A stretch of DNA of 64,000 nucleotides, taken from Escherichia coli (GTDB lineage: Bacteria > Pseudomonadota > Gammaproteobacteria > Enterobacterales > Enterobacteriaceae). The translations under genes were made by a program, and so were the position numbers. The notes under the pieces are model-generated. The model ran no database searches. It was not told the origin of the DNA and was given only the letters and a program-made list of their open reading frames with translations. The DNA is taken from the NCBI RefSeq assembly GCF_048403405.1, contig NZ_CP183129.1, one strand, 5' to 3'. The first letter of the stretch is position 1; each line of letters begins with the position of its first letter. This document shows positions 1 to 64,000 of this stretch, piece after piece.

Positions 1-7
1 CGCCAGC

Positions 8-856
<849 letters not shown>

Positions 857-884
857 GTGGCTTTTGAAATGGCGAGACAGAACT

Positions 885-1058
885 TTACTGACTCGCCGCA
901 GCCAACTCTTCTTCTGACACCCCGGTAAAACGCAGGGTGTCTGCAAGATGGACTCCGGATTACAGCATTCTTTTGGCAATATCCAGGGCTTCCAGGCGTC
1001 GATCCAATAAATAACCAATCAGGTAACTAATAAGATATTCTCTTTCTGCATCTGTCAT
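885..1058 (-). pseudogene. degenerate duplicate of the rpnA 3-prime tail (32-codon [35 protein letters not shown] followed by stop and out-of-register remnant)
   Basis: About 70 percent nucleotide identity between 949-1000 and rpnA 3-prime region 1140-1195 (shared ttttggcaatat core); translated remnant parallels RpnA C-terminus (MT.AER ... IAK.ML ... LRFT). Confidence 0.45.
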
Positions 1059-1075
1059 TAAAACCATCCTTTACG

Positions 1076-1969
1076 TTATTGATGATTTATTTCAGCAAGG
1101 TCTTCAACCGTCAGGCTGGTAAATCGCAGAACGTCCTCAAGAGAGACTCCGGCATCCAGCATGGTTTTGGCAATATTTAGGGCGTTGGTACGTATACCTT
1201 TCTGAAACCCCTCCTGCCGCAATCTTTCCGCAATAGTCATTAAACTCTCCTTGTGTTTCGGTGAACGTTCGGCCACACCGTCGATAAAATCGTTAAAACG
1301 TACCGCATCGCCAGTTTGCAGTATGTAATTAAACAGCCCTTTGATTTGTCTGTCATTAGCGTATCCACTACTTAATAAGCAGGCCATTTGCTCTACCAGC
1401 CCCATCAGGTCGCGTTGACGAATATGTTTTTGAATTAACTCCAGCAGTGCCATACGTCGGTGCTGCATGATTTCATCATCAGGCATGACGGTGACATCAA
1501 TCAGCGGAAATGCAGAGGCATAAAGCTGCCTTGCCAGGTTGGGATCGGCGAAACAATCAAGCCAACACAGCGAATAGGGATAGGGGCTTTCAATACCGTG
1601 GTAAAACAACAATGGCACCACCATCGGCAAGGTTTTGTATCCGGCATCCAGGTGATTTTGCATTGCGGCAATGGCGTAGCGCATCATGCGAAATGCGATC
1701 AGTTTGTTTGAGGTGCTTTGATGTTCAATCAGACAATAGATGTATCCTGGCCCTTGTTCCGTTTTCACCGACCACAGCACGTCGGAATAGCTTTCACGCA
1801 GATCGTCATCAATAAAGCTGCTCGACTCCAGCTTGAGGGTTTTCATATCACAGAGCGCGTGAATAGGTGCCGGTAAATGGAACGCAAGAAAATCGCGCGC
1901 CGTCTCCGGTTGGCGTAAAAAGAGTTTGAACAGCGCATCGTGTGGGGTGGAACTCTGCTTTTTGCTCAT
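1076..1969 (-). CDS. rpnA: recombination-promoting nuclease RpnA (YhgA-like, transposase_31 / PD-(D/E)XK family)
   Basis: 297-aa ORF matching remembered E. coli YhgA/RpnA; start codon choice uncertain (K-12 annotation slightly shorter, from memory). Confidence 0.85.
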
Positions 1970-2171
1970 GGCGTTCCTTCACCTGTTATTTGAATGCCGC
2001 GACTCTACGCGCCACTCCACACCTGTGCATTAGCCAGTTTTCATCCCTGCGAGACGCTTTCAGAGGAACTTACGTCGCGCTGCAAGAATTGCATTTTTAT
2101 GGAAAGCCGCACGCAAAAAAGCCCGGATGCAAACGCATACCGGGCTTTTCAAAACAGGCGATGGAGTATGG

Positions 2172-2408
2172 TTAACGCAGCGCCCACCACTCGCGCAGAC
2201 AGACTTTGCCTTCCGGGCAGCTTTTACAACTGCCAGAGAGGCAGCCGTCAGGTTCTTCCTGAATCCGCACGGCTTTGCCCATGCTTTCCAGCTGTTGCAG
2301 CATGGCGTTAATCATTGGCTGCGGCGTGTTCAATGTCTGGCTTATCTGGGCCGCTTCCATACGGCCCCGTAACGCCAGCAAATCACGTACCTGAATAAGT
2401 GAAGCCAT
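2172..2408 (-). CDS. feoC: ferrous iron transport regulator FeoC
   Basis: 78-aa protein from second Met of 81-aa ORF; Cys-rich [15 protein letters not shown] segment; directly downstream of feoB. Confidence 0.9.
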
Positions 2409-4729
2409 TAATGGCAATCACCGGTGGTGCTGGCTGCGCAGCAACTGCTTACCGATTTGCGCGTTGCCAGCAGTTCGATATTCACCCGGCTACGCGCGCG
2501 GCGCAGCAGACCGATAACCACGATGTTAAACAGGATAACCGCCAGAATGCACACCAGGCTGTAAGTTGGATGCTGGCTGTAGCTGGCGACTTGATAGAAC
2601 AATGTTGCCAGCGAGTAAGCGATATTCAGCCCCCACAAGATGGAGAAGCCCATCCAGCCACGGCTTGATTCACGGGCGATAGCACCCATCACCGAGATGC
2701 ACGGTACGTACAGCAGGACGAAAATCAGGTAGCTGTATGCGGCAGCTGCGCTACCGAATTTCTGATCCATCACACCCATCGCCCCGGTACCCATTTCGCC
2801 GTCGCCTTTGCTCGCTTCAATCGGGTTCATCAGTACGCTAAGGCTGAAGGTGTCTTTCAGGCTCTGCCAGGTTTCATCTACCGCACTGAACAGCTCTTCA
2901 CCGAGGTTAAATTCCGCCGGATTGAACTCTTCGTCCTGAATATTTTCTGCGGTGTAGAGGGTGTTGAGCGTACCCACCACCACTTCTTTCGCCATTGCGC
3001 CTGTAAACAGGCCAACCGTTGCCTGCCAGTTATCTTCATGCACGCCAATCGGCTTGAAGACTGGGGTGATCACCCGGCTGACGGAAGCCAGCGCCGAGTC
3101 GTTGATGTTATCGACGATTTTCCCGCTCAGAGAGAAGCTGTTGAAAGCACTCAGGAAAATGCTGACGATGATAATCACTTTACCAGCACGCAGAACGAAG
3201 CCTTTCAGACGCTGCCAGGTCTGGATAATCAGGCTTTTAACGTGTGGTACATGGTAGACCGGCAGCTCCATGACAAACGGCGTCGCTTCACCGCGCATGA
3301 TGGTGTACTTGAGCATCAGGCCAGTCAGCACCGCCATCACAATACCGAGCATATACAGCGAGAAGACCGCCAGCGCACCGTTCTGCCCGAAGAAAGCAGC
3401 CGCAAATACTGCGAAGATAGCCAGACGCGCGCCGCAGGACATAAACGGAGCCATCATGATGGTCATCAGACGTTCACGCGGTGCATCAAGCGTACGTGCG
3501 CCCATTACCGACGGTACGTTACAACCGAAACCAACGATCAGCGGTACAAAGGATTTCCCCGGCAAGCCCAGCGCCTGCATCAGACGGTCCATCACAAACG
3601 CCGCACGCGCCATATAGCCGGAGTCCTCAAGGAAGGAGAGGAACAGGTACATCATGCCGATCTGCGGCACCAGTGGCAGCACGGTGTTAATACCGCCGCC
3701 CAGGCCCTGGGCGAGGAAGATAGTCAGCCAGTCCGGGAAGTGGAGCGTGTAGCCAATCCACTGAATACCATGCACAAACAGCGCCACGGAACCGACATCA
3801 AACAGAGGCTGTAACGCCCCGCCGATGTTGATAGCCAGCAGGAACATCAGGTACATCACAAAGAGGAAAATCGGCAGACCGAGGAAACGGTTGAGCACGA
3901 TTTTATCTACCGCAGTGGTGAAACGGCTGGGTTCTGCCGTCAGGGTGTTGCTTACCACATCACAGATGGCAGCAATGCACTGGTAACGCGCATCGGCAAT
4001 GTGCAGCGCCGGATCATCCATCTCATTACGCAGACGGGCGAGGGCGGCATCAAGATGCTGCGACGCTTCACCGGCGTAGGCGCGGCTGTAGATATCGCCT
4101 TCCAGCATTTGCAAGCCCAGCCAGCGACGTTGTTTCAGCGGGATGTCGGAAGGCATCACTTTTGCCAGTGAATCTGCTTCGTTGAGCAGCGGCTGTGCGT
4201 AATGCACCAGTTCCACATTCTCGTTAGCTTTATAGCGATCAATCGCCAGCTTGAGCGCTTCAATACCGCGACCACGGGTTGAAACCAGCGGGATCACCGG
4301 GCAGCCAAGACGCGCCGACAGAGCATCAATTTCAATGCGAATATTTTGCTTCTCGGCAATGTCGAGCATGTTCAGTGCCACGATGCAGGGAATGCCGAGT
4401 TCCAGCAGTTGTAGCGTCAGGTACAGGTTACGCTCAAGGTTAGACGCATCCACCACGTTAATCAGCAGGTCAGCGTCGCCACTCAAAATGTAGTGACAGG
4501 CGATTTGCTCATCGAGCGAGGTCTGCGATGAGATGGTGGTCAGAGAATAGGTGCCGGGCAGGTCCACCAGCGTGACCTGATGATCGGTGGTGGAGAATTG
4601 CCCTTCTTTACGTTCGACGGTAACGCCAGCCCAGTTACCTACACGCTGACGTGCGCCAGTGAGCTGGTTAAATAAGGTTGTCTTGCCAGAATTTGGATTA
4701 CCAATTAAGCCAATGGTTAATTTTTTCAT
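2408..4729 (-). CDS. feoB: ferrous iron transporter FeoB (N-terminal GTPase plus membrane permease)
   Basis: 773 aa from [21 protein letters not shown] (G1 P-loop); long polytopic membrane domain; matches E. coli FeoB. Confidence 0.95.
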
Positions 4730-4745
4730 TGTTGTTATCACCGTA

Positions 4746-4973
4746 TTAACAGGAAACCGCTTCCACTTCTAATAAGGCCAGATCTTTTTTGCGTAATACC
4801 AGGCTCACACGACGGGTTTCGATATGAATGGGGTCGCCGAGTGGAGCGACGCGCACCACATTAAAAGAGGAGCCAGGTAACATGCCTAGAGAAAGCAGTT
4901 TTTGGCGATATGCCGGGCTGATTTCACGGGAAAAGCCAGTGATTTTCCACGCAGTATCTGGAGTGTATTGCAT
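4746..4973 (-). CDS. feoA: ferrous iron transport protein FeoA
   Basis: 75-aa [17 protein letters not shown]..., immediately upstream of feoB. Confidence 0.92.
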
Positions 4974-5086
4974 AGGTGCCTACTTGTTTCTCATTAACTG
5001 GATAACTACCTCATGGGGCGTTTGACAGCGACATGAGACCAGATGATTTGCCAACGAAGGAGAGATTAAATAATCAACAACACAAT

Positions 5087-5105
5087 GATAATGAGAATGG
5101 TTTCT
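5087..5105. promoter_or_regulatory. putative Fur box in feoA upstream region
   Basis: gataatgagaatggtttct matches about 13 of 19 positions of the GATAATGATAATCATTATC Fur consensus; location upstream of feoA is as expected. Confidence 0.35.
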
Positions 5106-5305
5106 ATCAGCAATACTTAAAATGTGTGCGAATGTTGGTTTGAATAATAATCTGACTCAATGTTGATGTGGCTCAAGGTTATATCGCAGCGAAAATATAA
5201 TTCGAATAGCGAATTACCAGGACTGGTTAATGTTTAATTAAGGTTTCAGTTGTTAATGAAGTGATAAATATTAACGGGATATATTGAGAGTTTGGTTGTG
5301 GAATA

Positions 5306-5336
5306 AAAAGGCCGGAGATATTCTCCGGCACTTTTA
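5306..5336 (-). terminator. rho-independent terminator downstream of tex
   Basis: Inverted repeat gccggagatattctccggc followed by a T-run on the minus strand. Confidence 0.7.
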
Positions 5337-5412
5337 TGTCAGGCAAGGCGTTCGTTGCCAGATGCGGCGTGAACGCTTTATCTGGCAGGTTTACGTTTGT
5401 CTATCAGGGCGT

Positions 5413-7734
5413 TTAACGTTTTTTGCCCATTGCCGCCGCCAGCGCATCCATCATCGCGCTGTTACCGGCAGGCTGCGCTTCACGCCCACGCGGTTTGGCT
5501 GCCGGGCGGTTGTTTTGCGGGCGTTCATTACCGCCGCCGCGACGGGCGTTGGTTTCGCCAGGCTGCTCGTCCAGACGCATAGTCAGGGCGATACGTTTGC
5601 GCTGAAGATCCACTTCCAGCACTTTCACCTTCACAATATCGCCCGCTTTCACCACGGTATGCGGATCTTCCACAAACTTATTCGACAATGAAGAGATGTG
5701 AACCAGGCCGTCCTGATGCACGCCGATATCGACAAACGCGCCAAAGTTGGTGACGTTGGTCACTGCGCCTTCGAGGATCATACCCGGTTGCAGGTCGTTC
5801 ATTGTCTCGACGCCATCGGCAAACTGAGCGGTTTTAAATTCCGGACGCGGATCGCGACCCGGTTTTTCCAGCTCTTTGATGATGTCAGTTACTGTCGGCA
5901 CACCGAATTTCTCATCAGTAAAGTCAGACGCTTTCAGGTTACGCAGCTCGCTGCTGTTACCCATCAGATCTTTCAGTGCCTGCTGTGTTGCTGCCAGAAT
6001 GCGTTCCACCACCGGATAGGCTTCCGGGTGAACGGTAGAGGCGTCCAGCGGGTTATCGCCGTGGTTAATACGCAGGAAGCCCGCACACTGCTCGAAGGCT
6101 TTCGGCCCCAGACGGCTCACTTTCAGCAGTTGCTGACGGTTCTGGAACTGACCGTTCTCATCGCGCCAGGCCACGATGTTTTGCGCCATCATGCGCGTCA
6201 GGCCCGCCACGCGGGTTAACAGCGGAACAGAAGCGGTGTTGAGATCGACGCCAACAGCGTTTACGCAGTCTTCTACTACTGCATCCAGTTTGCGGGCCAG
6301 CTGCGTCTGGCTGACGTCATGCTGATACTGACCTACGCCGATAGATTTCGGATCGATTTTCACCAGCTCCGCCAGCGGATCTTGCAAACGACGGGCGATA
6401 GATACCGCGCCACGCAGCGAAACGTCGAGATCCGGGAACTCCTGCGCTGCCAGCTCGGAAGCCGAGTAAACCGACGCGCCTGCTTCGCTGACGATCACTT
6501 TCTGCGCGGTCACTTTCGGGAACTGCTTCTGCACGTCGAGATAGAAACGCTCAGTTTCGCGGGAAGCTGTACCGTTGCCGATCGCCACCAGTTCAACATT
6601 ATGCTTTTCACACAGGGCAGCAACGGTCATCGCTGCTTTTGCGGCTTGTCCGGTGTGCGGGTAAATGGTATCGGTCGCCACCAGTTTGCCAGTTGCATCG
6701 ACCACCGCTACTTTTACCCCGGTACGCAGACCCGGATCGAGGCCCATCGTTGCACGCAGTCCGGCTGGGGCCGCCATCAGCAGATCGTGCAGGTTACGGG
6801 CAAAGACGTTGATTGCTTCATCTTCCGCGCGTTCGCGCACGGTGCCCATCAGTTCGGTTTCCAGATGCATCAGCACCTTGATGCGCCACGTCCAGCTCAC
6901 CACGCCTTTGCGCCAGCTATCCGCCGGGGCATTGTTCAGGCGCAGGCCGAGATGATCCATAATGATTTGCTCGCAATAGCTCTCTTTTGGCGGCTCATCG
7001 AACTGCGGATCGGCATTCAGCGAAAGTTGGAGTACGCCTTCGTTACGCCCACGGAACATCGCCAGCGCGCGGTGAGAGGGCACCGTTGACAGCGGTTCGT
7101 GATGATCGAAATAGTCGCGGAATTTCGCCCCTTCCTCTTCTTTACCACTCACCACCGTAGAAACCAAATGCGCGTTCTTCCACAGATAATCACGTACTTT
7201 TGCCAGCAGCGCGGCATCTTCGGCAAACCGTTCCATCAGGATATAGCGCGCGCCGTCCAGCGCGGCTTTGGTATCTGCCACGCCTTTATCGGCATCAACA
7301 TATTGTGCAGCGGCGACTTCTGGCGTGTGTGACGGATCGCTCCACAGCAGGTCAGCCAATGGCTCAAGCCCTGCTTCAATGGCGATTTGCCCGCGGGTGC
7401 GGCGTTTAGGTTTGTAGGGCAGGTAGAGGTCTTCGAGTTCGGTTTTGCTTAAGGTGGCGTTGATGGCATTCGCCAGATCATCAGTGAGTTTGCCTTGCTC
7501 GGAAATGGATTTGAGGATCGCCTGACGTCTCTCTTCCAGCTCGCGCAGATAGCTCAGACGCGTTTCCAGATTACGCAGCTGCGTGTCATCCAGACCGCCG
7601 GTAATTTCCTTACGATAACGTGCGATAAACGGCACGGTATTCCCTTCGTCAAGCAGGCGAACGGCAGCGTCAACCTGTTCCGGGCGCGCCTGAATTTCAC
7701 CCGCAATAATGCGGCAGAACGAATCATTCATCAT
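5413..7734 (-). CDS. tex: transcription accessory protein Tex (YhgF), S1 RNA-binding domain protein
   Basis: 773-aa ORF matching E. coli YhgF/Tex; C-terminal S1 domain and basic tail. Confidence 0.93.
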
Positions 7735-7830
7735 GGTTTGAGTTCATCTTTTCGGATCAAAAATCAGGGGATAGTTATACGGACTGGCTGGCAAAAATGC
7801 CAGCCATCGGCAGGAGGTTAAGACTCTTCC

Positions 7831-8307
7831 TTACGGTTTCACGTACTCGATAGCATTAACATACCAGCTCGCTTCCCCGGCAGGGGTATTGACCACCGCC
7901 AGGTCGCCCACCTCTTTTTTCAGCAATGCGCGAGCCATCGGGGAATCGATAGAGATGTAATCTTTACGGCCAAAAATTTCATCGTAGCCGACAATACGGA
8001 AACGGTGAGTCACGCCATCGTCGTTTTCAATCTCCACCCACGCGCCAAAAAAGACTTTGCCTTCCTGCTGCGGGGAGTAATCGACGATTTTGAGATTTTC
8101 CATGCATTTAGTGAGATAGCGCACGCGACGGTCGATTTCACGCAGGCGCTTTTTATTATACTGATAGTCAGCATTTTCGCTGCGGTCGCCCAGACTTGCG
8201 GCCCAGGTCACCTTTTTTGTGACCTCCGGGCGTTCTTCACGCCAGAGATAATTAAGCTCTTGCTTGAGTTTTTCATACCCTTCCCGGGTAACCAGGGGCG
8301 TTTTCAT
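7831..8307 (-). CDS. greB: transcript cleavage factor GreB
   Basis: 158 aa from MKTPLVTREGYEKLKQEL (internal Met of the 170-aa ORF); matches E. coli GreB. Confidence 0.93.
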   Translation of the reverse strand: MKTPLVTREGYEKLKQELNYLWREERPEVTKKVTWAASLGDRSENADYQYNKKRLREIDRRVRYLTKCMENLKIVDYSPQQEGKVFFGAWVEIENDDGVTHRFRIVGYDEIFGRKDYISIDSPMARALLKKEVGDLAVVNTPAGEASWYVNAIEYVKP

Positions 8308-8534
8308 CTCGTTGATTCCCTTTGTCTGTTTGATAATGCGCACATTGGGTATAACGTGATCATATCAACAGAATCAATAATGTTTCGCCGAATAAATTGT
8401 ATACTTAAGCTGCTGTTTAATATGCTTTGTAACAATTTAGGCTGAAATTCATACCAGATTTAGCTGGTGACGAACGTGAGCTTTTTTAAGAATACACGCT
8501 TACAAATTGTTGCGAACCTTTGGGAGTACAAACA

Positions 8535-10603
<2,069 letters not shown>

Positions 10604-10610
10604 ATAAAAC

Positions 10611-10637
10611 GGGAGGCGAAGGTGCCTCCTGTTTTTA
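10611..10637 (+). terminator. rho-independent terminator downstream of envZ
   Basis: Hairpin ggaggc-gaaggt-gcctcc followed by tgttttt. Confidence 0.6.
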
Positions 10638-10931
10638 GATTGTTTTCAATTGATTGATAATGAAAGGATTCGCTTGCAAAAGCAGGAGCAATTTTCGGGG
10701 TGCTCCGGTAGGTTGACGGCGTTTGGTTTCCCAGCTTTTGACCAGGTCATAACTTACCCCTACGGCGACAGCAAAATCTTGCTGACGTAAACCCGTTGCT
10801 TCACGGATCGCTTTTACATCGATTTCGCTAAAAGTATGGACGTGCTCTGGTTCAGGCGCTTCTTCACCCTTTTCGATGCGTACCATTTCTTCTGCGCTGG
10901 CAAGAAGATCAGCAAATAATTCGTCTTTCAT
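10635..10931 (-). CDS. putative type II antitoxin, XRE-family helix-turn-helix protein (YiaG/HigA-like)
   Basis: 98-aa ORF; HTH region GLRQQDFAVAVGVSYDLVKSWETKRRQP and C-terminal LLLLLQANPFIINQL resemble E. coli YiaG-type XRE regulators; 58 bp downstream of, and co-directional with, the toxin ORF. Confidence 0.6.
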   Translation of the reverse strand: MKDELFADLLASAEEMVRIEKGEEAPEPEHVHTFSEIDVKAIREATGLRQQDFAVAVGVSYDLVKSWETKRRQPTGAPRKLLLLLQANPFIINQLKTI

Positions 10932-10989
10932 CTGTTTTCAATGCCTCCGTTGGCATTTCGGCCATGGTGGAATTTGTGGAGCTTCAACA

Positions 10990-11307
10990 TTAAAGCAGCT
11001 TCTCGGACAATAGTTTCAATGCCTTTCTTTGTTCTTCTGTTAAATCATCCTGTTCATTTTTAGGATAAATCAACGCCAGATAAATTCGGCCATTGCGTGT
11101 TACGTTGTAATAAATTATCCGAATGCCACCCCGTTTCCCCATTCCAGAACGGTTCCAGCGAATTTTTCTAAAACTGCCTGTGCCTGCGATAATGTCACCG
11201 GCAGTGGGATCTTGAATGAGTAGTTCCTGAAAAGCCCGGAACTCATCATCAGGTAACAATAACTGGCGGCGTTTGCTAAATCCTTGTAGTTCAATAAACG
11301 TGAACAT
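10990..11307 (-). CDS. putative type II toxin, RelE/ParE superfamily (HigB/Gp49-like)
   Basis: 105-aa ORF; motif GGIRIIYY...RIYLALIYPKNEQDDLTEEQ typical of RelE/HigB-like mRNA interferase folds; AGGA about 6 nt upstream of ATG; toxin-first order as in higBA. Confidence 0.6.
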   Translation of the reverse strand: MFTFIELQGFSKRRQLLLPDDEFRAFQELLIQDPTAGDIIAGTGSFRKIRWNRSGMGKRGGIRIIYYNVTRNGRIYLALIYPKNEQDDLTEEQRKALKLLSEKLL

Positions 11308-11331
11308 AATGCATCCTGCGGTCTATTGATA

Positions 11332-11353
11332 ATTATAAGTGTACCGTGTACAT
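11332..11353 (-). promoter_or_regulatory. putative promoter -10 (TATAAT) and adjacent imperfect palindrome (candidate operator) of the toxin-antitoxin operon
   Basis: On the minus strand TATAAT lies about 24 nt upstream of the toxin ATG; tgtac-cgt-gtaca inverted repeat directly upstream. Confidence 0.35.
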
Positions 11354-11376
11354 ATTGGTAGCTAATTAGATATAAA

Positions 11377-11408
11377 AAAACCCCTTATCCGTTTGGATAA
11401 GGGGTCAA
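11377..11408 (-). terminator. rho-independent terminator downstream of pck
   Basis: Hairpin ccccttatcc-gtttg-gataagggg flanked by A/T runs on both sides. Confidence 0.7.
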
Positions 11409-11423
11409 TGAGATTTCAGCTGA

Positions 11424-13046
11424 TTACAGCTTCGGACCAGCCGCTACCAGCGCGGCACCCGCAGGGGTGTCGGTGTATTTATCGAAGTTGTCGATAAACA
11501 GTTTCGCCAGGGTTTCAGCTTTTTCCTGCCACTGTTCCGGAGAAGCGTAGGTATTACGCGGATCGAGGATCTTAGTGTCAACACCCGGCAGCTCGGTCGG
11601 AATCGCCAGGTTAAACATCGGCAGAGTGAAGGTTTCTGCGTTATCCAGCGAACCGTTGAGGATGGCGTCGATAATGGCGCGGGTATCTTTAATCGAGATA
11701 CGTTTGCCAGTGCCGTTCCAGCCGGTGTTAACCAGATACGCCTGCGCGCCTGCCGCCTGCATACGTTTCACCAGCACTTCTGCGTACTGAGTCGGGTGCA
11801 GCGACAGGAATGCCGCGCCGAAGCAGGCGGAGAAAGTTGGCGTCGGTTCGGTGATGCCGCGCTCTGTACCAGCCAGTTTGGCGGTGAAGCCAGAGAGGAA
11901 GTGGTACTGGGTTTGATCGGCAGTCAGACGAGAAACCGGCGGCAGCACACCAAAGGCGTCTGCGGTCAGGAAGATAACTTTAGTTGCGTGGCCCGCTTTG
12001 GAAACCGGCTTAACGATGTTTTCGATGTGATAGATCGGATAAGAAACGCGGGTGTTCTCGGTTTTTGAACCATCATCAAAGTCGATAGTGCCATCTTCAC
12101 GCACGGTGACGTTTTCCAGCAGCGCATCACGACGGATAGCGTTGTAGATTTCAGGTTCCGCTTCTTTCGACAGCTTGATAGTTTTTGCGTAGCAGCCGCC
12201 TTCGAAGTTAAATACGCCGTCATCGTCCCAGCCGTGTTCGTCATCGCCAATCAGGCGACGTTTCGGGTCGGTGGAAAGGGTGGTTTTACCGGTGCCGGAA
12301 AGGCCGAAGAACACCGCAACATCGCCTTTCTCACCAACGTTGGCGGAGCAGTGCATAGAAGCGATACCTTTCAGCGGTAGCAGGTAGTTCATCATTGAGA
12401 ACATCCCTTTCTTCATTTCGCCGCCGTACCAGGTGCCGCCAATCAGCTGCATGCGCTCGGTCAGGTTAAACGCCACGAAGTTTTCGGAGTTCAGACCCTG
12501 TTCTTTCCACTGCGGATTAGTGCACTTCGCGCCGTTCATAACGATAAAGTCTGGTTTGAAACCTGCCAGCTCTTCATCGCTCGGGCGAATAAACATGTTT
12601 TTGACAAAATGCGCCTGCCAGGCCACTTCGGTGATGAAACGGACGGAAAGACGAGTATCCGGGTTCGCACCACAGAAAGCGTCGACAACGAACAGACGTT
12701 TGCCGGAAAGCTGTTTGGTCACCAGGCCTTTCAGATGCTGCCAGGTTTCCGGAGAGAGAGGTTTGTTGTCGTTCTTACCTTTGCCTTTGTCTGCCCACCA
12801 GAAAGTATCGCGAGTGGTATCGTCACGGACGATATACTTATCTTTTGGTGAACGACCGGTGAAGATCCCGGTATCGACGGCAACGGCACCCAGATTAGTT
12901 AACACCCCGCGCTCATAACCTGTCAGGCTCGGATCGAGCTCTTCCTGATACAGCAGGTCGTAGCTTGGGTTGTAAACGATATCATGTACGTCACTGATAC
13001 CATAAGCCTCGAGTTCTTGCGGGGTCAAACCATTGTTAACGCGCAT
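11424..13046 (-). CDS. pck: phosphoenolpyruvate carboxykinase (ATP)
   Basis: 540 aa from [17 protein letters not shown] (internal Met of the 563-aa ORF); kinase P-loop GLSGTGKTT; matches E. coli PckA. Confidence 0.95.
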
Positions 13047-13424
13047 TTCACTGCTCCTTAGCCAATATGTATTGCCTGAATAGTAAAGTCTTTTTGGGGG
13101 TGTTAACCGCGACAAGGCTCATAGATTTACGTATCTGGAGAAATTCATATTTGACAAAAAACTCCGTGATTCCTGTCACGAAACGGTTGCTATTATCGCA
13201 GAAATAGCATTTTAGGTGTGGAAAATGTTCTTAAAAGGTTAAATCTTGGTTTATATGGCGGGAATATTGTGAGTGGAATCGCATTCCTGAATGAAATTGA
13301 TGCAAATTCAATCGGTAAAGTATCGATTCACCACGCTAACTTTTTTTGATTATTTTCTGAAAAAAGCAAAATACTACGGCCCGGATGCGATAATTAACCC
13401 ACTTTTTGATTCTGGATAACTAAC

Positions 13425-15149
13425 GTGGATAACGTTGAACTTTCACCCGCAACACGCTGGGGGATGATTGCTACCGGATTACTTCAGGGTCTGGTTTGCT
13501 ACCTACTGATCGCCGGGCTTGCCGGAAAAAATCTCAGTTGGATTGTTTATGGCGTGCCTGCGACCGTCGCGTTTTCATCCGTTTTACTCTTCTCCGTGAT
13601 CTCCTTTAAACAGAAGCGCTTTTGGGGATGGCTGGCGCTGGTGTTTATTGCCACGCTAGGGATGAGCGGTTGGCTAAAGTGGCAAATTGATGGCATGAAC
13701 CACTGGAGAGCAGAAAAGACGCTTTGGGATTTTGGCTGCTATCTGCTGCTGATGGCAATGTTGTTGCTACCGTGGATACAACAAAGCCTTCGCATCCGCA
13801 ATGACAGTAGCCGCTATCGCTATTTTTACCAGTCAGTATGGCATAACGCACTTATATTACTGGTGATTTTTCTCGCCAATGGCCTGACGTGGCTGGTGCT
13901 TTTACTGTGGGGTGAGTTGTTTAAACTTGTTGGCATCACGTTTTTCAAAACGCTCTTTTTTGCAACCGACTGGTTTATTTATCTCACGTTAGGTCTGGTT
14001 ACCGCGCTGGCGGTGATCCTCGCGCGAACACAGTCACGTTTAATCGACTCTATTCAAAAGTTGTTCACGTTAATCGCCACGGGGTTGCTGCCGTTAGTAT
14101 CATTGCTAACCCTGATGTTTATCATCACCCTGCCGTTTACGGGCCTGAGCGCGATTTCTCGCCACATCTCCGCCGCCGGGCTGCTGTTGACGCTGGCCTT
14201 TTTGCAATTGATCTTAATGGCTATTGTCCGCGATCCGCAAAAATCGTCACTTCCCTGGACGGGGCCGTTGCGTTGCCTGATTAAAACCGCTCTGCTGGCT
14301 GCTCCGCTGTATGTGTTCGTCGCCGCCTGGGCGTTATGGCTGCGGGTCGCTCAGTACGGCTGGACTGTCGACCGCTTGCAGGGCGCGCTGGCGGTGCTGG
14401 TGTTACTGGTATGGTCGCTGGGGTATTTTGTCAGTATCGTCTGGCGTAAAGGGCAAAACCCCCTTGTTCTTCAGGGCAAAGTGAACCTTGCGGTTTCGTT
14501 ATTGGTGTTGGTAATACTGGTGCTTCTTAATTCTCCGGTGCTGGACAGTATGCGCATTAGCGTGAACAGTCATATGGCGCGTTATCAGAGCGGCAAAAAC
14601 ACGCCAGACCAGGTAAGTCTCTACATGCTCGAACAGAGCGGTCGCTATGGACGTGCGGCGCTTGAGTCGCTGAAAAGCGATGCCGGGTTTATGAAAGACC
14701 CGAAACGCGCGCGGGATCTGTTGATGGCGTTAGATGGAGAGCAACATCTTCAGCAACAGATATCGGAAAAAGTATTAGCCGAAAATGTGTTAATTGCCCC
14801 TGGTTCTGGTAAACCGGATGCGACATTCTGGTCGGCCTTAATCCAGGATCGCTATAACGTGATGACCTGTATTGAAAAAGACGCCTGCGTACTGGTCGAG
14901 CAAGATCTGAATAGTGATGGCAGGGCAGAGCGGATCCTCTTTGCCTTTGATGATGAAAGATACATTGTCTATGGCTTTGATCCTGACAAGAAAGAATGGC
15001 AAGAGCTTACGATGAGTTTACTTCCGCGTGATATAACGAAAGAAAAATTACTCACAGCTGCGAAGGATGGAAAACTGGGAACGAAGCCTAAAGCGTGGCG
15101 CGATCTTGTAGTGGATGGTGAAAGGCTGGATGTGAATCTGAATGAGTGA
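13425..15149 (+). CDS. yhgE: inner membrane protein YhgE
   Basis: 574-aa ORF, multiple hydrophobic helices, matches E. coli YhgE position and size. Confidence 0.85.
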
Positions 15150-15211
15150 CAAAGCGCATCAGGTGTATTAGTCGTAAAATCCGGCAGAGCCCTCTCTGCC
15201 GGACATACTCA

Positions 15212-16096
15212 TTAATGAACTTGCGGATCTGCCGGAGACGCGTTGTTGCGGATTTCAGCAATATCCATCGCATTGAACAGATAGTGGTTACCGCAGTAAT
15301 CGCAATGCATGTCAATTTCGCCATCTTCCGCCAGGATGCTATCGACTTCTTCATCCGGCAGCGTTTTTAGCGCGTCGGCGCAACGTTCACGCGAGCAGGT
15401 GCATTTGAACTCCACATCCTGCGGATCGTAAACCGTCACCTCTTCTTCGTGATACAAACGCCACAACACTTCGTTTGCCGGTAAGGTCAGCAGTTCTTCG
15501 GTTTTGATGGTTTCGGTTAGCGTCGCCAGGTGGTCAAAGTCGTCCTGCTGGGCATTTTGCGCAGGCATTACCTGCAACAACATACCGCCTGCAGCCGGTT
15601 TGCCGTCTACGTCGCCGGTGCGAATAAACAGGCGCGTCGGCAGCTGTTCAGAACGCATAAAGTAATCTTCCAGGCAGGCCGCCAGGGTATCACCTTCCAG
15701 ACCCACCACGCCCTGATAGCGTTCACCTTCGCTCGGGGTGATGGTGATCACCACGTAACCATTGCCGACCAGCGTTTTCAGGTCGGCATTTTCCGGAATT
15801 TCGCCCTGCACGCGCGCCACACCGCGCATCTGCTGGTTGTTGTTACCGTTAATAACCGCCAGATTCATCGGACCGTCGCCTTGCAGCTGTACGGTGATAT
15901 CACCATCAAACTTCAGCGTAGCGGTTAACAGGCTGGTCGCAACCAGCAGTTCTGCCAGCACGTTTTTAACGGGCTGTGGATAATCGTGATTCTCAAGGAT
16001 CTGTTGCAAGGTTTCCGAAACGGTTACCAGTTCGCCGCGAACGGCAAAGTTTTCAAACAGATAGCGATGTAATTGGTCATGTTGCGGCATAATCAT
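15212..16096 (-). CDS. hslO: redox-regulated chaperone Hsp33
   Basis: ORF ending ...CTCSRERC...[11 protein letters not shown] (zinc-binding Cys cluster); start at MIMPQ or MPQHD. Confidence 0.93.
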
Positions 16097-16114
16097 CTCT
16101 CTTGCAGGTGACAG

Positions 16115-16516
16115 TTATTCACTGTCGCCGTGTTTAAATCGTAACAGGTCGCGGCGCTCTTTTTTGTCCGGGCGTCGGTCCGGGTGCGGCATGGTTAAGG
16201 CATTAAGTTTACGTGCCAGCGCCATTTTTTCGCGTTTCTCTACACTTTCCGCAGTCTCTTCATACAGCAAGGCTGCCTCGCTGGCGGGGCGACGCTGTTC
16301 AGTAATCGCCTTTACAATCACCGTGCGTTCGTCATTTCCCTGGCGCAGAGTGAGCGTGGCATTCAGCTCGACGATTTTGCTCGGCTTGCTGCGCTGCCCG
16401 TTGTAATGCACCTTACCGCCTTCAATCATTTCACGGGCCAGCGCGCGGGTTTTATAAAAACGGGCAGCCCATAGCCATTTATCCAGTCGAACCTCAACAG
16501 CAGGTTTTTCTTTCAT
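16115..16516 (-). CDS. hslR: ribosome-associated heat shock protein Hsp15
   Basis: 133-aa ORF, S4-like RNA-binding domain, upstream of hslO. Confidence 0.92.
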   Translation of the reverse strand: MKEKPAVEVRLDKWLWAARFYKTRALAREMIEGGKVHYNGQRSKPSKIVELNATLTLRQGNDERTVIVKAITEQRRPASEAALLYEETAESVEKREKMALARKLNALTMPHPDRRPDKKERRDLLRFKHGDSE

Positions 16517-16526
16517 GGCGTCTCCT

Positions 16527-17195
16527 TCACATTAGCGAGGGGATCAGGCGGCGGTAGTCATTCAGTGACGGATGGCGTTGATACTGTTTCTCGGCAATCC
16601 CGGAGTCAGGATTAGTCACGCCGAGGCAGTAACGAATACCAAATTGCGCGGCAGCATCGAGAATCGCTTCGCTGTCATCAATAAACAGCGTTCTTTCAGC
16701 TTTCAGTCCCGTAGCTTCGGCCACCGCATGCCATAACCGCTGATCCTCTTTCGGATAACCAAATGTGTGGGTGGAAAGTAATAAATCAAGGTGTGCGTCC
16801 AGACCGGTATGCTCAAGTTTTACCGCCAGGTTGTGCGGATGAGCATTGGTGAGCAAAATTCGCTGCTTACCGCTGGCTTTCAGTGCCTCAAGAAACGGAA
16901 TGGTATCTTCACGCAGTACGGCACGCGGTCCCATCTCGGTGGTCATCGCACAGATATCCAGACCCAGTTGCTCACTCCAGTAATCAAGACAGTACCAGTT
17001 TAGCGTATGCTGTACGTCGTGATATTGCTGGCGCATATATTCCATCGCTTCCTGTGGCGTAACCCCGTTTTTCGCGCCCCATGTTTCAGGCACCAGCTTT
17101 TGCCAGAAATAGTTATCGAAGGCGAGGTCGAGCAACGTGCCGTCCATATCCAGCAGAACGGTATCTACGTCCTGCCAGGCAATGTTGATATGCAT
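16527..17195 (-). CDS. yrfG: HAD-superfamily nucleotidase YrfG
   Basis: 222 aa from MHINIAWQDVDTVLLDMDGTLLD (HAD motif I DxDGT). Confidence 0.88.
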   Translation of the reverse strand: MHINIAWQDVDTVLLDMDGTLLDLAFDNYFWQKLVPETWGAKNGVTPQEAMEYMRQQYHDVQHTLNWYCLDYWSEQLGLDICAMTTEMGPRAVLREDTIPFLEALKASGKQRILLTNAHPHNLAVKLEHTGLDAHLDLLLSTHTFGYPKEDQRLWHAVAEATGLKAERTLFIDDSEAILDAAAQFGIRYCLGVTNPDSGIAEKQYQRHPSLNDYRRLIPSLM

Positions 17196-17259
17196 GAGGG
17201 AAATCTCCAGAGTGAAGCAATTTGCGCGACAGGGTAGCATAACCTGCCGCGCAAACGTG

Positions 17260-19395
17260 TTATTCGATAAGGCTTTCTGAAGGGGTGATCAGTTGCGGGT
17301 TCAGGCAGCTTTCATAATAGGCCTGAATCTTCATCATGCGAGTACGATGACGCTGGTAACGACGCCAGGCCTGTACGCCATTATAAATGGCGCTACCCAG
17401 CATCGTCAGTAGCAGCAGCGTGGTGCTGAGATAGCGCCACAGGCCGGAACGATCCGGGATCGGATGAAGGCCAATATGCTGCGTACCATTGGCGTCAGTG
17501 AAGATTTTTGTGACGATACCTTCGGCGTTAAACGGCGTATGCATCAGCATTTGTGCCAGTTTCTGGAAAGCGTTCCACTGTTCTTGCGGCGGATAGTCGT
17601 AAAGTGATGCCGAAGGCCAGGGCTGATCAACAAAATCGCTGCCTTCGTCGCTGACAATCAGGAATCCACCGGGAGCCGGACTGTTTAGTGATTGTGCCGC
17701 TCGCGCCGTTTCATGCGTGATAAACGGCGCGGTGGAGGTTGCCACCAGGTTATCCAGTGATTCCGCACTCACCGGGCGTAATAACACATTCACGCCATCG
17801 AGTTTCCCGGCGTTGGCGCGTTTTACCAGCGCGTCCCAGTCTTTACTGTTACCGAGATTGACCAGCGCATTTTTCAGTCGCACACAGTCATCTTTGGCAG
17901 AACACAGATCCGCTGTCTTCAGTACTATGTCGCCAAAATCATCAAGCAATACCATGCCGGATTTTTGAATTGCTGAACGTAATGAGGCGCTGACGCGAGA
18001 TTCATCTTCCGGTTTAGGGTGCAGCTGGCGATTAACTGCTTCGGTCAATGCCGTCGCTTTGTTGACCAATTCAGATTCTGGTAATGGCAATGAGCGGGCG
18101 TCATTCCAGATGATCTGCGAGCAGTCAAACGGTAAAAAAGGTGAGTTGGTTTTCGCGCTCCAGGTACCGGAAGTGCGAATATTACACATTCCCGTACCGC
18201 TAATACGCAATGTATCGCCAACCCGCACGCCAGCGTCAGCCAGTTGTTTCACGCTGGTGGCTTCAATGGTCTGCGCGCCTTTCATCCACGAGAGGGTGAA
18301 TTTCAGCGGCATATCCAGCGGGATCCAGAATAACAGCATAAACAGCACCAGTAGCGAGCCCGCAGCGATAATCGTACTGCGCAGCCAGTGCTGTAACGGA
18401 AAGTTTTTTACTTCATCATGCAGCGAAAGATATCGCCCCTGACGCACTACGTGGCGGTCGAGATAGATATCGATATCGGTTTGTTGACCGAGATCCTGAG
18501 CAATGTATGGCTGCCAGTGTGCGGGGTAGACCAGGTCGATAATACCGAGTGAAATATTGTTGATCTGTTCCTGATCGTTTTCGCCAAACAATCCCCAACG
18601 ACGGGGTGTACCGCGCAGACAATGAATTTCCCGCAGGGAGGATTTTGCCGGGGGCGCGAATAGCCCCCACAGACCTGCGCCCAGCAGCAGTAACGCGCCG
18701 CCTGCCAGCCACGGAACAAATACATCCGGGGTAATCAGGCAGAAAAAGAACATCAGGAATGAGGCGACAATCAGCAACGCTTCACGCAGCCCGCGCGGAC
18801 GACTTAGCGCATACTCTTCGTGCGTTTCTTTGCGAATATTGAGTAGCTCGATTTGCTCACTCTCTTCCCCGCGAATCGACGCCTGTGTTGACGGAACAGG
18901 TTGCAAGGCATAGCCGCGAGTTTCCTGCATGTACTCCTGCAGCGTATGACCGTTGAGTGAAATAACCAGCGGCAGCGAATTGGTATGAATCAGTTCAACG
19001 GTATTCTCATCGTTGATGTACTGCTCCCAGAAAGGGGGCAGGTGGACTTCTACCGAATCGAGGTAGTAACGCCATTTATTCGGATCGTCGGTAGAGATGC
19101 CGTAACGCGTGATAGCGTGTGTCAGCATCATGACGTTGTTGCTTTCGGCATTCAGCGCCAGAGAGATCGGTGCCGCGCTGGCTCCCGTTGGGCCAGGCAC
19201 CTGTAATACCTGCGTCAGGCTCTCAAGATAATTTTCAGCGGCGCTATGTTCTTCAGGTGTGAGTTTACGCGTTTGCGCATCCGCGAAGGCGTTGATCCAG
19301 GGCAGCTGACGCCGTCTGGATCGCACTTTTATCAGCCATCCCGCAAGTAGTGAGCAGGCCAGCAAAGCAGCTAAAAAAATCACAATGGTGCTCAT
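17260..19395 (-). CDS. igaA: Rcs phosphorelay negative regulator IgaA (YrfF)
   Basis: 711-aa membrane protein ORF matching E. coli IgaA. Confidence 0.9.
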   Translation of the reverse strand: MSTIVIFLAALLACSLLAGWLIKVRSRRRQLPWINAFADAQTRKLTPEEHSAAENYLESLTQVLQVPGPTGASAAPISLALNAESNNVMMLTHAITRYGISTDDPNKWRYYLDSVEVHLPPFWEQYINDENTVELIHTNSLPLVISLNGHTLQEYMQETRGYALQPVPSTQASIRGEESEQIELLNIRKETHEEYALSRPRGLREALLIVASFLMFFFCLITPDVFVPWLAGGALLLLGAGLWGLFAPPAKSSLREIHCLRGTPRRWGLFGENDQEQINNISLGIIDLVYPAHWQPYIAQDLGQQTDIDIYLDRHVVRQGRYLSLHDEVKNFPLQHWLRSTIIAAGSLLVLFMLLFWIPLDMPLKFTLSWMKGAQTIEATSVKQLADAGVRVGDTLRISGTGMCNIRTSGTWSAKTNSPFLPFDCSQIIWNDARSLPLPESELVNKATALTEAVNRQLHPKPEDESRVSASLRSAIQKSGMVLLDDFGDIVLKTADLCSAKDDCVRLKNALVNLGNSKDWDALVKRANAGKLDGVNVLLRPVSAESLDNLVATSTAPFITHETARAAQSLNSPAPGGFLIVSDEGSDFVDQPWPSASLYDYPPQEQWNAFQKLAQMLMHTPFNAEGIVTKIFTDANGTQHIGLHPIPDRSGLWRYLSTTLLLLTMLGSAIYNGVQAWRRYQRHRTRMMKIQAYYESCLNPQLITPSESLIE

Positions 19396-19714
19396 GCTTT
19401 CCCCATCTTACTTAGTCTGTCAGGCGTGGTCAGTCGCACCGGACACAATACATGATTCTGCGGTTGGCTATCGGCAAGCGTGGAGTTTAACTTGAGCATC
19501 ATTAAGCACATCACAGTAACCGCTGATCATAGCAAACCCTCTGAAGGCGGAATATCAGCAAATTCCTGGAGTTATTTCAACCTATTGACTTTTAATTTGA
19601 TTTGAGGACGATTATTTATTAAGTTACATAAATGTAAATAACATGCAATTCACATTGCCGAAAGCGTGTCCGATATCGCACAATAACCGCTGATTTCACA
19701 GCATAGATCCCACG

Positions 19715-20275
19715 ATGAGCAAATCATTACAAAAACCCACCATTCTGAATGTTGAAACTGTAGCCCGTTCCCGACTGTTTACCGTCGAAAGCGTGGATCT
19801 GGAGTTCAGCAATGGCGTGCGGCGTGTTTATGAACGAATGCGTCCAACCAACCGGGAAGCAGTGATGATTGTGCCGATTGTGGACGATCACCTGATCCTG
19901 ATCCGCGAATACGCAGTGGGAACTGAATCCTACGAATTAGGTTTTTCGAAAGGATTAATTGATCCGGGTGAAAGCGTCTTCGAAGCCGCAAACCGCGAGC
20001 TAAAAGAAGAGGTTGGATTTGGTGCGAACGATCTGACTTTTTTGAAGAAGCTCAGCATGGCACCGTCTTACTTTTCCAGCAAAATGAATATCGTGGTAGC
20101 GCAAGATCTCTACCCGGAATCACTGGAAGGCGATGAGCCAGAGCCGCTACCACAGGTGCGCTGGCCGCTGGCGCATATGATGGATTTGCTGGAAGACCCT
20201 GACTTCAACGAAGCGCGTAATGTCAGCGCGCTGTTCCTCGTGCGCGAATGGTTGAAAGGGCAGGGGCGGTTGTAA
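19715..20275 (+). CDS. nudE: ADP-compounds hydrolase NudE (Nudix)
   Basis: 186-aa ORF with Nudix box GESVFEAANRELKEEVG. Confidence 0.92.
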   Translation: MSKSLQKPTILNVETVARSRLFTVESVDLEFSNGVRRVYERMRPTNREAVMIVPIVDDHLILIREYAVGTESYELGFSKGLIDPGESVFEAANRELKEEVGFGANDLTFLKKLSMAPSYFSSKMNIVVAQDLYPESLEGDEPEPLPQVRWPLAHMMDLLEDPDFNEARNVSALFLVREWLKGQGRL

Positions 20276-20416
20276 ATGCGTGAAGTTTGCCTGATGCATA
20301 ATGCTTATCAGGCCTGTGCGGCTCCTGCAATATATTGATTTTTCTAGATGTTGCTAGACGGGTAAAGTGTTCACGCCGTATCCGGTATAAACAAAGTGCA
20401 CTTTGTCAGCAAACTT

Positions 20417-20441
20417 AAAAAGGCGCTGAAGCGCCTTTTTA
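20417..20441. terminator. bidirectional rho-independent terminator between convergent nudE and mrcA
   Basis: aaaaaggcgctgaagcgccttttt hairpin with A/T runs on both sides. Confidence 0.6.
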
Positions 20442-20442
20442 A

Positions 20443-22995
20443 TCAGAACAATTCCTGTGCCTCGCCATTATCGATAATGGTCGTTCCCACCTCGTGCACC
20501 GCCTGTTGTGTCGGCTGCGTACCTTCGATGAAATACTCTTCGCGGCTGTTGCCACCATTAGCTAACTGCCCGGTGCTGCGATCGATATTCACCGTCACAA
20601 TACCCGGCGGCGGCGTCAGCGGCTGCTCCGGCACACCTTCAAGAACGGCTTTCATATAAGCGTCCCATGCAGGCTGGGCACTCTTGGCACCGCCTTCGTA
20701 ACCTGAGATCTGATCTTTAATCGCTCCGGAAGCCGTTGTATGACCGAGATTACGACGGTGATCATCAAAGCCAATCCAGACCGAGGTCACAACGCCCGGA
20801 CCGTAACCCGAAAACCACGCATCTTTCGAACTGTTAGTGGTACCGGTTTTCCCGCCGATATCGCGACGCTGCAAATCATGACCTGCACGCCAGCCGGTAC
20901 CCTGCCAGCCTGGTTCACCAAAGATATTGGTGTTCAAAGCACTCTTAATCAGGAATGCCAGCGGAGTGTTGATGACGTGCGGTGCGTACTCCTGCGCGCC
21001 AGTCTTCGCCACTAACGCCTGATTTGCCTGCTCCAGCTGCGGCATTGGTACAGAAACATTCTGCTGCTCGCGGGAGATAGCGACATCTTCAACATCGTTA
21101 TTTTCCAGCACGTTCGATTTCTGCGTATCACCGTAAATCACCGGAATATCGCATTCCGGGCAGGCTACTTTCGGTTTCGCTTCGAAAATCACGCCGCCCT
21201 GATCGTTTTCAATTTTGCTGATAAACCACGGGTCCACCAGGAAGCCGCCGTTCGCCATGACCGCGTAGCCGCGCGCCACCTGCATTGGGGTGAAGGACGC
21301 TGAACCCAGCGCCAGCGATTCGGTGTGGACAATGTTTTGCGCCGGGAAGCCGAAGCGTTGCAGATATTCTGCAGCGTAGTCGACGCCCATCGCCCGCATT
21401 GCGCGTACCATCACCACGTTTTTCGACTGGCCCAGTCCCTGACGTAAGCGAATTGGACCAGCATATTGTGGCGGCGAGTTTTTCGGCTGCCAGTCAGAAC
21501 CGGCACCTGCGTCCCAGCGAGAAATTGGCACATCGTTCAACATACTTGCCAGCGTCAGACCTTTATCCATCGCCGCGGTGTAGAGGAACGGTTTGATGTT
21601 GGAACCCACCTGACGCAGTGCCTGGGTGGCGCGGTTAAACTTGCTCTGATTGAAATCAAAGCCACCGACCAGCGCCATAACGGCACCGTTTTGCGGATTG
21701 ATCGACACCAGCGCCGAGTTCACTTCCGGCACTTGTGCCAGCCACCATGCATCGCCAACCTGACGAACCCAGATTTGCTGACCCGTTTGCAGAACATCGG
21801 TCACTTTACGCGGCGTCGGTCCCTGCTGAGTATCCGAACGGTAAGGACGCGCCCAGCGAACGCCTTCCATACTCAATGCGACGGTCGACCCGTCCGCCAG
21901 CATCGCCGTCGCTTCCTGAGGATTGGCGCTGGTGACTGCGGCAGGCAGCAGCGGACCATAGGTCGGCAGCGCCTTCAGCGTATCGGTAATCTTGTTGTTA
22001 TCCCACGCCGATTCGCCCACTTTCCACAGCACATTTGCCGGGCCGCGATAGCCGTGGCGCATGTCGTAGTCCAGCACGTTATTACGTACCGCCTGCTGTG
22101 CGGCCTGCTGCACTTTGCGGGTGATGGTGGTGTAAATGCGATAACCGTCTTCATAGGCACTTTCGCCATAACGGTTATACATCTCCTGGCGCACCATTTC
22201 GCTCAGGTACGGCGCAGAGAAAGCAATCTCCGGCGCGTGATAGTTAGCGTTAATCGCCTCAGTGCGTGTCTGATCGAACTGTTGTTGGGTGATATACCCT
22301 TCATCCAGCATCCGCGACAGTACGACGTTACGCCGCGCGACGGCACGATCCATTGAGTAGAGCGGATTAAAGGTGGAAGGCGCTTTCGGCAGCCCGGCTA
22401 TCACCGCCATTTCGTTCAGCGTCAGTTGGTCGACCGTTTTACCGAAATAGACTTGTGCCGCAGCACCGACACCATAGGCGCGGTAACCGAGGTAAATCTT
22501 GTTCAGATAAAGCTCGAGGATCTCGTCTTTCGTCAGCAATTGTTCAATGCGAATCGCGAGGAAGACTTCCTTAATCTTACGCATCAGCGTGCGTTCTGGA
22601 CTGAGGAAGAAGTTTCTCGCCAGCTGCTGGGTAATGGTACTCGCCCCTTGTGACGCGTGGCCGGAGAACAGCGCCACACTTGCCGCACGGAAGATCCCCA
22701 CCGGGTCAACGCCGTGATGCTCGTAGAAGCGGCTGTCTTCCGTCGCGATAAAGGCTTTCACCATCTCCGGCGGGATTTGATCCAACGTAACCGGAATACG
22801 ACGTTTCTCACCGTATTGAGCGATCAGCTCGCCATCGGCGCTGTAAATCTGCATCGGAATTTGCAGGCGAACATCTTTTAATGTCGCCACATCCGGCAGT
22901 TGTGGCTCGATGTAGCGGTATAGGCCATAAATCGAGCCTGCTCCCAGCAGAATGCAACAGACTGCAAGGATCAAAAAATACTTTACGAACTTCAC
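20443..22995 (-). CDS. mrcA: penicillin-binding protein 1A (bifunctional glycosyltransferase/transpeptidase)
   Basis: About 850 aa; probable GTG start giving MKFVKYFLIL; ORF track gives 858 aa to ATG at 23019. Confidence 0.93.
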   Translation of the reverse strand: MKFVKYFLILAVCCILLGAGSIYGLYRYIEPQLPDVATLKDVRLQIPMQIYSADGELIAQYGEKRRIPVTLDQIPPEMVKAFIATEDSRFYEHHGVDPVGIFRAASVALFSGHASQGASTITQQLARNFFLSPERTLMRKIKEVFLAIRIEQLLTKDEILELYLNKIYLGYRAYGVGAAAQVYFGKTVDQLTLNEMAVIAGLPKAPSTFNPLYSMDRAVARRNVVLSRMLDEGYITQQQFDQTRTEAINANYHAPEIAFSAPYLSEMVRQEMYNRYGESAYEDGYRIYTTITRKVQQAAQQAVRNNVLDYDMRHGYRGPANVLWKVGESAWDNNKITDTLKALPTYGPLLPAAVTSANPQEATAMLADGSTVALSMEGVRWARPYRSDTQQGPTPRKVTDVLQTGQQIWVRQVGDAWWLAQVPEVNSALVSINPQNGAVMALVGGFDFNQSKFNRATQALRQVGSNIKPFLYTAAMDKGLTLASMLNDVPISRWDAGAGSDWQPKNSPPQYAGPIRLRQGLGQSKNVVMVRAMRAMGVDYAAEYLQRFGFPAQNIVHTESLALGSASFTPMQVARGYAVMANGGFLVDPWFISKIENDQGGVIFEAKPKVACPECDIPVIYGDTQKSNVLENNDVEDVAISREQQNVSVPMPQLEQANQALVAKTGAQEYAPHVINTPLAFLIKSALNTNIFGEPGWQGTGWRAGHDLQRRDIGGKTGTTNSSKDAWFSGYGPGVVTSVWIGFDDHRRNLGHTTASGAIKDQISGYEGGAKSAQPAWDAYMKAVLEGVPEQPLTPPPGIVTVNIDRSTGQLANGGNSREEYFIEGTQPTQQAVHEVGTTIIDNGEAQELF

Positions 22996-23114
22996 TGGAA
23001 ATTTCCCATTTAGTTTCATTTGGGCAGTTTATAAACAAACGCGCGGTAGTATAAAGGCAAGCCAGACGCATTGATATACCCGTCAGAGTGACGGGTGATA
23101 AGGAGATCATCACA

Positions 23115-23894
23115 ATGGCATTTAAGATCTGGCAAATTGGTTTGCATTTACAACAGCAAGAAGCGGTAGCGGTTGCTATCGTGCGGGGCACAAAAGAATG
23201 TTTTTTGCAACGCTGGTGGCGGTTGCCGCTGGAGAACGACATAATCAAAGATGGGCGGATTGTTGATGCGCAGCGGCTGGCTAACACGTTGTTACCGTGG
23301 AGTCGCGAACTGCCGCAGCGTCATCACATTATGTTGGCGTTTCCCGCCAGTCGCACATTACAGCGGTCATTTCCACGCCCGTCGATGTCCCTTGGTGAGC
23401 GGGAGCAAACGGCCTGGCTGTCCGGGACGATGGCCCGCGAGCTGGATATGGATCCGGACTCCCTGCGCTTCGATTACAGCGAAGACTCACTCAGTCCCGC
23501 CTATAACGTGACTGCCGCGCAAAGCAAAGAGTTGGCAACGCTGCTTACTCTGGCAGAAAGGTTGCGTGTTCATGTTAGCGCGATCACCCCGGATGCCAGT
23601 GCATTACAGCGATTCCTGCCTTTTTTACCTTCTCATCAGCAATGTCTGGCCTGGCGTGATAACGAACAGTGGCTGTGGGCGACGCGCTATAGCTGGGGGC
23701 GCAAACTGGCGGTGGGGATAACTAGCGCGAAGGAGCTGGCGGCAGCGTTATCCGTTGATCCCGAAAGCGTCGCGATATGTGGCGAAGGCGGATTTGACCC
23801 CTTGGAGGCGGTTTCTGTTCGTCAGCCGCCGCTACCGCCGCCAGGTGGAGACTTTGCCATCGCGCTGGGGCTGGCGCTTGGGAAGGTGTACTGA
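23115..23894 (+). CDS. hofM: type IV pilus assembly protein HofM (PilM-like)
   Basis: 259 aa from MAFKIWQIGLHL; first gene of hofMNOPQ cluster. Confidence 0.85.
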   Translation: MAFKIWQIGLHLQQQEAVAVAIVRGTKECFLQRWWRLPLENDIIKDGRIVDAQRLANTLLPWSRELPQRHHIMLAFPASRTLQRSFPRPSMSLGEREQTAWLSGTMARELDMDPDSLRFDYSEDSLSPAYNVTAAQSKELATLLTLAERLRVHVSAITPDASALQRFLPFLPSHQQCLAWRDNEQWLWATRYSWGRKLAVGITSAKELAAALSVDPESVAICGEGGFDPLEAVSVRQPPLPPPGGDFAIALGLALGKVY

Positions 23895-24433
23895 TGAACC
23901 CGCCAATTAATTTTTTGCCCTGGCGACAGCAACGCCGGACCGCTTTTCTTCGTTTCTGGTTGCTGATGTTCGTTGCGCCTCTGCTGCTGGCTGTCGGGAT
24001 AACGCTAATACTGCGTCTGACAAGCAACGCCGAAGCACGCGTAGACACCGTTTTGCTTCAGGCGGAACAACAACTCGCCCGCAGCTTACAGATAACGAAA
24101 CCACGTTTGCTGGAACGCCAGCAGTTACGCGAACAGCGTTTGCAAAGGCAGCTCCAGCGACAATTTACCCGTGACTGGCAATCTGCGCTGGAAGCACTGG
24201 CGGCGCTTTTACCCGAACATGCCTGGCTGACAACGATAAGCTGGCAGCAGGGAACGCTGGAGATCAAGGGGCTGACAACAAGCATTACCGCGTTAAACGC
24301 GCTGGAAACGTCACTCCGCCAGGATGCATCTTTTCATCTCAATCAGCGGGGGGCCACGCAGCAGGATGCGCAGGGACGCTGGCAATTTGAGTATCAGTTA
24401 ACAAGGAAGGTTAGCGATGGACATGCTCTTTGA
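23894..24433 (+). CDS. hofN: type IV pilus assembly protein HofN (PilN-like)
   Basis: 179-aa ORF with N-terminal TM helix; ATGA overlap with hofM. Confidence 0.85.
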   Translation: MNPPINFLPWRQQRRTAFLRFWLLMFVAPLLLAVGITLILRLTSNAEARVDTVLLQAEQQLARSLQITKPRLLERQQLREQRLQRQLQRQFTRDWQSALEALAALLPEHAWLTTISWQQGTLEIKGLTTSITALNALETSLRQDASFHLNQRGATQQDAQGRWQFEYQLTRKVSDGHAL

Positions 24434-24857
24434 CTGGTGGTTCGCCACATCACCCCGCCTCCGCCAGCTTTGCTGGGCATTCTGGTTGCTGATGTTAGTT
24501 ACGCTCATTTTTCTGTCATCGACACACCAGGAAGAGAGCGACGCATTAATTCGACTACGGGCGAGTCATCACCAGCAGTGGGCCGCACTGTATCGCCTGG
24601 TAGACACCACTCCCTTCAGCGAAGAAAAAACGCTGCCCTTTTCGCCACTGGATTTTCAGTTATCCGGCGCGCAACTGGTTTCCTGGCGTCCATCCGCGCA
24701 GGGAGGTGAGTTGGCGTTGAAAACGCTGTGGGAAGCAGTGCCGTTGGCATTTACACGGCTGGCAGAGCGCAACGTCAGCGTGAGCCGTTTTTCGTTAAGC
24801 GTGGAAGGTGATGACCTTTTGTTCACGCTACAACTGGAGACGCCGCATGAGGGGTAA
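24417..24857 (+). CDS. hofO: type IV pilus assembly protein HofO (PilO-like)
   Basis: 146-aa ORF overlapping hofN end. Confidence 0.82.
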   Translation: MDMLFDWWFATSPRLRQLCWAFWLLMLVTLIFLSSTHQEESDALIRLRASHHQQWAALYRLVDTTPFSEEKTLPFSPLDFQLSGAQLVSWRPSAQGGELALKTLWEAVPLAFTRLAERNVSVSRFSLSVEGDDLLFTLQLETPHEG

Positions 24858-25251
24858 ACGCTGGTTGTTGGCAGGTATTGCATTGTGCCTTTTAACCGGT
24901 ATGCGTGACCCTTTTAAACCGCCGGAAGATCTATGCCGGATTAGCGAACTTAGCCAGTGGCGCTATCAGGGGATGGTAGGGCGAGGCGAGCGCATCATCG
25001 GTGTAATAAAAGACGGGCAAAAAAAATGGCGACGGGTGCAGCAAAACGATGTGCTGGAAAACGGCTGGACGATCTTACAGCTAACGCCAGACGCACTAAC
25101 GCTGGGAACCGGGACAAACTGCGAACCGCCACACTGGTTGTGGCAACGGCAAGGAGATACAAATGAAGCAATGGATAGCCGCACTACTGTTGATGCTTAT
25201 ACCCGGCGTACAGGCGGCAAAGCCGCAAAAAGTGACGCTGATGGTGGATGA
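24847..25251 (+). CDS. hofP: type IV pilus assembly protein HofP (PilP-like)
   Basis: 134 aa from MRGKRWLLAGIALCLLTG (lipoprotein-like signal). Confidence 0.8.
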   Translation: MRGKRWLLAGIALCLLTGMRDPFKPPEDLCRISELSQWRYQGMVGRGERIIGVIKDGQKKWRRVQQNDVLENGWTILQLTPDALTLGTGTNCEPPHWLWQRQGDTNEAMDSRTTVDAYTRRTGGKAAKSDADGG

Positions 25252-26401
25252 CGTTCCGGTAGCTCAGGTGTTGCAGGCGCTGGCTGAACAGGAGAAGTTG
25301 AACCTGGTCGTGTCGCCAGACGTCAGCGGTACGGTGTCGTTACATCTAACAGATGTTCCCTGGAAGCAGGCACTACAAACTGTAGTAAAAAGCGCCGGAC
25401 TGATAACGCGGCAGGAAGGCAACATTCTCTCGGTGCATTCCGTTGCCTGGCAGAATGACAATATCGCCCGTCAGGAGGCGGAGCAGGCGCGGGCGCAGGC
25501 AAATCTGCCGCTGGAAAATCGCAATATTACTCTGCAATACGCCGACGCCGGAGAGCTGGCGAAAGCGGGGGAGAAGCTACTGAGTGCCAAAGGGAGTATG
25601 ACCGTCGATAAACGCACCAATCGCCTTTTGCTGCGAGATAACAAAGCGGCGTTAAGCGCGCTTGAACAGTGGGTAGCGCAAATGGATCTGCCGGTCGGGC
25701 AGGTTGAGCTGTCGGCGCATATTGTCACCATTAATGAAAAAAGTTTGCGTGAGTTAGGCGTGAAATGGACGTTGGCTGATGCGCAACAAGCTGGTGGCGT
25801 TGGGCAAGTCACCACGCTTGGCAGCGACCTCTCCGTAGCGACGGCGACAACGCATGTCGGTTTTAACATTGGACGCATCAACGGACGTTTACTGGATCTT
25901 GAGCTTTCCGCGCTCGAACAAAAACAGCAGCTGGATATTATCGCCAGTCCGCGTCTGCTTGCCTCACATCTTCAGCCTGCCAGCATTAAACAGGGGAGCG
26001 AAATTCCATATCAGGTTTCCAGCGGGGAAAGTGGCGCGACGTCGGTGGAATTTAAAGAGGCCGTCCTGGGGATGGAAGTTACGCCCACGGTGTTACAAAA
26101 AGGTCGCATCCGGCTGAAATTACACATCAGCCAGAACGTTCCGGGGCAGGTGCTACAGCAGGCCGATGGCGAAGTGTTGGCGATTGATAAGCAGGAGATC
26201 GAAACGCAGGTCGAGGTCAAAAGCGGAGAAACGTTGGCGCTGGGCGGCATTTTTACCCGTAAAAATAAATCGGGTCAGGATAGCGTACCGTTGCTTGGCG
26301 ACATTCCCTGGTTCGGGCAATTATTTCGTCATGACGGAAAAGAAGATGAACGACGCGAGTTAGTGGTGTTTATCACGCCACGACTGGTTTCCAGTGAGTA
26401 A
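25163..26401 (+). CDS. hofQ: secretin HofQ (PilQ/ComE-like outer membrane channel)
   Basis: 412-aa ORF with signal peptide and secretin domain; last gene of hof cluster. Confidence 0.9.
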   Translation: MKQWIAALLLMLIPGVQAAKPQKVTLMVDDVPVAQVLQALAEQEKLNLVVSPDVSGTVSLHLTDVPWKQALQTVVKSAGLITRQEGNILSVHSVAWQNDNIARQEAEQARAQANLPLENRNITLQYADAGELAKAGEKLLSAKGSMTVDKRTNRLLLRDNKAALSALEQWVAQMDLPVGQVELSAHIVTINEKSLRELGVKWTLADAQQAGGVGQVTTLGSDLSVATATTHVGFNIGRINGRLLDLELSALEQKQQLDIIASPRLLASHLQPASIKQGSEIPYQVSSGESGATSVEFKEAVLGMEVTPTVLQKGRIRLKLHISQNVPGQVLQQADGEVLAIDKQEIETQVEVKSGETLALGGIFTRKNKSGQDSVPLLGDIPWFGQLFRHDGKEDERRELVVFITPRLVSSE

Positions 26402-26801
26402 ACAGCCGTAAAAGCGGTAATGTTTTTGCGCTGAACGTGTTTCATCTATTTGACGCGCGCAGGTATTTAGCATACAAGGAGTACCGATTTGAGAGTTGGT
26501 GCTCTTCGCTGCCTGCGTTCCATGATGATGATTTATCATTCAGGCGGCATTTTGCTGTCTTTTTTACGCTAATCTTACCCGGTGATTTATCGCCAGAGCG
26601 GTGGTAGCAAGGCAGCGCGCTTGCAGCGACCAGATATGCAGAGGGATGGGTGATTTATTCAGTTGCCAAACCCGCTGGAGTATTGAGATAATTTTCAGTC
26701 TGACTCTCGCAATATCTTATGAGGTTTCAGTTCATGTCCTGCGGCGCTCTCTGAGCGAAGCGGGTTTATCATTAACGAATAGTCTTAGTAGTACCGAAAA
26801 A

Positions 26802-27323
26802 ATGGCAGAGAAACGCAATATCTTTCTGGTTGGGCCTATGGGTGCCGGAAAAAGCACTATTGGGCGCCAGTTAGCTCAACAACTCAATATGGAATTTTAC
26901 GATTCCGATCAAGAGATTGAGAAACGAACCGGAGCTGATGTGGGCTGGGTTTTCGATTTAGAAGGCGAAGAAGGCTTCCGCGATCGCGAAGAAAAGGTCA
27001 TCAATGAGTTGACCGAGAAACAGGGTATTGTGCTGGCTACTGGCGGCGGCTCTGTGAAATCCCGCGAAACGCGTAACCGTCTTTCCGCACGTGGCGTTGT
27101 CGTTTATCTTGAAACGACCATCGAAAAGCAACTTGCACGCACGCAGCGTGATAAAAAACGCCCGTTGCTGCACGTTGAAACACCGCCGCGTGAAGTTCTG
27201 GAAGCGTTGGCCAATGAACGCAATCCGCTGTATGAAGAGATTGCCGACGTGACCATTCGTACTGATGATCAAAGCGCTAAAGTGGTCGCAAACCAGATTA
27301 TTCACATGCTGGAAAGCAACTAA
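26802..27323 (+). CDS. aroK: shikimate kinase I
   Basis: 173 aa from [22 protein letters not shown] (P-loop); the longer 240-aa ORF is an in-frame upstream extension. Confidence 0.93.
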
Positions 27324-27379
27324 TTCTGGCTTTATATACACTCGTCTGCGGGTACAGTAATTAAGGTGGATGTCGCGTT

Positions 27380-28468
27380 ATGGAGAGGATTGTCGTTACT
27401 CTCGGGGAACGTAGTTACCCAATTACCATCGCATCTGGTTTGTTTAATGAACCAGCTTCATTCTTACCGCTGAAATCGGGCGAGCAGGTCATGTTGGTTA
27501 CCAACGAAACCCTGGCTCCTCTGTATCTCGATAAGGTCCGCGGCGTACTTGAACAGGCGGGTGTTAACGTCGATAGCGTTATCCTCCCTGACGGCGAGCA
27601 GTATAAAAGCCTGGCTGTACTCGATACCGTCTTTACGGCGTTGTTACAAAAACCGCATGGTCGCGATACTACGCTGGTGGCGCTTGGCGGCGGCGTAGTG
27701 GGCGATCTGACCGGCTTTGCGGCGGCGAGTTATCAGCGCGGTGTACGTTTCATTCAAGTCCCGACGACGTTACTGTCGCAGGTCGATTCCTCCGTTGGCG
27801 GCAAAACTGCGGTCAACCATCCCCTCGGTAAAAACATGATTGGCGCGTTCTACCAGCCTGCTTCAGTGGTGGTGGATCTCGACTGTCTGAAAACGCTTCC
27901 CCCGCGTGAGTTAGCGTCGGGGCTGGCAGAAGTCATCAAATACGGCATTATTCTTGACGGTGCGTTTTTCAACTGGCTGGAAGAGAATCTGGATGCGTTG
28001 TTGCGTCTGGACGGTCCGGCAATGGCGTACTGTATTCGCCGTTGTTGTGAACTGAAGGCAGAAGTTGTCGCCGCCGACGAGCGCGAAACCGGGTTACGTG
28101 CTTTACTGAATCTGGGACATACCTTTGGTCATGCCATTGAAGCTGAAATGGGGTATGGCAATTGGTTACACGGTGAAGCGGTCGCTGCGGGTATGGTGAT
28201 GGCGGCGCGGACGTCGCAACGTCTCGGGCAGTTTAGTTCTGCCGAAACGCAGCGTATTATAACCCTGCTCACGCGGGCTGGGTTACCGGTCAATGGGCCG
28301 CGCGAAATGTCTGCGCAGGCGTATTTACCGCACATGCTGCGTGACAAGAAAGTCCTTGCGGGAGAGATGCGCTTAATTCTTCCGTTGGCAATTGGTAAGA
28401 GTGAAGTTCGCAGCGGCGTTTCGCACGAGCTTGTTCTTAACGCCATTGCCGATTGTCAATCAGCGTAA
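27380..28468 (+). CDS. aroB: 3-dehydroquinate synthase
   Basis: 362-aa ORF matching E. coli AroB. Confidence 0.95.
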
Positions 28469-28559
28469 CAACAAGAAAGGTCAGGCCGCTTATCAAGCGG
28501 TCTATTAGCTTCAGGTTAATTGCAACGTGGTAAGCATTAACCTTTTAGTGGGGTGTTAA

Positions 28560-29846
28560 ATGGATGAATTCAAACCAGAAGACGAGCTGAAACCCGATCC
28601 CAGCGATCGTCGTACTGGTCGTTCTCGTCAATCTTCTGAACGTTCTGAGCGTACTGAACGTGGCGAACCGCAGATCAATTTTGATGATATTGAACTTGAT
28701 GACACTGACGATCGCCGTCCGACTCGTGCGCAAAAAGAGCGCAATGAGGAACCGGAACTCGAAGAAGAAATTGACGAATCCGAAGATGAAACCGTGGATG
28801 AAGAGCGCGTAGAGCGTCGTCCGCGTAAGCGCAAAAAAGCAGCCAGTAAACCCGCTTCTCGTCAGTATATGATGATGGGCGTCGGCATTCTGGTTCTCCT
28901 GCTGTTGATCATCGGTATCGGTTCTGCGCTAAAAGCCCCCTCGACCTCTTCCAGCGATCAAACCGCGTCTGGCGAGAAGAGTATTGATCTTGCTGGCAAT
29001 GCGACCGATCAGGCGAATGGCGTGCAGCCAGCGCCGGGAACCACGTCTGCGGAAAATACTCAGCAGGATGTTTCTCTGCCGCCGATCTCTTCTACGCCGA
29101 CTCAAGGGCAAACCCCGGCGGCAATGGATGGTCAACAACGTGTTGAAGTGCAGGGTGACCTGAACAATGCGCTGACCCAGCCACAAAATCAGCAACAGTT
29201 GAACAATGTGGCGGTCAATTCCACGTTGCCGACTGAACCCGCGACTGTCGCGCCTGTTCGCAATGGCAATGCATCGCGTGACACGGCGAAAACGCAAACC
29301 GCTGAACGTCCGGCCACTACGCGTCCAGCTCGCCAGCAGGCGGTGATTGAACCGAAAAAACCGCAAGCAACCGTGAAAACGGAGCCGAAGCCGGTAGCAC
29401 AGACGCCGAAGCGTACTGAACCAGCTGCTCCTGTGGCAAGCACGAAGGCACCGGCTGCGACTTCTACGCCAGCACCAAAAGAGACGGCGACTACGGCTCC
29501 AGTACAGACGGCATCCCCGGCGCAAACCACGGCAACACCAGCCGCTGGAGGGAAGACCGCAGGTAATGTTGGTTCGTTGAAATCGGCACCGTCCAGCCAT
29601 TACACTCTGCAGCTGAGCAGTTCCTCTAACTACGACAACCTGAACGGTTGGGCGAAGAAAGAGAATCTGAAAAACTACGTTGTCTATGAAACGACGCGTA
29701 ATGGTCAGCCGTGGTATGTCCTGGTTTCTGGCGTGTACGCTTCGAAAGAAGAGGCGAAAAAAGCGGTATCTACATTGCCAGCAGATGTTCAGGCCAAAAA
29801 CCCGTGGGCGAAACCGCTGCGTCAGGTACAGGCCGATCTGAAGTAA
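28560..29846 (+). CDS. damX: cell division protein DamX (SPOR domain)
   Basis: 428-aa ORF; acidic N-terminus, TM helix, long P/T/A/Q-rich linker, C-terminal SPOR domain. Confidence 0.92.
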
Positions 29847-29952
29847 TCAAGGTTATCTCCCGCAATGGTTTATCGTTGCGGGAGTTGCCTGAAGCGCTGG
29901 ATGCTGTCGGAGCTTTCTCCACAGCCGGAGAAGGTGTAATTAGTTAGTCAGC

Positions 29953-30789
29953 ATGAAGAAAAATCGCGCTTTTTTGAAGTGGGCAGGGGGCAAGTATCCC
30001 CTGCTTGATGATATTAAACGGCATTTGCCCAAGGGCGAATGTCTGGTTGAGCCTTTTGTAGGTGCCGGGTCGGTGTTTCTCAACACCGACTTTTCTCGTT
30101 ATATCCTTGCCGATATCAATAGCGACCTGATCAGTCTCTATAACATTGTGAAGATGCGTACTGATGAGTACGTACAGGCCGCACGCGAGCTGTTTGTTCC
30201 CGAAACAAATTGCGCCGAGGTTTACTATCAGTTCCGCGAAGAGTTCAACAAAAGCCAGGATCCGTTCCGTCGGGCGGTACTGTTTTTATATTTGAACCGC
30301 TACGGTTACAACGGCCTGTGTCGTTACAATCTGCGCGGTGAGTTTAACGTGCCGTTTGGCCGCTACAAAAAACCCTATTTCCCGGAAGCAGAGTTGTATC
30401 ACTTCGCTGAAAAAGCGCAGAATGCCTTTTTCTATTGTGAGTCTTACGCCGATAGCATGGCGCGCGCAGATGATGCATCCGTCGTCTATTGCGATCCGCC
30501 TTATGCGCCGCTGTCTGCGACTGCCAACTTTACGGCGTATCACACAAACAGTTTTACGCTTGAACAACAAGCGCATCTGGCGGAGATCGCCGAAGGTCTG
30601 GTTGATCGCCATATTCCAGTGCTGATCTCCAATCACGATACGATGTTAACGCGTGAGTGGTATCAGCGCGCAAAATTGCATGTCGTCAAAGTTCGACGCA
30701 GTATAAGCAGCAACGGCGGCACACGTAAAAAGGTGGACGAACTGCTGGCTTTGTACAAACCAGGAGTCGTTTCACCCGCGAAAAAATAA
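29953..30789 (+). CDS. dam: DNA adenine methyltransferase (GATC)
   Basis: 278-aa ORF with DPPY catalytic motif ([10 protein letters not shown]) and FxGxG SAM site. Confidence 0.96.
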
Positions 30790-30806
30790 TTCTCAAGGAG
30801 AAGCGG

Positions 30807-31484
30807 ATGAAACAGTATTTGATTGCCCCCTCAATTCTGTCGGCTGATTTTGCCCGCCTGGGTGAAGATACCGCAAAAGCCCTGGCAGCTGGCGCTGATG
30901 TCGTGCATTTTGACGTCATGGATAACCACTATGTTCCCAATCTGACGATTGGGCCAATGGTGCTGAAATCCTTGCGTAATTACGGCATTACCGCCCCTAT
31001 CGACGTACACCTGATGGTGAAACCTGTCGATCGCATTGTGCCTGATTTCGCTGCCGCTGGTGCCAGCATCATTACCTTTCATCCAGAAGCCTCCGAGCAT
31101 GTTGACCGCACGCTGCAACTGATTAAAGAAAATGGCTGTAAAGCGGGTCTGGTATTTAACCCGGCGACACCTCTGAGCTATCTGGATTACGTGATGGATA
31201 AGTTGGATGTGATCCTGCTGATGTCCGTCAACCCTGGTTTCGGCGGTCAGTCTTTCATTCCGCAAACACTGGATAAACTGCGCGAAGTACGTCGTCGTAT
31301 CGACGAGTCTGGCTTTGACATTCGACTGGAAGTGGACGGTGGCGTGAAGGTGAACAACATTGGCGAAATCGCTGCGGCGGGCGCGGATATGTTCGTCGCC
31401 GGTTCGGCAATCTTCGACCAGCCAGACTACAAAAAAGTCATTGATGAAATGCGCAGTGAACTGGCAAAGGTAAGTCATGAATAA
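30807..31484 (+). CDS. rpe: ribulose-phosphate 3-epimerase
   Basis: 225-aa ORF matching E. coli Rpe. Confidence 0.95.
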
Positions 31485-32235
31485 GTTTGAAGATATTCGC
31501 GGCGTCGCTTTTGATCTCGATGGTACGCTGGTGGACAGTGCTCCTGGCTTGGCTACCGCAGTAGATATGGCGCTGTATGCGCTGGAGTTGCCCGTCGCAG
31601 GTGAAGAACGCGTTATAACCTGGATTGGTAACGGCGCAGATGTTCTGATGGAGCGCGCATTGACCTGGGCGCGTCAGGAACGTGCGACTCTGCGTAAAAC
31701 AATGGGTAAACCGCCCGTTGATGACGACATTCCGGCAGAAGAACAGGTACGTATTCTGCGTAAATTGTTCGATCGCTACTATGGCGAGGTTGCCGAAGAG
31801 GGGACGTTTTTGTTCCCGCACGTTGCCGATACGCTGGGCGCATTGCAGGCTAAAGGCCTGCCGTTGGGCCTGGTCACCAACAAACCGACGCCGTTCGTCG
31901 CGCCGCTGCTCGAAGCCTTAGATATCGCCAAATACTTCAGCGTGGTTATCGGCGGTGATGATGTGCAAAACAAAAAACCGCATCCGGACCCGCTGTTACT
32001 GGTGGCTGAGCGGATGGGAATTGCCCCACAACAGATGCTGTTTGTTGGCGACTCACGCAATGATATTCAGGCAGCAAAAGCGGCAGGTTGCCCATCAGTT
32101 GGCTTAACCTACGGATATAACTACGGCGAGGCTATCGATCTCAGCCAGCCTGATGTAATTTATCAGTCTATAAATGACCTTCTGCCCGCATTAGGGCTTC
32201 CGCATAGCGAAAATCAGGAATCGAAAAATGACTAA
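31477..32235 (+). CDS. gph: phosphoglycolate phosphatase
   Basis: 252-aa ORF, HAD motif [10 protein letters not shown]. Confidence 0.94.
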
Positions 32236-33232
32236 GCCCATCGTTTTTAGTGGCGCACAGCCCTCAGGTGAATTGACCATTGGTAACTACATGGGTGCGC
32301 TGCGTCAGTGGGTAAACATGCAGGATGACTACCATTGCATTTACTGTATCGTTGACCAACACGCGATCACCGTGCGCCAGGATGCACAGAAGCTGCGTAA
32401 AGCGACGCTGGATACGCTGGCCTTGTATCTGGCTTGTGGTATCGATCCTGAGAAAAGCACCATTTTTGTTCAGTCCCACGTGCCGGAACATGCGCAGTTA
32501 GGCTGGGCATTGAACTGCTATACCTACTTCGGCGAACTGAGCCGCATGACGCAGTTTAAAGATAAATCTGCGCGTTATGCCGAGAACATCAATGCTGGTC
32601 TGTTTGACTATCCGGTGCTGATGGCTGCGGACATCCTGCTGTATCAAACTAATCTGGTACCGGTGGGTGAAGACCAGAAACAGCACCTGGAACTGAGCCG
32701 CGATATCGCCCAGCGTTTCAACGCGCTGTATGGCGAGATCTTTAAAGTGCCGGAGCCGTTTATTCCGAAATCTGGCGCGCGCGTAATGTCGCTGCTGGAG
32801 CCGACCAAAAAGATGTCCAAGTCTGACGATAACCGCAATAACGTTATCGGCCTGCTGGAAGATCCGAAATCGGTAGTGAAGAAAATCAAACGCGCGGTCA
32901 CCGACTCCGACGAGCCGCCGGTAGTTCGCTACGACGTGCAGAACAAAGCGGGCGTTTCCAACCTGCTGGATATCCTTTCTGCTGTAACGGGCCAGAGCAT
33001 TCCGGAACTGGAAAAACAGTTCGAAGGCAAGATGTATGGTCATCTGAAAGGTGAAGTGGCTGATGCCGTTTCCGGTATGCTGACTGAATTGCAGGAACGC
33101 TATCACCGTTTCCGCAACGATGAAGCCTTCCTGCAACAGGTGATGAAAGATGGCGCGGAAAAAGCCAGCGCGCACGCTTCCCGTACGCTAAAAGCGGTGT
33201 ACGAAGCGATTGGTTTTGTGGCGAAGCCGTAA
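32228..33232 (+). CDS. trpS: tryptophan--tRNA ligase
   Basis: 334-aa ORF with class I KMSKS motif. Confidence 0.96.
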
Positions 33233-33246
33233 TTTAACATTAATGC

Positions 33247-33273
33247 CAAAAACCGGGGAAACCCGGTTTTTTT
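33247..33273. terminator. rho-independent terminator downstream of trpS
   Basis: aaaaaccggggaaacccggttttttt. Confidence 0.75.
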
Positions 33274-33392
33274 ATCCTCTTTTTGCAATAATCCGAAAAA
33301 ATGTGAAGCGCCTCGCCGTTTCCACATCTCGCAGTTGCCACTTATCTTCATTTTTATGAAGATATAAATATTCACTTTATTGAAAATTTACT

Positions 33393-34298
33393 ATGCGTCG
33401 AACGTTTATCAAAAAAGAAGGCGTCGTCATCACGACACTGGCCCGTTATTTGTTGGGTGAAAAGTGCGGTAATCGACTGAAAACCATAGATGAGCTGGCA
33501 ACTGAATGCCGTTCATCCGTTGGCCTGACGCAGGCCGCGTTGAAAACGCTGGAATCAAGCGGAGCGATACGGATAGAACGCCGTGGGCGTAATGGCAGTT
33601 ATCTGGTGGAAATGGATAACAAAGCGCTGCTGAGTCATGTGGATATCAACAATGTGGTGTGCGCGATGCCCTTGCCCTATACCCGTTTGTACGAAGGCCT
33701 GGCGAGCGGATTGAAAGCTCAGTTTGATGGTATTCCTTTTTACTATGCGCACATGCGCGGCGCGGATATTCGCGTGGAGTGTTTACTTAACGGCGTGTAT
33801 GACATGGCGGTTGTTTCCCGACTGGCGGCGGAAAGTTATCTCACGCAAAAAGGGTTATGCCTCGCGCTGGAGCTGGGGCCGCATACCTACGTTGGCGAGC
33901 ACCAGTTGATTTGCCGTAAAGGCGAGTCCGCAAACGTGAAGCGCGTGGGGCTGGATAACCGTTCGGCGGATCAGAAAATCATGACCGATGTCTTTTTTGG
34001 CGATAGTGATGTGGAACGTGTCGATCTCTCTTATCACGAGAGTTTACAACGCATTGTTAAAGGCGATGTTGATGCGGTGATCTGGAACGTGGTGGCGGAA
34101 AACGAACTGACCATGCTGGGATTAGAAGCGACGCCGCTCACAGACGATCCGCGATTTTTACAGGCCACCGAAGCCGTAGTTTTGACGCGAGTCGATGATT
34201 ACCCAATGCAACAATTGCTGCGTGCAGTTGTTGATAAACAGGCCCTGCTTGCCCATCAACAACGAGTGGTCAGTGGGGAACAGGAACCCAGTTATTAA
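33393..34298 (+). CDS. yhfZ: putative transcriptional regulator YhfZ
   Basis: 301-aa ORF in conserved position after trpS. Confidence 0.8.
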   Translation: MRRTFIKKEGVVITTLARYLLGEKCGNRLKTIDELATECRSSVGLTQAALKTLESSGAIRIERRGRNGSYLVEMDNKALLSHVDINNVVCAMPLPYTRLYEGLASGLKAQFDGIPFYYAHMRGADIRVECLLNGVYDMAVVSRLAAESYLTQKGLCLALELGPHTYVGEHQLICRKGESANVKRVGLDNRSADQKIMTDVFFGDSDVERVDLSYHESLQRIVKGDVDAVIWNVVAENELTMLGLEATPLTDDPRFLQATEAVVLTRVDDYPMQQLLRAVVDKQALLAHQQRVVSGEQEPSY

Positions 34299-34314
34299 AC
34301 GAAAGGCATCTGAA

Positions 34315-34677
34315 ATGGAAACCAGACTCAACCTGCTTTGCGATGCAGGCGTTATTGATAAGGACATCTGCAAAGGCATGATGCAGGTCGTCAATGTCCT
34401 GGAAACAGAGTGCCATCTACCGGTGCGCAGTGAGCAAGGAACGATGGCGATGACACATATGGCGAGTGCACTGATGCGCAGTCGCCGTGGTGAAGAAATA
34501 GAGCCGCTGGATGACGAATTGCTGGCAGAGCTGGCGCAATCCACTCACTGGCCAGCCATTTTACAATTGCATCAGGTGTTGTTGAAGGAATTCGCGCTGG
34601 AAGTTAACCCGTGTGAAGAAGGCTATTTGCTGGCCAACCTTTATGGATTATGGATGGCTGCTAACGAAGAGGTTTGA
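34315..34677 (+). CDS. yhfY: uncharacterised protein YhfY
   Basis: 120 aa from METRLNLLCDAGV (internal start of the 160-aa ORF). Confidence 0.75.
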   Translation: METRLNLLCDAGVIDKDICKGMMQVVNVLETECHLPVRSEQGTMAMTHMASALMRSRRGEEIEPLDDELLAELAQSTHWPAILQLHQVLLKEFALEVNPCEEGYLLANLYGLWMAANEEV

Positions 34678-34760
34678 AGCTCCCGACAAATCCACGTCGC
34701 ATAATCTAAATATTCAGAAAAATGAATATTTAATTCAAGGAACAGAAACGAGGCAACAAG

Positions 34761-35924
34761 ATGTTTGTAGAAGCATTGAAACGCCAGAACCCGGCGCTAA
34801 TTTCCGCCGCACTAAGCTTGTGGCAAAAGGGCAAGATCGCCCCGGACAGCTGGGTGATCGACGTGGATCAGATACTGGAAAACGGTAAGCGGCTGATTGA
34901 GACGGCGCGGCTTTACGGCATTGAACTGTATCTGATGACTAAGCAGTTTGGTCGTAATCCGTGGCTGGCGGAAAAACTGCTGCCATTAGGCTACAGCGGC
35001 ATTGTGGCGGTGGATTACAAAGAGGCGCGAGTCATGCGCCGCGCCGGTTTGCCGGTGGCGCATCAGGGGCATCTGGTACAAATCCCTTGTCATCAGGTTG
35101 CTGACGCCGTTGCACAGGGCACCGACGTCATCACCGTGTTTACTCTCGACAAAGCGCGGGAAGTTTCTGCGGCAGCGGTGAAGGCCGGACGTGTGCAGTC
35201 TGTGCTGCTCAAAGTTTATAGCGACGATGATTTTCTTTATCCGGGGCAGGAGAGCGGTTTTGTACAGCATTCGCTGCACGAGGTGGTTGCTGATATTAAG
35301 AAACTGCCGGGGCTGCATTTAGCCGGACTAACCCATTTCCCTTGCCTGCTTTGGGATGAGGCTGCCGGGAAAGTTTTGCCGACACCGAATCTTCACACGC
35401 TGGTACAAGCACGGGATCAACTGGCGAAATCTGGTATTGCGATTGAGCAACTGAACGCGCCTTCAGCGACCAGCTGCACTTCGCTGCCATTGCTGGCGGA
35501 ATACGGTGTGACTCATGCCGAACCCGGTCATGCGCTGACGGGCACTATTCCGGCAAACCAGCAGGGCGATCAGCCTGAACGTATCGCGATGCTCTGGTTA
35601 AGTGAAATCTCCCATCATTTTCGTGGCGACAGCTACTGCTACGGCGGCGGTTACTACCGTCGTGGTCACGCGCAACATGCGCTGGTGTTTACGCCAGAAA
35701 ATCAAAAGATTACTGAAACCAATCTCAAAACTGTGGATGACAGCAGTATCGACTACACCCTGCCGCTGGCAGGCGAGTTTCCGGTAAGCAGTGCAGTAGT
35801 GCTCTGTTTTCGCACGCAGATTTTTGTCACCCGTAGCGATGTGGTGCTGGTGTCTGGTATTCATCGTGGCGAACCGGAAATCGTCGGTCGTTATGACAGC
35901 CTCGGCAACCCTCTGGAGGCGTAA
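34761..35924 (+). CDS. yhfX: alanine racemase-fold PLP protein YhfX
   Basis: 387-aa ORF matching E. coli YhfX. Confidence 0.85.
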   Translation: MFVEALKRQNPALISAALSLWQKGKIAPDSWVIDVDQILENGKRLIETARLYGIELYLMTKQFGRNPWLAEKLLPLGYSGIVAVDYKEARVMRRAGLPVAHQGHLVQIPCHQVADAVAQGTDVITVFTLDKAREVSAAAVKAGRVQSVLLKVYSDDDFLYPGQESGFVQHSLHEVVADIKKLPGLHLAGLTHFPCLLWDEAAGKVLPTPNLHTLVQARDQLAKSGIAIEQLNAPSATSCTSLPLLAEYGVTHAEPGHALTGTIPANQQGDQPERIAMLWLSEISHHFRGDSYCYGGGYYRRGHAQHALVFTPENQKITETNLKTVDDSSIDYTLPLAGEFPVSSAVVLCFRTQIFVTRSDVVLVSGIHRGEPEIVGRYDSLGNPLEA

Positions 35925-37151
35925 ATGGCGCGATTTGTGGTGTTAGTGATTGATAGCTTTGGCGTAGGGGCAATGAAAGATGTCACGTTGGTGCGTCCGC
36001 AGGATGCCGGGGCGAATACCTGTGGTCACATCCTGAGCCAGTTGCCGCATTTGCAGCTATCAGCGCTGGAGAAGCTGGGGCTAATCAACGCATTGGGTTA
36101 TGCACCAGGTGATATGCAACCGTCAGATTCCGCAACCTGGGGGGTGGCAGAGCTGCAACATGAAGGTGGCGATACCTTTATGGGGCATCAGGAAATTTTA
36201 GGCACGCGCCCGTTACCGCCGCTGCGGATGCCTTTTCGCGATGTGATTGACCGTGTTGAGCAGGCATTAGTATCCGCCGGTTGGCAGGTGGAGCGCCGTG
36301 GCGATGATCTGCAATTTCTGTGGGTCAATCAGGCGGTTGCGATTGGCGATAATCTCGAGGCGGATTTAGGCCAGGTCTATAACATCACCGTCAATCTCTC
36401 TGTGATCTCTTTTGACGACGCAATCAAAATTGGTCGTATCGTGCGTGAGCAGGTACAGGTCGGTCGGGTCATTACATTTGGCGGCCTGTTAACTGACAGT
36501 CAACGCATTCTCGATGCCGCAGAAAGTAAAGAAGGGCGCTTTATTGGCATTAATGCGCCGCGTTCAGGCGCTTATGACAACGGCTTCCAGGTCGTGCATA
36601 TGGGCTACGGTGTTGATGAAAAAGTGCAGGTGCCGCAAAAACTGTATGAAGCGGGCGTGCCAACCGTGCTGGTGGGTAAGGTGGCGGATATCGTCAGCAA
36701 TCCTTATGGCGTGAGCTGGCAAAACCTGGTGGATAGCCAGCGGATTATGGATATCACCCTCGACGAATTTAACACGCATCCGACGGCGTTTATTTGCACC
36801 AATATCCAGGAAACCGACCTCGCTGGTCACGCGGAAGACGTCGCACGTTATGCCGAACGTTTGCAGGTCGTTGACCGTAACCTTGCCCGGCTTATTGAGG
36901 CGATGCAGCCAGATGATTGCCTGGTCGTGATGGCGGATCACGGTAACGATCCGACCATTGGTCACAGCCACCATACCCGCGAAGTGGTGCCAGTGCTGGT
37001 TTATCAGCAAGGGATGGTCGCTACGCAGCTCGGTGTGCGCACCACGCTTTCTGATGTGGGGGCTACCGTGTGTGAATTTTTCCGTGCGCCACCGCCACAA
37101 AATGGTCGCTCTTTTCTTTCCTCCCTCCGGTTTGCAGGAGACACCCTATGA
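35925..37151 (+). CDS. yhfW: phosphopentomutase-like metalloenzyme YhfW
   Basis: 408-aa ORF, start abuts yhfX stop. Confidence 0.85.
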
Positions 37152-38026
37152 GTATTGATCCGACGGGTTACACCCTCGCCCATGAGCATCTGCATATTGA
37201 TCTCTCCGGCTTTAAAAACAACGTGGACTGCCGCCTTGATCAGTATGCGTTCATTTGCCAGGAGATGAACGACCTGATGGCCCAGGGCGTGCGTAATGTG
37301 ATTGAGATGACCAACCGTTACATGGGGCGAAATGCGCAATTTATGCTCGATGTGATGCACGAAACTGGCATCAACGTGGTGGCCTGTACCGGTTATTACC
37401 AGGATGCGTTTTTCCCGCAACATGTGGCGACCCGCAGCGTACAGGAACTGGCGCAGGAGATGGTCGATGAAATTGATCAGGGTATCGATGGCACGGAACT
37501 GAAAGCCGGGATCATCGCGGAGATCGGCTCCAGCGAAGGGAAGATTACGCCGCTGGAAGAGAAGGTGTTTATTGCCGCCGCGCTGGCACATAACCAGACC
37601 GGACGCCCGATCTCCACGCATACGTCGTTCAGCACGATGGGGCTGGAACAACTGGCTCTGTTGCAAGCCCACGGAGTTGATCTTTCGCGCGTCACCGTTG
37701 GTCACTGCGATCTGAAAGACAACCTCGACAACATTTTGAAGATGATCGATCTCGGCGCGTATGTGCAGTTCGACACCATCGGCAAGAACAGTTACTACCC
37801 GGACGAAAGGCGCATTGCGATGCTCCACGCGCTACGTGACCGTGGTTTGCTGAACCGCGTCATGCTGTCGATGGATATTACGCGCCGCTCCCATTTAAAA
37901 GCCAACGGTGGTTATGGCTATGACTATTTATTGACCACCTTTATTCCGCAATTGCGCCAGTCAGGATTCAGTCAGGCCGATGTGGATGTGATGTTACGTG
38001 AAACTCCCTCTCAATTTTTCCAATAA
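37148..38026 (+). CDS. php: phosphotriesterase homology protein (amidohydrolase superfamily)
   Basis: 292-aa ORF starting [20 protein letters not shown] (metal-binding HxH). Confidence 0.9.
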
Positions 38027-38036
38027 GGACAGACTC

Positions 38037-38390
38037 ATGAAAAAGATTGGTGTTGCAGGCTTACAGCGTGAGCAGATTAAAAAAACCATTGAAGCGACGG
38101 CTCCTGGCTGTTTTGAAGTTTTCATTCACAACGACATGGAAGCGGCAATGAAAGTCAAATCCGAGCAACTGGATTACTACATCGGCGCGTGTAATACCGG
38201 TGCGGGCGCGGCATTGTCGATTGCCATCGCGGTGATTGGCTATAACAAAAGTTGCACCATTGCCAAACCAGGCATTAAAGCGAAAGACGAACATATCGCC
38301 AAAATGATCGCCGAAGGGAAAGTGGCGTTTGGGCTTTCCGTTGAGCACGTCGAACACGCGATTCCGATGCTGATTAACCATCTGAAATAA
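38037..38390 (+). CDS. yhfU: uncharacterised protein YhfU
   Basis: 117 aa from MKKIGVAGLQREQ. Confidence 0.78.
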   Translation: MKKIGVAGLQREQIKKTIEATAPGCFEVFIHNDMEAAMKVKSEQLDYYIGACNTGAGAALSIAIAVIGYNKSCTIAKPGIKAKDEHIAKMIAEGKVAFGLSVEHVEHAIPMLINHLK

Positions 38391-38401
38391 AAGGCACGAC
38401 T

Positions 38402-39706
38402 ATGGATCTGTATATTCAGATTATCGTGGTGGCGTGCCTGACGGGTATGACATCGCTTCTGGCGCATCGCTCGGCGGCTGTTTTTCATGACGGTATCCGC
38501 CCGATCCTGCCACAACTGATTGAAGGCTATATGAACCGTCGCGAGGCGGGGAGTATCGCTTTTGGTCTGAGCATTGGTTTTGTGGCCTCGGTGGGGATCT
38601 CGTTTACCCTGAAAACCGGGCTGCTCAACGCATGGTTACTCTTTCTTCCTACCGATATCCTCGGCGTACTGGCGATAAACAGCCTGATGGCGTTTGGTCT
38701 TGGCGCTATCTGGGGCGTGTTGATCCTTACTTGCCTGTTGCCGGTAAACCAGCTGCTGACCGCGCTACCGGTGGATGTATTAGGTAGCCTGGGGGAATTA
38801 AGCTCACCGGTGGTTTCAGCTTTTGCACTGTTCCCGTTGGTGGCGATTTTCTACCAGTTTGGCTGGAAGCAAAGTCTGATCGCCGCCGTGGTGGTACTGA
38901 TGACCCGTGTGGTGGTAGTGCGCTATTTCCCGCATCTCAATCCGGAATCCATCGAAATCTTTATTGGCATGGTGATGCTGCTGGGGATCGCGATAACTCA
39001 CGACCTGCGTCATCGTGATGAAAATGATATTGATGCCAGCGGGCTTTCGGTGTTTGAAGAACGCACGTCGCGGATTATCAAAAACTTACCGTATATCGCT
39101 ATTGTCGGGGCGCTGATTGCCGCCGTTGCCAGCATGAAGATTTTTGCTGGCAGTGAAGTGTCGATCTTCACACTGGAGAAAGCATATTCCGCAGGCGTAA
39201 CGCCGGAACAATCACAAACGCTGATTAACCAGGCAGCTCTGGCGGAATTTATGCGCGGGCTGGGTTTTGTACCGTTGATTGCCACCACCGCGTTAGCCAC
39301 TGGTGTGTATGCAGTTGCGGGCTTTACCTTTGTTTATGCGGTGGGCTATCTCTCGCCGAATCCGATGGTTGCAGCGGTATTAGGCGCAGTGGTTATTTCG
39401 GCGGAAGTCCTGCTGCTTCGTTCGATCGGCAAATGGCTGGGGCGCTACCCGTCGGTGCGTAATGCGTCGGATAACATCCGTAACGCCATGAATATGCTGA
39501 TGGAAGTGGCGTTGCTGGTCGGTTCGATTTTCGCAGCAATTAAAATGGCGGGTTATACCGGATTTTCTATCGCAGTTGCCATTTACTTCCTCAACGAATC
39601 CCTGGGCCGTCCGGTACAGAAAATGGCGGCACCGGTCGTGGCAGTAATGATCACCGGTATTCTGCTGAATGTTCTTTACTGGCTTGGCCTGTTCGTTCCG
39701 GCTTAA
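38402..39706 (+). CDS. yhfT: inner membrane protein YhfT
   Basis: 434-aa polytopic membrane ORF. Confidence 0.85.
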   Translation: MDLYIQIIVVACLTGMTSLLAHRSAAVFHDGIRPILPQLIEGYMNRREAGSIAFGLSIGFVASVGISFTLKTGLLNAWLLFLPTDILGVLAINSLMAFGLGAIWGVLILTCLLPVNQLLTALPVDVLGSLGELSSPVVSAFALFPLVAIFYQFGWKQSLIAAVVVLMTRVVVVRYFPHLNPESIEIFIGMVMLLGIAITHDLRHRDENDIDASGLSVFEERTSRIIKNLPYIAIVGALIAAVASMKIFAGSEVSIFTLEKAYSAGVTPEQSQTLINQAALAEFMRGLGFVPLIATTALATGVYAVAGFTFVYAVGYLSPNPMVAAVLGAVVISAEVLLLRSIGKWLGRYPSVRNASDNIRNAMNMLMEVALLVGSIFAAIKMAGYTGFSIAVAIYFLNESLGRPVQKMAAPVVAVMITGILLNVLYWLGLFVPA

Positions 39707-39717
39707 GGAAGGCACCT

Positions 39718-40803
39718 ATGAAGACGTTTCCTCTGCAAAGCCTGACGATTATTGAGGCGCAGCAAAAGCAGTTTGCGCTGGTGGACACGATTTGCCGCCA
39801 TTTTCCTGGTAGCGAATTTCTTACCTGCGGTGATTTGGGATTAACGCCGGGACTGAATCAACCGCGCATTACCCAGCGTGTGGAACAGGTGCTGGCTGAT
39901 GCATTTCACGCACAGGCTGCGGCGCTGGTACAGGGCGCGGGTACTGGCGCGATCCGTGCGGCGTTGGCGGCTTTGCTCAAACCGGGGCAGCGTCTTCTGG
40001 TGCATGACGCGCCGGTTTACCCGACGACTCAGGTCATTATTGAGCAGATGGGGCTGACGCTTATCACTGCTGATTTCAATGACCTGTTGGCACTGAAGCA
40101 GGTTGTCGACGAGCAACAACCAGATGCCGCGCTGGTGCAGCATACGCGCCAGCAGCCGCAGGACGGGTACATTCTGGCAGATGTGCTGGCAACGTTGCGC
40201 TCGGCTGGCGTTCCTGCATTAACCGATGACAACTATGCGGTGATGAAGGTAGCGCGAATTGGCTGCGAATGCGGGGCAAATGTCTCGACTTTTTCCTGCT
40301 TCAAGCTGTTTGGGCCGGAGGGTGTTGGCGCGGTGGTAGGCGATGCTGATGTTATTAACCGTATTCGCGCCACGCTCTACTCCGGCGGCAGCCAGATTCA
40401 GGGCGCTCAGGCGTTGGAAGTCTTGCGTGGGCTGGTGTTTGCGCCAGTGATGCACGCGGTGCAGGCGGGGGTATCTGAACGGTTGCTGGCCTTGCTCAAC
40501 GGTGGTGCAGTTCCGGAAGTGAAAAGCGCCGTCATTGCCAATGCACAGTCGAAGGTGTTGATTGTCGAGTTTCATCAGCCGATTGCCGCCAGAGTGCTGG
40601 AAGAGGCGCAAAAGCGCGGTGCCTTGCCTTACCCGGTTGGTGCAGAGTCGAAATATGAAATTCCACCGCTCTTTTATCGACTTTCCGGAACGTTTCGCCA
40701 GGTGAATCCGCAACTCGAACATTATGCGATTCGTATTAACCCAAATCGCAGCGGTGAAGAGACGGTGCTGCGGATTTTGCGTGAGAGTATTGCCAGTATT
40801 TAA
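39718..40803 (+). CDS. yhfS: PLP-dependent enzyme-like protein YhfS
   Basis: 361-aa ORF matching E. coli YhfS. Confidence 0.85.
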   Translation: MKTFPLQSLTIIEAQQKQFALVDTICRHFPGSEFLTCGDLGLTPGLNQPRITQRVEQVLADAFHAQAAALVQGAGTGAIRAALAALLKPGQRLLVHDAPVYPTTQVIIEQMGLTLITADFNDLLALKQVVDEQQPDAALVQHTRQQPQDGYILADVLATLRSAGVPALTDDNYAVMKVARIGCECGANVSTFSCFKLFGPEGVGAVVGDADVINRIRATLYSGGSQIQGAQALEVLRGLVFAPVMHAVQAGVSERLLALLNGGAVPEVKSAVIANAQSKVLIVEFHQPIAARVLEEAQKRGALPYPVGAESKYEIPPLFYRLSGTFRQVNPQLEHYAIRINPNRSGEETVLRILRESIASI

Positions 40804-40843
40804 TCTTGTGCATGATGTTTTCGAAAAGAATGCAGAAATAAAT

Positions 40844-40869
40844 ACGCCCTCGGGTAACCCCGAGGGCGT
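40844..40869. terminator. bidirectional terminator between convergent yhfS and yhfL
   Basis: acgccctcgggtaaccccgagggcgt hairpin. Confidence 0.6.
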
Positions 40870-40909
40870 CAGGCAATTAAACCGGTGTTAGCCGATTTCT
40901 GTCAGAGAC

Positions 40910-41077
40910 TTACTGTGCAGTAGGACCGCAACCGCCAATGATTTTAGAAATAGAAATTGCCGGGTGCAGCAGGTAGTCGTAAGAGCAGTTCTTATCACGG
41001 TTTTCAATATGACCAGTACATGCAGTTAACGTAGCCAGTACTGCGCCTACCAGTGCAACTTTAATAAATTTGTTCAT
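40910..41077 (-). CDS. yhfL: small lipoprotein YhfL
   Basis: 55-aa ORF MNKFIKVALVGAVLATLTACTGH... with lipobox LTAC; not in the ORF track (below length cutoff), read manually. Confidence 0.8.
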   Translation of the reverse strand: MNKFIKVALVGAVLATLTACTGHIENRDKNCSYDYLLHPAISISKIIGGCGPTAQ

Positions 41078-41293
41078 TTACATTCCCTATGTATTATATA
41101 TTAATTAATATTCATTGATTATATGAATATAAGCAGACTGCTCATTAAGAACGATACAGGAATATTCAATTAGCGTCAGTGAGCGATTGATTTAATTTTG
41201 TAAGTCGCTGTAACGGTGAATATAACCCATTAGCAGACAATATTTATTAAGGGGGTATCTTTTTATCTGCTGAATATATAAAGAGAGTTGTAA

Positions 41294-41320
41294 ACGAAAA
41301 AGGCCAGACTTCTCTGGCCC
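41294..41320 (-). terminator. rho-independent terminator downstream of cysG
   Basis: ggccagacttctctggcc hairpin followed by T-run on minus strand. Confidence 0.65.
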
Positions 41321-41328
41321 TGGTTAAA

Positions 41329-42702
41329 TTAATGGTTAGAGAACCAGTTCAATTTATCGCGCAGGCCAACAACCCGACCAATAATAATTAGCGATGGACT
41401 GTTCATTTGCTGCGCCAGTTCGCCCAGCTGCGTGAGCGTACCGTCAATCACGCGCTGCGTGACTGCCGTTCCGTTTTCGACAATTGCCACCGGCATTTCG
41501 CCAGGCATACCGTGTTCAATCAGCTTTTGCTGAATAGTCGCAGCCTGATTCAGCCCCATATAAAACACCAGCGTCTGTTTTTCTGCCGCCAGGTTTTCCC
41601 AGTCCAGTTCGCCACCGGTTTTTAAGTGTCCGGTAATTAAGCGTACGCTCTGGGCATAATCGCGATGCGTGAGCGGAATACCCGAATAGGCAGAGCAACC
41701 AGAAGCTGCGGTAATACCCGGAACCACCGAGAACGGAATACCCGCGTTGCACAGTGTTTCCAGCTCTTCGCCACCACGGCCAAAAATAAACGGATCGCCA
41801 CCTTTCAGCCGCACCACGCGTTTGCCTTTTTGCGCTTCCCGCAGCAGGATCTGGTTTATCTCTTCCTGCGGTACGCAGTGGTATCCCGCGCGTTTGCCGA
41901 CGAAAACGCGATCCGCATCGCGGCGTACCAGATTCATAATATCGTCAGAAACCAGACGGTCGTAGACCACCACATCTGCCTGCTGAATTTGTTGCAGTCC
42001 TTTTAGTGTCAGCAGCCCGGCATCGCCCGGACCTGCGCCAACCAGCACCACTTCACCGCGATGGTCGAGCGGTTCGTTGATTAACTGTTCGGTCGTTTCA
42101 GTAATGGCTTTCTGATCGTTGTTTGCCAGCGACTGCGCCAGGCGGTCATTAACGAACAGTTTTTCCCAGAAACGGCGACGCTCACCCATCGTGGCGAACT
42201 GTTGTTTCACTCGCCCGCGTAATTGCCCGGCGTATTTCGCCACCTGGCCCAGATGCAACGGCAGCAGTGATTCAAGTTTTTCGCGTAACAGGCGCGCCAG
42301 AACCGGAGAGGTGCCGCCAGAGGAGACCGCGACCATTAGCGGTGAGCGGTCAATAATCGACGGCATAATAAAGCTGGCGGCTTTCGGCGCATCGACCACG
42401 TTACAGAAGATGCGACGAGCTTCAGCGGCTTCACTGACGCGCTGGTTAAGCGCGTCATCATCCGTCGCAGCAATTGCCAGCCAGCAGGTGTCGAGAAGGC
42501 TTTCATCAAATGGCCCTTCGACGAGGGTTAACATGCCTGCATCTGCCCATGCGGTGAACTGTGGAATAAACGCTAATGCATTCACCGTTAAGCGAGCGCC
42601 TGCGTCTAACAGCAACCTTGCTTTGCGTTCCGCGACATCACCACCGCCGACAATCAGACAGTCGCGATCGCGTAATTGGCAAAATATAGGCAAATGATCC
42701 AC
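41329..42702 (-). CDS. cysG: siroheme synthase (multifunctional)
   Basis: 457-aa ORF matching E. coli CysG. Confidence 0.95.
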
Positions 42703-42720
42703 GTAAAAACCCCTTAGTAA

Positions 42721-43527
42721 TTAACCGGCAGCTGTTTCAGTTTGATTAAATTTGTCCGCAACCGGACGATTCGCTTTCGGCGTAGCATACCAATAACCCA
42801 ATCCCATGAATACGGCACCTGATAAAGTATTACCCAGCGTCACCCACAGCAGGTTATGACCAATACCCGCCAGCGTGTAGGCTTCGCTGTGGTTGCCAAA
42901 CCAGGAGAGGGCGAACAGCGTCATGTTAGCGATGGAGTGCTCGTAGCCGGACGCGATAAATGCCAGCAGACACCACCAGATAGCGATAAATTTCGCCGCC
43001 CCTTCAGTGCGCAGCGCCATCCAGATTGCCAGGCAAACCAGCCAGTTACACAATGCACCTTTGAAGAACAGTACCATTGCCGGTGCAGTGGTTTTTGCCA
43101 GCGCGACGGAGTGAACGATGCTGGTATCTACCGGCAGCAGGCTACCGCCACCCCAGCTATAGAGCATGGCGACAAAGACGGAACCGACCAGGTTACCCAG
43201 CCAGGTTTGCGGCAGGATTGCCCACATTTGCCCGTGGCTGATAGTGCCCGCTTTCACCCCAAAGGTGAGGAACATGGTGTGTCCGGTGAACAGTTCAGAA
43301 CCAGCAATAATGACCAACGTTAAGGCGATACCAAAGGTCGCGCCCATCACCAGAGGACGTACGGACGGGTCGAGCAAATTACCGAGCGTGAAAATCAGGA
43401 TGATCCCAAGACCCACATACGCGCCCGCCATGGCGGAGCTGACCCAGAAGCCGAGCGGGTTATTTGCCGACAGGCGTGCAATGCGCGCAGCGTTAGCCGC
43501 ACACTTATTAATAGTGTCTGTAAACAT
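42721..43527 (-). CDS. nirC: nitrite transporter NirC (formate/nitrite transporter family)
   Basis: 268-aa membrane ORF. Confidence 0.94.
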   Translation of the reverse strand: MFTDTINKCAANAARIARLSANNPLGFWVSSAMAGAYVGLGIILIFTLGNLLDPSVRPLVMGATFGIALTLVIIAGSELFTGHTMFLTFGVKAGTISHGQMWAILPQTWLGNLVGSVFVAMLYSWGGGSLLPVDTSIVHSVALAKTTAPAMVLFFKGALCNWLVCLAIWMALRTEGAAKFIAIWWCLLAFIASGYEHSIANMTLFALSWFGNHSEAYTLAGIGHNLLWVTLGNTLSGAVFMGLGYWYATPKANRPVADKFNQTETAAG

Positions 43528-43611
43528 TTGATTATCCTTTAAAAAATAAAAACAAAAAATAAAACAAAAAGTTTAAAAAATGTCCTGCAATATACCGAAG
43601 GTTATTACAGG

Positions 43612-43643
43612 ACCATGCAAAAAGGGGAGGCATTGCGCCTCCC
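43612..43643 (-). terminator. intercistronic hairpin/terminator between nirD and nirC
   Basis: gggaggcgcaatgcctcccc hairpin followed by T-run on minus strand. Confidence 0.5.
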
Positions 43644-43652
43644 GTTAAAACA

Positions 43653-43979
43653 TTAACCGCGTAGCTGCACCACGCCGTCTTTCACTCGCGCGTCGTAATG
43701 CTTGACGGAAAACTGTTCGTCTTCCATGCACAAGCCGTCGCTTAAGCGAAAACGCTGTTTTTTCAGCGGGCTGGCGACCCACAGCTCGCCCTGGTGTTCC
43801 GCAATCAGCCCGCGTGACAGCACGCTGGACTCGAAGAACGGATCGATGTTGCTGATCGCAAACACCTGGTCGCTGTGATACGGGCGGAAAATCGCTACCT
43901 GCTCGTCACCTAACAGCGCGCAGACGCCGGTTTCAGGCAGGATGTCATCGATTTTGCAGATGTCTTTCCACTGGCTCAT
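43653..43979 (-). CDS. nirD: nitrite reductase small subunit
   Basis: 108-aa Rieske-like ORF overlapping nirB stop. Confidence 0.95.
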   Translation of the reverse strand: MSQWKDICKIDDILPETGVCALLGDEQVAIFRPYHSDQVFAISNIDPFFESSVLSRGLIAEHQGELWVASPLKKQRFRLSDGLCMEDEQFSVKHYDARVKDGVVQLRG

Positions 43980-46519
43980 GCGTTGTCCTCCACCAGAGTT
44001 ACCGGGATACGTTCATACGGCGTTGCCGGACGGTGCTGTTCGCGCTCTGGCACCATCTGCACGTTCGGGTCACGCTTGTCGCTGTTGATGAAGTGTTTGA
44101 AGCGAGTCTGCGCGGACGGTGTATTGACCGTTTCAGTCCACTCACACACTACCGCTTCACGCAGGCGCGCCATCTCTTCTTCCAGATGAGCGTTCAGCCC
44201 CAGTTTGTCGTCAATGATCACCGCTTTCAGGTAATCGATGCCGCCTTCAAGGTTTTCTAACCACGGCGCGGTACGCGTCAGTTTGTCGGCAGTACGGATG
44301 TAGAACATCATGAAGCGGTCGAGATATTTGATCAGCGTTTCGCGATCGATATCCGCCGCCAGCAGATCCGCATGACGCGGTTTCATGCCGCCGTTACCGC
44401 AAACATACAGGTTCCAGCCTTTTTCGGTGGCGATGATACCCACGTCTTTACCCTGGGCTTCTGAACATTCACGGGTACAGCCGGAGACACCGAACTTCAT
44501 TTTGTGCGGCGTACGGATGCCTTTGTAGCGGTTTTCCAGTTCCACGCCGAGGCCGACGCTGTCGCCAACGCCGTAGCGGCACCAGGTGCTACCCACGCAG
44601 GTTTTCGCCATACGCAGTGCTTTCGCATAGGCATGACCGGTTTCGAAGCCAGCTTCAATCAGCTGACGCCAGATCTCCGGCAGATCGTCTTTCTGTGCGC
44701 CAAACATCGCCAGGCGCTGGGAGCCGGTGATTTTGGTGTAGAGATTAAATTCACGCGCGATACGACCTACTGCCATCAGCCCTTCCGGGGTGATTTCACC
44801 GCCCGGAGAACGCGGGATCACCGAGTAGGTGCCGTCTTTCTGGATGTTAGCGAGGAAGTTATCGTTAGAATCCTGCAGCGGAGTATGTTCCGGTTTCAGA
44901 ATGTATTCGTTCCAGCAGGAGGCCAGCAGCGAACCGACGGTCGGTTTACAAACTTCACAACCGTAGCCTTTGCCGTGTTTCGCCAGCAGTTCTTCGAAGG
45001 TTTTAATGCCTTCAACGCGGATTAAATGGAACAGTTCCTGACGCGAATAAGCAAAGTGTTCGCACAGGTTGTTGTTAACTTCGATGCCCTGTTTCGCCAG
45101 TTCCGCGTTCAGTACCTGAGTGACCAGCGGGATACAGCCACCGCAGCCAGTACCCGCTTTGGTTTCAGCTTTCAGCGCCGCAACGGTGTGACAGCCTTTG
45201 TTGATAGCAGCAATCAGGTCGCCTTTGGTGACGTCGAAGCAGGAGCAGATTTGCGCGCTGTCCGGCAGTTTATCAACACCGATAGACGGCTTACCGCTAC
45301 CAGAGTGCGCCGGCAGAATCAGAGAATCCGGGTTTTCCGGCAGCTCGATAGCATTCAGCACCAGTTGCAGCAGGTTGCCGTAGTCGCTGGTATCGCCCAC
45401 CAGTACCGCACCGAGCAGGGTTTTGTTGTCTTCGCTGACAATAAGGCGTTTGTAGATCTCTTTGCTTTCGTCGAGGTAAACGTAGCTACGTGCGCCAGGT
45501 GTGCGACCGTGCGCATCACCAATACCGCCTACGTCTACGCCCAGCAGTTTCAGCTTGGCGCTAAGGTCAGCACCTTCAAAGGCGTTTTCGCTACCGAGAA
45601 TATGGTCAACGGCGACCTGCGCCATTTTGTAGCCTGGTGCTACCAGACCAAATACACGGTTGTTCCAGCTTGCGCATTCACCGATGGCGTAGATATCCGG
45701 ATCGGAAGTCTGGCAGGAATCATTAATGACAATACCCCCACGCGGAGCAACGTCCAGACCACACTGGGTTGCCAGCTTATCGCGCGGACGGATACCGGTA
45801 GAGAAGACGATAAAGTCGACTTCCAGTTCGCTGCCGTCGGCAAAACGCATGGTTTTACGCGCTTCAACACCTTCCTGCACAATCTCAAGGGTGTTTTTGC
45901 TGGTGTGAACGCGCACGCCCATACTTTCGATTTTGCGACGCAGCTGCTCGCCGCCCATCTGATCAAGCTGTTCCGCCATCAGCATAGGGGCAAATTCGAT
46001 AACGTGGGTTTCAATACCTAAGTTTTTCAGCGCGCCAGCGGCTTCCAGACCTAACAGGCCGCCACCAACAACGGCACCGCGTTTGCTGCGACGGGCACAG
46101 GATTCAATGGCGTTGAGGTCTTCAATGGTGCGATAGACAAAGCAGTCCTGAGTATCAGAACCTTTGATTGGCGGGATCCACGGGTAGGAACCGGTCGCCA
46201 TGATCAGCTTGTCATAAAAAACGGTGCGCCCGGCGCTGGAGTGAATCACCTTCTCCTGACGGTTGATGGTGATAGCGCGTTCGCCGACCAGAACTTTGAT
46301 GCCGTGTTTCTCGTAGAAGCCTTCGCGCACCAGCGACAGCTCTTCGGCGGTGTGGTGAGAGAAGTAAGACGAGAGGTGTACGCGGTCATAAGCGATGCGC
46401 GGTTCTTCACAGAAAACGGTAATATCAAAGTTGGCCGCATCAGATTTATCAAGAAGATCTTCGATAAAGCGATGGCCGACCATACCGTTACCGATAATTG
46501 CGAGTCTGACTTTGCTCAT
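43976..46519 (-). CDS. nirB: NADH-dependent nitrite reductase large subunit
   Basis: 847-aa ORF, N-terminal FAD/NAD motif AIIGNGMVG, siroheme/Fe-S domain. Confidence 0.96.
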   Translation of the reverse strand: MSKVRLAIIGNGMVGHRFIEDLLDKSDAANFDITVFCEEPRIAYDRVHLSSYFSHHTAEELSLVREGFYEKHGIKVLVGERAITINRQEKVIHSSAGRTVFYDKLIMATGSYPWIPPIKGSDTQDCFVYRTIEDLNAIESCARRSKRGAVVGGGLLGLEAAGALKNLGIETHVIEFAPMLMAEQLDQMGGEQLRRKIESMGVRVHTSKNTLEIVQEGVEARKTMRFADGSELEVDFIVFSTGIRPRDKLATQCGLDVAPRGGIVINDSCQTSDPDIYAIGECASWNNRVFGLVAPGYKMAQVAVDHILGSENAFEGADLSAKLKLLGVDVGGIGDAHGRTPGARSYVYLDESKEIYKRLIVSEDNKTLLGAVLVGDTSDYGNLLQLVLNAIELPENPDSLILPAHSGSGKPSIGVDKLPDSAQICSCFDVTKGDLIAAINKGCHTVAALKAETKAGTGCGGCIPLVTQVLNAELAKQGIEVNNNLCEHFAYSRQELFHLIRVEGIKTFEELLAKHGKGYGCEVCKPTVGSLLASCWNEYILKPEHTPLQDSNDNFLANIQKDGTYSVIPRSPGGEITPEGLMAVGRIAREFNLYTKITGSQRLAMFGAQKDDLPEIWRQLIEAGFETGHAYAKALRMAKTCVGSTWCRYGVGDSVGLGVELENRYKGIRTPHKMKFGVSGCTRECSEAQGKDVGIIATEKGWNLYVCGNGGMKPRHADLLAADIDRETLIKYLDRFMMFYIRTADKLTRTAPWLENLEGGIDYLKAVIIDDKLGLNAHLEEEMARLREAVVCEWTETVNTPSAQTRFKHFINSDKRDPNVQMVPEREQHRPATPYERIPVTLVEDNA

Positions 46520-46577
46520 TTTTGCCTCGATTTCTTTTCTATTACCGCCTACCTTAACGATTCAGCAACCCCGCTTA

Positions 46578-46591
46578 TTGATGTAAATCAA
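46578..46591. promoter_or_regulatory. FNR binding site of the nirB promoter
   Basis: ttgatgtaaatcaa, perfect TTGAT-N4-ATCAA, about 60-70 bp upstream of nirB ATG. Confidence 0.8.
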
Positions 46592-46604
46592 ATTCACCTT
46601 TATA

Positions 46605-46620
46605 TACTCCTTAAGGGGTA
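46605..46620. promoter_or_regulatory. NarL/NarP 7-2-7 site of the nirB promoter
   Basis: Minus-strand TACCCCT-TA-AGGAGTA inverted heptamers centred 28 bp upstream of the FNR site, matching the known -69.5/-41.5 architecture. Confidence 0.6.
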
Positions 46621-46746
46621 TATTGCTGATTTGTATAAATTTTCTTAAGTCACGGAATTGTCTGACATTTCATGTTTGTGCAAAAAATAGACAAAATGAA
46701 CGGGTTTATAGAAATAGATGCACGTAGCGGGGTAAGAGAGGAAAAG

Positions 46747-46772
46747 GCCGGACGACGATAGTGTCGTCCGGC
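46747..46772 (-). terminator. putative terminator downstream of tsgA
   Basis: gccggacgacgatagtgtcgtccggc hairpin; weak T-run. Confidence 0.45.
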
Positions 46773-46780
46773 ATGAACAA

Positions 46781-47962
46781 TTAATGAGAGGTCAGGGTGT
46801 TATGCTGACGGTGACGGCTGACGAAACCTAACAGGAAGCACATCACAAAGACGACAGCGTACAGACCGTTTGCTGTAAGCAGTGCCGCCTGCGGACCGCT
46901 ATGTTCAACAATCGGGCCGGTAACCACAAAGGTCAACATAGTACCGATGGTCCCGCAGGTCAGGACAAAGTTAACCAGTTTTGGCGATGGTACTTTGGTC
47001 TGCTGTGAACCCAAAGTGATGATGGTGGTATAGATTGCGCTGGAGAAGAAGCCCAGGGCGAGAATTGACCACGCCATATGTGCCGGTGTTCCGGTGTTAA
47101 AGACGTACATCAGAATCGCAGCCAGACCAGCCAGTACGGTCAGGATACGTTGCAAATCGAAGAAGCGAAGAATAAAGCTGAACGCCCACATGCCGACCAT
47201 ATATGACATCCAGAAGTTACTCACCAGCGTGCCCGCGTCGTTCAGGCTCATGCCCAGGCCTTTGGCATACTCCGGCACCCAGGAGATAAAACCTAACTGA
47301 CCGAGGATGTAGCACAGTGCCGCAATGGAGAGAAACAGCACGCCGATCCCCCACTTTTCTTTCTCTACCGGAGCATCCGTTTTTGGCGCATGTTTGCCCA
47401 GCGCCGGGAACTCACAGCCGAAGGTCAGAATAAAAATAGCGACATACACCAACCCGATGCAGGCATAAACCCAGTACCACTCAATGCTGCGCGCCAGTAG
47501 AAACGCGGCGATCATTGGGAAAATCATCCCAGCCATACTGAAGAAGGAGTCGGTAAATAACAGGCGGGAACCGCGCTGACGCCCTTCATACATTTGTGTT
47601 ATCAGGAATGTACCAATCGACATGGTGATGCCGCTGACCACCCCGAGAATGAACATCGCCGCCGAGAACAGCGCCAGGCTGTGGCTGAACATCAAACCGG
47701 CAACCGCCAGCACCATCAGGAGAAAGCCAAAACGTAACTGCGTTTTCAACGGGACGATTTCCATCAGCCAGGCGTTGAGGAAGATAGAGATTAAAATGCC
47801 GGCGTTGAGGAAGGTGAAGGTGTTACTCATACTGGAAACAGGCAGATTGAAATAATCGGCGATATTTCCCATCACCATCCCGGTGACAATAACCAACGCA
47901 CCGGTCAGTGCGTAGGAGAGAAAGCTAATCCATGTGAGCTTAATGCGATTGCTGTTAGTCAT
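46781..47962 (-). CDS. tsgA: MFS transporter TsgA
   Basis: 393-aa membrane [24 protein letters not shown]. Confidence 0.9.
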
Positions 47963-48223
47963 GATTGGCCTGCGTTCAAAAATAAAATGGCATAGCGGGC
48001 TATGCCGCGAGCGGGCGATTTTAGGTGATTTTGTGATCTGATTAAGTGTTTTATTGCAATCGGTTGCTAAATTGCATTTTAAGAGGTGATTTTGATCACA
48101 GAATAAAAAGTGATCGTCAGGTTACATATATTTCAGATACGTAAAATTAGGTAAAGGGATGGCCTTGTTCTTGAAGGCTATTTAGAATCTCTTCACTTGC
48201 TTTTTTTCTGCTCTGTTTGTTAA

Positions 48224-48805
<582 letters not shown>

Positions 48806-48909
48806 TGATTTCTCGCGCGGGCAATCTTGCCCGCGCTTCTGCTCTCCCGGCGTAACCCGGATTTGCCGCTTATACTTGTGGCAAATGGACACGTTCAGGG
48901 AGGCATCAA

Positions 48910-49077
48910 GTGAAGAAACTCACCGATAAGCAAAAGTCCCGTCTCTGGGAGCTTCAGCGTAATCGTAATTTCCAGGCCAGTCGCCGTCTTGAAGGCGTCG
49001 AGATGCCTTTAGTCACTCTTACTGCCGCAGAGGCTTTAGCGCGCCTTGAAGAGCTGAGGAGGCACTATGAGCGATAA
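48910..49077 (+). CDS. yhfG: small protein YhfG, antitoxin-like partner of Fic
   Basis: 55-aa GTG-initiated ORF (manual read) overlapping fic start by 11 nt; contains SRRLEG, matching the SxxxEG inhibitory motif of class I Fic partners. Confidence 0.75.
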
Positions 49078-49669
49078 ATTCGGCGAAGGGCGCGATCCGT
49101 ATCTTTATCCTGGCCTTGATATCATGCGTAACCGGCTGAACATCCGCCAGCAGCAGCGGCTGGAACAGGCCGCTTACGAAATGACGGCGCTGCGTGCTGC
49201 GACCATTGAGCTTGGTCCGCTGGTGCGCGGTTTACCGCATTTGCGCACTATCCATCGCCAGCTGTATCAGGATATTTTCGACTGGGCGGGGCAATTGCGT
49301 GAAGTTGATATTTATCAGGGCGATACGCCGTTCTGCCACTTTGCCTATATCGAAAAAGAGGGCAATGCCCTGATGCAGGATCTGGAGGAAGAAGGTTATC
49401 TGGTTGGCCTGGAGAAAGAGAAGTTCGTCGAGCGGCTGGCACATTACTATTGTGAAATCAACGTGCTGCATCCCTTCCGTGTGGGAAGCGGACTGGCACA
49501 GCGGATCTTCTTCGAGCAACTGGCGATTCATGCGGGCTACCAACTGAGCTGGCAGGGTATCGAAAAAGAGGCCTGGAATCAGGCAAATCAGAGTGGGGCA
49601 ATGGGGGATCTCACCGCACTGCAGATGATATTTAGCAAAGTGGTAAGCGAAGCCGGGGAATCTGAGTAA
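49067..49669 (+). CDS. fic: Fic family protein
   Basis: 200-aa ORF; Fic motif region reads [12 protein letters not shown] (degenerate versus canonical HPFx[DE]GNGRxxR). Confidence 0.9.
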
Positions 49670-49700
49670 AATAGCGCGGTTCTTTCGTACCGGAGCCGCC

Positions 49701-50264
49701 ATGATCCTGCTTATAGATAACTACGATTCTTTTACCTGGAACCTCTACCAGTACTTTTGTGAACTGGGGGCGGATGTGCTGGTTAAGCGCAACGATGCGT
49801 TGACGCTGGCGGATATCGACGCCCTTAAACCACAAAAAATTGTCATCTCACCCGGACCCTGTACGCCAGATGAAGCCGGGATCTCGCTTGACGTTATTCG
49901 CCACTATGCCGGGCGCTTGCCGATTCTTGGCGTTTGCCTCGGTCATCAGGCAATGGCACAGGCATTTGGCGGCAAAGTTGTGCGCGCAGCAAAGGTCATG
50001 CACGGCAAAACCTCGCCGATTACACATAGCGGTGAGGGCGTATTTCGGGGGCTGGCAAATCCACTTACCGTGACACGCTACCATTCGCTGGTGGTGGAAC
50101 CTGACTCATTACCAGCGTGCTTTGAAGTGACGGCCTGGAGCGAAACCCGCGAGATTATGGGGATTCGCCATCGCCAGTGGGATCTGGAAGGTGTGCAGTT
50201 CCACCCGGAAAGTATTCTCAGCGAACAAGGACATCAACTGCTGGCTAATTTCCTGCATCGCTGA
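49701..50264 (+). CDS. pabA: aminodeoxychorismate synthase glutamine amidotransferase subunit
   Basis: 187-aa ORF, GATase class I (catalytic Cys in GVCLGHQ). Confidence 0.95.
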
Positions 50265-50334
50265 TTTCTGATTGCTATTAAGTGATTTTTTATGCATATT
50301 TTGTGATTATAATTTCACATTGGTTTATGCGTAA

Positions 50335-51573
<1,239 letters not shown>

Positions 51574-51583
51574 GACGCATCAG

Positions 51584-51628
51584 GCCAAAGATGTCGGATG
51601 CGGCGTGAACGCTGTATCCGATGGTTTA
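51584..51628. repeat. REP (repetitive extragenic palindromic) element
   Basis: gatgtcggatgcggcgtgaacgctgtatccgat resembles the REP consensus, between convergent argD and yhfK. Confidence 0.55.
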
Positions 51629-51635
51629 GCCTGCA

Positions 51636-53738
51636 TTACGCCTTCGAATCCCGCAACTTGCGACTCAGCCAAATCCCGTGATGCGGTCGCTGACGCCATG
51701 CCATCGACGAAATGGTGTGCATGGTGTTCAGATGACCAATAACCCGCTGTAAATGCTGTTCCAGCGTACCTGCCGCGCCTTCGTGCGGCTGCATCTCCGG
51801 CGCATCCATGATATTGGCATCGCCAGAACTACCCGGTTCGTCATACTCTAGTCGCTGCTGACAACGCTGAATGGCGATTTCACAAGACTGTAAATACTCT
51901 TGTGCCAGTTCAGGTGGCAATGCCCGGTGTTCCCGCGCCAGCGTGGTCATGGCATTAATATGCTCAACAATAAACTGGCTGTGCGTTACCCACAGTTTCA
52001 TATCTGCCAGATAATGGCTGTTAAACGCCGGTTCCTGCATCGCCTGATTCAATGAGTTATACAGAGTGTTATGCGCTTGATTCACCCGCATTCGCTGCCA
52101 GGCCAGTGGCGTAGGTTGCGGATCCTCGCTCAGAATCAAGCGAATCGCTTCCTGATAGGCTTCTAAAGCGTCATGGGCGTTCTTACGCAATAACCCGCTC
52201 TGCCACTGCGGCCACAGCCAGACAGTACCGCCGAAAGCAATTAAACAACCAATAATGGTATCGATAAGACGTGGAAGGATGTACTGCTCACCGTTCAACC
52301 ACAATAGTTGCAGGGTATACACTGCGGTAATGGTAAAACCGACCGTCGCCCAGCCGTAGTTTTTGCGCAATATCAGGTAGCTGGCGAGGGTGGTAATCAG
52401 CATCAGGGTCAGGGTGTAACCTTCGGGAATTTTAAAGTGCAGGGCAACGCCCGCAATGATTAACCCGACCACGGTTCCCACGGAGCGATTCACAATCCTC
52501 AGACGGGTTGCGCCATAGCCATTTTGCGTCACCAGCAATACCGTCATCAGGATCCAGTACGACTTCGGCAGATGCAGTGCGGTGCCCATCAGGCTGGCAA
52601 CGCTTAACATCACACTGAGTCGTCCGGCATTGCGTAGCGCTGGAGACTTTAGTGACAGATAACTTTTCAGCGCCGGAAGTAACGGCATTCGCCGCTGTTT
52701 ATCGGCCAGTAAGTCACGGGCATAGAGCGGTTTTTGGGTGCGCAGCACGCGGGCGATGCGGCTGAAATGCCAGTAGCAGAATTGCCCAACCGGATTATCC
52801 GGATGCTGGCGGGCGATTTTTTCCAGTGCGCCAATTTGCTTCTCCATCGTAAAACGCGTCGGCAGGCGATGGTAAAGAATGTCATCAGCCAGCACGCGCA
52901 GGCGAGCGGCGACGGTTTGCGCATTCCAGCGGATAACTTCTTCCGCATGGCTACGCTCGACCAGTTTTTGCACCTCTTCCGGCTGATGCAAACTGACCGA
53001 AATATGTTCCTGTAAATCCAGCGCCTCCTGGAAAATACGCAGCATCCGCTTGTAATCGGTATTATTTTGCGCGGAAAGCATATGCATTTGCTGATAGCAC
53101 TGGGTAATTAGATCGACCGCTTTTTGCTGGCGCACCAGCAGCGGCGGCAGCGCTTTTTCAGGGTCGGTGTGCTGGGTAAGCAGGCTGTATTTGGCTTCAC
53201 AATAATCTGCCAGTTCGCGGTACAGCAGACTTAGTGACTCGCGCAGCGGTTGTTCGCGCCAGATCCAGAACCAAAACCAGTTAAACAATCCGTACCAGAG
53301 AGTGCCCAACGCATAGATGAGCAACGGTTCCCAGACCGGCATGTATCCTGCCAGACTGAGGGTAAAAATGGCGGCGAGCAGCGATGCGGGAAGCAATTTT
53401 GCGTGCAATGGCCCCAGCTCAGCAGTGACGCCAAGTACCAGCGTTAATCCGGTCAGCAAAAAGGGCAGAGGAACATCTTTTGCCAGTAGTAGCTGTGTCA
53501 GCAAGCTACAGGTGGCAAACAGCGACGCACCAATGATTAAGCGTTTGAAAAAACGTTTATGAGGCGTATCAAGGCCCGCAATATTGCAACAGGCAGGAAC
53601 GAGGGAGAAGAGCAGACCGAATCGTAATTCGCCAAGCATTAACCCAACGGCCACGGGCAAACATAGCACCAGCGTTTGTCGAAGTGCATAGTTGATATCG
53701 GGGTGATAAATCAGTCTGCGCCACATCGGGGGAAACAA
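51636..53738 (-). CDS. yhfK: inner membrane protein YhfK
   Basis: 700-aa membrane ORF. Confidence 0.85.
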   Translation of the reverse strand: MFPPMWRRLIYHPDINYALRQTLVLCLPVAVGLMLGELRFGLLFSLVPACCNIAGLDTPHKRFFKRLIIGASLFATCSLLTQLLLAKDVPLPFLLTGLTLVLGVTAELGPLHAKLLPASLLAAIFTLSLAGYMPVWEPLLIYALGTLWYGLFNWFWFWIWREQPLRESLSLLYRELADYCEAKYSLLTQHTDPEKALPPLLVRQQKAVDLITQCYQQMHMLSAQNNTDYKRMLRIFQEALDLQEHISVSLHQPEEVQKLVERSHAEEVIRWNAQTVAARLRVLADDILYHRLPTRFTMEKQIGALEKIARQHPDNPVGQFCYWHFSRIARVLRTQKPLYARDLLADKQRRMPLLPALKSYLSLKSPALRNAGRLSVMLSVASLMGTALHLPKSYWILMTVLLVTQNGYGATRLRIVNRSVGTVVGLIIAGVALHFKIPEGYTLTLMLITTLASYLILRKNYGWATVGFTITAVYTLQLLWLNGEQYILPRLIDTIIGCLIAFGGTVWLWPQWQSGLLRKNAHDALEAYQEAIRLILSEDPQPTPLAWQRMRVNQAHNTLYNSLNQAMQEPAFNSHYLADMKLWVTHSQFIVEHINAMTTLAREHRALPPELAQEYLQSCEIAIQRCQQRLEYDEPGSSGDANIMDAPEMQPHEGAAGTLEQHLQRVIGHLNTMHTISSMAWRQRPHHGIWLSRKLRDSKA

Positions 53739-53776
53739 AATGGCGCGCTACCAGGTAACGCGCCACTCCGACGGGA

Positions 53777-54409
53777 TTAACGAGTGCCGTAAACGACGAT
53801 GGTTTTACCGTGTGCGGAGATCAGGTTCTGATCTTCCAGCATCTTCAGAATGCGTCCCACGGTTTCACGAGAACAGCCGACAATCTGACCGATTTCCTGA
53901 CGGGTAATTTTGATTTGCATACCGTCCGGGTGAGTCATAGCATCCGGTTGTTTTGCCAGGTTCAGCAGAGTCTGTGCAATGCGGCCCGTCACGTCGAGGA
54001 ACGCCAGGTTGCCCACTTTCTCTGAAGTGACTTGCAGGCGACGCGCCATCTGTGCAGACAGACGCATCAGAATGTCCGGGTTTACCTGAATCAATTGGCG
54101 AAATTTTTTGTACGAAATTTCAGCCACTTCACAGGCGGTTTTCGCACGTACCCATGCGCTACGTTCCTGGCCCTCTTCAAACAGGCCCAGTTCGCCAATA
54201 AAATCACCCTGATTCAGATAGGAGAGGATCATTTCTTTACCCTCTTCGTCTTTGATCAGCACTGCCACAGAGCCTTTAACGATGTAGTACAGCGTTTCCG
54301 CTTTTTCACCCTGGTGAATAAGCGTGCTCTTGGATGGGTACTTATGAATGTGGCAATGAGACAAGAACCATTCGAGAGTCGGGTCTGTTTGCGGTTTGCC
54401 AAGCACCAT
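53777..54409 (-). CDS. crp: cAMP receptor protein
   Basis: 210-aa ORF identical, as far as I can recall, to E. coli CRP (…[30 protein letters not shown]). Confidence 0.98.
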
Positions 54410-54710
54410 GCGCGGTTATCCTCTGTTATAAGCTTTCTCCAGAGCCAGATAACGCCGCTGTCTCTGGATTGCCGAAATATGCTTCCCGCTACCTGGGAAG
54501 GGGCTATCAACTGTACTGCACGGTAATGTGACGTCCTTTGCATACATGCAGTACATCAATGTATTACTGTAGCATCCTGACTGTTTTAGCATAGCTTTCG
54601 CTTTGTGTCTCCTGGTGTCTCGCTTCAGCATGACCCAGGTCGCCTTCCGTTGCGCGATTTGGTTAGTACGCGTACTCTGTCAGGAAAATTGACGCAGTGG
54701 AGTAGCAAAA

Positions 54711-55115
54711 ATGCAAGCGCGAGTGAAGTGGGTCGAAGGGTTAACTTTTCTGGGCGAATCCGCCTCTGGTCTCCAGATTTTAATGGACGGCAACTCAGGC
54801 GATAAAGCACCAAGTCCGATGGAAATGGTGTTGATGGCGGCGGGGGGTTGCAGTGCCATCGATGTGGTTTCTATTCTGCAAAAAGGGCGTCAGGATGTGG
54901 TCGATTGTGAAGTAAAATTGACCTCTGAACGCCGCGAAGAGGCACCACGCCTGTTTACGCACATTAATCTGCATTTTATCGTCACCGGTCGCGACCTGAA
55001 AGACGCAGCGGTTGCGCGTGCGGTTGATCTCTCTGCCGAGAAATATTGTTCAGTAGCGTTGATGCTGGAAAAAGCGGTGAATATTACTCACTCGTATGAA
55101 GTGGTTGCCGCGTGA
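54711..55115 (+). CDS. yhfA: OsmC-family protein YhfA
   Basis: 134-aa ORF divergent from crp. Confidence 0.88.
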   Translation: MQARVKWVEGLTFLGESASGLQILMDGNSGDKAPSPMEMVLMAAGGCSAIDVVSILQKGRQDVVDCEVKLTSERREEAPRLFTHINLHFIVTGRDLKDAAVARAVDLSAEKYCSVALMLEKAVNITHSYEVVAA

Positions 55116-55135
55116 TTTAACTATCCCGTTGTGAA

Positions 55136-55160
55136 GCCGGATAGTATTTTATCCGGCGTA
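55136..55160. terminator. hairpin terminator between convergent yhfA and prkB
   Basis: gccggatagtattttatccggc. Confidence 0.55.
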
Positions 55161-55169
55161 ATAGCAGAG

Positions 55170-56039
55170 TTACTCGATTTTCTTTCCCTCCATCAATCGT
55201 TGCACCAGTGGCAGCATAATTAATTCCATTGCCAGACCCATTTTGCCGCCCGGTACCACTAACGTATTGATGTGGGAAATGAATGAGCCTTGCAACATCG
55301 CCAGCAGCCAGGGGAAATCGATCCCTTCCAGATTACGAAAATGGATCACCACAAAGCTTTCATCCAGCGACGGGATAGCTTTTGCCGCGAACGGGTTTGA
55401 AGTGTCGACGGTGGGAACGCGCTGGAAGTTAAGATGGGTGCGGGAAAACTGCGGTGTGATGTAGTTGATATAGTCTTCCATTGAGCGCACTACCGAGTCC
55501 ATCACTGCTTCTCGTGAGTGCCCGCGCTCGCTGGTGTCGCGGATCAGTTTTTGAATCCACTCAAGGTTAACGATAGGCACCACGCCGACCAGTAAGTCCA
55601 CATGCTGCGCAACGTTATGCTGTGGCGTGACTACGCCGCCGTGTAAACCTTCATAAAACAGTACATCAGTGGGTTCCGGTAAAGGTTGCCAGGGGGTGAA
55701 TGTCCCCGGTACCTGATTCCACGGTACGGCTTCATCGTAGGTATGCAGATATTTGCGAGATTTCCCTTTGCCGCTCTGACCGTATTCAATGAAGGTTTGT
55801 TCCAGCAGGCCGAAGTCGTTCGCTTCGGGGCCGAAGTAGCTGATATGCCGCCCGGCGTCGCGTGCTTTGCGGATCGCCATGTCCATTTCCGGGCGGGTGT
55901 AACGGTGAAAACTGTCGCCTTCCACCTCAGCTGCATGCAGATTTAACTGCGCGAATATTTTACGAAACGCGAGGCTGGTGGTGGTGGTCCCCGCGCCGCT
56001 GGATCCTGTTACCGCAATGACCGGATGTTTGGCAGACAT
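55170..56039 (-). CDS. prkB: phosphoribulokinase homologue
   Basis: 289-aa ORF with P-loop VTGSSGAGTTT. Confidence 0.92.
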   Translation of the reverse strand: MSAKHPVIAVTGSSGAGTTTTSLAFRKIFAQLNLHAAEVEGDSFHRYTRPEMDMAIRKARDAGRHISYFGPEANDFGLLEQTFIEYGQSGKGKSRKYLHTYDEAVPWNQVPGTFTPWQPLPEPTDVLFYEGLHGGVVTPQHNVAQHVDLLVGVVPIVNLEWIQKLIRDTSERGHSREAVMDSVVRSMEDYINYITPQFSRTHLNFQRVPTVDTSNPFAAKAIPSLDESFVVIHFRNLEGIDFPWLLAMLQGSFISHINTLVVPGGKMGLAMELIMLPLVQRLMEGKKIE

Positions 56040-56092
56040 AGTAACTCCATGACTTAGCTATCATTATTATCTCGTCCGCCGACGGTTGCAGG

Positions 56093-56311
56093 CTATTCGC
56101 GAAACTGACTGCGCGGCATGATATTGACCGTTTCGTGCAGCTCCGACCATACCAGCACCGCTTCTCCGCACTGTAGCTGGCGTTTGACGTCGGCGACTTT
56201 CTGTTCAAGTGTACGCTCATGTTCACCATAATCGGTGCCTTCACGTAACACAAAGCTTTCAATTAAATTTTCCAGCGTTTCGGGGGAGAGGTCTTGCCAC
56301 GGAATCAACAT
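56093..56311 (-). CDS. yheU: UPF0270 protein YheU
   Basis: 72-aa ORF. Confidence 0.85.
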
Positions 56312-57327
56312 GATTTCGCCTCCAGATACGTTGTTAACCAGTCAGGAATGCGTGACTCCAGCCACATTTGCGGATGAAGTAATGTACCGCCAATAAAGCC
56401 AACATGACCGCCATGTTCAGTCAGTTGATACTCCACCTGCGGGGGGAGACTTTCCGGTTTCGGGATCACCTGATGATCCATAAACGGATCGTCTTTGGCG
56501 TGAATAATCAGCGTCGGTTTGGCGATCCGGTTCAGCATCGGCATGGCGCTACACTGACGATAATAGTCGATAGCGTCAGCGTAGCCGTGAATCCTGGCGG
56601 TGATTAGATCGTCAAATTCACGGATGCGACGTACCGATTTTAATTGCGCGAGATTTATCGGCAGCGTTCCGGGGTAGGCAGCCAGCTTGCGTGTGGCATT
56701 GGCTTTTAACAGGTTCAGCAAGTAACGCTGATAAACGCGGGAAAAGCCCTTTTCCATATGGTAACTACAGGCTTCCAGCATAAACGGCGCAGAGACAATC
56801 ACCGCCGCATCAACCGGGAGATCATTGCCTTCTTTTGCCAGCAAACAGGCCAGCATATTACCGCCGAGCGAATAGCCGACGGCAGCCGTTGGCGCATGAC
56901 CAAACTCGCGTTGCAGCCAGCGTAAAAACCAACTGGCGTCTTCGGTTTCGCCCGAATGGTAAATGCGGTGCATACGGTTTGGTTCACCGCTGCATCCGCG
57001 AAAATGCATCACCACGCCCAGCCAGCCGCGCTTTTGCGCCGCCTCAACCAGACCGTGGGCGTAAGGGCTATTGAGACTGCCTTCGAGCCCGTGAAACACG
57101 ACTAAACGCGGTTTATGCCGCGCCTGTGCAGGATCTTCACTCCACGCGAGATCGACAAAATCGCCGTCGGGCAACTCCAGTCGCTGCCAGTGCGGGGTGA
57201 ATTTCACCTTGCGACGAAACAGACGCGGCAGCATGGTTTGTAGATGACAATTGCTAAAGCCGCGCATAGGGGTGAATTCAGCACTGCTGCTGAATTCATT
57301 GGCATCGGTCGTCGTTATCTGCGCCAT
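56305..57327 (-). CDS. yheT: alpha/beta hydrolase YheT
   Basis: 340-aa ORF with GYSLGG nucleophile motif. Confidence 0.88.
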
Positions 57328-59240
57328 CAGTTGCTTTGGCCTTCCAGCAGCATCTGCTCAAGCTGCTCCTGGGCTTCCAGCCACGCCATTTCGCACTCTT
57401 CCAGGCCGGATTTGGCGCTGGCTTGCTGTTGCAGGCAGGCGGTCAGTTCTGCTTTACGGCTTTGATCGTACAGTTCGCTGTCGCCGAGTTTCTCTTCCGC
57501 CTGCGCCAGCTGTGCGTTCAGCTTTTCCATCTCTTTTTCCAGACGGGCGATCTCTTTACGCAGCGGTTGGGTTTGCGCACGCAGCTCCGCTTCCCGACGC
57601 TTCTGATCTTTACGTGCCTGGGCGCTGTTTGCGTTCTCTTTTGGCGCTTCGGCGGTCTGGTTTTCCTGCTTTTGTACGTCGCTCAACCACTGTTGATAAT
57701 CTTCCAGATCGCCGTCGAACGGTTCGACTTTACGATCGTGAACCAGGTAGAGATCGTCAGTGGTGGAACGCAGCAAATGACGGTCGTGCGAGACGACAAC
57801 CAGCGCGCCTTCGAACTCGATTAATGCTTCAGTCAGTGCCTGACGCATGTCGAGGTCAAGGTGGTTAGTCGGTTCGTCGAGCAGCAGCAGATTCGGACGC
57901 TGCCAGACAATTAATGCCAGCACCAGGCGGGCTTTTTCCCCACCGGAGAAGCGGCGCGTTTCTTCCGTCACTTTATCGCCCTGGAAACCAAAGCCGCCGA
58001 GGTAGTCACGCAGTTTTTGCTCCAGTTCCTGCGGCGCTAAACGTGCCAGATGTTGAATAGGCGATTCGTCGGCGCGCAGGTATTCCAGTTGATGCTGGGC
58101 GAAGTAGCCGAGCTTGATCCCTTTCGCCAGACCAATTTCACCGCTGACTGGCTCAAGTTCACCGGCTAACAGTTTGATTAATGTCGATTTACCCGCGCCA
58201 TTGCGGCCTAACAGACCAATGCGCGAGCCGGGCACCAGGTTCAGTTTAATCGAGTCGAGAATAATGCGATCGCCATAGCCTGCGCTGACCTTTTCCATCT
58301 TCAGTAACGGATTTGGCAGGCTTTCCGGCGCGCGGAAGCTAAAACGGAACGGGTTGTCGACGTGCGCGGGGGCAATCAGCTCCATACGCTCCAGCATCTT
58401 AATGCGGCTCTGGGCCTGCTTCGCTTTGGTGGCTTTGGCACGGAAACGGTCGATATAACTTTGCAGATGCGCCACGCGTTCCTGCTGGCTTTCGTACATC
58501 GCTTGTTGCTGCGCCAGACGGGTGGCGCGCTGCACTTCAAACGAACTGTAGTTGCCGGTGTACTCGAACATGCTTTGTTGTTCGATATGAATAATTTTAT
58601 CAACGATCGGATCGAGGAAGTCGCGGTCGTGAGAGATCAGGATCAGCGTGCCCTGATAGCTCTTCAGCCATTTTTCCAGCCAGATAACGGCATCGAGATC
58701 GAGGTGGTTAGTCGGTTCGTCGAGCAGCAGCAAGTCTGAACGGCAAATCAGCGCCTGGGCAAGGTTAAGACGCATACGCCAGCCACCGGAGAAATCACTC
58801 ACCGGGCGCTCCAGTTGTTCATTGCTGAAACCGAGGCCGTGCAGCAGGCTGGCGGCACGGGAGCGAATACTCCATGCGTCGATAGCATCCAGCTTGCCAT
58901 GAATGGTGGCGATGGCGTGCCCGTCGTTACGTTCGTTGGCGTCGTGTAGCTGCGCTTCCAGTTGACGATATTCACGGTCGCCGTCAATGACATATTCCAG
59001 CGCCGCTTGCGGTAACGCCGGCGTTTCCTGATTCACCCACGCCAGTTGCCAGCTTCCCGGAAAGGTGTAGCTGCCGCCGTCGGCGCTGATTTCATTTTTC
59101 AGCAATGCCAGCAGGGTAGATTTACCACAGCCGTTTTTACCCACCAGGCCGACTTTCTGCCCGGGGTTGATGGTGGCGGTGGCATTATCCAGCAGGACGC
59201 GCACGCCGCGACGAATTTGTAACGAGGAGAAAACAATCAT
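57327..59240 (-). CDS. yheS: ABC-F family ATPase YheS
   Basis: 637-aa ORF with two ABC cassettes (GKNGCGKST and GRNGAGKST Walker A). Confidence 0.93.
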   Translation of the reverse strand: MIVFSSLQIRRGVRVLLDNATATINPGQKVGLVGKNGCGKSTLLALLKNEISADGGSYTFPGSWQLAWVNQETPALPQAALEYVIDGDREYRQLEAQLHDANERNDGHAIATIHGKLDAIDAWSIRSRAASLLHGLGFSNEQLERPVSDFSGGWRMRLNLAQALICRSDLLLLDEPTNHLDLDAVIWLEKWLKSYQGTLILISHDRDFLDPIVDKIIHIEQQSMFEYTGNYSSFEVQRATRLAQQQAMYESQQERVAHLQSYIDRFRAKATKAKQAQSRIKMLERMELIAPAHVDNPFRFSFRAPESLPNPLLKMEKVSAGYGDRIILDSIKLNLVPGSRIGLLGRNGAGKSTLIKLLAGELEPVSGEIGLAKGIKLGYFAQHQLEYLRADESPIQHLARLAPQELEQKLRDYLGGFGFQGDKVTEETRRFSGGEKARLVLALIVWQRPNLLLLDEPTNHLDLDMRQALTEALIEFEGALVVVSHDRHLLRSTTDDLYLVHDRKVEPFDGDLEDYQQWLSDVQKQENQTAEAPKENANSAQARKDQKRREAELRAQTQPLRKEIARLEKEMEKLNAQLAQAEEKLGDSELYDQSRKAELTACLQQQASAKSGLEECEMAWLEAQEQLEQMLLEGQSN

Positions 59241-59367
59241 AAGGTGCCGTATGTTCAGACTATGTTAACTTATCATTATGATAATGTAATGTATGGGCGA
59301 GCTGCCGCACCGGGCGCAATGGTAGCCCAAAACAGCGACTATACACAAAAACCATACCGGGAGGGGG

Positions 59368-59922
59368 ATGATGTCTCAGCCAGCGAAAGTTTTGCTGCTG
59401 TATGCCCATCCGGAATCTCAGGACTCGGTGGCAAACCGGGTACTGCTTAAACCGGCCACGCAGCTCAGCAATGTTACCGTGCACGACCTTTACGCGCACT
59501 ATCCCGATTTTTTTATTGATATCCCCCGTGAGCAGGCATTACTGCGCGAGCACGAGGTGATTGTCTTTCAGCATCCTCTTTATACCTATAGCTGCCCGGC
59601 GCTACTGAAAGAGTGGCTGGACCGGGTATTAAGCCGTGGTTTTGCCAGCGGGCCGGGAGGAAACCAACTGGCGGGAAAGTACTGGCGTAGCGTGATTACC
59701 ACCGGCGAGCCGGAAAGTGCTTACCGTTATGACGCCTTGAATCGCTACCCGATGAGCGATGTTCTGCGCCCCTTTGAACTAGCGGCGGGCATGTGCCGGA
59801 TGCATTGGTTGAGTCCCATCATTATTTACTGGGCGAGACGGCAAAGCGCACAGGAGCTGGCGAGTCACGCCAGAGCCTACGGTGACTGGCTGGCAAATCC
59901 GCTGTCTCCAGGAGGCCGCTGA
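59368..59922 (+). CDS. kefG: glutathione-regulated K+ efflux ancillary protein KefG
   Basis: 184-aa flavodoxin-like ORF. Confidence 0.93.
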
Positions 59923-61727
59923 TGGAAGGTTCCGATTTTTTACTCGCAGGAGTGTTGTTTCTCTTCGCGGCGGTGGCTGCGGTGCCGCTGGCATCGCGGC
60001 TGGGTATTGGCGCTGTGTTGGGATATTTGCTGGCAGGGATTGCAATTGGCCCGTGGGGGCTGGGTTTTATTAGCGACGTCGATGAGATCCTCCACTTTTC
60101 GGAACTCGGCGTGGTGTTCCTGATGTTTATCATCGGCCTGGAGTTGAATCCCTCCAAGCTTTGGCAATTGCGGCGTTCGATTTTTGGCGTAGGTGCGGCA
60201 CAGGTGCTGTTAAGCGCGGCGTTGCTGGCGGGATTATTGATGCTGACGGATTTCGCCTGGCAGGCGGCGGTGGTCGGTGGCATTGGCCTTGCGATGTCTT
60301 CAACTGCAATGGCGTTGCAATTGATGCGTGAGAAAGGGATGAATCGCAGCGAATCCGGGCAGTTAGGTTTCTCGGTACTGCTGTTTCAGGATCTGGCGGT
60401 GATCCCGGCACTGGCGTTAGTGCCGTTGTTGGCGGGTTCGGCAGACGAACATTTCGACTGGATGAAGATCGGCATGAAGGTGCTGGCGTTTGTCGGCATG
60501 CTGATTGGCGGGCGCTATTTACTGCGTCCGGTATTCCGTTTTATTGCAGCTTCTGGTGTGCGGGAAGTGTTCACCGCCGCGACGCTGCTGCTGGTGTTGG
60601 GTTCCGCATTGTTTATGGATGCGCTGGGGCTGTCGATGGCGCTCGGTACGTTTATTGCGGGCGTGCTGCTGGCGGAAAGTGAATATCGTCATGAACTGGA
60701 AACGGCTATCGATCCCTTCAAAGGCTTGCTGCTCGGTTTGTTCTTTATCTCTGTCGGCATGTCACTCAACCTCGGGGTGCTTTATACCCATCTGTTGTGG
60801 GTAGTGATAGCTGTGGTTGTGCTGGTGGCGGTGAAAATTCTCGTGCTGTATCTGCTGGCGCGATTGTATGGCGTGCGTAGCTCAGAGCGGATGCAGTTTG
60901 CTGGCGTGTTGAGTCAGGGCGGTGAGTTTGCCTTTGTGCTCTTTTCTACCGCTTCTTCACAACGCTTATTCCATGGCGACCAGATGGCGCTGTTACTGGT
61001 GACGGTGACGCTTTCCATGATGACCACGCCGCTGCTGATGAAGCTGGTAGATAAATGGCTATCCCGCCAGTTTAACGGACCGGAAGAAGAAGTCGAAAAA
61101 CCGTGGGTCAACGATGATAAACCGCAGGTCATTGTCGTGGGCTTTGGGCGTTTTGGTCAGGTGATTGGTCGCTTGCTGATGGCAAATAAAATGCGCATTA
61201 CTGTGCTGGAGCGGGATATCAGCGCCGTTAACCTGATGCGCAAATATGGCTACAAAGTTTATTACGGCGACGCCACGCAGGTCGATCTGTTACGTTCTGC
61301 GGGTGCAGAGGCCGCTGAGTCTATCGTCATTACCTGTAACGAGCCGGAAGACACCATGAAACTGGTGGAAATATGCCAGCAGCACTTTCCGCATTTGCAT
61401 ATTCTTGCGCGAGCGCGCGGACGTGTGGAAGCGCATGAGTTATTACAGGCAGGGGTGACGCAGTTTTCCCGTGAAACATTCTCCAGTGCGTTAGAGCTGG
61501 GGCGCAAGACGCTGGTCACGCTTGGCATGCATCCGCATCAGGCACAGCGGGCGCAACTGCATTTTCGCCGCCTGGATATGCGGATGCTGCGAGAGCTCAT
61601 CCCAATGCATGCCGATACCGTACAAATTTCTCGCGCCAGGGAAGCCCGACGCGAACTGGAAGAGATTTTCCAGCGTGAAATGCAACAAGAACGACGCCAG
61701 CTGGACGGCTGGGATGAATTTGAGTAG
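59922..61727 (+). CDS. kefB: glutathione-regulated potassium efflux system protein KefB
   Basis: 601-aa ORF, membrane domain plus C-terminal KTN/RCK domain (VVGFGRFGQ). Confidence 0.95.
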
Positions 61728-61736
61728 AGGGTAAAG

Positions 61737-61937
61737 ATGGCAATCCGAAAACGTTTTATTGCGGGCGCAAAATGCCCGGCCTGTCAGGCGCAGGATTCAA
61801 TGGCGATGTGGCGCGAAAATAATATTGATATTGTTGAATGTGTTAAGTGCGGACATCAGATGCGAGAAGCGGACAAAGAAGCCCGCGATCACGTTCGCAA
61901 AGATGAGCAAGTGATCGGGATTTTTCATCCGGACTAG
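61737..61937 (+). CDS. yheV: small zinc-ribbon-like protein YheV
   Basis: 66-aa ORF with CPACQ...CVKCGH. Confidence 0.85.
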   Translation: MAIRKRFIAGAKCPACQAQDSMAMWRENNIDIVECVKCGHQMREADKEARDHVRKDEQVIGIFHPD

Positions 61938-62031
61938 CGATATGCGCCGAGTTTTTTTAAGCTAGTGAGTACACGGCTGCAGAATTCCGCTACAATCTGC
62001 GCCACTATTCTTCCCATGCTCAGGAGATATC

Positions 62032-62622
62032 ATGAAAGTAGCAAAAGACCTGGTGGTCAGCCTGGCCTATCAGGTACGTACAGAAGACGGTGTGTTGGTT
62101 GATGAGTCTCCGGTGAGTGCGCCGCTGGACTACCTGCATGGTCACGGTTCCCTGATCTCTGGCCTGGAAACGGCGCTGGAAGGTCACGAAGTTGGCGACA
62201 AATTTGATGTCGCTGTTGGCGCGAACGACGCTTACGGTCAGTACGACGAAAACCTGGTGCAACGCGTTCCTAAAGACGTATTTATGGGCGTTGATGAACT
62301 GCAGGTAGGTATGCGTTTCCTGGCTGAAACTGACCAGGGTCCGGTACCGGTTGAAATCACTGCGGTTGAAGACGATCACGTCGTGGTTGATGGTAACCAC
62401 ATGCTGGCCGGTCAGAACCTGAAATTCAACGTTGAAGTTGTGGCGATTCGCGAAGCGACTGAAGAAGAACTGGCTCATGGCCACGTTCACGGTGCGCACG
62501 ATCATCACCACGATCACGACCACGACGGTTGCTGCGGTGGTCATGGCCACGATCACGGTCATGAACACGGTGGCGAAGGCTGCTGCGGCGGTAAAGGTAA
62601 CGGCGGTTGCGGTTGCCACTAA
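62032..62622 (+). CDS. slyD: FKBP-type peptidyl-prolyl isomerase SlyD
   Basis: 196-aa ORF with His/Cys-rich metal-binding C-terminal tail. Confidence 0.96.
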   Translation: MKVAKDLVVSLAYQVRTEDGVLVDESPVSAPLDYLHGHGSLISGLETALEGHEVGDKFDVAVGANDAYGQYDENLVQRVPKDVFMGVDELQVGMRFLAETDQGPVPVEITAVEDDHVVVDGNHMLAGQNLKFNVEVVAIREATEEELAHGHVHGAHDHHHDHDHDGCCGGHGHDHGHEHGGEGCCGGKGNGGCGCH

Positions 62623-62640
62623 TACCGAAAAAGTGACAAA

Positions 62641-62667
62641 AAAGCGGGGGAATCCCCGCTTTTTTTA
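62641..62667. terminator. bidirectional terminator between convergent slyD and slyX
   Basis: aaaagcgggggaatccccgcttttttt. Confidence 0.75.
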
Positions 62668-62671
62668 CGCC

Positions 62672-62890
62672 TCAATAATGTGGCGGTGGCGTTTCTTCAG
62701 CCTGCGACGCGATGTTCGACGGCTGGCTGGCTTTTAGCTTCTCGGTCAGCAGACGCAGATGATCGCGCAGTTTCGCCATCTCCATTTCATGAGCGGTCAC
62801 CGTGACGTTCAGTTCTTCAATGGTGATTTCCTGAAAAGCCAGTCGGCTCTCCAGCTCTGCCAGGCGTGCTTCCAATGATAAATCCTGCAT
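62672..62890 (-). CDS. slyX: protein SlyX
   Basis: 72-aa coiled-coil ORF. Confidence 0.9.
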
Positions 62891-63110
62891 GATTCACCTC
62901 TTTTGTCGAATGGTCGCCGCGGATTCTACTTAACTTTGCTGCCCGAGACAGCACTCATTTCGCGGTCATCGAAACTAATTTAAACAAAAAGAGTCTGAAA
63001 ATAGATGATAATAGGGCGTGTCTGTATGTAGATTTGTTCGACAACGCTTTATAGTACCCTTCTGATAATAGTTAACCCTGGGGTGAGATGCCCCGATCCT
63101 GGAGATATGG

Positions 63111-63925
63111 ATGAAATCACTGTTTAAAGTAACGCTGCTGGGGCGACCACAATGGCCGTTGCCCTGCATGCACCGATCACTTTTGCTGCTGAAGCTGCAA
63201 AACCTGCTACAACTGCTGACAGCAAAGCAGCGTTCAAAAATGACGATCAGAAATCAGCTTATGCACTGGGTGCTTCGCTGGGTCGTTACATGGAAAACTC
63301 TCTTAAAGAACAAGAAAAACTGGGCATCAAACTGGATAAAGATCAGCTGATCGCTGGTGTTCAGGATGCATTTGCTGATAAGAGCAAACTCTCCGACCAA
63401 GAGATCGAACAGACACTGCAAGCATTCGAAGCTCGCGTGAAGTCTTCTGCTCAGGCGAAGATGGAAAAAGACGCGGCAGATAACGAAGCGAAAGGTAAAG
63501 AGTACCGCGAGAAATTTGCCAAAGAGAAAGGTGTGAAAACCTCTTCAACTGGTCTGGTTTATCAGGTAGTCGAAGCCGGTAAAGGCGAAGCACCGAAAGA
63601 CAGCGATACTGTTGTCGTGAACTACAAAGGTACGCTGATCGACGGTAAAGAGTTCGACAACTCTTACACCCGTGGTGAACCGCTCTCTTTCCGTCTGGAC
63701 GGTGTTATTCCGGGTTGGACAGAAGGTCTGAAGAACATCAAGAAAGGCGGTAAGATCAAACTGGTTATTCCACCAGAACTGGCTTACGGCAAAGCGGGTG
63801 TTCCGGGGATCCCACCGAATTCTACCCTGGTGTTTGACGTAGAGCTGCTGGATGTGAAACCAGCGCCGAAGGCTGATGCAAAGCCGGAAGCTGATGCGAA
63901 AGCCGCAGATTCTGCTAAAAAATAA
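63111..63925 (+). pseudogene. fkpA: periplasmic FKBP-type peptidyl-prolyl isomerase FkpA, apparent +2 frameshift in signal-peptide codons (or assembly error)
   Basis: ATG at 63111 encodes MKSLFKVTLL then leaves frame at the GGG run 63141-63143; the rest of FkpA (MAVALHAPITFAAEAAKP... to ...AADSAKK) is in a +2 frame from 63152; deleting two G restores the expected LLATTMAVA. Confidence 0.7.
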
Positions 63926-64000
63926 GCATTAAGAACCGCCGCCTGACCAGGCGGCGGTTTTTTTATTACAGGCCGGATATAATTAGTGCTGGAAAGCGGA

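Follow-up and report, generated by a model that had tools for sequence, protein, structure and literature searches.

The question raised by this locus is whether the fkpA gene in the stretch of E. coli DNA analysed here (64 kb, hereafter the window) has been inactivated by a true mutation or only appears so through an error in the deposited sequence, and what would follow for the export of its product. The gene, located at 63111-63925 on the plus strand, is disrupted and pseudogene-like, with a length of 815 nt versus an 813-nt coding sequence in its relatives. At the affected site the window reads CTGCTGGGGCGACC, with a GGGG run at 63140-63143 (+), where all 5,423 matching complete E. coli genomes read CTGCTGGCGACC. 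In the wild type the GG spans a codon boundary, its first G ending Leu10 (CTG) and its second opening Ala11 (GCG); with two G more, the fkpA frame is shifted after codon 10. That the difference reflects a genuine 2-bp insertion (GG to GGGG) in codons 10-11, private to this strain and inactivating fkpA, we rate at a probability of about 70%. An insertion in a G-run had been recognised in a preliminary description of this DNA, which was right as to the event and wrong as to the extent of the run, having placed it at 63141-63143 as GGG instead of at 63140-63143 as GGGG.

The ATG at 63111 encodes MKSLFKVTLL, after which the window reads GGG CGA CCA CAA TGG (translated as GRPQWPLPCMH...) and terminates at 63350. 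This ORF (63111-63350, +), which had been described correctly and is seen in both the sequence and the list of ORFs, comprises 79 aa, namely 10 FkpA residues and 69 out-of-frame residues, followed by the stop; the truncated product proposed for this start is thus the outcome of a +2 insertion in the part of the gene coding for the signal peptide. The remainder of FkpA had been said to be intact in another frame from the Met at 63152, and a 257-aa ORF is indeed present there (63152-63925, +), starting at Met14 and comprising the whole mature protein preceded by 12 residues from the end of the signal peptide. Removing two G restores MKSLFKVTLLATTMAVALHAPITFA..., which is the same as the annotated FkpA of the nearest genomes (WP_000838261.1, 270 aa), and the N-terminus given in the preliminary description was therefore correct. 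As the window stands, the N-terminal Sec signal peptide (residues 1-25) is not in frame with the mature protein.

The disrupted gene is fkpA by sequence, domains and position. A search against the NCBIfam equivalog NF008150 assigned the 257-aa ORF a score of 503.4 bits (E=1.4e-151; curated cut-off 215 bits) over profile positions 14-271 of 271, compared with 533.9 bits for the intact FkpA of a relative, and profile positions 1-13 are the exact extent that is missing from the ORF. Precomputed Pfam matches for the exact 257-aa product are FKBP_N (PF01346), the chaperone/dimerisation domain, followed by FKBP_C (PF00254), the PPIase domain; the 79-aa product had no NCBIfam family match. The gene order slyD-slyX-fkpA-yheO is kept, with slyD at 62032-62622 (+) and slyX at 62672-62890 (-) upstream, placing fkpA in its conserved chromosomal position between slyX and yheO. 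The window thus has the same locus as other E. coli, both domains complete, and DNA equal to the WP_000838261.1-encoding genes except for 2 nt, but unlike an intact E. coli fkpA (the protein we take to be UniProt P45523) its frame is broken after codon 10, which uncouples the signal peptide from the mature protein. A Shine-Dalgarno sequence, GGAG, lies at 63101-63104 (+), 6 nt 5' of the authentic ATG and the same in relatives, with a duplex energy of -6.4 kcal/mol against the 3' end of 16S rRNA. An intrinsic terminator follows the gene at 63931-63966 (+), composed of a 14-bp stem with a GC-rich core and then a T-run (hairpin -24.2 kcal/mol, z = -6.2), and since this strong terminator ends fkpA no polarity on yheO is anticipated. 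The output of a sigma-70/terminator pattern scan did not include the terminator at 63931-63966. Transcription of fkpA is reportedly sigma-E-dependent, a promoter type outside the scope of a sigma-70 pattern scan.

The comparison with closely related genomes that the preliminary description had recommended was carried out at two scales. For the 1.1-kb fkpA region, E. coli genomes matching at 99.8% number in the thousands, the best of them differing by nothing but the 2-base gap. Over 25 kb the window has six near-identical complete genomes; three of the relatives were aligned across all 64 kb, namely strain 4621 (a blood isolate from Houston), TUM1226 (Japan) and isolate 68 (OX030728; Spain), and MS 69-1 (human colon) was aligned over the last 25 kb of the window only. 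The window belongs to a human-associated E. coli clone together with these four. Each of the three fully aligned relatives differs from it by 6-7 substitutions and one indel, the fkpA GG, which is also the only indel of the window's own against MS 69-1 in the last 25 kb. All four have GG at the site and an intact fkpA, identical to that of the window apart from the 2-nt insertion. None of the approximately 250 homopolymers of at least 5 nt in the window, reaching A8 and T7, has changed in length relative to the relatives. MS 69-1 has one T more in the T-run of the fkpA terminator (window position 63957) than the window and the other relatives, a long-homopolymer difference of the kind expected from an error-prone assembly; the window has none. 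Substitutions private to the window relative to the four near-identical genomes number four, all missense: IgaA V53A (19238), PBP1a (mrcA) R706H (20879), HofM W230L (23803) and, approximately 8 kb from fkpA, YhfA H21L (54772). The sister genomes have 1-3 private substitutions each over the same stretch. No gene of the window other than fkpA is broken by its private changes. Overall the window looks like another natural member of the clone rather than a noisy assembly.

The +GG allele is private to this strain and had not been recorded before. Of 5,426 complete E. coli genomes searched with a 65-mer across the insertion, 5,423 gave a match and none of these carried the +GG, with a carrier defined by at least 99% identity on the 65-mer (0 of 5,423). 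With no carrier there and no second indel across the 64 kb, the fkpA difference is not attributable to chance. Exact matches to a 38-mer were absent from the GTDB species-representative genomes, a weak test since E. coli has a single representative among them, as were exact matches to a 29-mer from the JGI metagenomes, and the exact 79-aa product had no record in the assembly collection. Gene callers seldom call short overlapping ORFs of this sort. Given that all of the sister genomes are intact, the change, if real, is very recent and unfixed.

The same observations bear on whether the extra G exist only in the consensus, as a sequencing, assembly or polishing artefact in a strain that truly has GG and an intact fkpA. 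Such an error would account for a length change within a mononucleotide run, for an allele that is unique among the complete genomes, GTDB representatives and JGI metagenomes searched, and for its falling in an otherwise conserved gene whose sequence is the same across the sister genomes. The homopolymer errors of the usual platforms are, however, mainly single-base and concentrated in long runs, so that two bases gained in a 2-nt run are atypical, and the long runs and the rest of the window are clean, a combination which favours a true mutation. Neither a Dam (GATC) nor a Dcm (CCWGG) motif, which could mislead long-read polishing, occurs at the insertion site. Apart from the GG, what is private to the window consists of clean substitutions, about as dense as those of the sister genomes. 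We thus regard an artefact as unlikely, albeit deserving of serious consideration, and depart here from the preliminary description, which had judged it no less likely than a true pseudogene. An upstream part of the fkpA leader, CTGGGGTGA (63078-63086), resembles the mutated CTGGGGCGA (63138-63146) 60 nt away; this may be a coincidence or a hint of templated mutation, and the insertion can be explained without it.

Other lesions at the 5' end of fkpA are present in public assemblies. The exact 257-aa product occurs on 34 contigs, compared with at least 1,000 for the intact protein, and NCBI lists the remnant under the name of an ordinary 'FKBP-type peptidyl-prolyl cis-trans isomerase'. We compared the upstream DNA for ten places listed with this product (L003-L012) and found a lost start codon (ATG>ACG, L003), a +1 T (L004), an inserted Mu-like element (L005), a -1 A in two runs (L006 and L009), a +2 insertion (L007), a TCA>TAA nonsense mutation (L008), a foreign junction (L010), a chimera with an Illumina adaptor (L011) and a contig end (L012). 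None of these ten places has the +GG. At least seven distinct lesions in codons 1-13, from unrelated samples, are represented by L003-L010, where the outcome is the same as in the window, with gene callers falling back on the 257-aa ORF from Met14, but the molecular lesions differ. These assemblies show that sequenced E. coli, natural and laboratory strains alike, have repeatedly lost fkpA through lesions in codons 1-13. Because a look-up of the 257-aa product returns only genes damaged upstream of Met14, no lesion rate can be derived from it. We also rejected the look-up as independent support for the +GG, each listed place being either another lesion or a contig-end or adaptor artefact. NCBI holds other truncated FkpA fragments as well, for example one of 75 aa from Shigella dysenteriae 1617.

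Assuming the insertion to be real, ribosomes starting at the ATG at 63111 with its GGAG would read FkpA only as far as Leu10, continue out of frame and terminate at 63350, giving a basic 79-aa peptide that has no family match and in which the hydrophobic core would be interrupted by Arg12; this peptide is probably neither exported nor stable. The sole in-frame entry to mature FkpA is Met14 (63152). A start at this position would lie within the translated upstream ORF, preceded by just the weak Shine-Dalgarno-like GGGG, and its product would begin MAVALHAPITFA-AEAA.... The MAVALHAPITFA segment is without a lysine n-region and has approximately 4-5 hydrophobic residues, predicted to be too little for a Sec signal. 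By the rules for signal peptides, a product without a basic n-region and with a core of 4-5 residues stays in the cytoplasm. The expected result is a cell with essentially no periplasmic FkpA. The Shine-Dalgarno-like pairing 8 nt 5' of Met14 has an energy of -4.7 kcal/mol with the insertion and -1.9 kcal/mol without it, the true start having -6.4 kcal/mol, and approximately 20% of all ATGs in the window pair as well; the new GGGG was rejected as a useful Shine-Dalgarno for Met14, its pairing energy being ordinary for the window.

A real mutation would be an ordinary gene inactivation. What fkpA is, that it is dispensable and what its loss entails are already established. Colicin M-tolerant mutants of the tolM class were reportedly described by Braun et al. 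in 1980. FkpA is needed to refold or activate the imported colicin M, so that the main phenotype of its loss should be colicin M insensitivity, with general envelope biogenesis covered by SurA, Skp and DegP. In a study of fkpA colicin M-tolerant mutants (Hullmann et al. 2008, PMC2615193), deletion of fkpA gave viable and fully colicin M-insensitive cells, mutants of SurA, Skp, PpiD or PpiA staying sensitive. The classical spontaneous tolM mutants proved there to be fkpA alleles, with IS1 insertions or a stop codon, which tolerate colicin M and keep the functions of FhuA and TonB; the published alleles are IS1 after nt 457 and nt 498, a stop at codon 164, Y25N and G148D (PMC2615193). The class is defined there by colicin M insensitivity with FhuA and TonB still working, complemented by fkpA+. 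Activity of colicin M needs both FkpA domains by whatever route the toxin enters the periplasm (PMC8469651). The tolM mutants and the window share a loss-of-function fkpA allele, but the tolM lesions are all in the mature protein, that of the window shifts the frame by +2 within the signal-peptide region, and colicin M insensitivity is in the window an expectation. One effect of the insertion would be predictable, namely tolerance of colicin M, with little else expected.

A real mutation would be expected to leave the isolate without periplasmic FkpA and tolerant of colicin M. This would matter where colicin M or a related bacteriocin is considered for use against the clone, an extraintestinal one, or where the strain serves in studies of envelope protein folding, and would have little bearing beyond this strain. 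For annotation, the locus is better described as a frameshifted fkpA pseudogene than as a 257-aa 'FKBP-type isomerase'.

It is doubtful that the frameshift, if real, owes its presence to positive selection, for which exposure to gut bacteria producing colicin M would be the most plausible cause, instead of having arisen as a neutral or slightly deleterious recent mutation. In line with selection, fkpA nulls form the classic spontaneous tolM class, with FhuA and TonB functions retained (PMC2615193), public data hold several independent lesions in the same 13 codons, and disruption of fkpA restored resistance to deoxycholate, a bile salt, in one engineered waaL background (PMC12505904). The lesions came, however, from a look-up that could return only N-terminally damaged genes and gives no rate, and 34 contigs against at least 1,000 with the intact protein are as would be found for any dispensable gene; the four intact sister genomes likewise speak for a very recent and unfixed change over a selected one.

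A real but leaky allele, in which a -1 slip on G_GGG and/or internal initiation at Met14 keeps some FkpA, is very unlikely. The slip would involve the P-site tRNA-Gly moving back by one nucleotide on G_GGG before the slow CGA codon, which would restore the frame, and retains full GGG pairing. By translation, a -1 shift at 63141-63143 gives full-length FkpA with one extra Gly, MKSLFKVTLLGATTMAVAL...; as the additional residue would be in the signal peptide, cleavage would leave wild-type mature FkpA. In addition or as an alternative, internal initiation at Met14 would supply cytoplasmic FkpA, and here the strengthening of the Shine-Dalgarno-like pairing by the insertion is in favour. CGA is a slowly decoded codon, and single-tRNA slips on 4-nt runs are normally rare. 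Against the leaky reading, the site has neither an X_XXY_YYZ heptamer nor a conserved stimulator, the allele is private with nothing pointing to selection on the site, the Shine-Dalgarno-like score of Met14 is equalled by approximately 20% of random ATGs, and its ATG would be occluded by ribosomes on the 79-aa ORF. That the +GG allele is a low-expression fkpA rather than a null, with some periplasmic FkpA made through the tRNA-Gly -1 slip, we regard as the least probable of the readings. A programmed ribosomal frameshift was rejected, the site being CUG_GGG_CGA with no slippery heptamer and the allele being absent from 5,423 genomes, as was a phase-variable contingency locus, the tract being short, invariant at 2 nt among all relatives and 4 nt only here.

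Several other features of the window were recorded alongside the fkpA insertion. Three of the five private changes are in cell-envelope genes (igaA, mrcA and fkpA), which could easily be chance given how few the changes are. The H21L substitution in YhfA, a rare variant, has one other match, on a 1.5-kb metagenome contig that is 99.1% identical and belongs to a different lineage. The hofQ gene (about 25163-26401, +) is intact in the window, with CAA at 25679, and is intact in TUM1226 and OX030728 too; strain 4621, the nearest genome, has TAA at that codon and its hofQ is annotated as a pseudogene with an internal stop. Between envZ and pckA (about 10635-11307, -), strain 4621 is identical to the window and is annotated with a small RelE/ParE-family toxin gene and a NadS-family gene.
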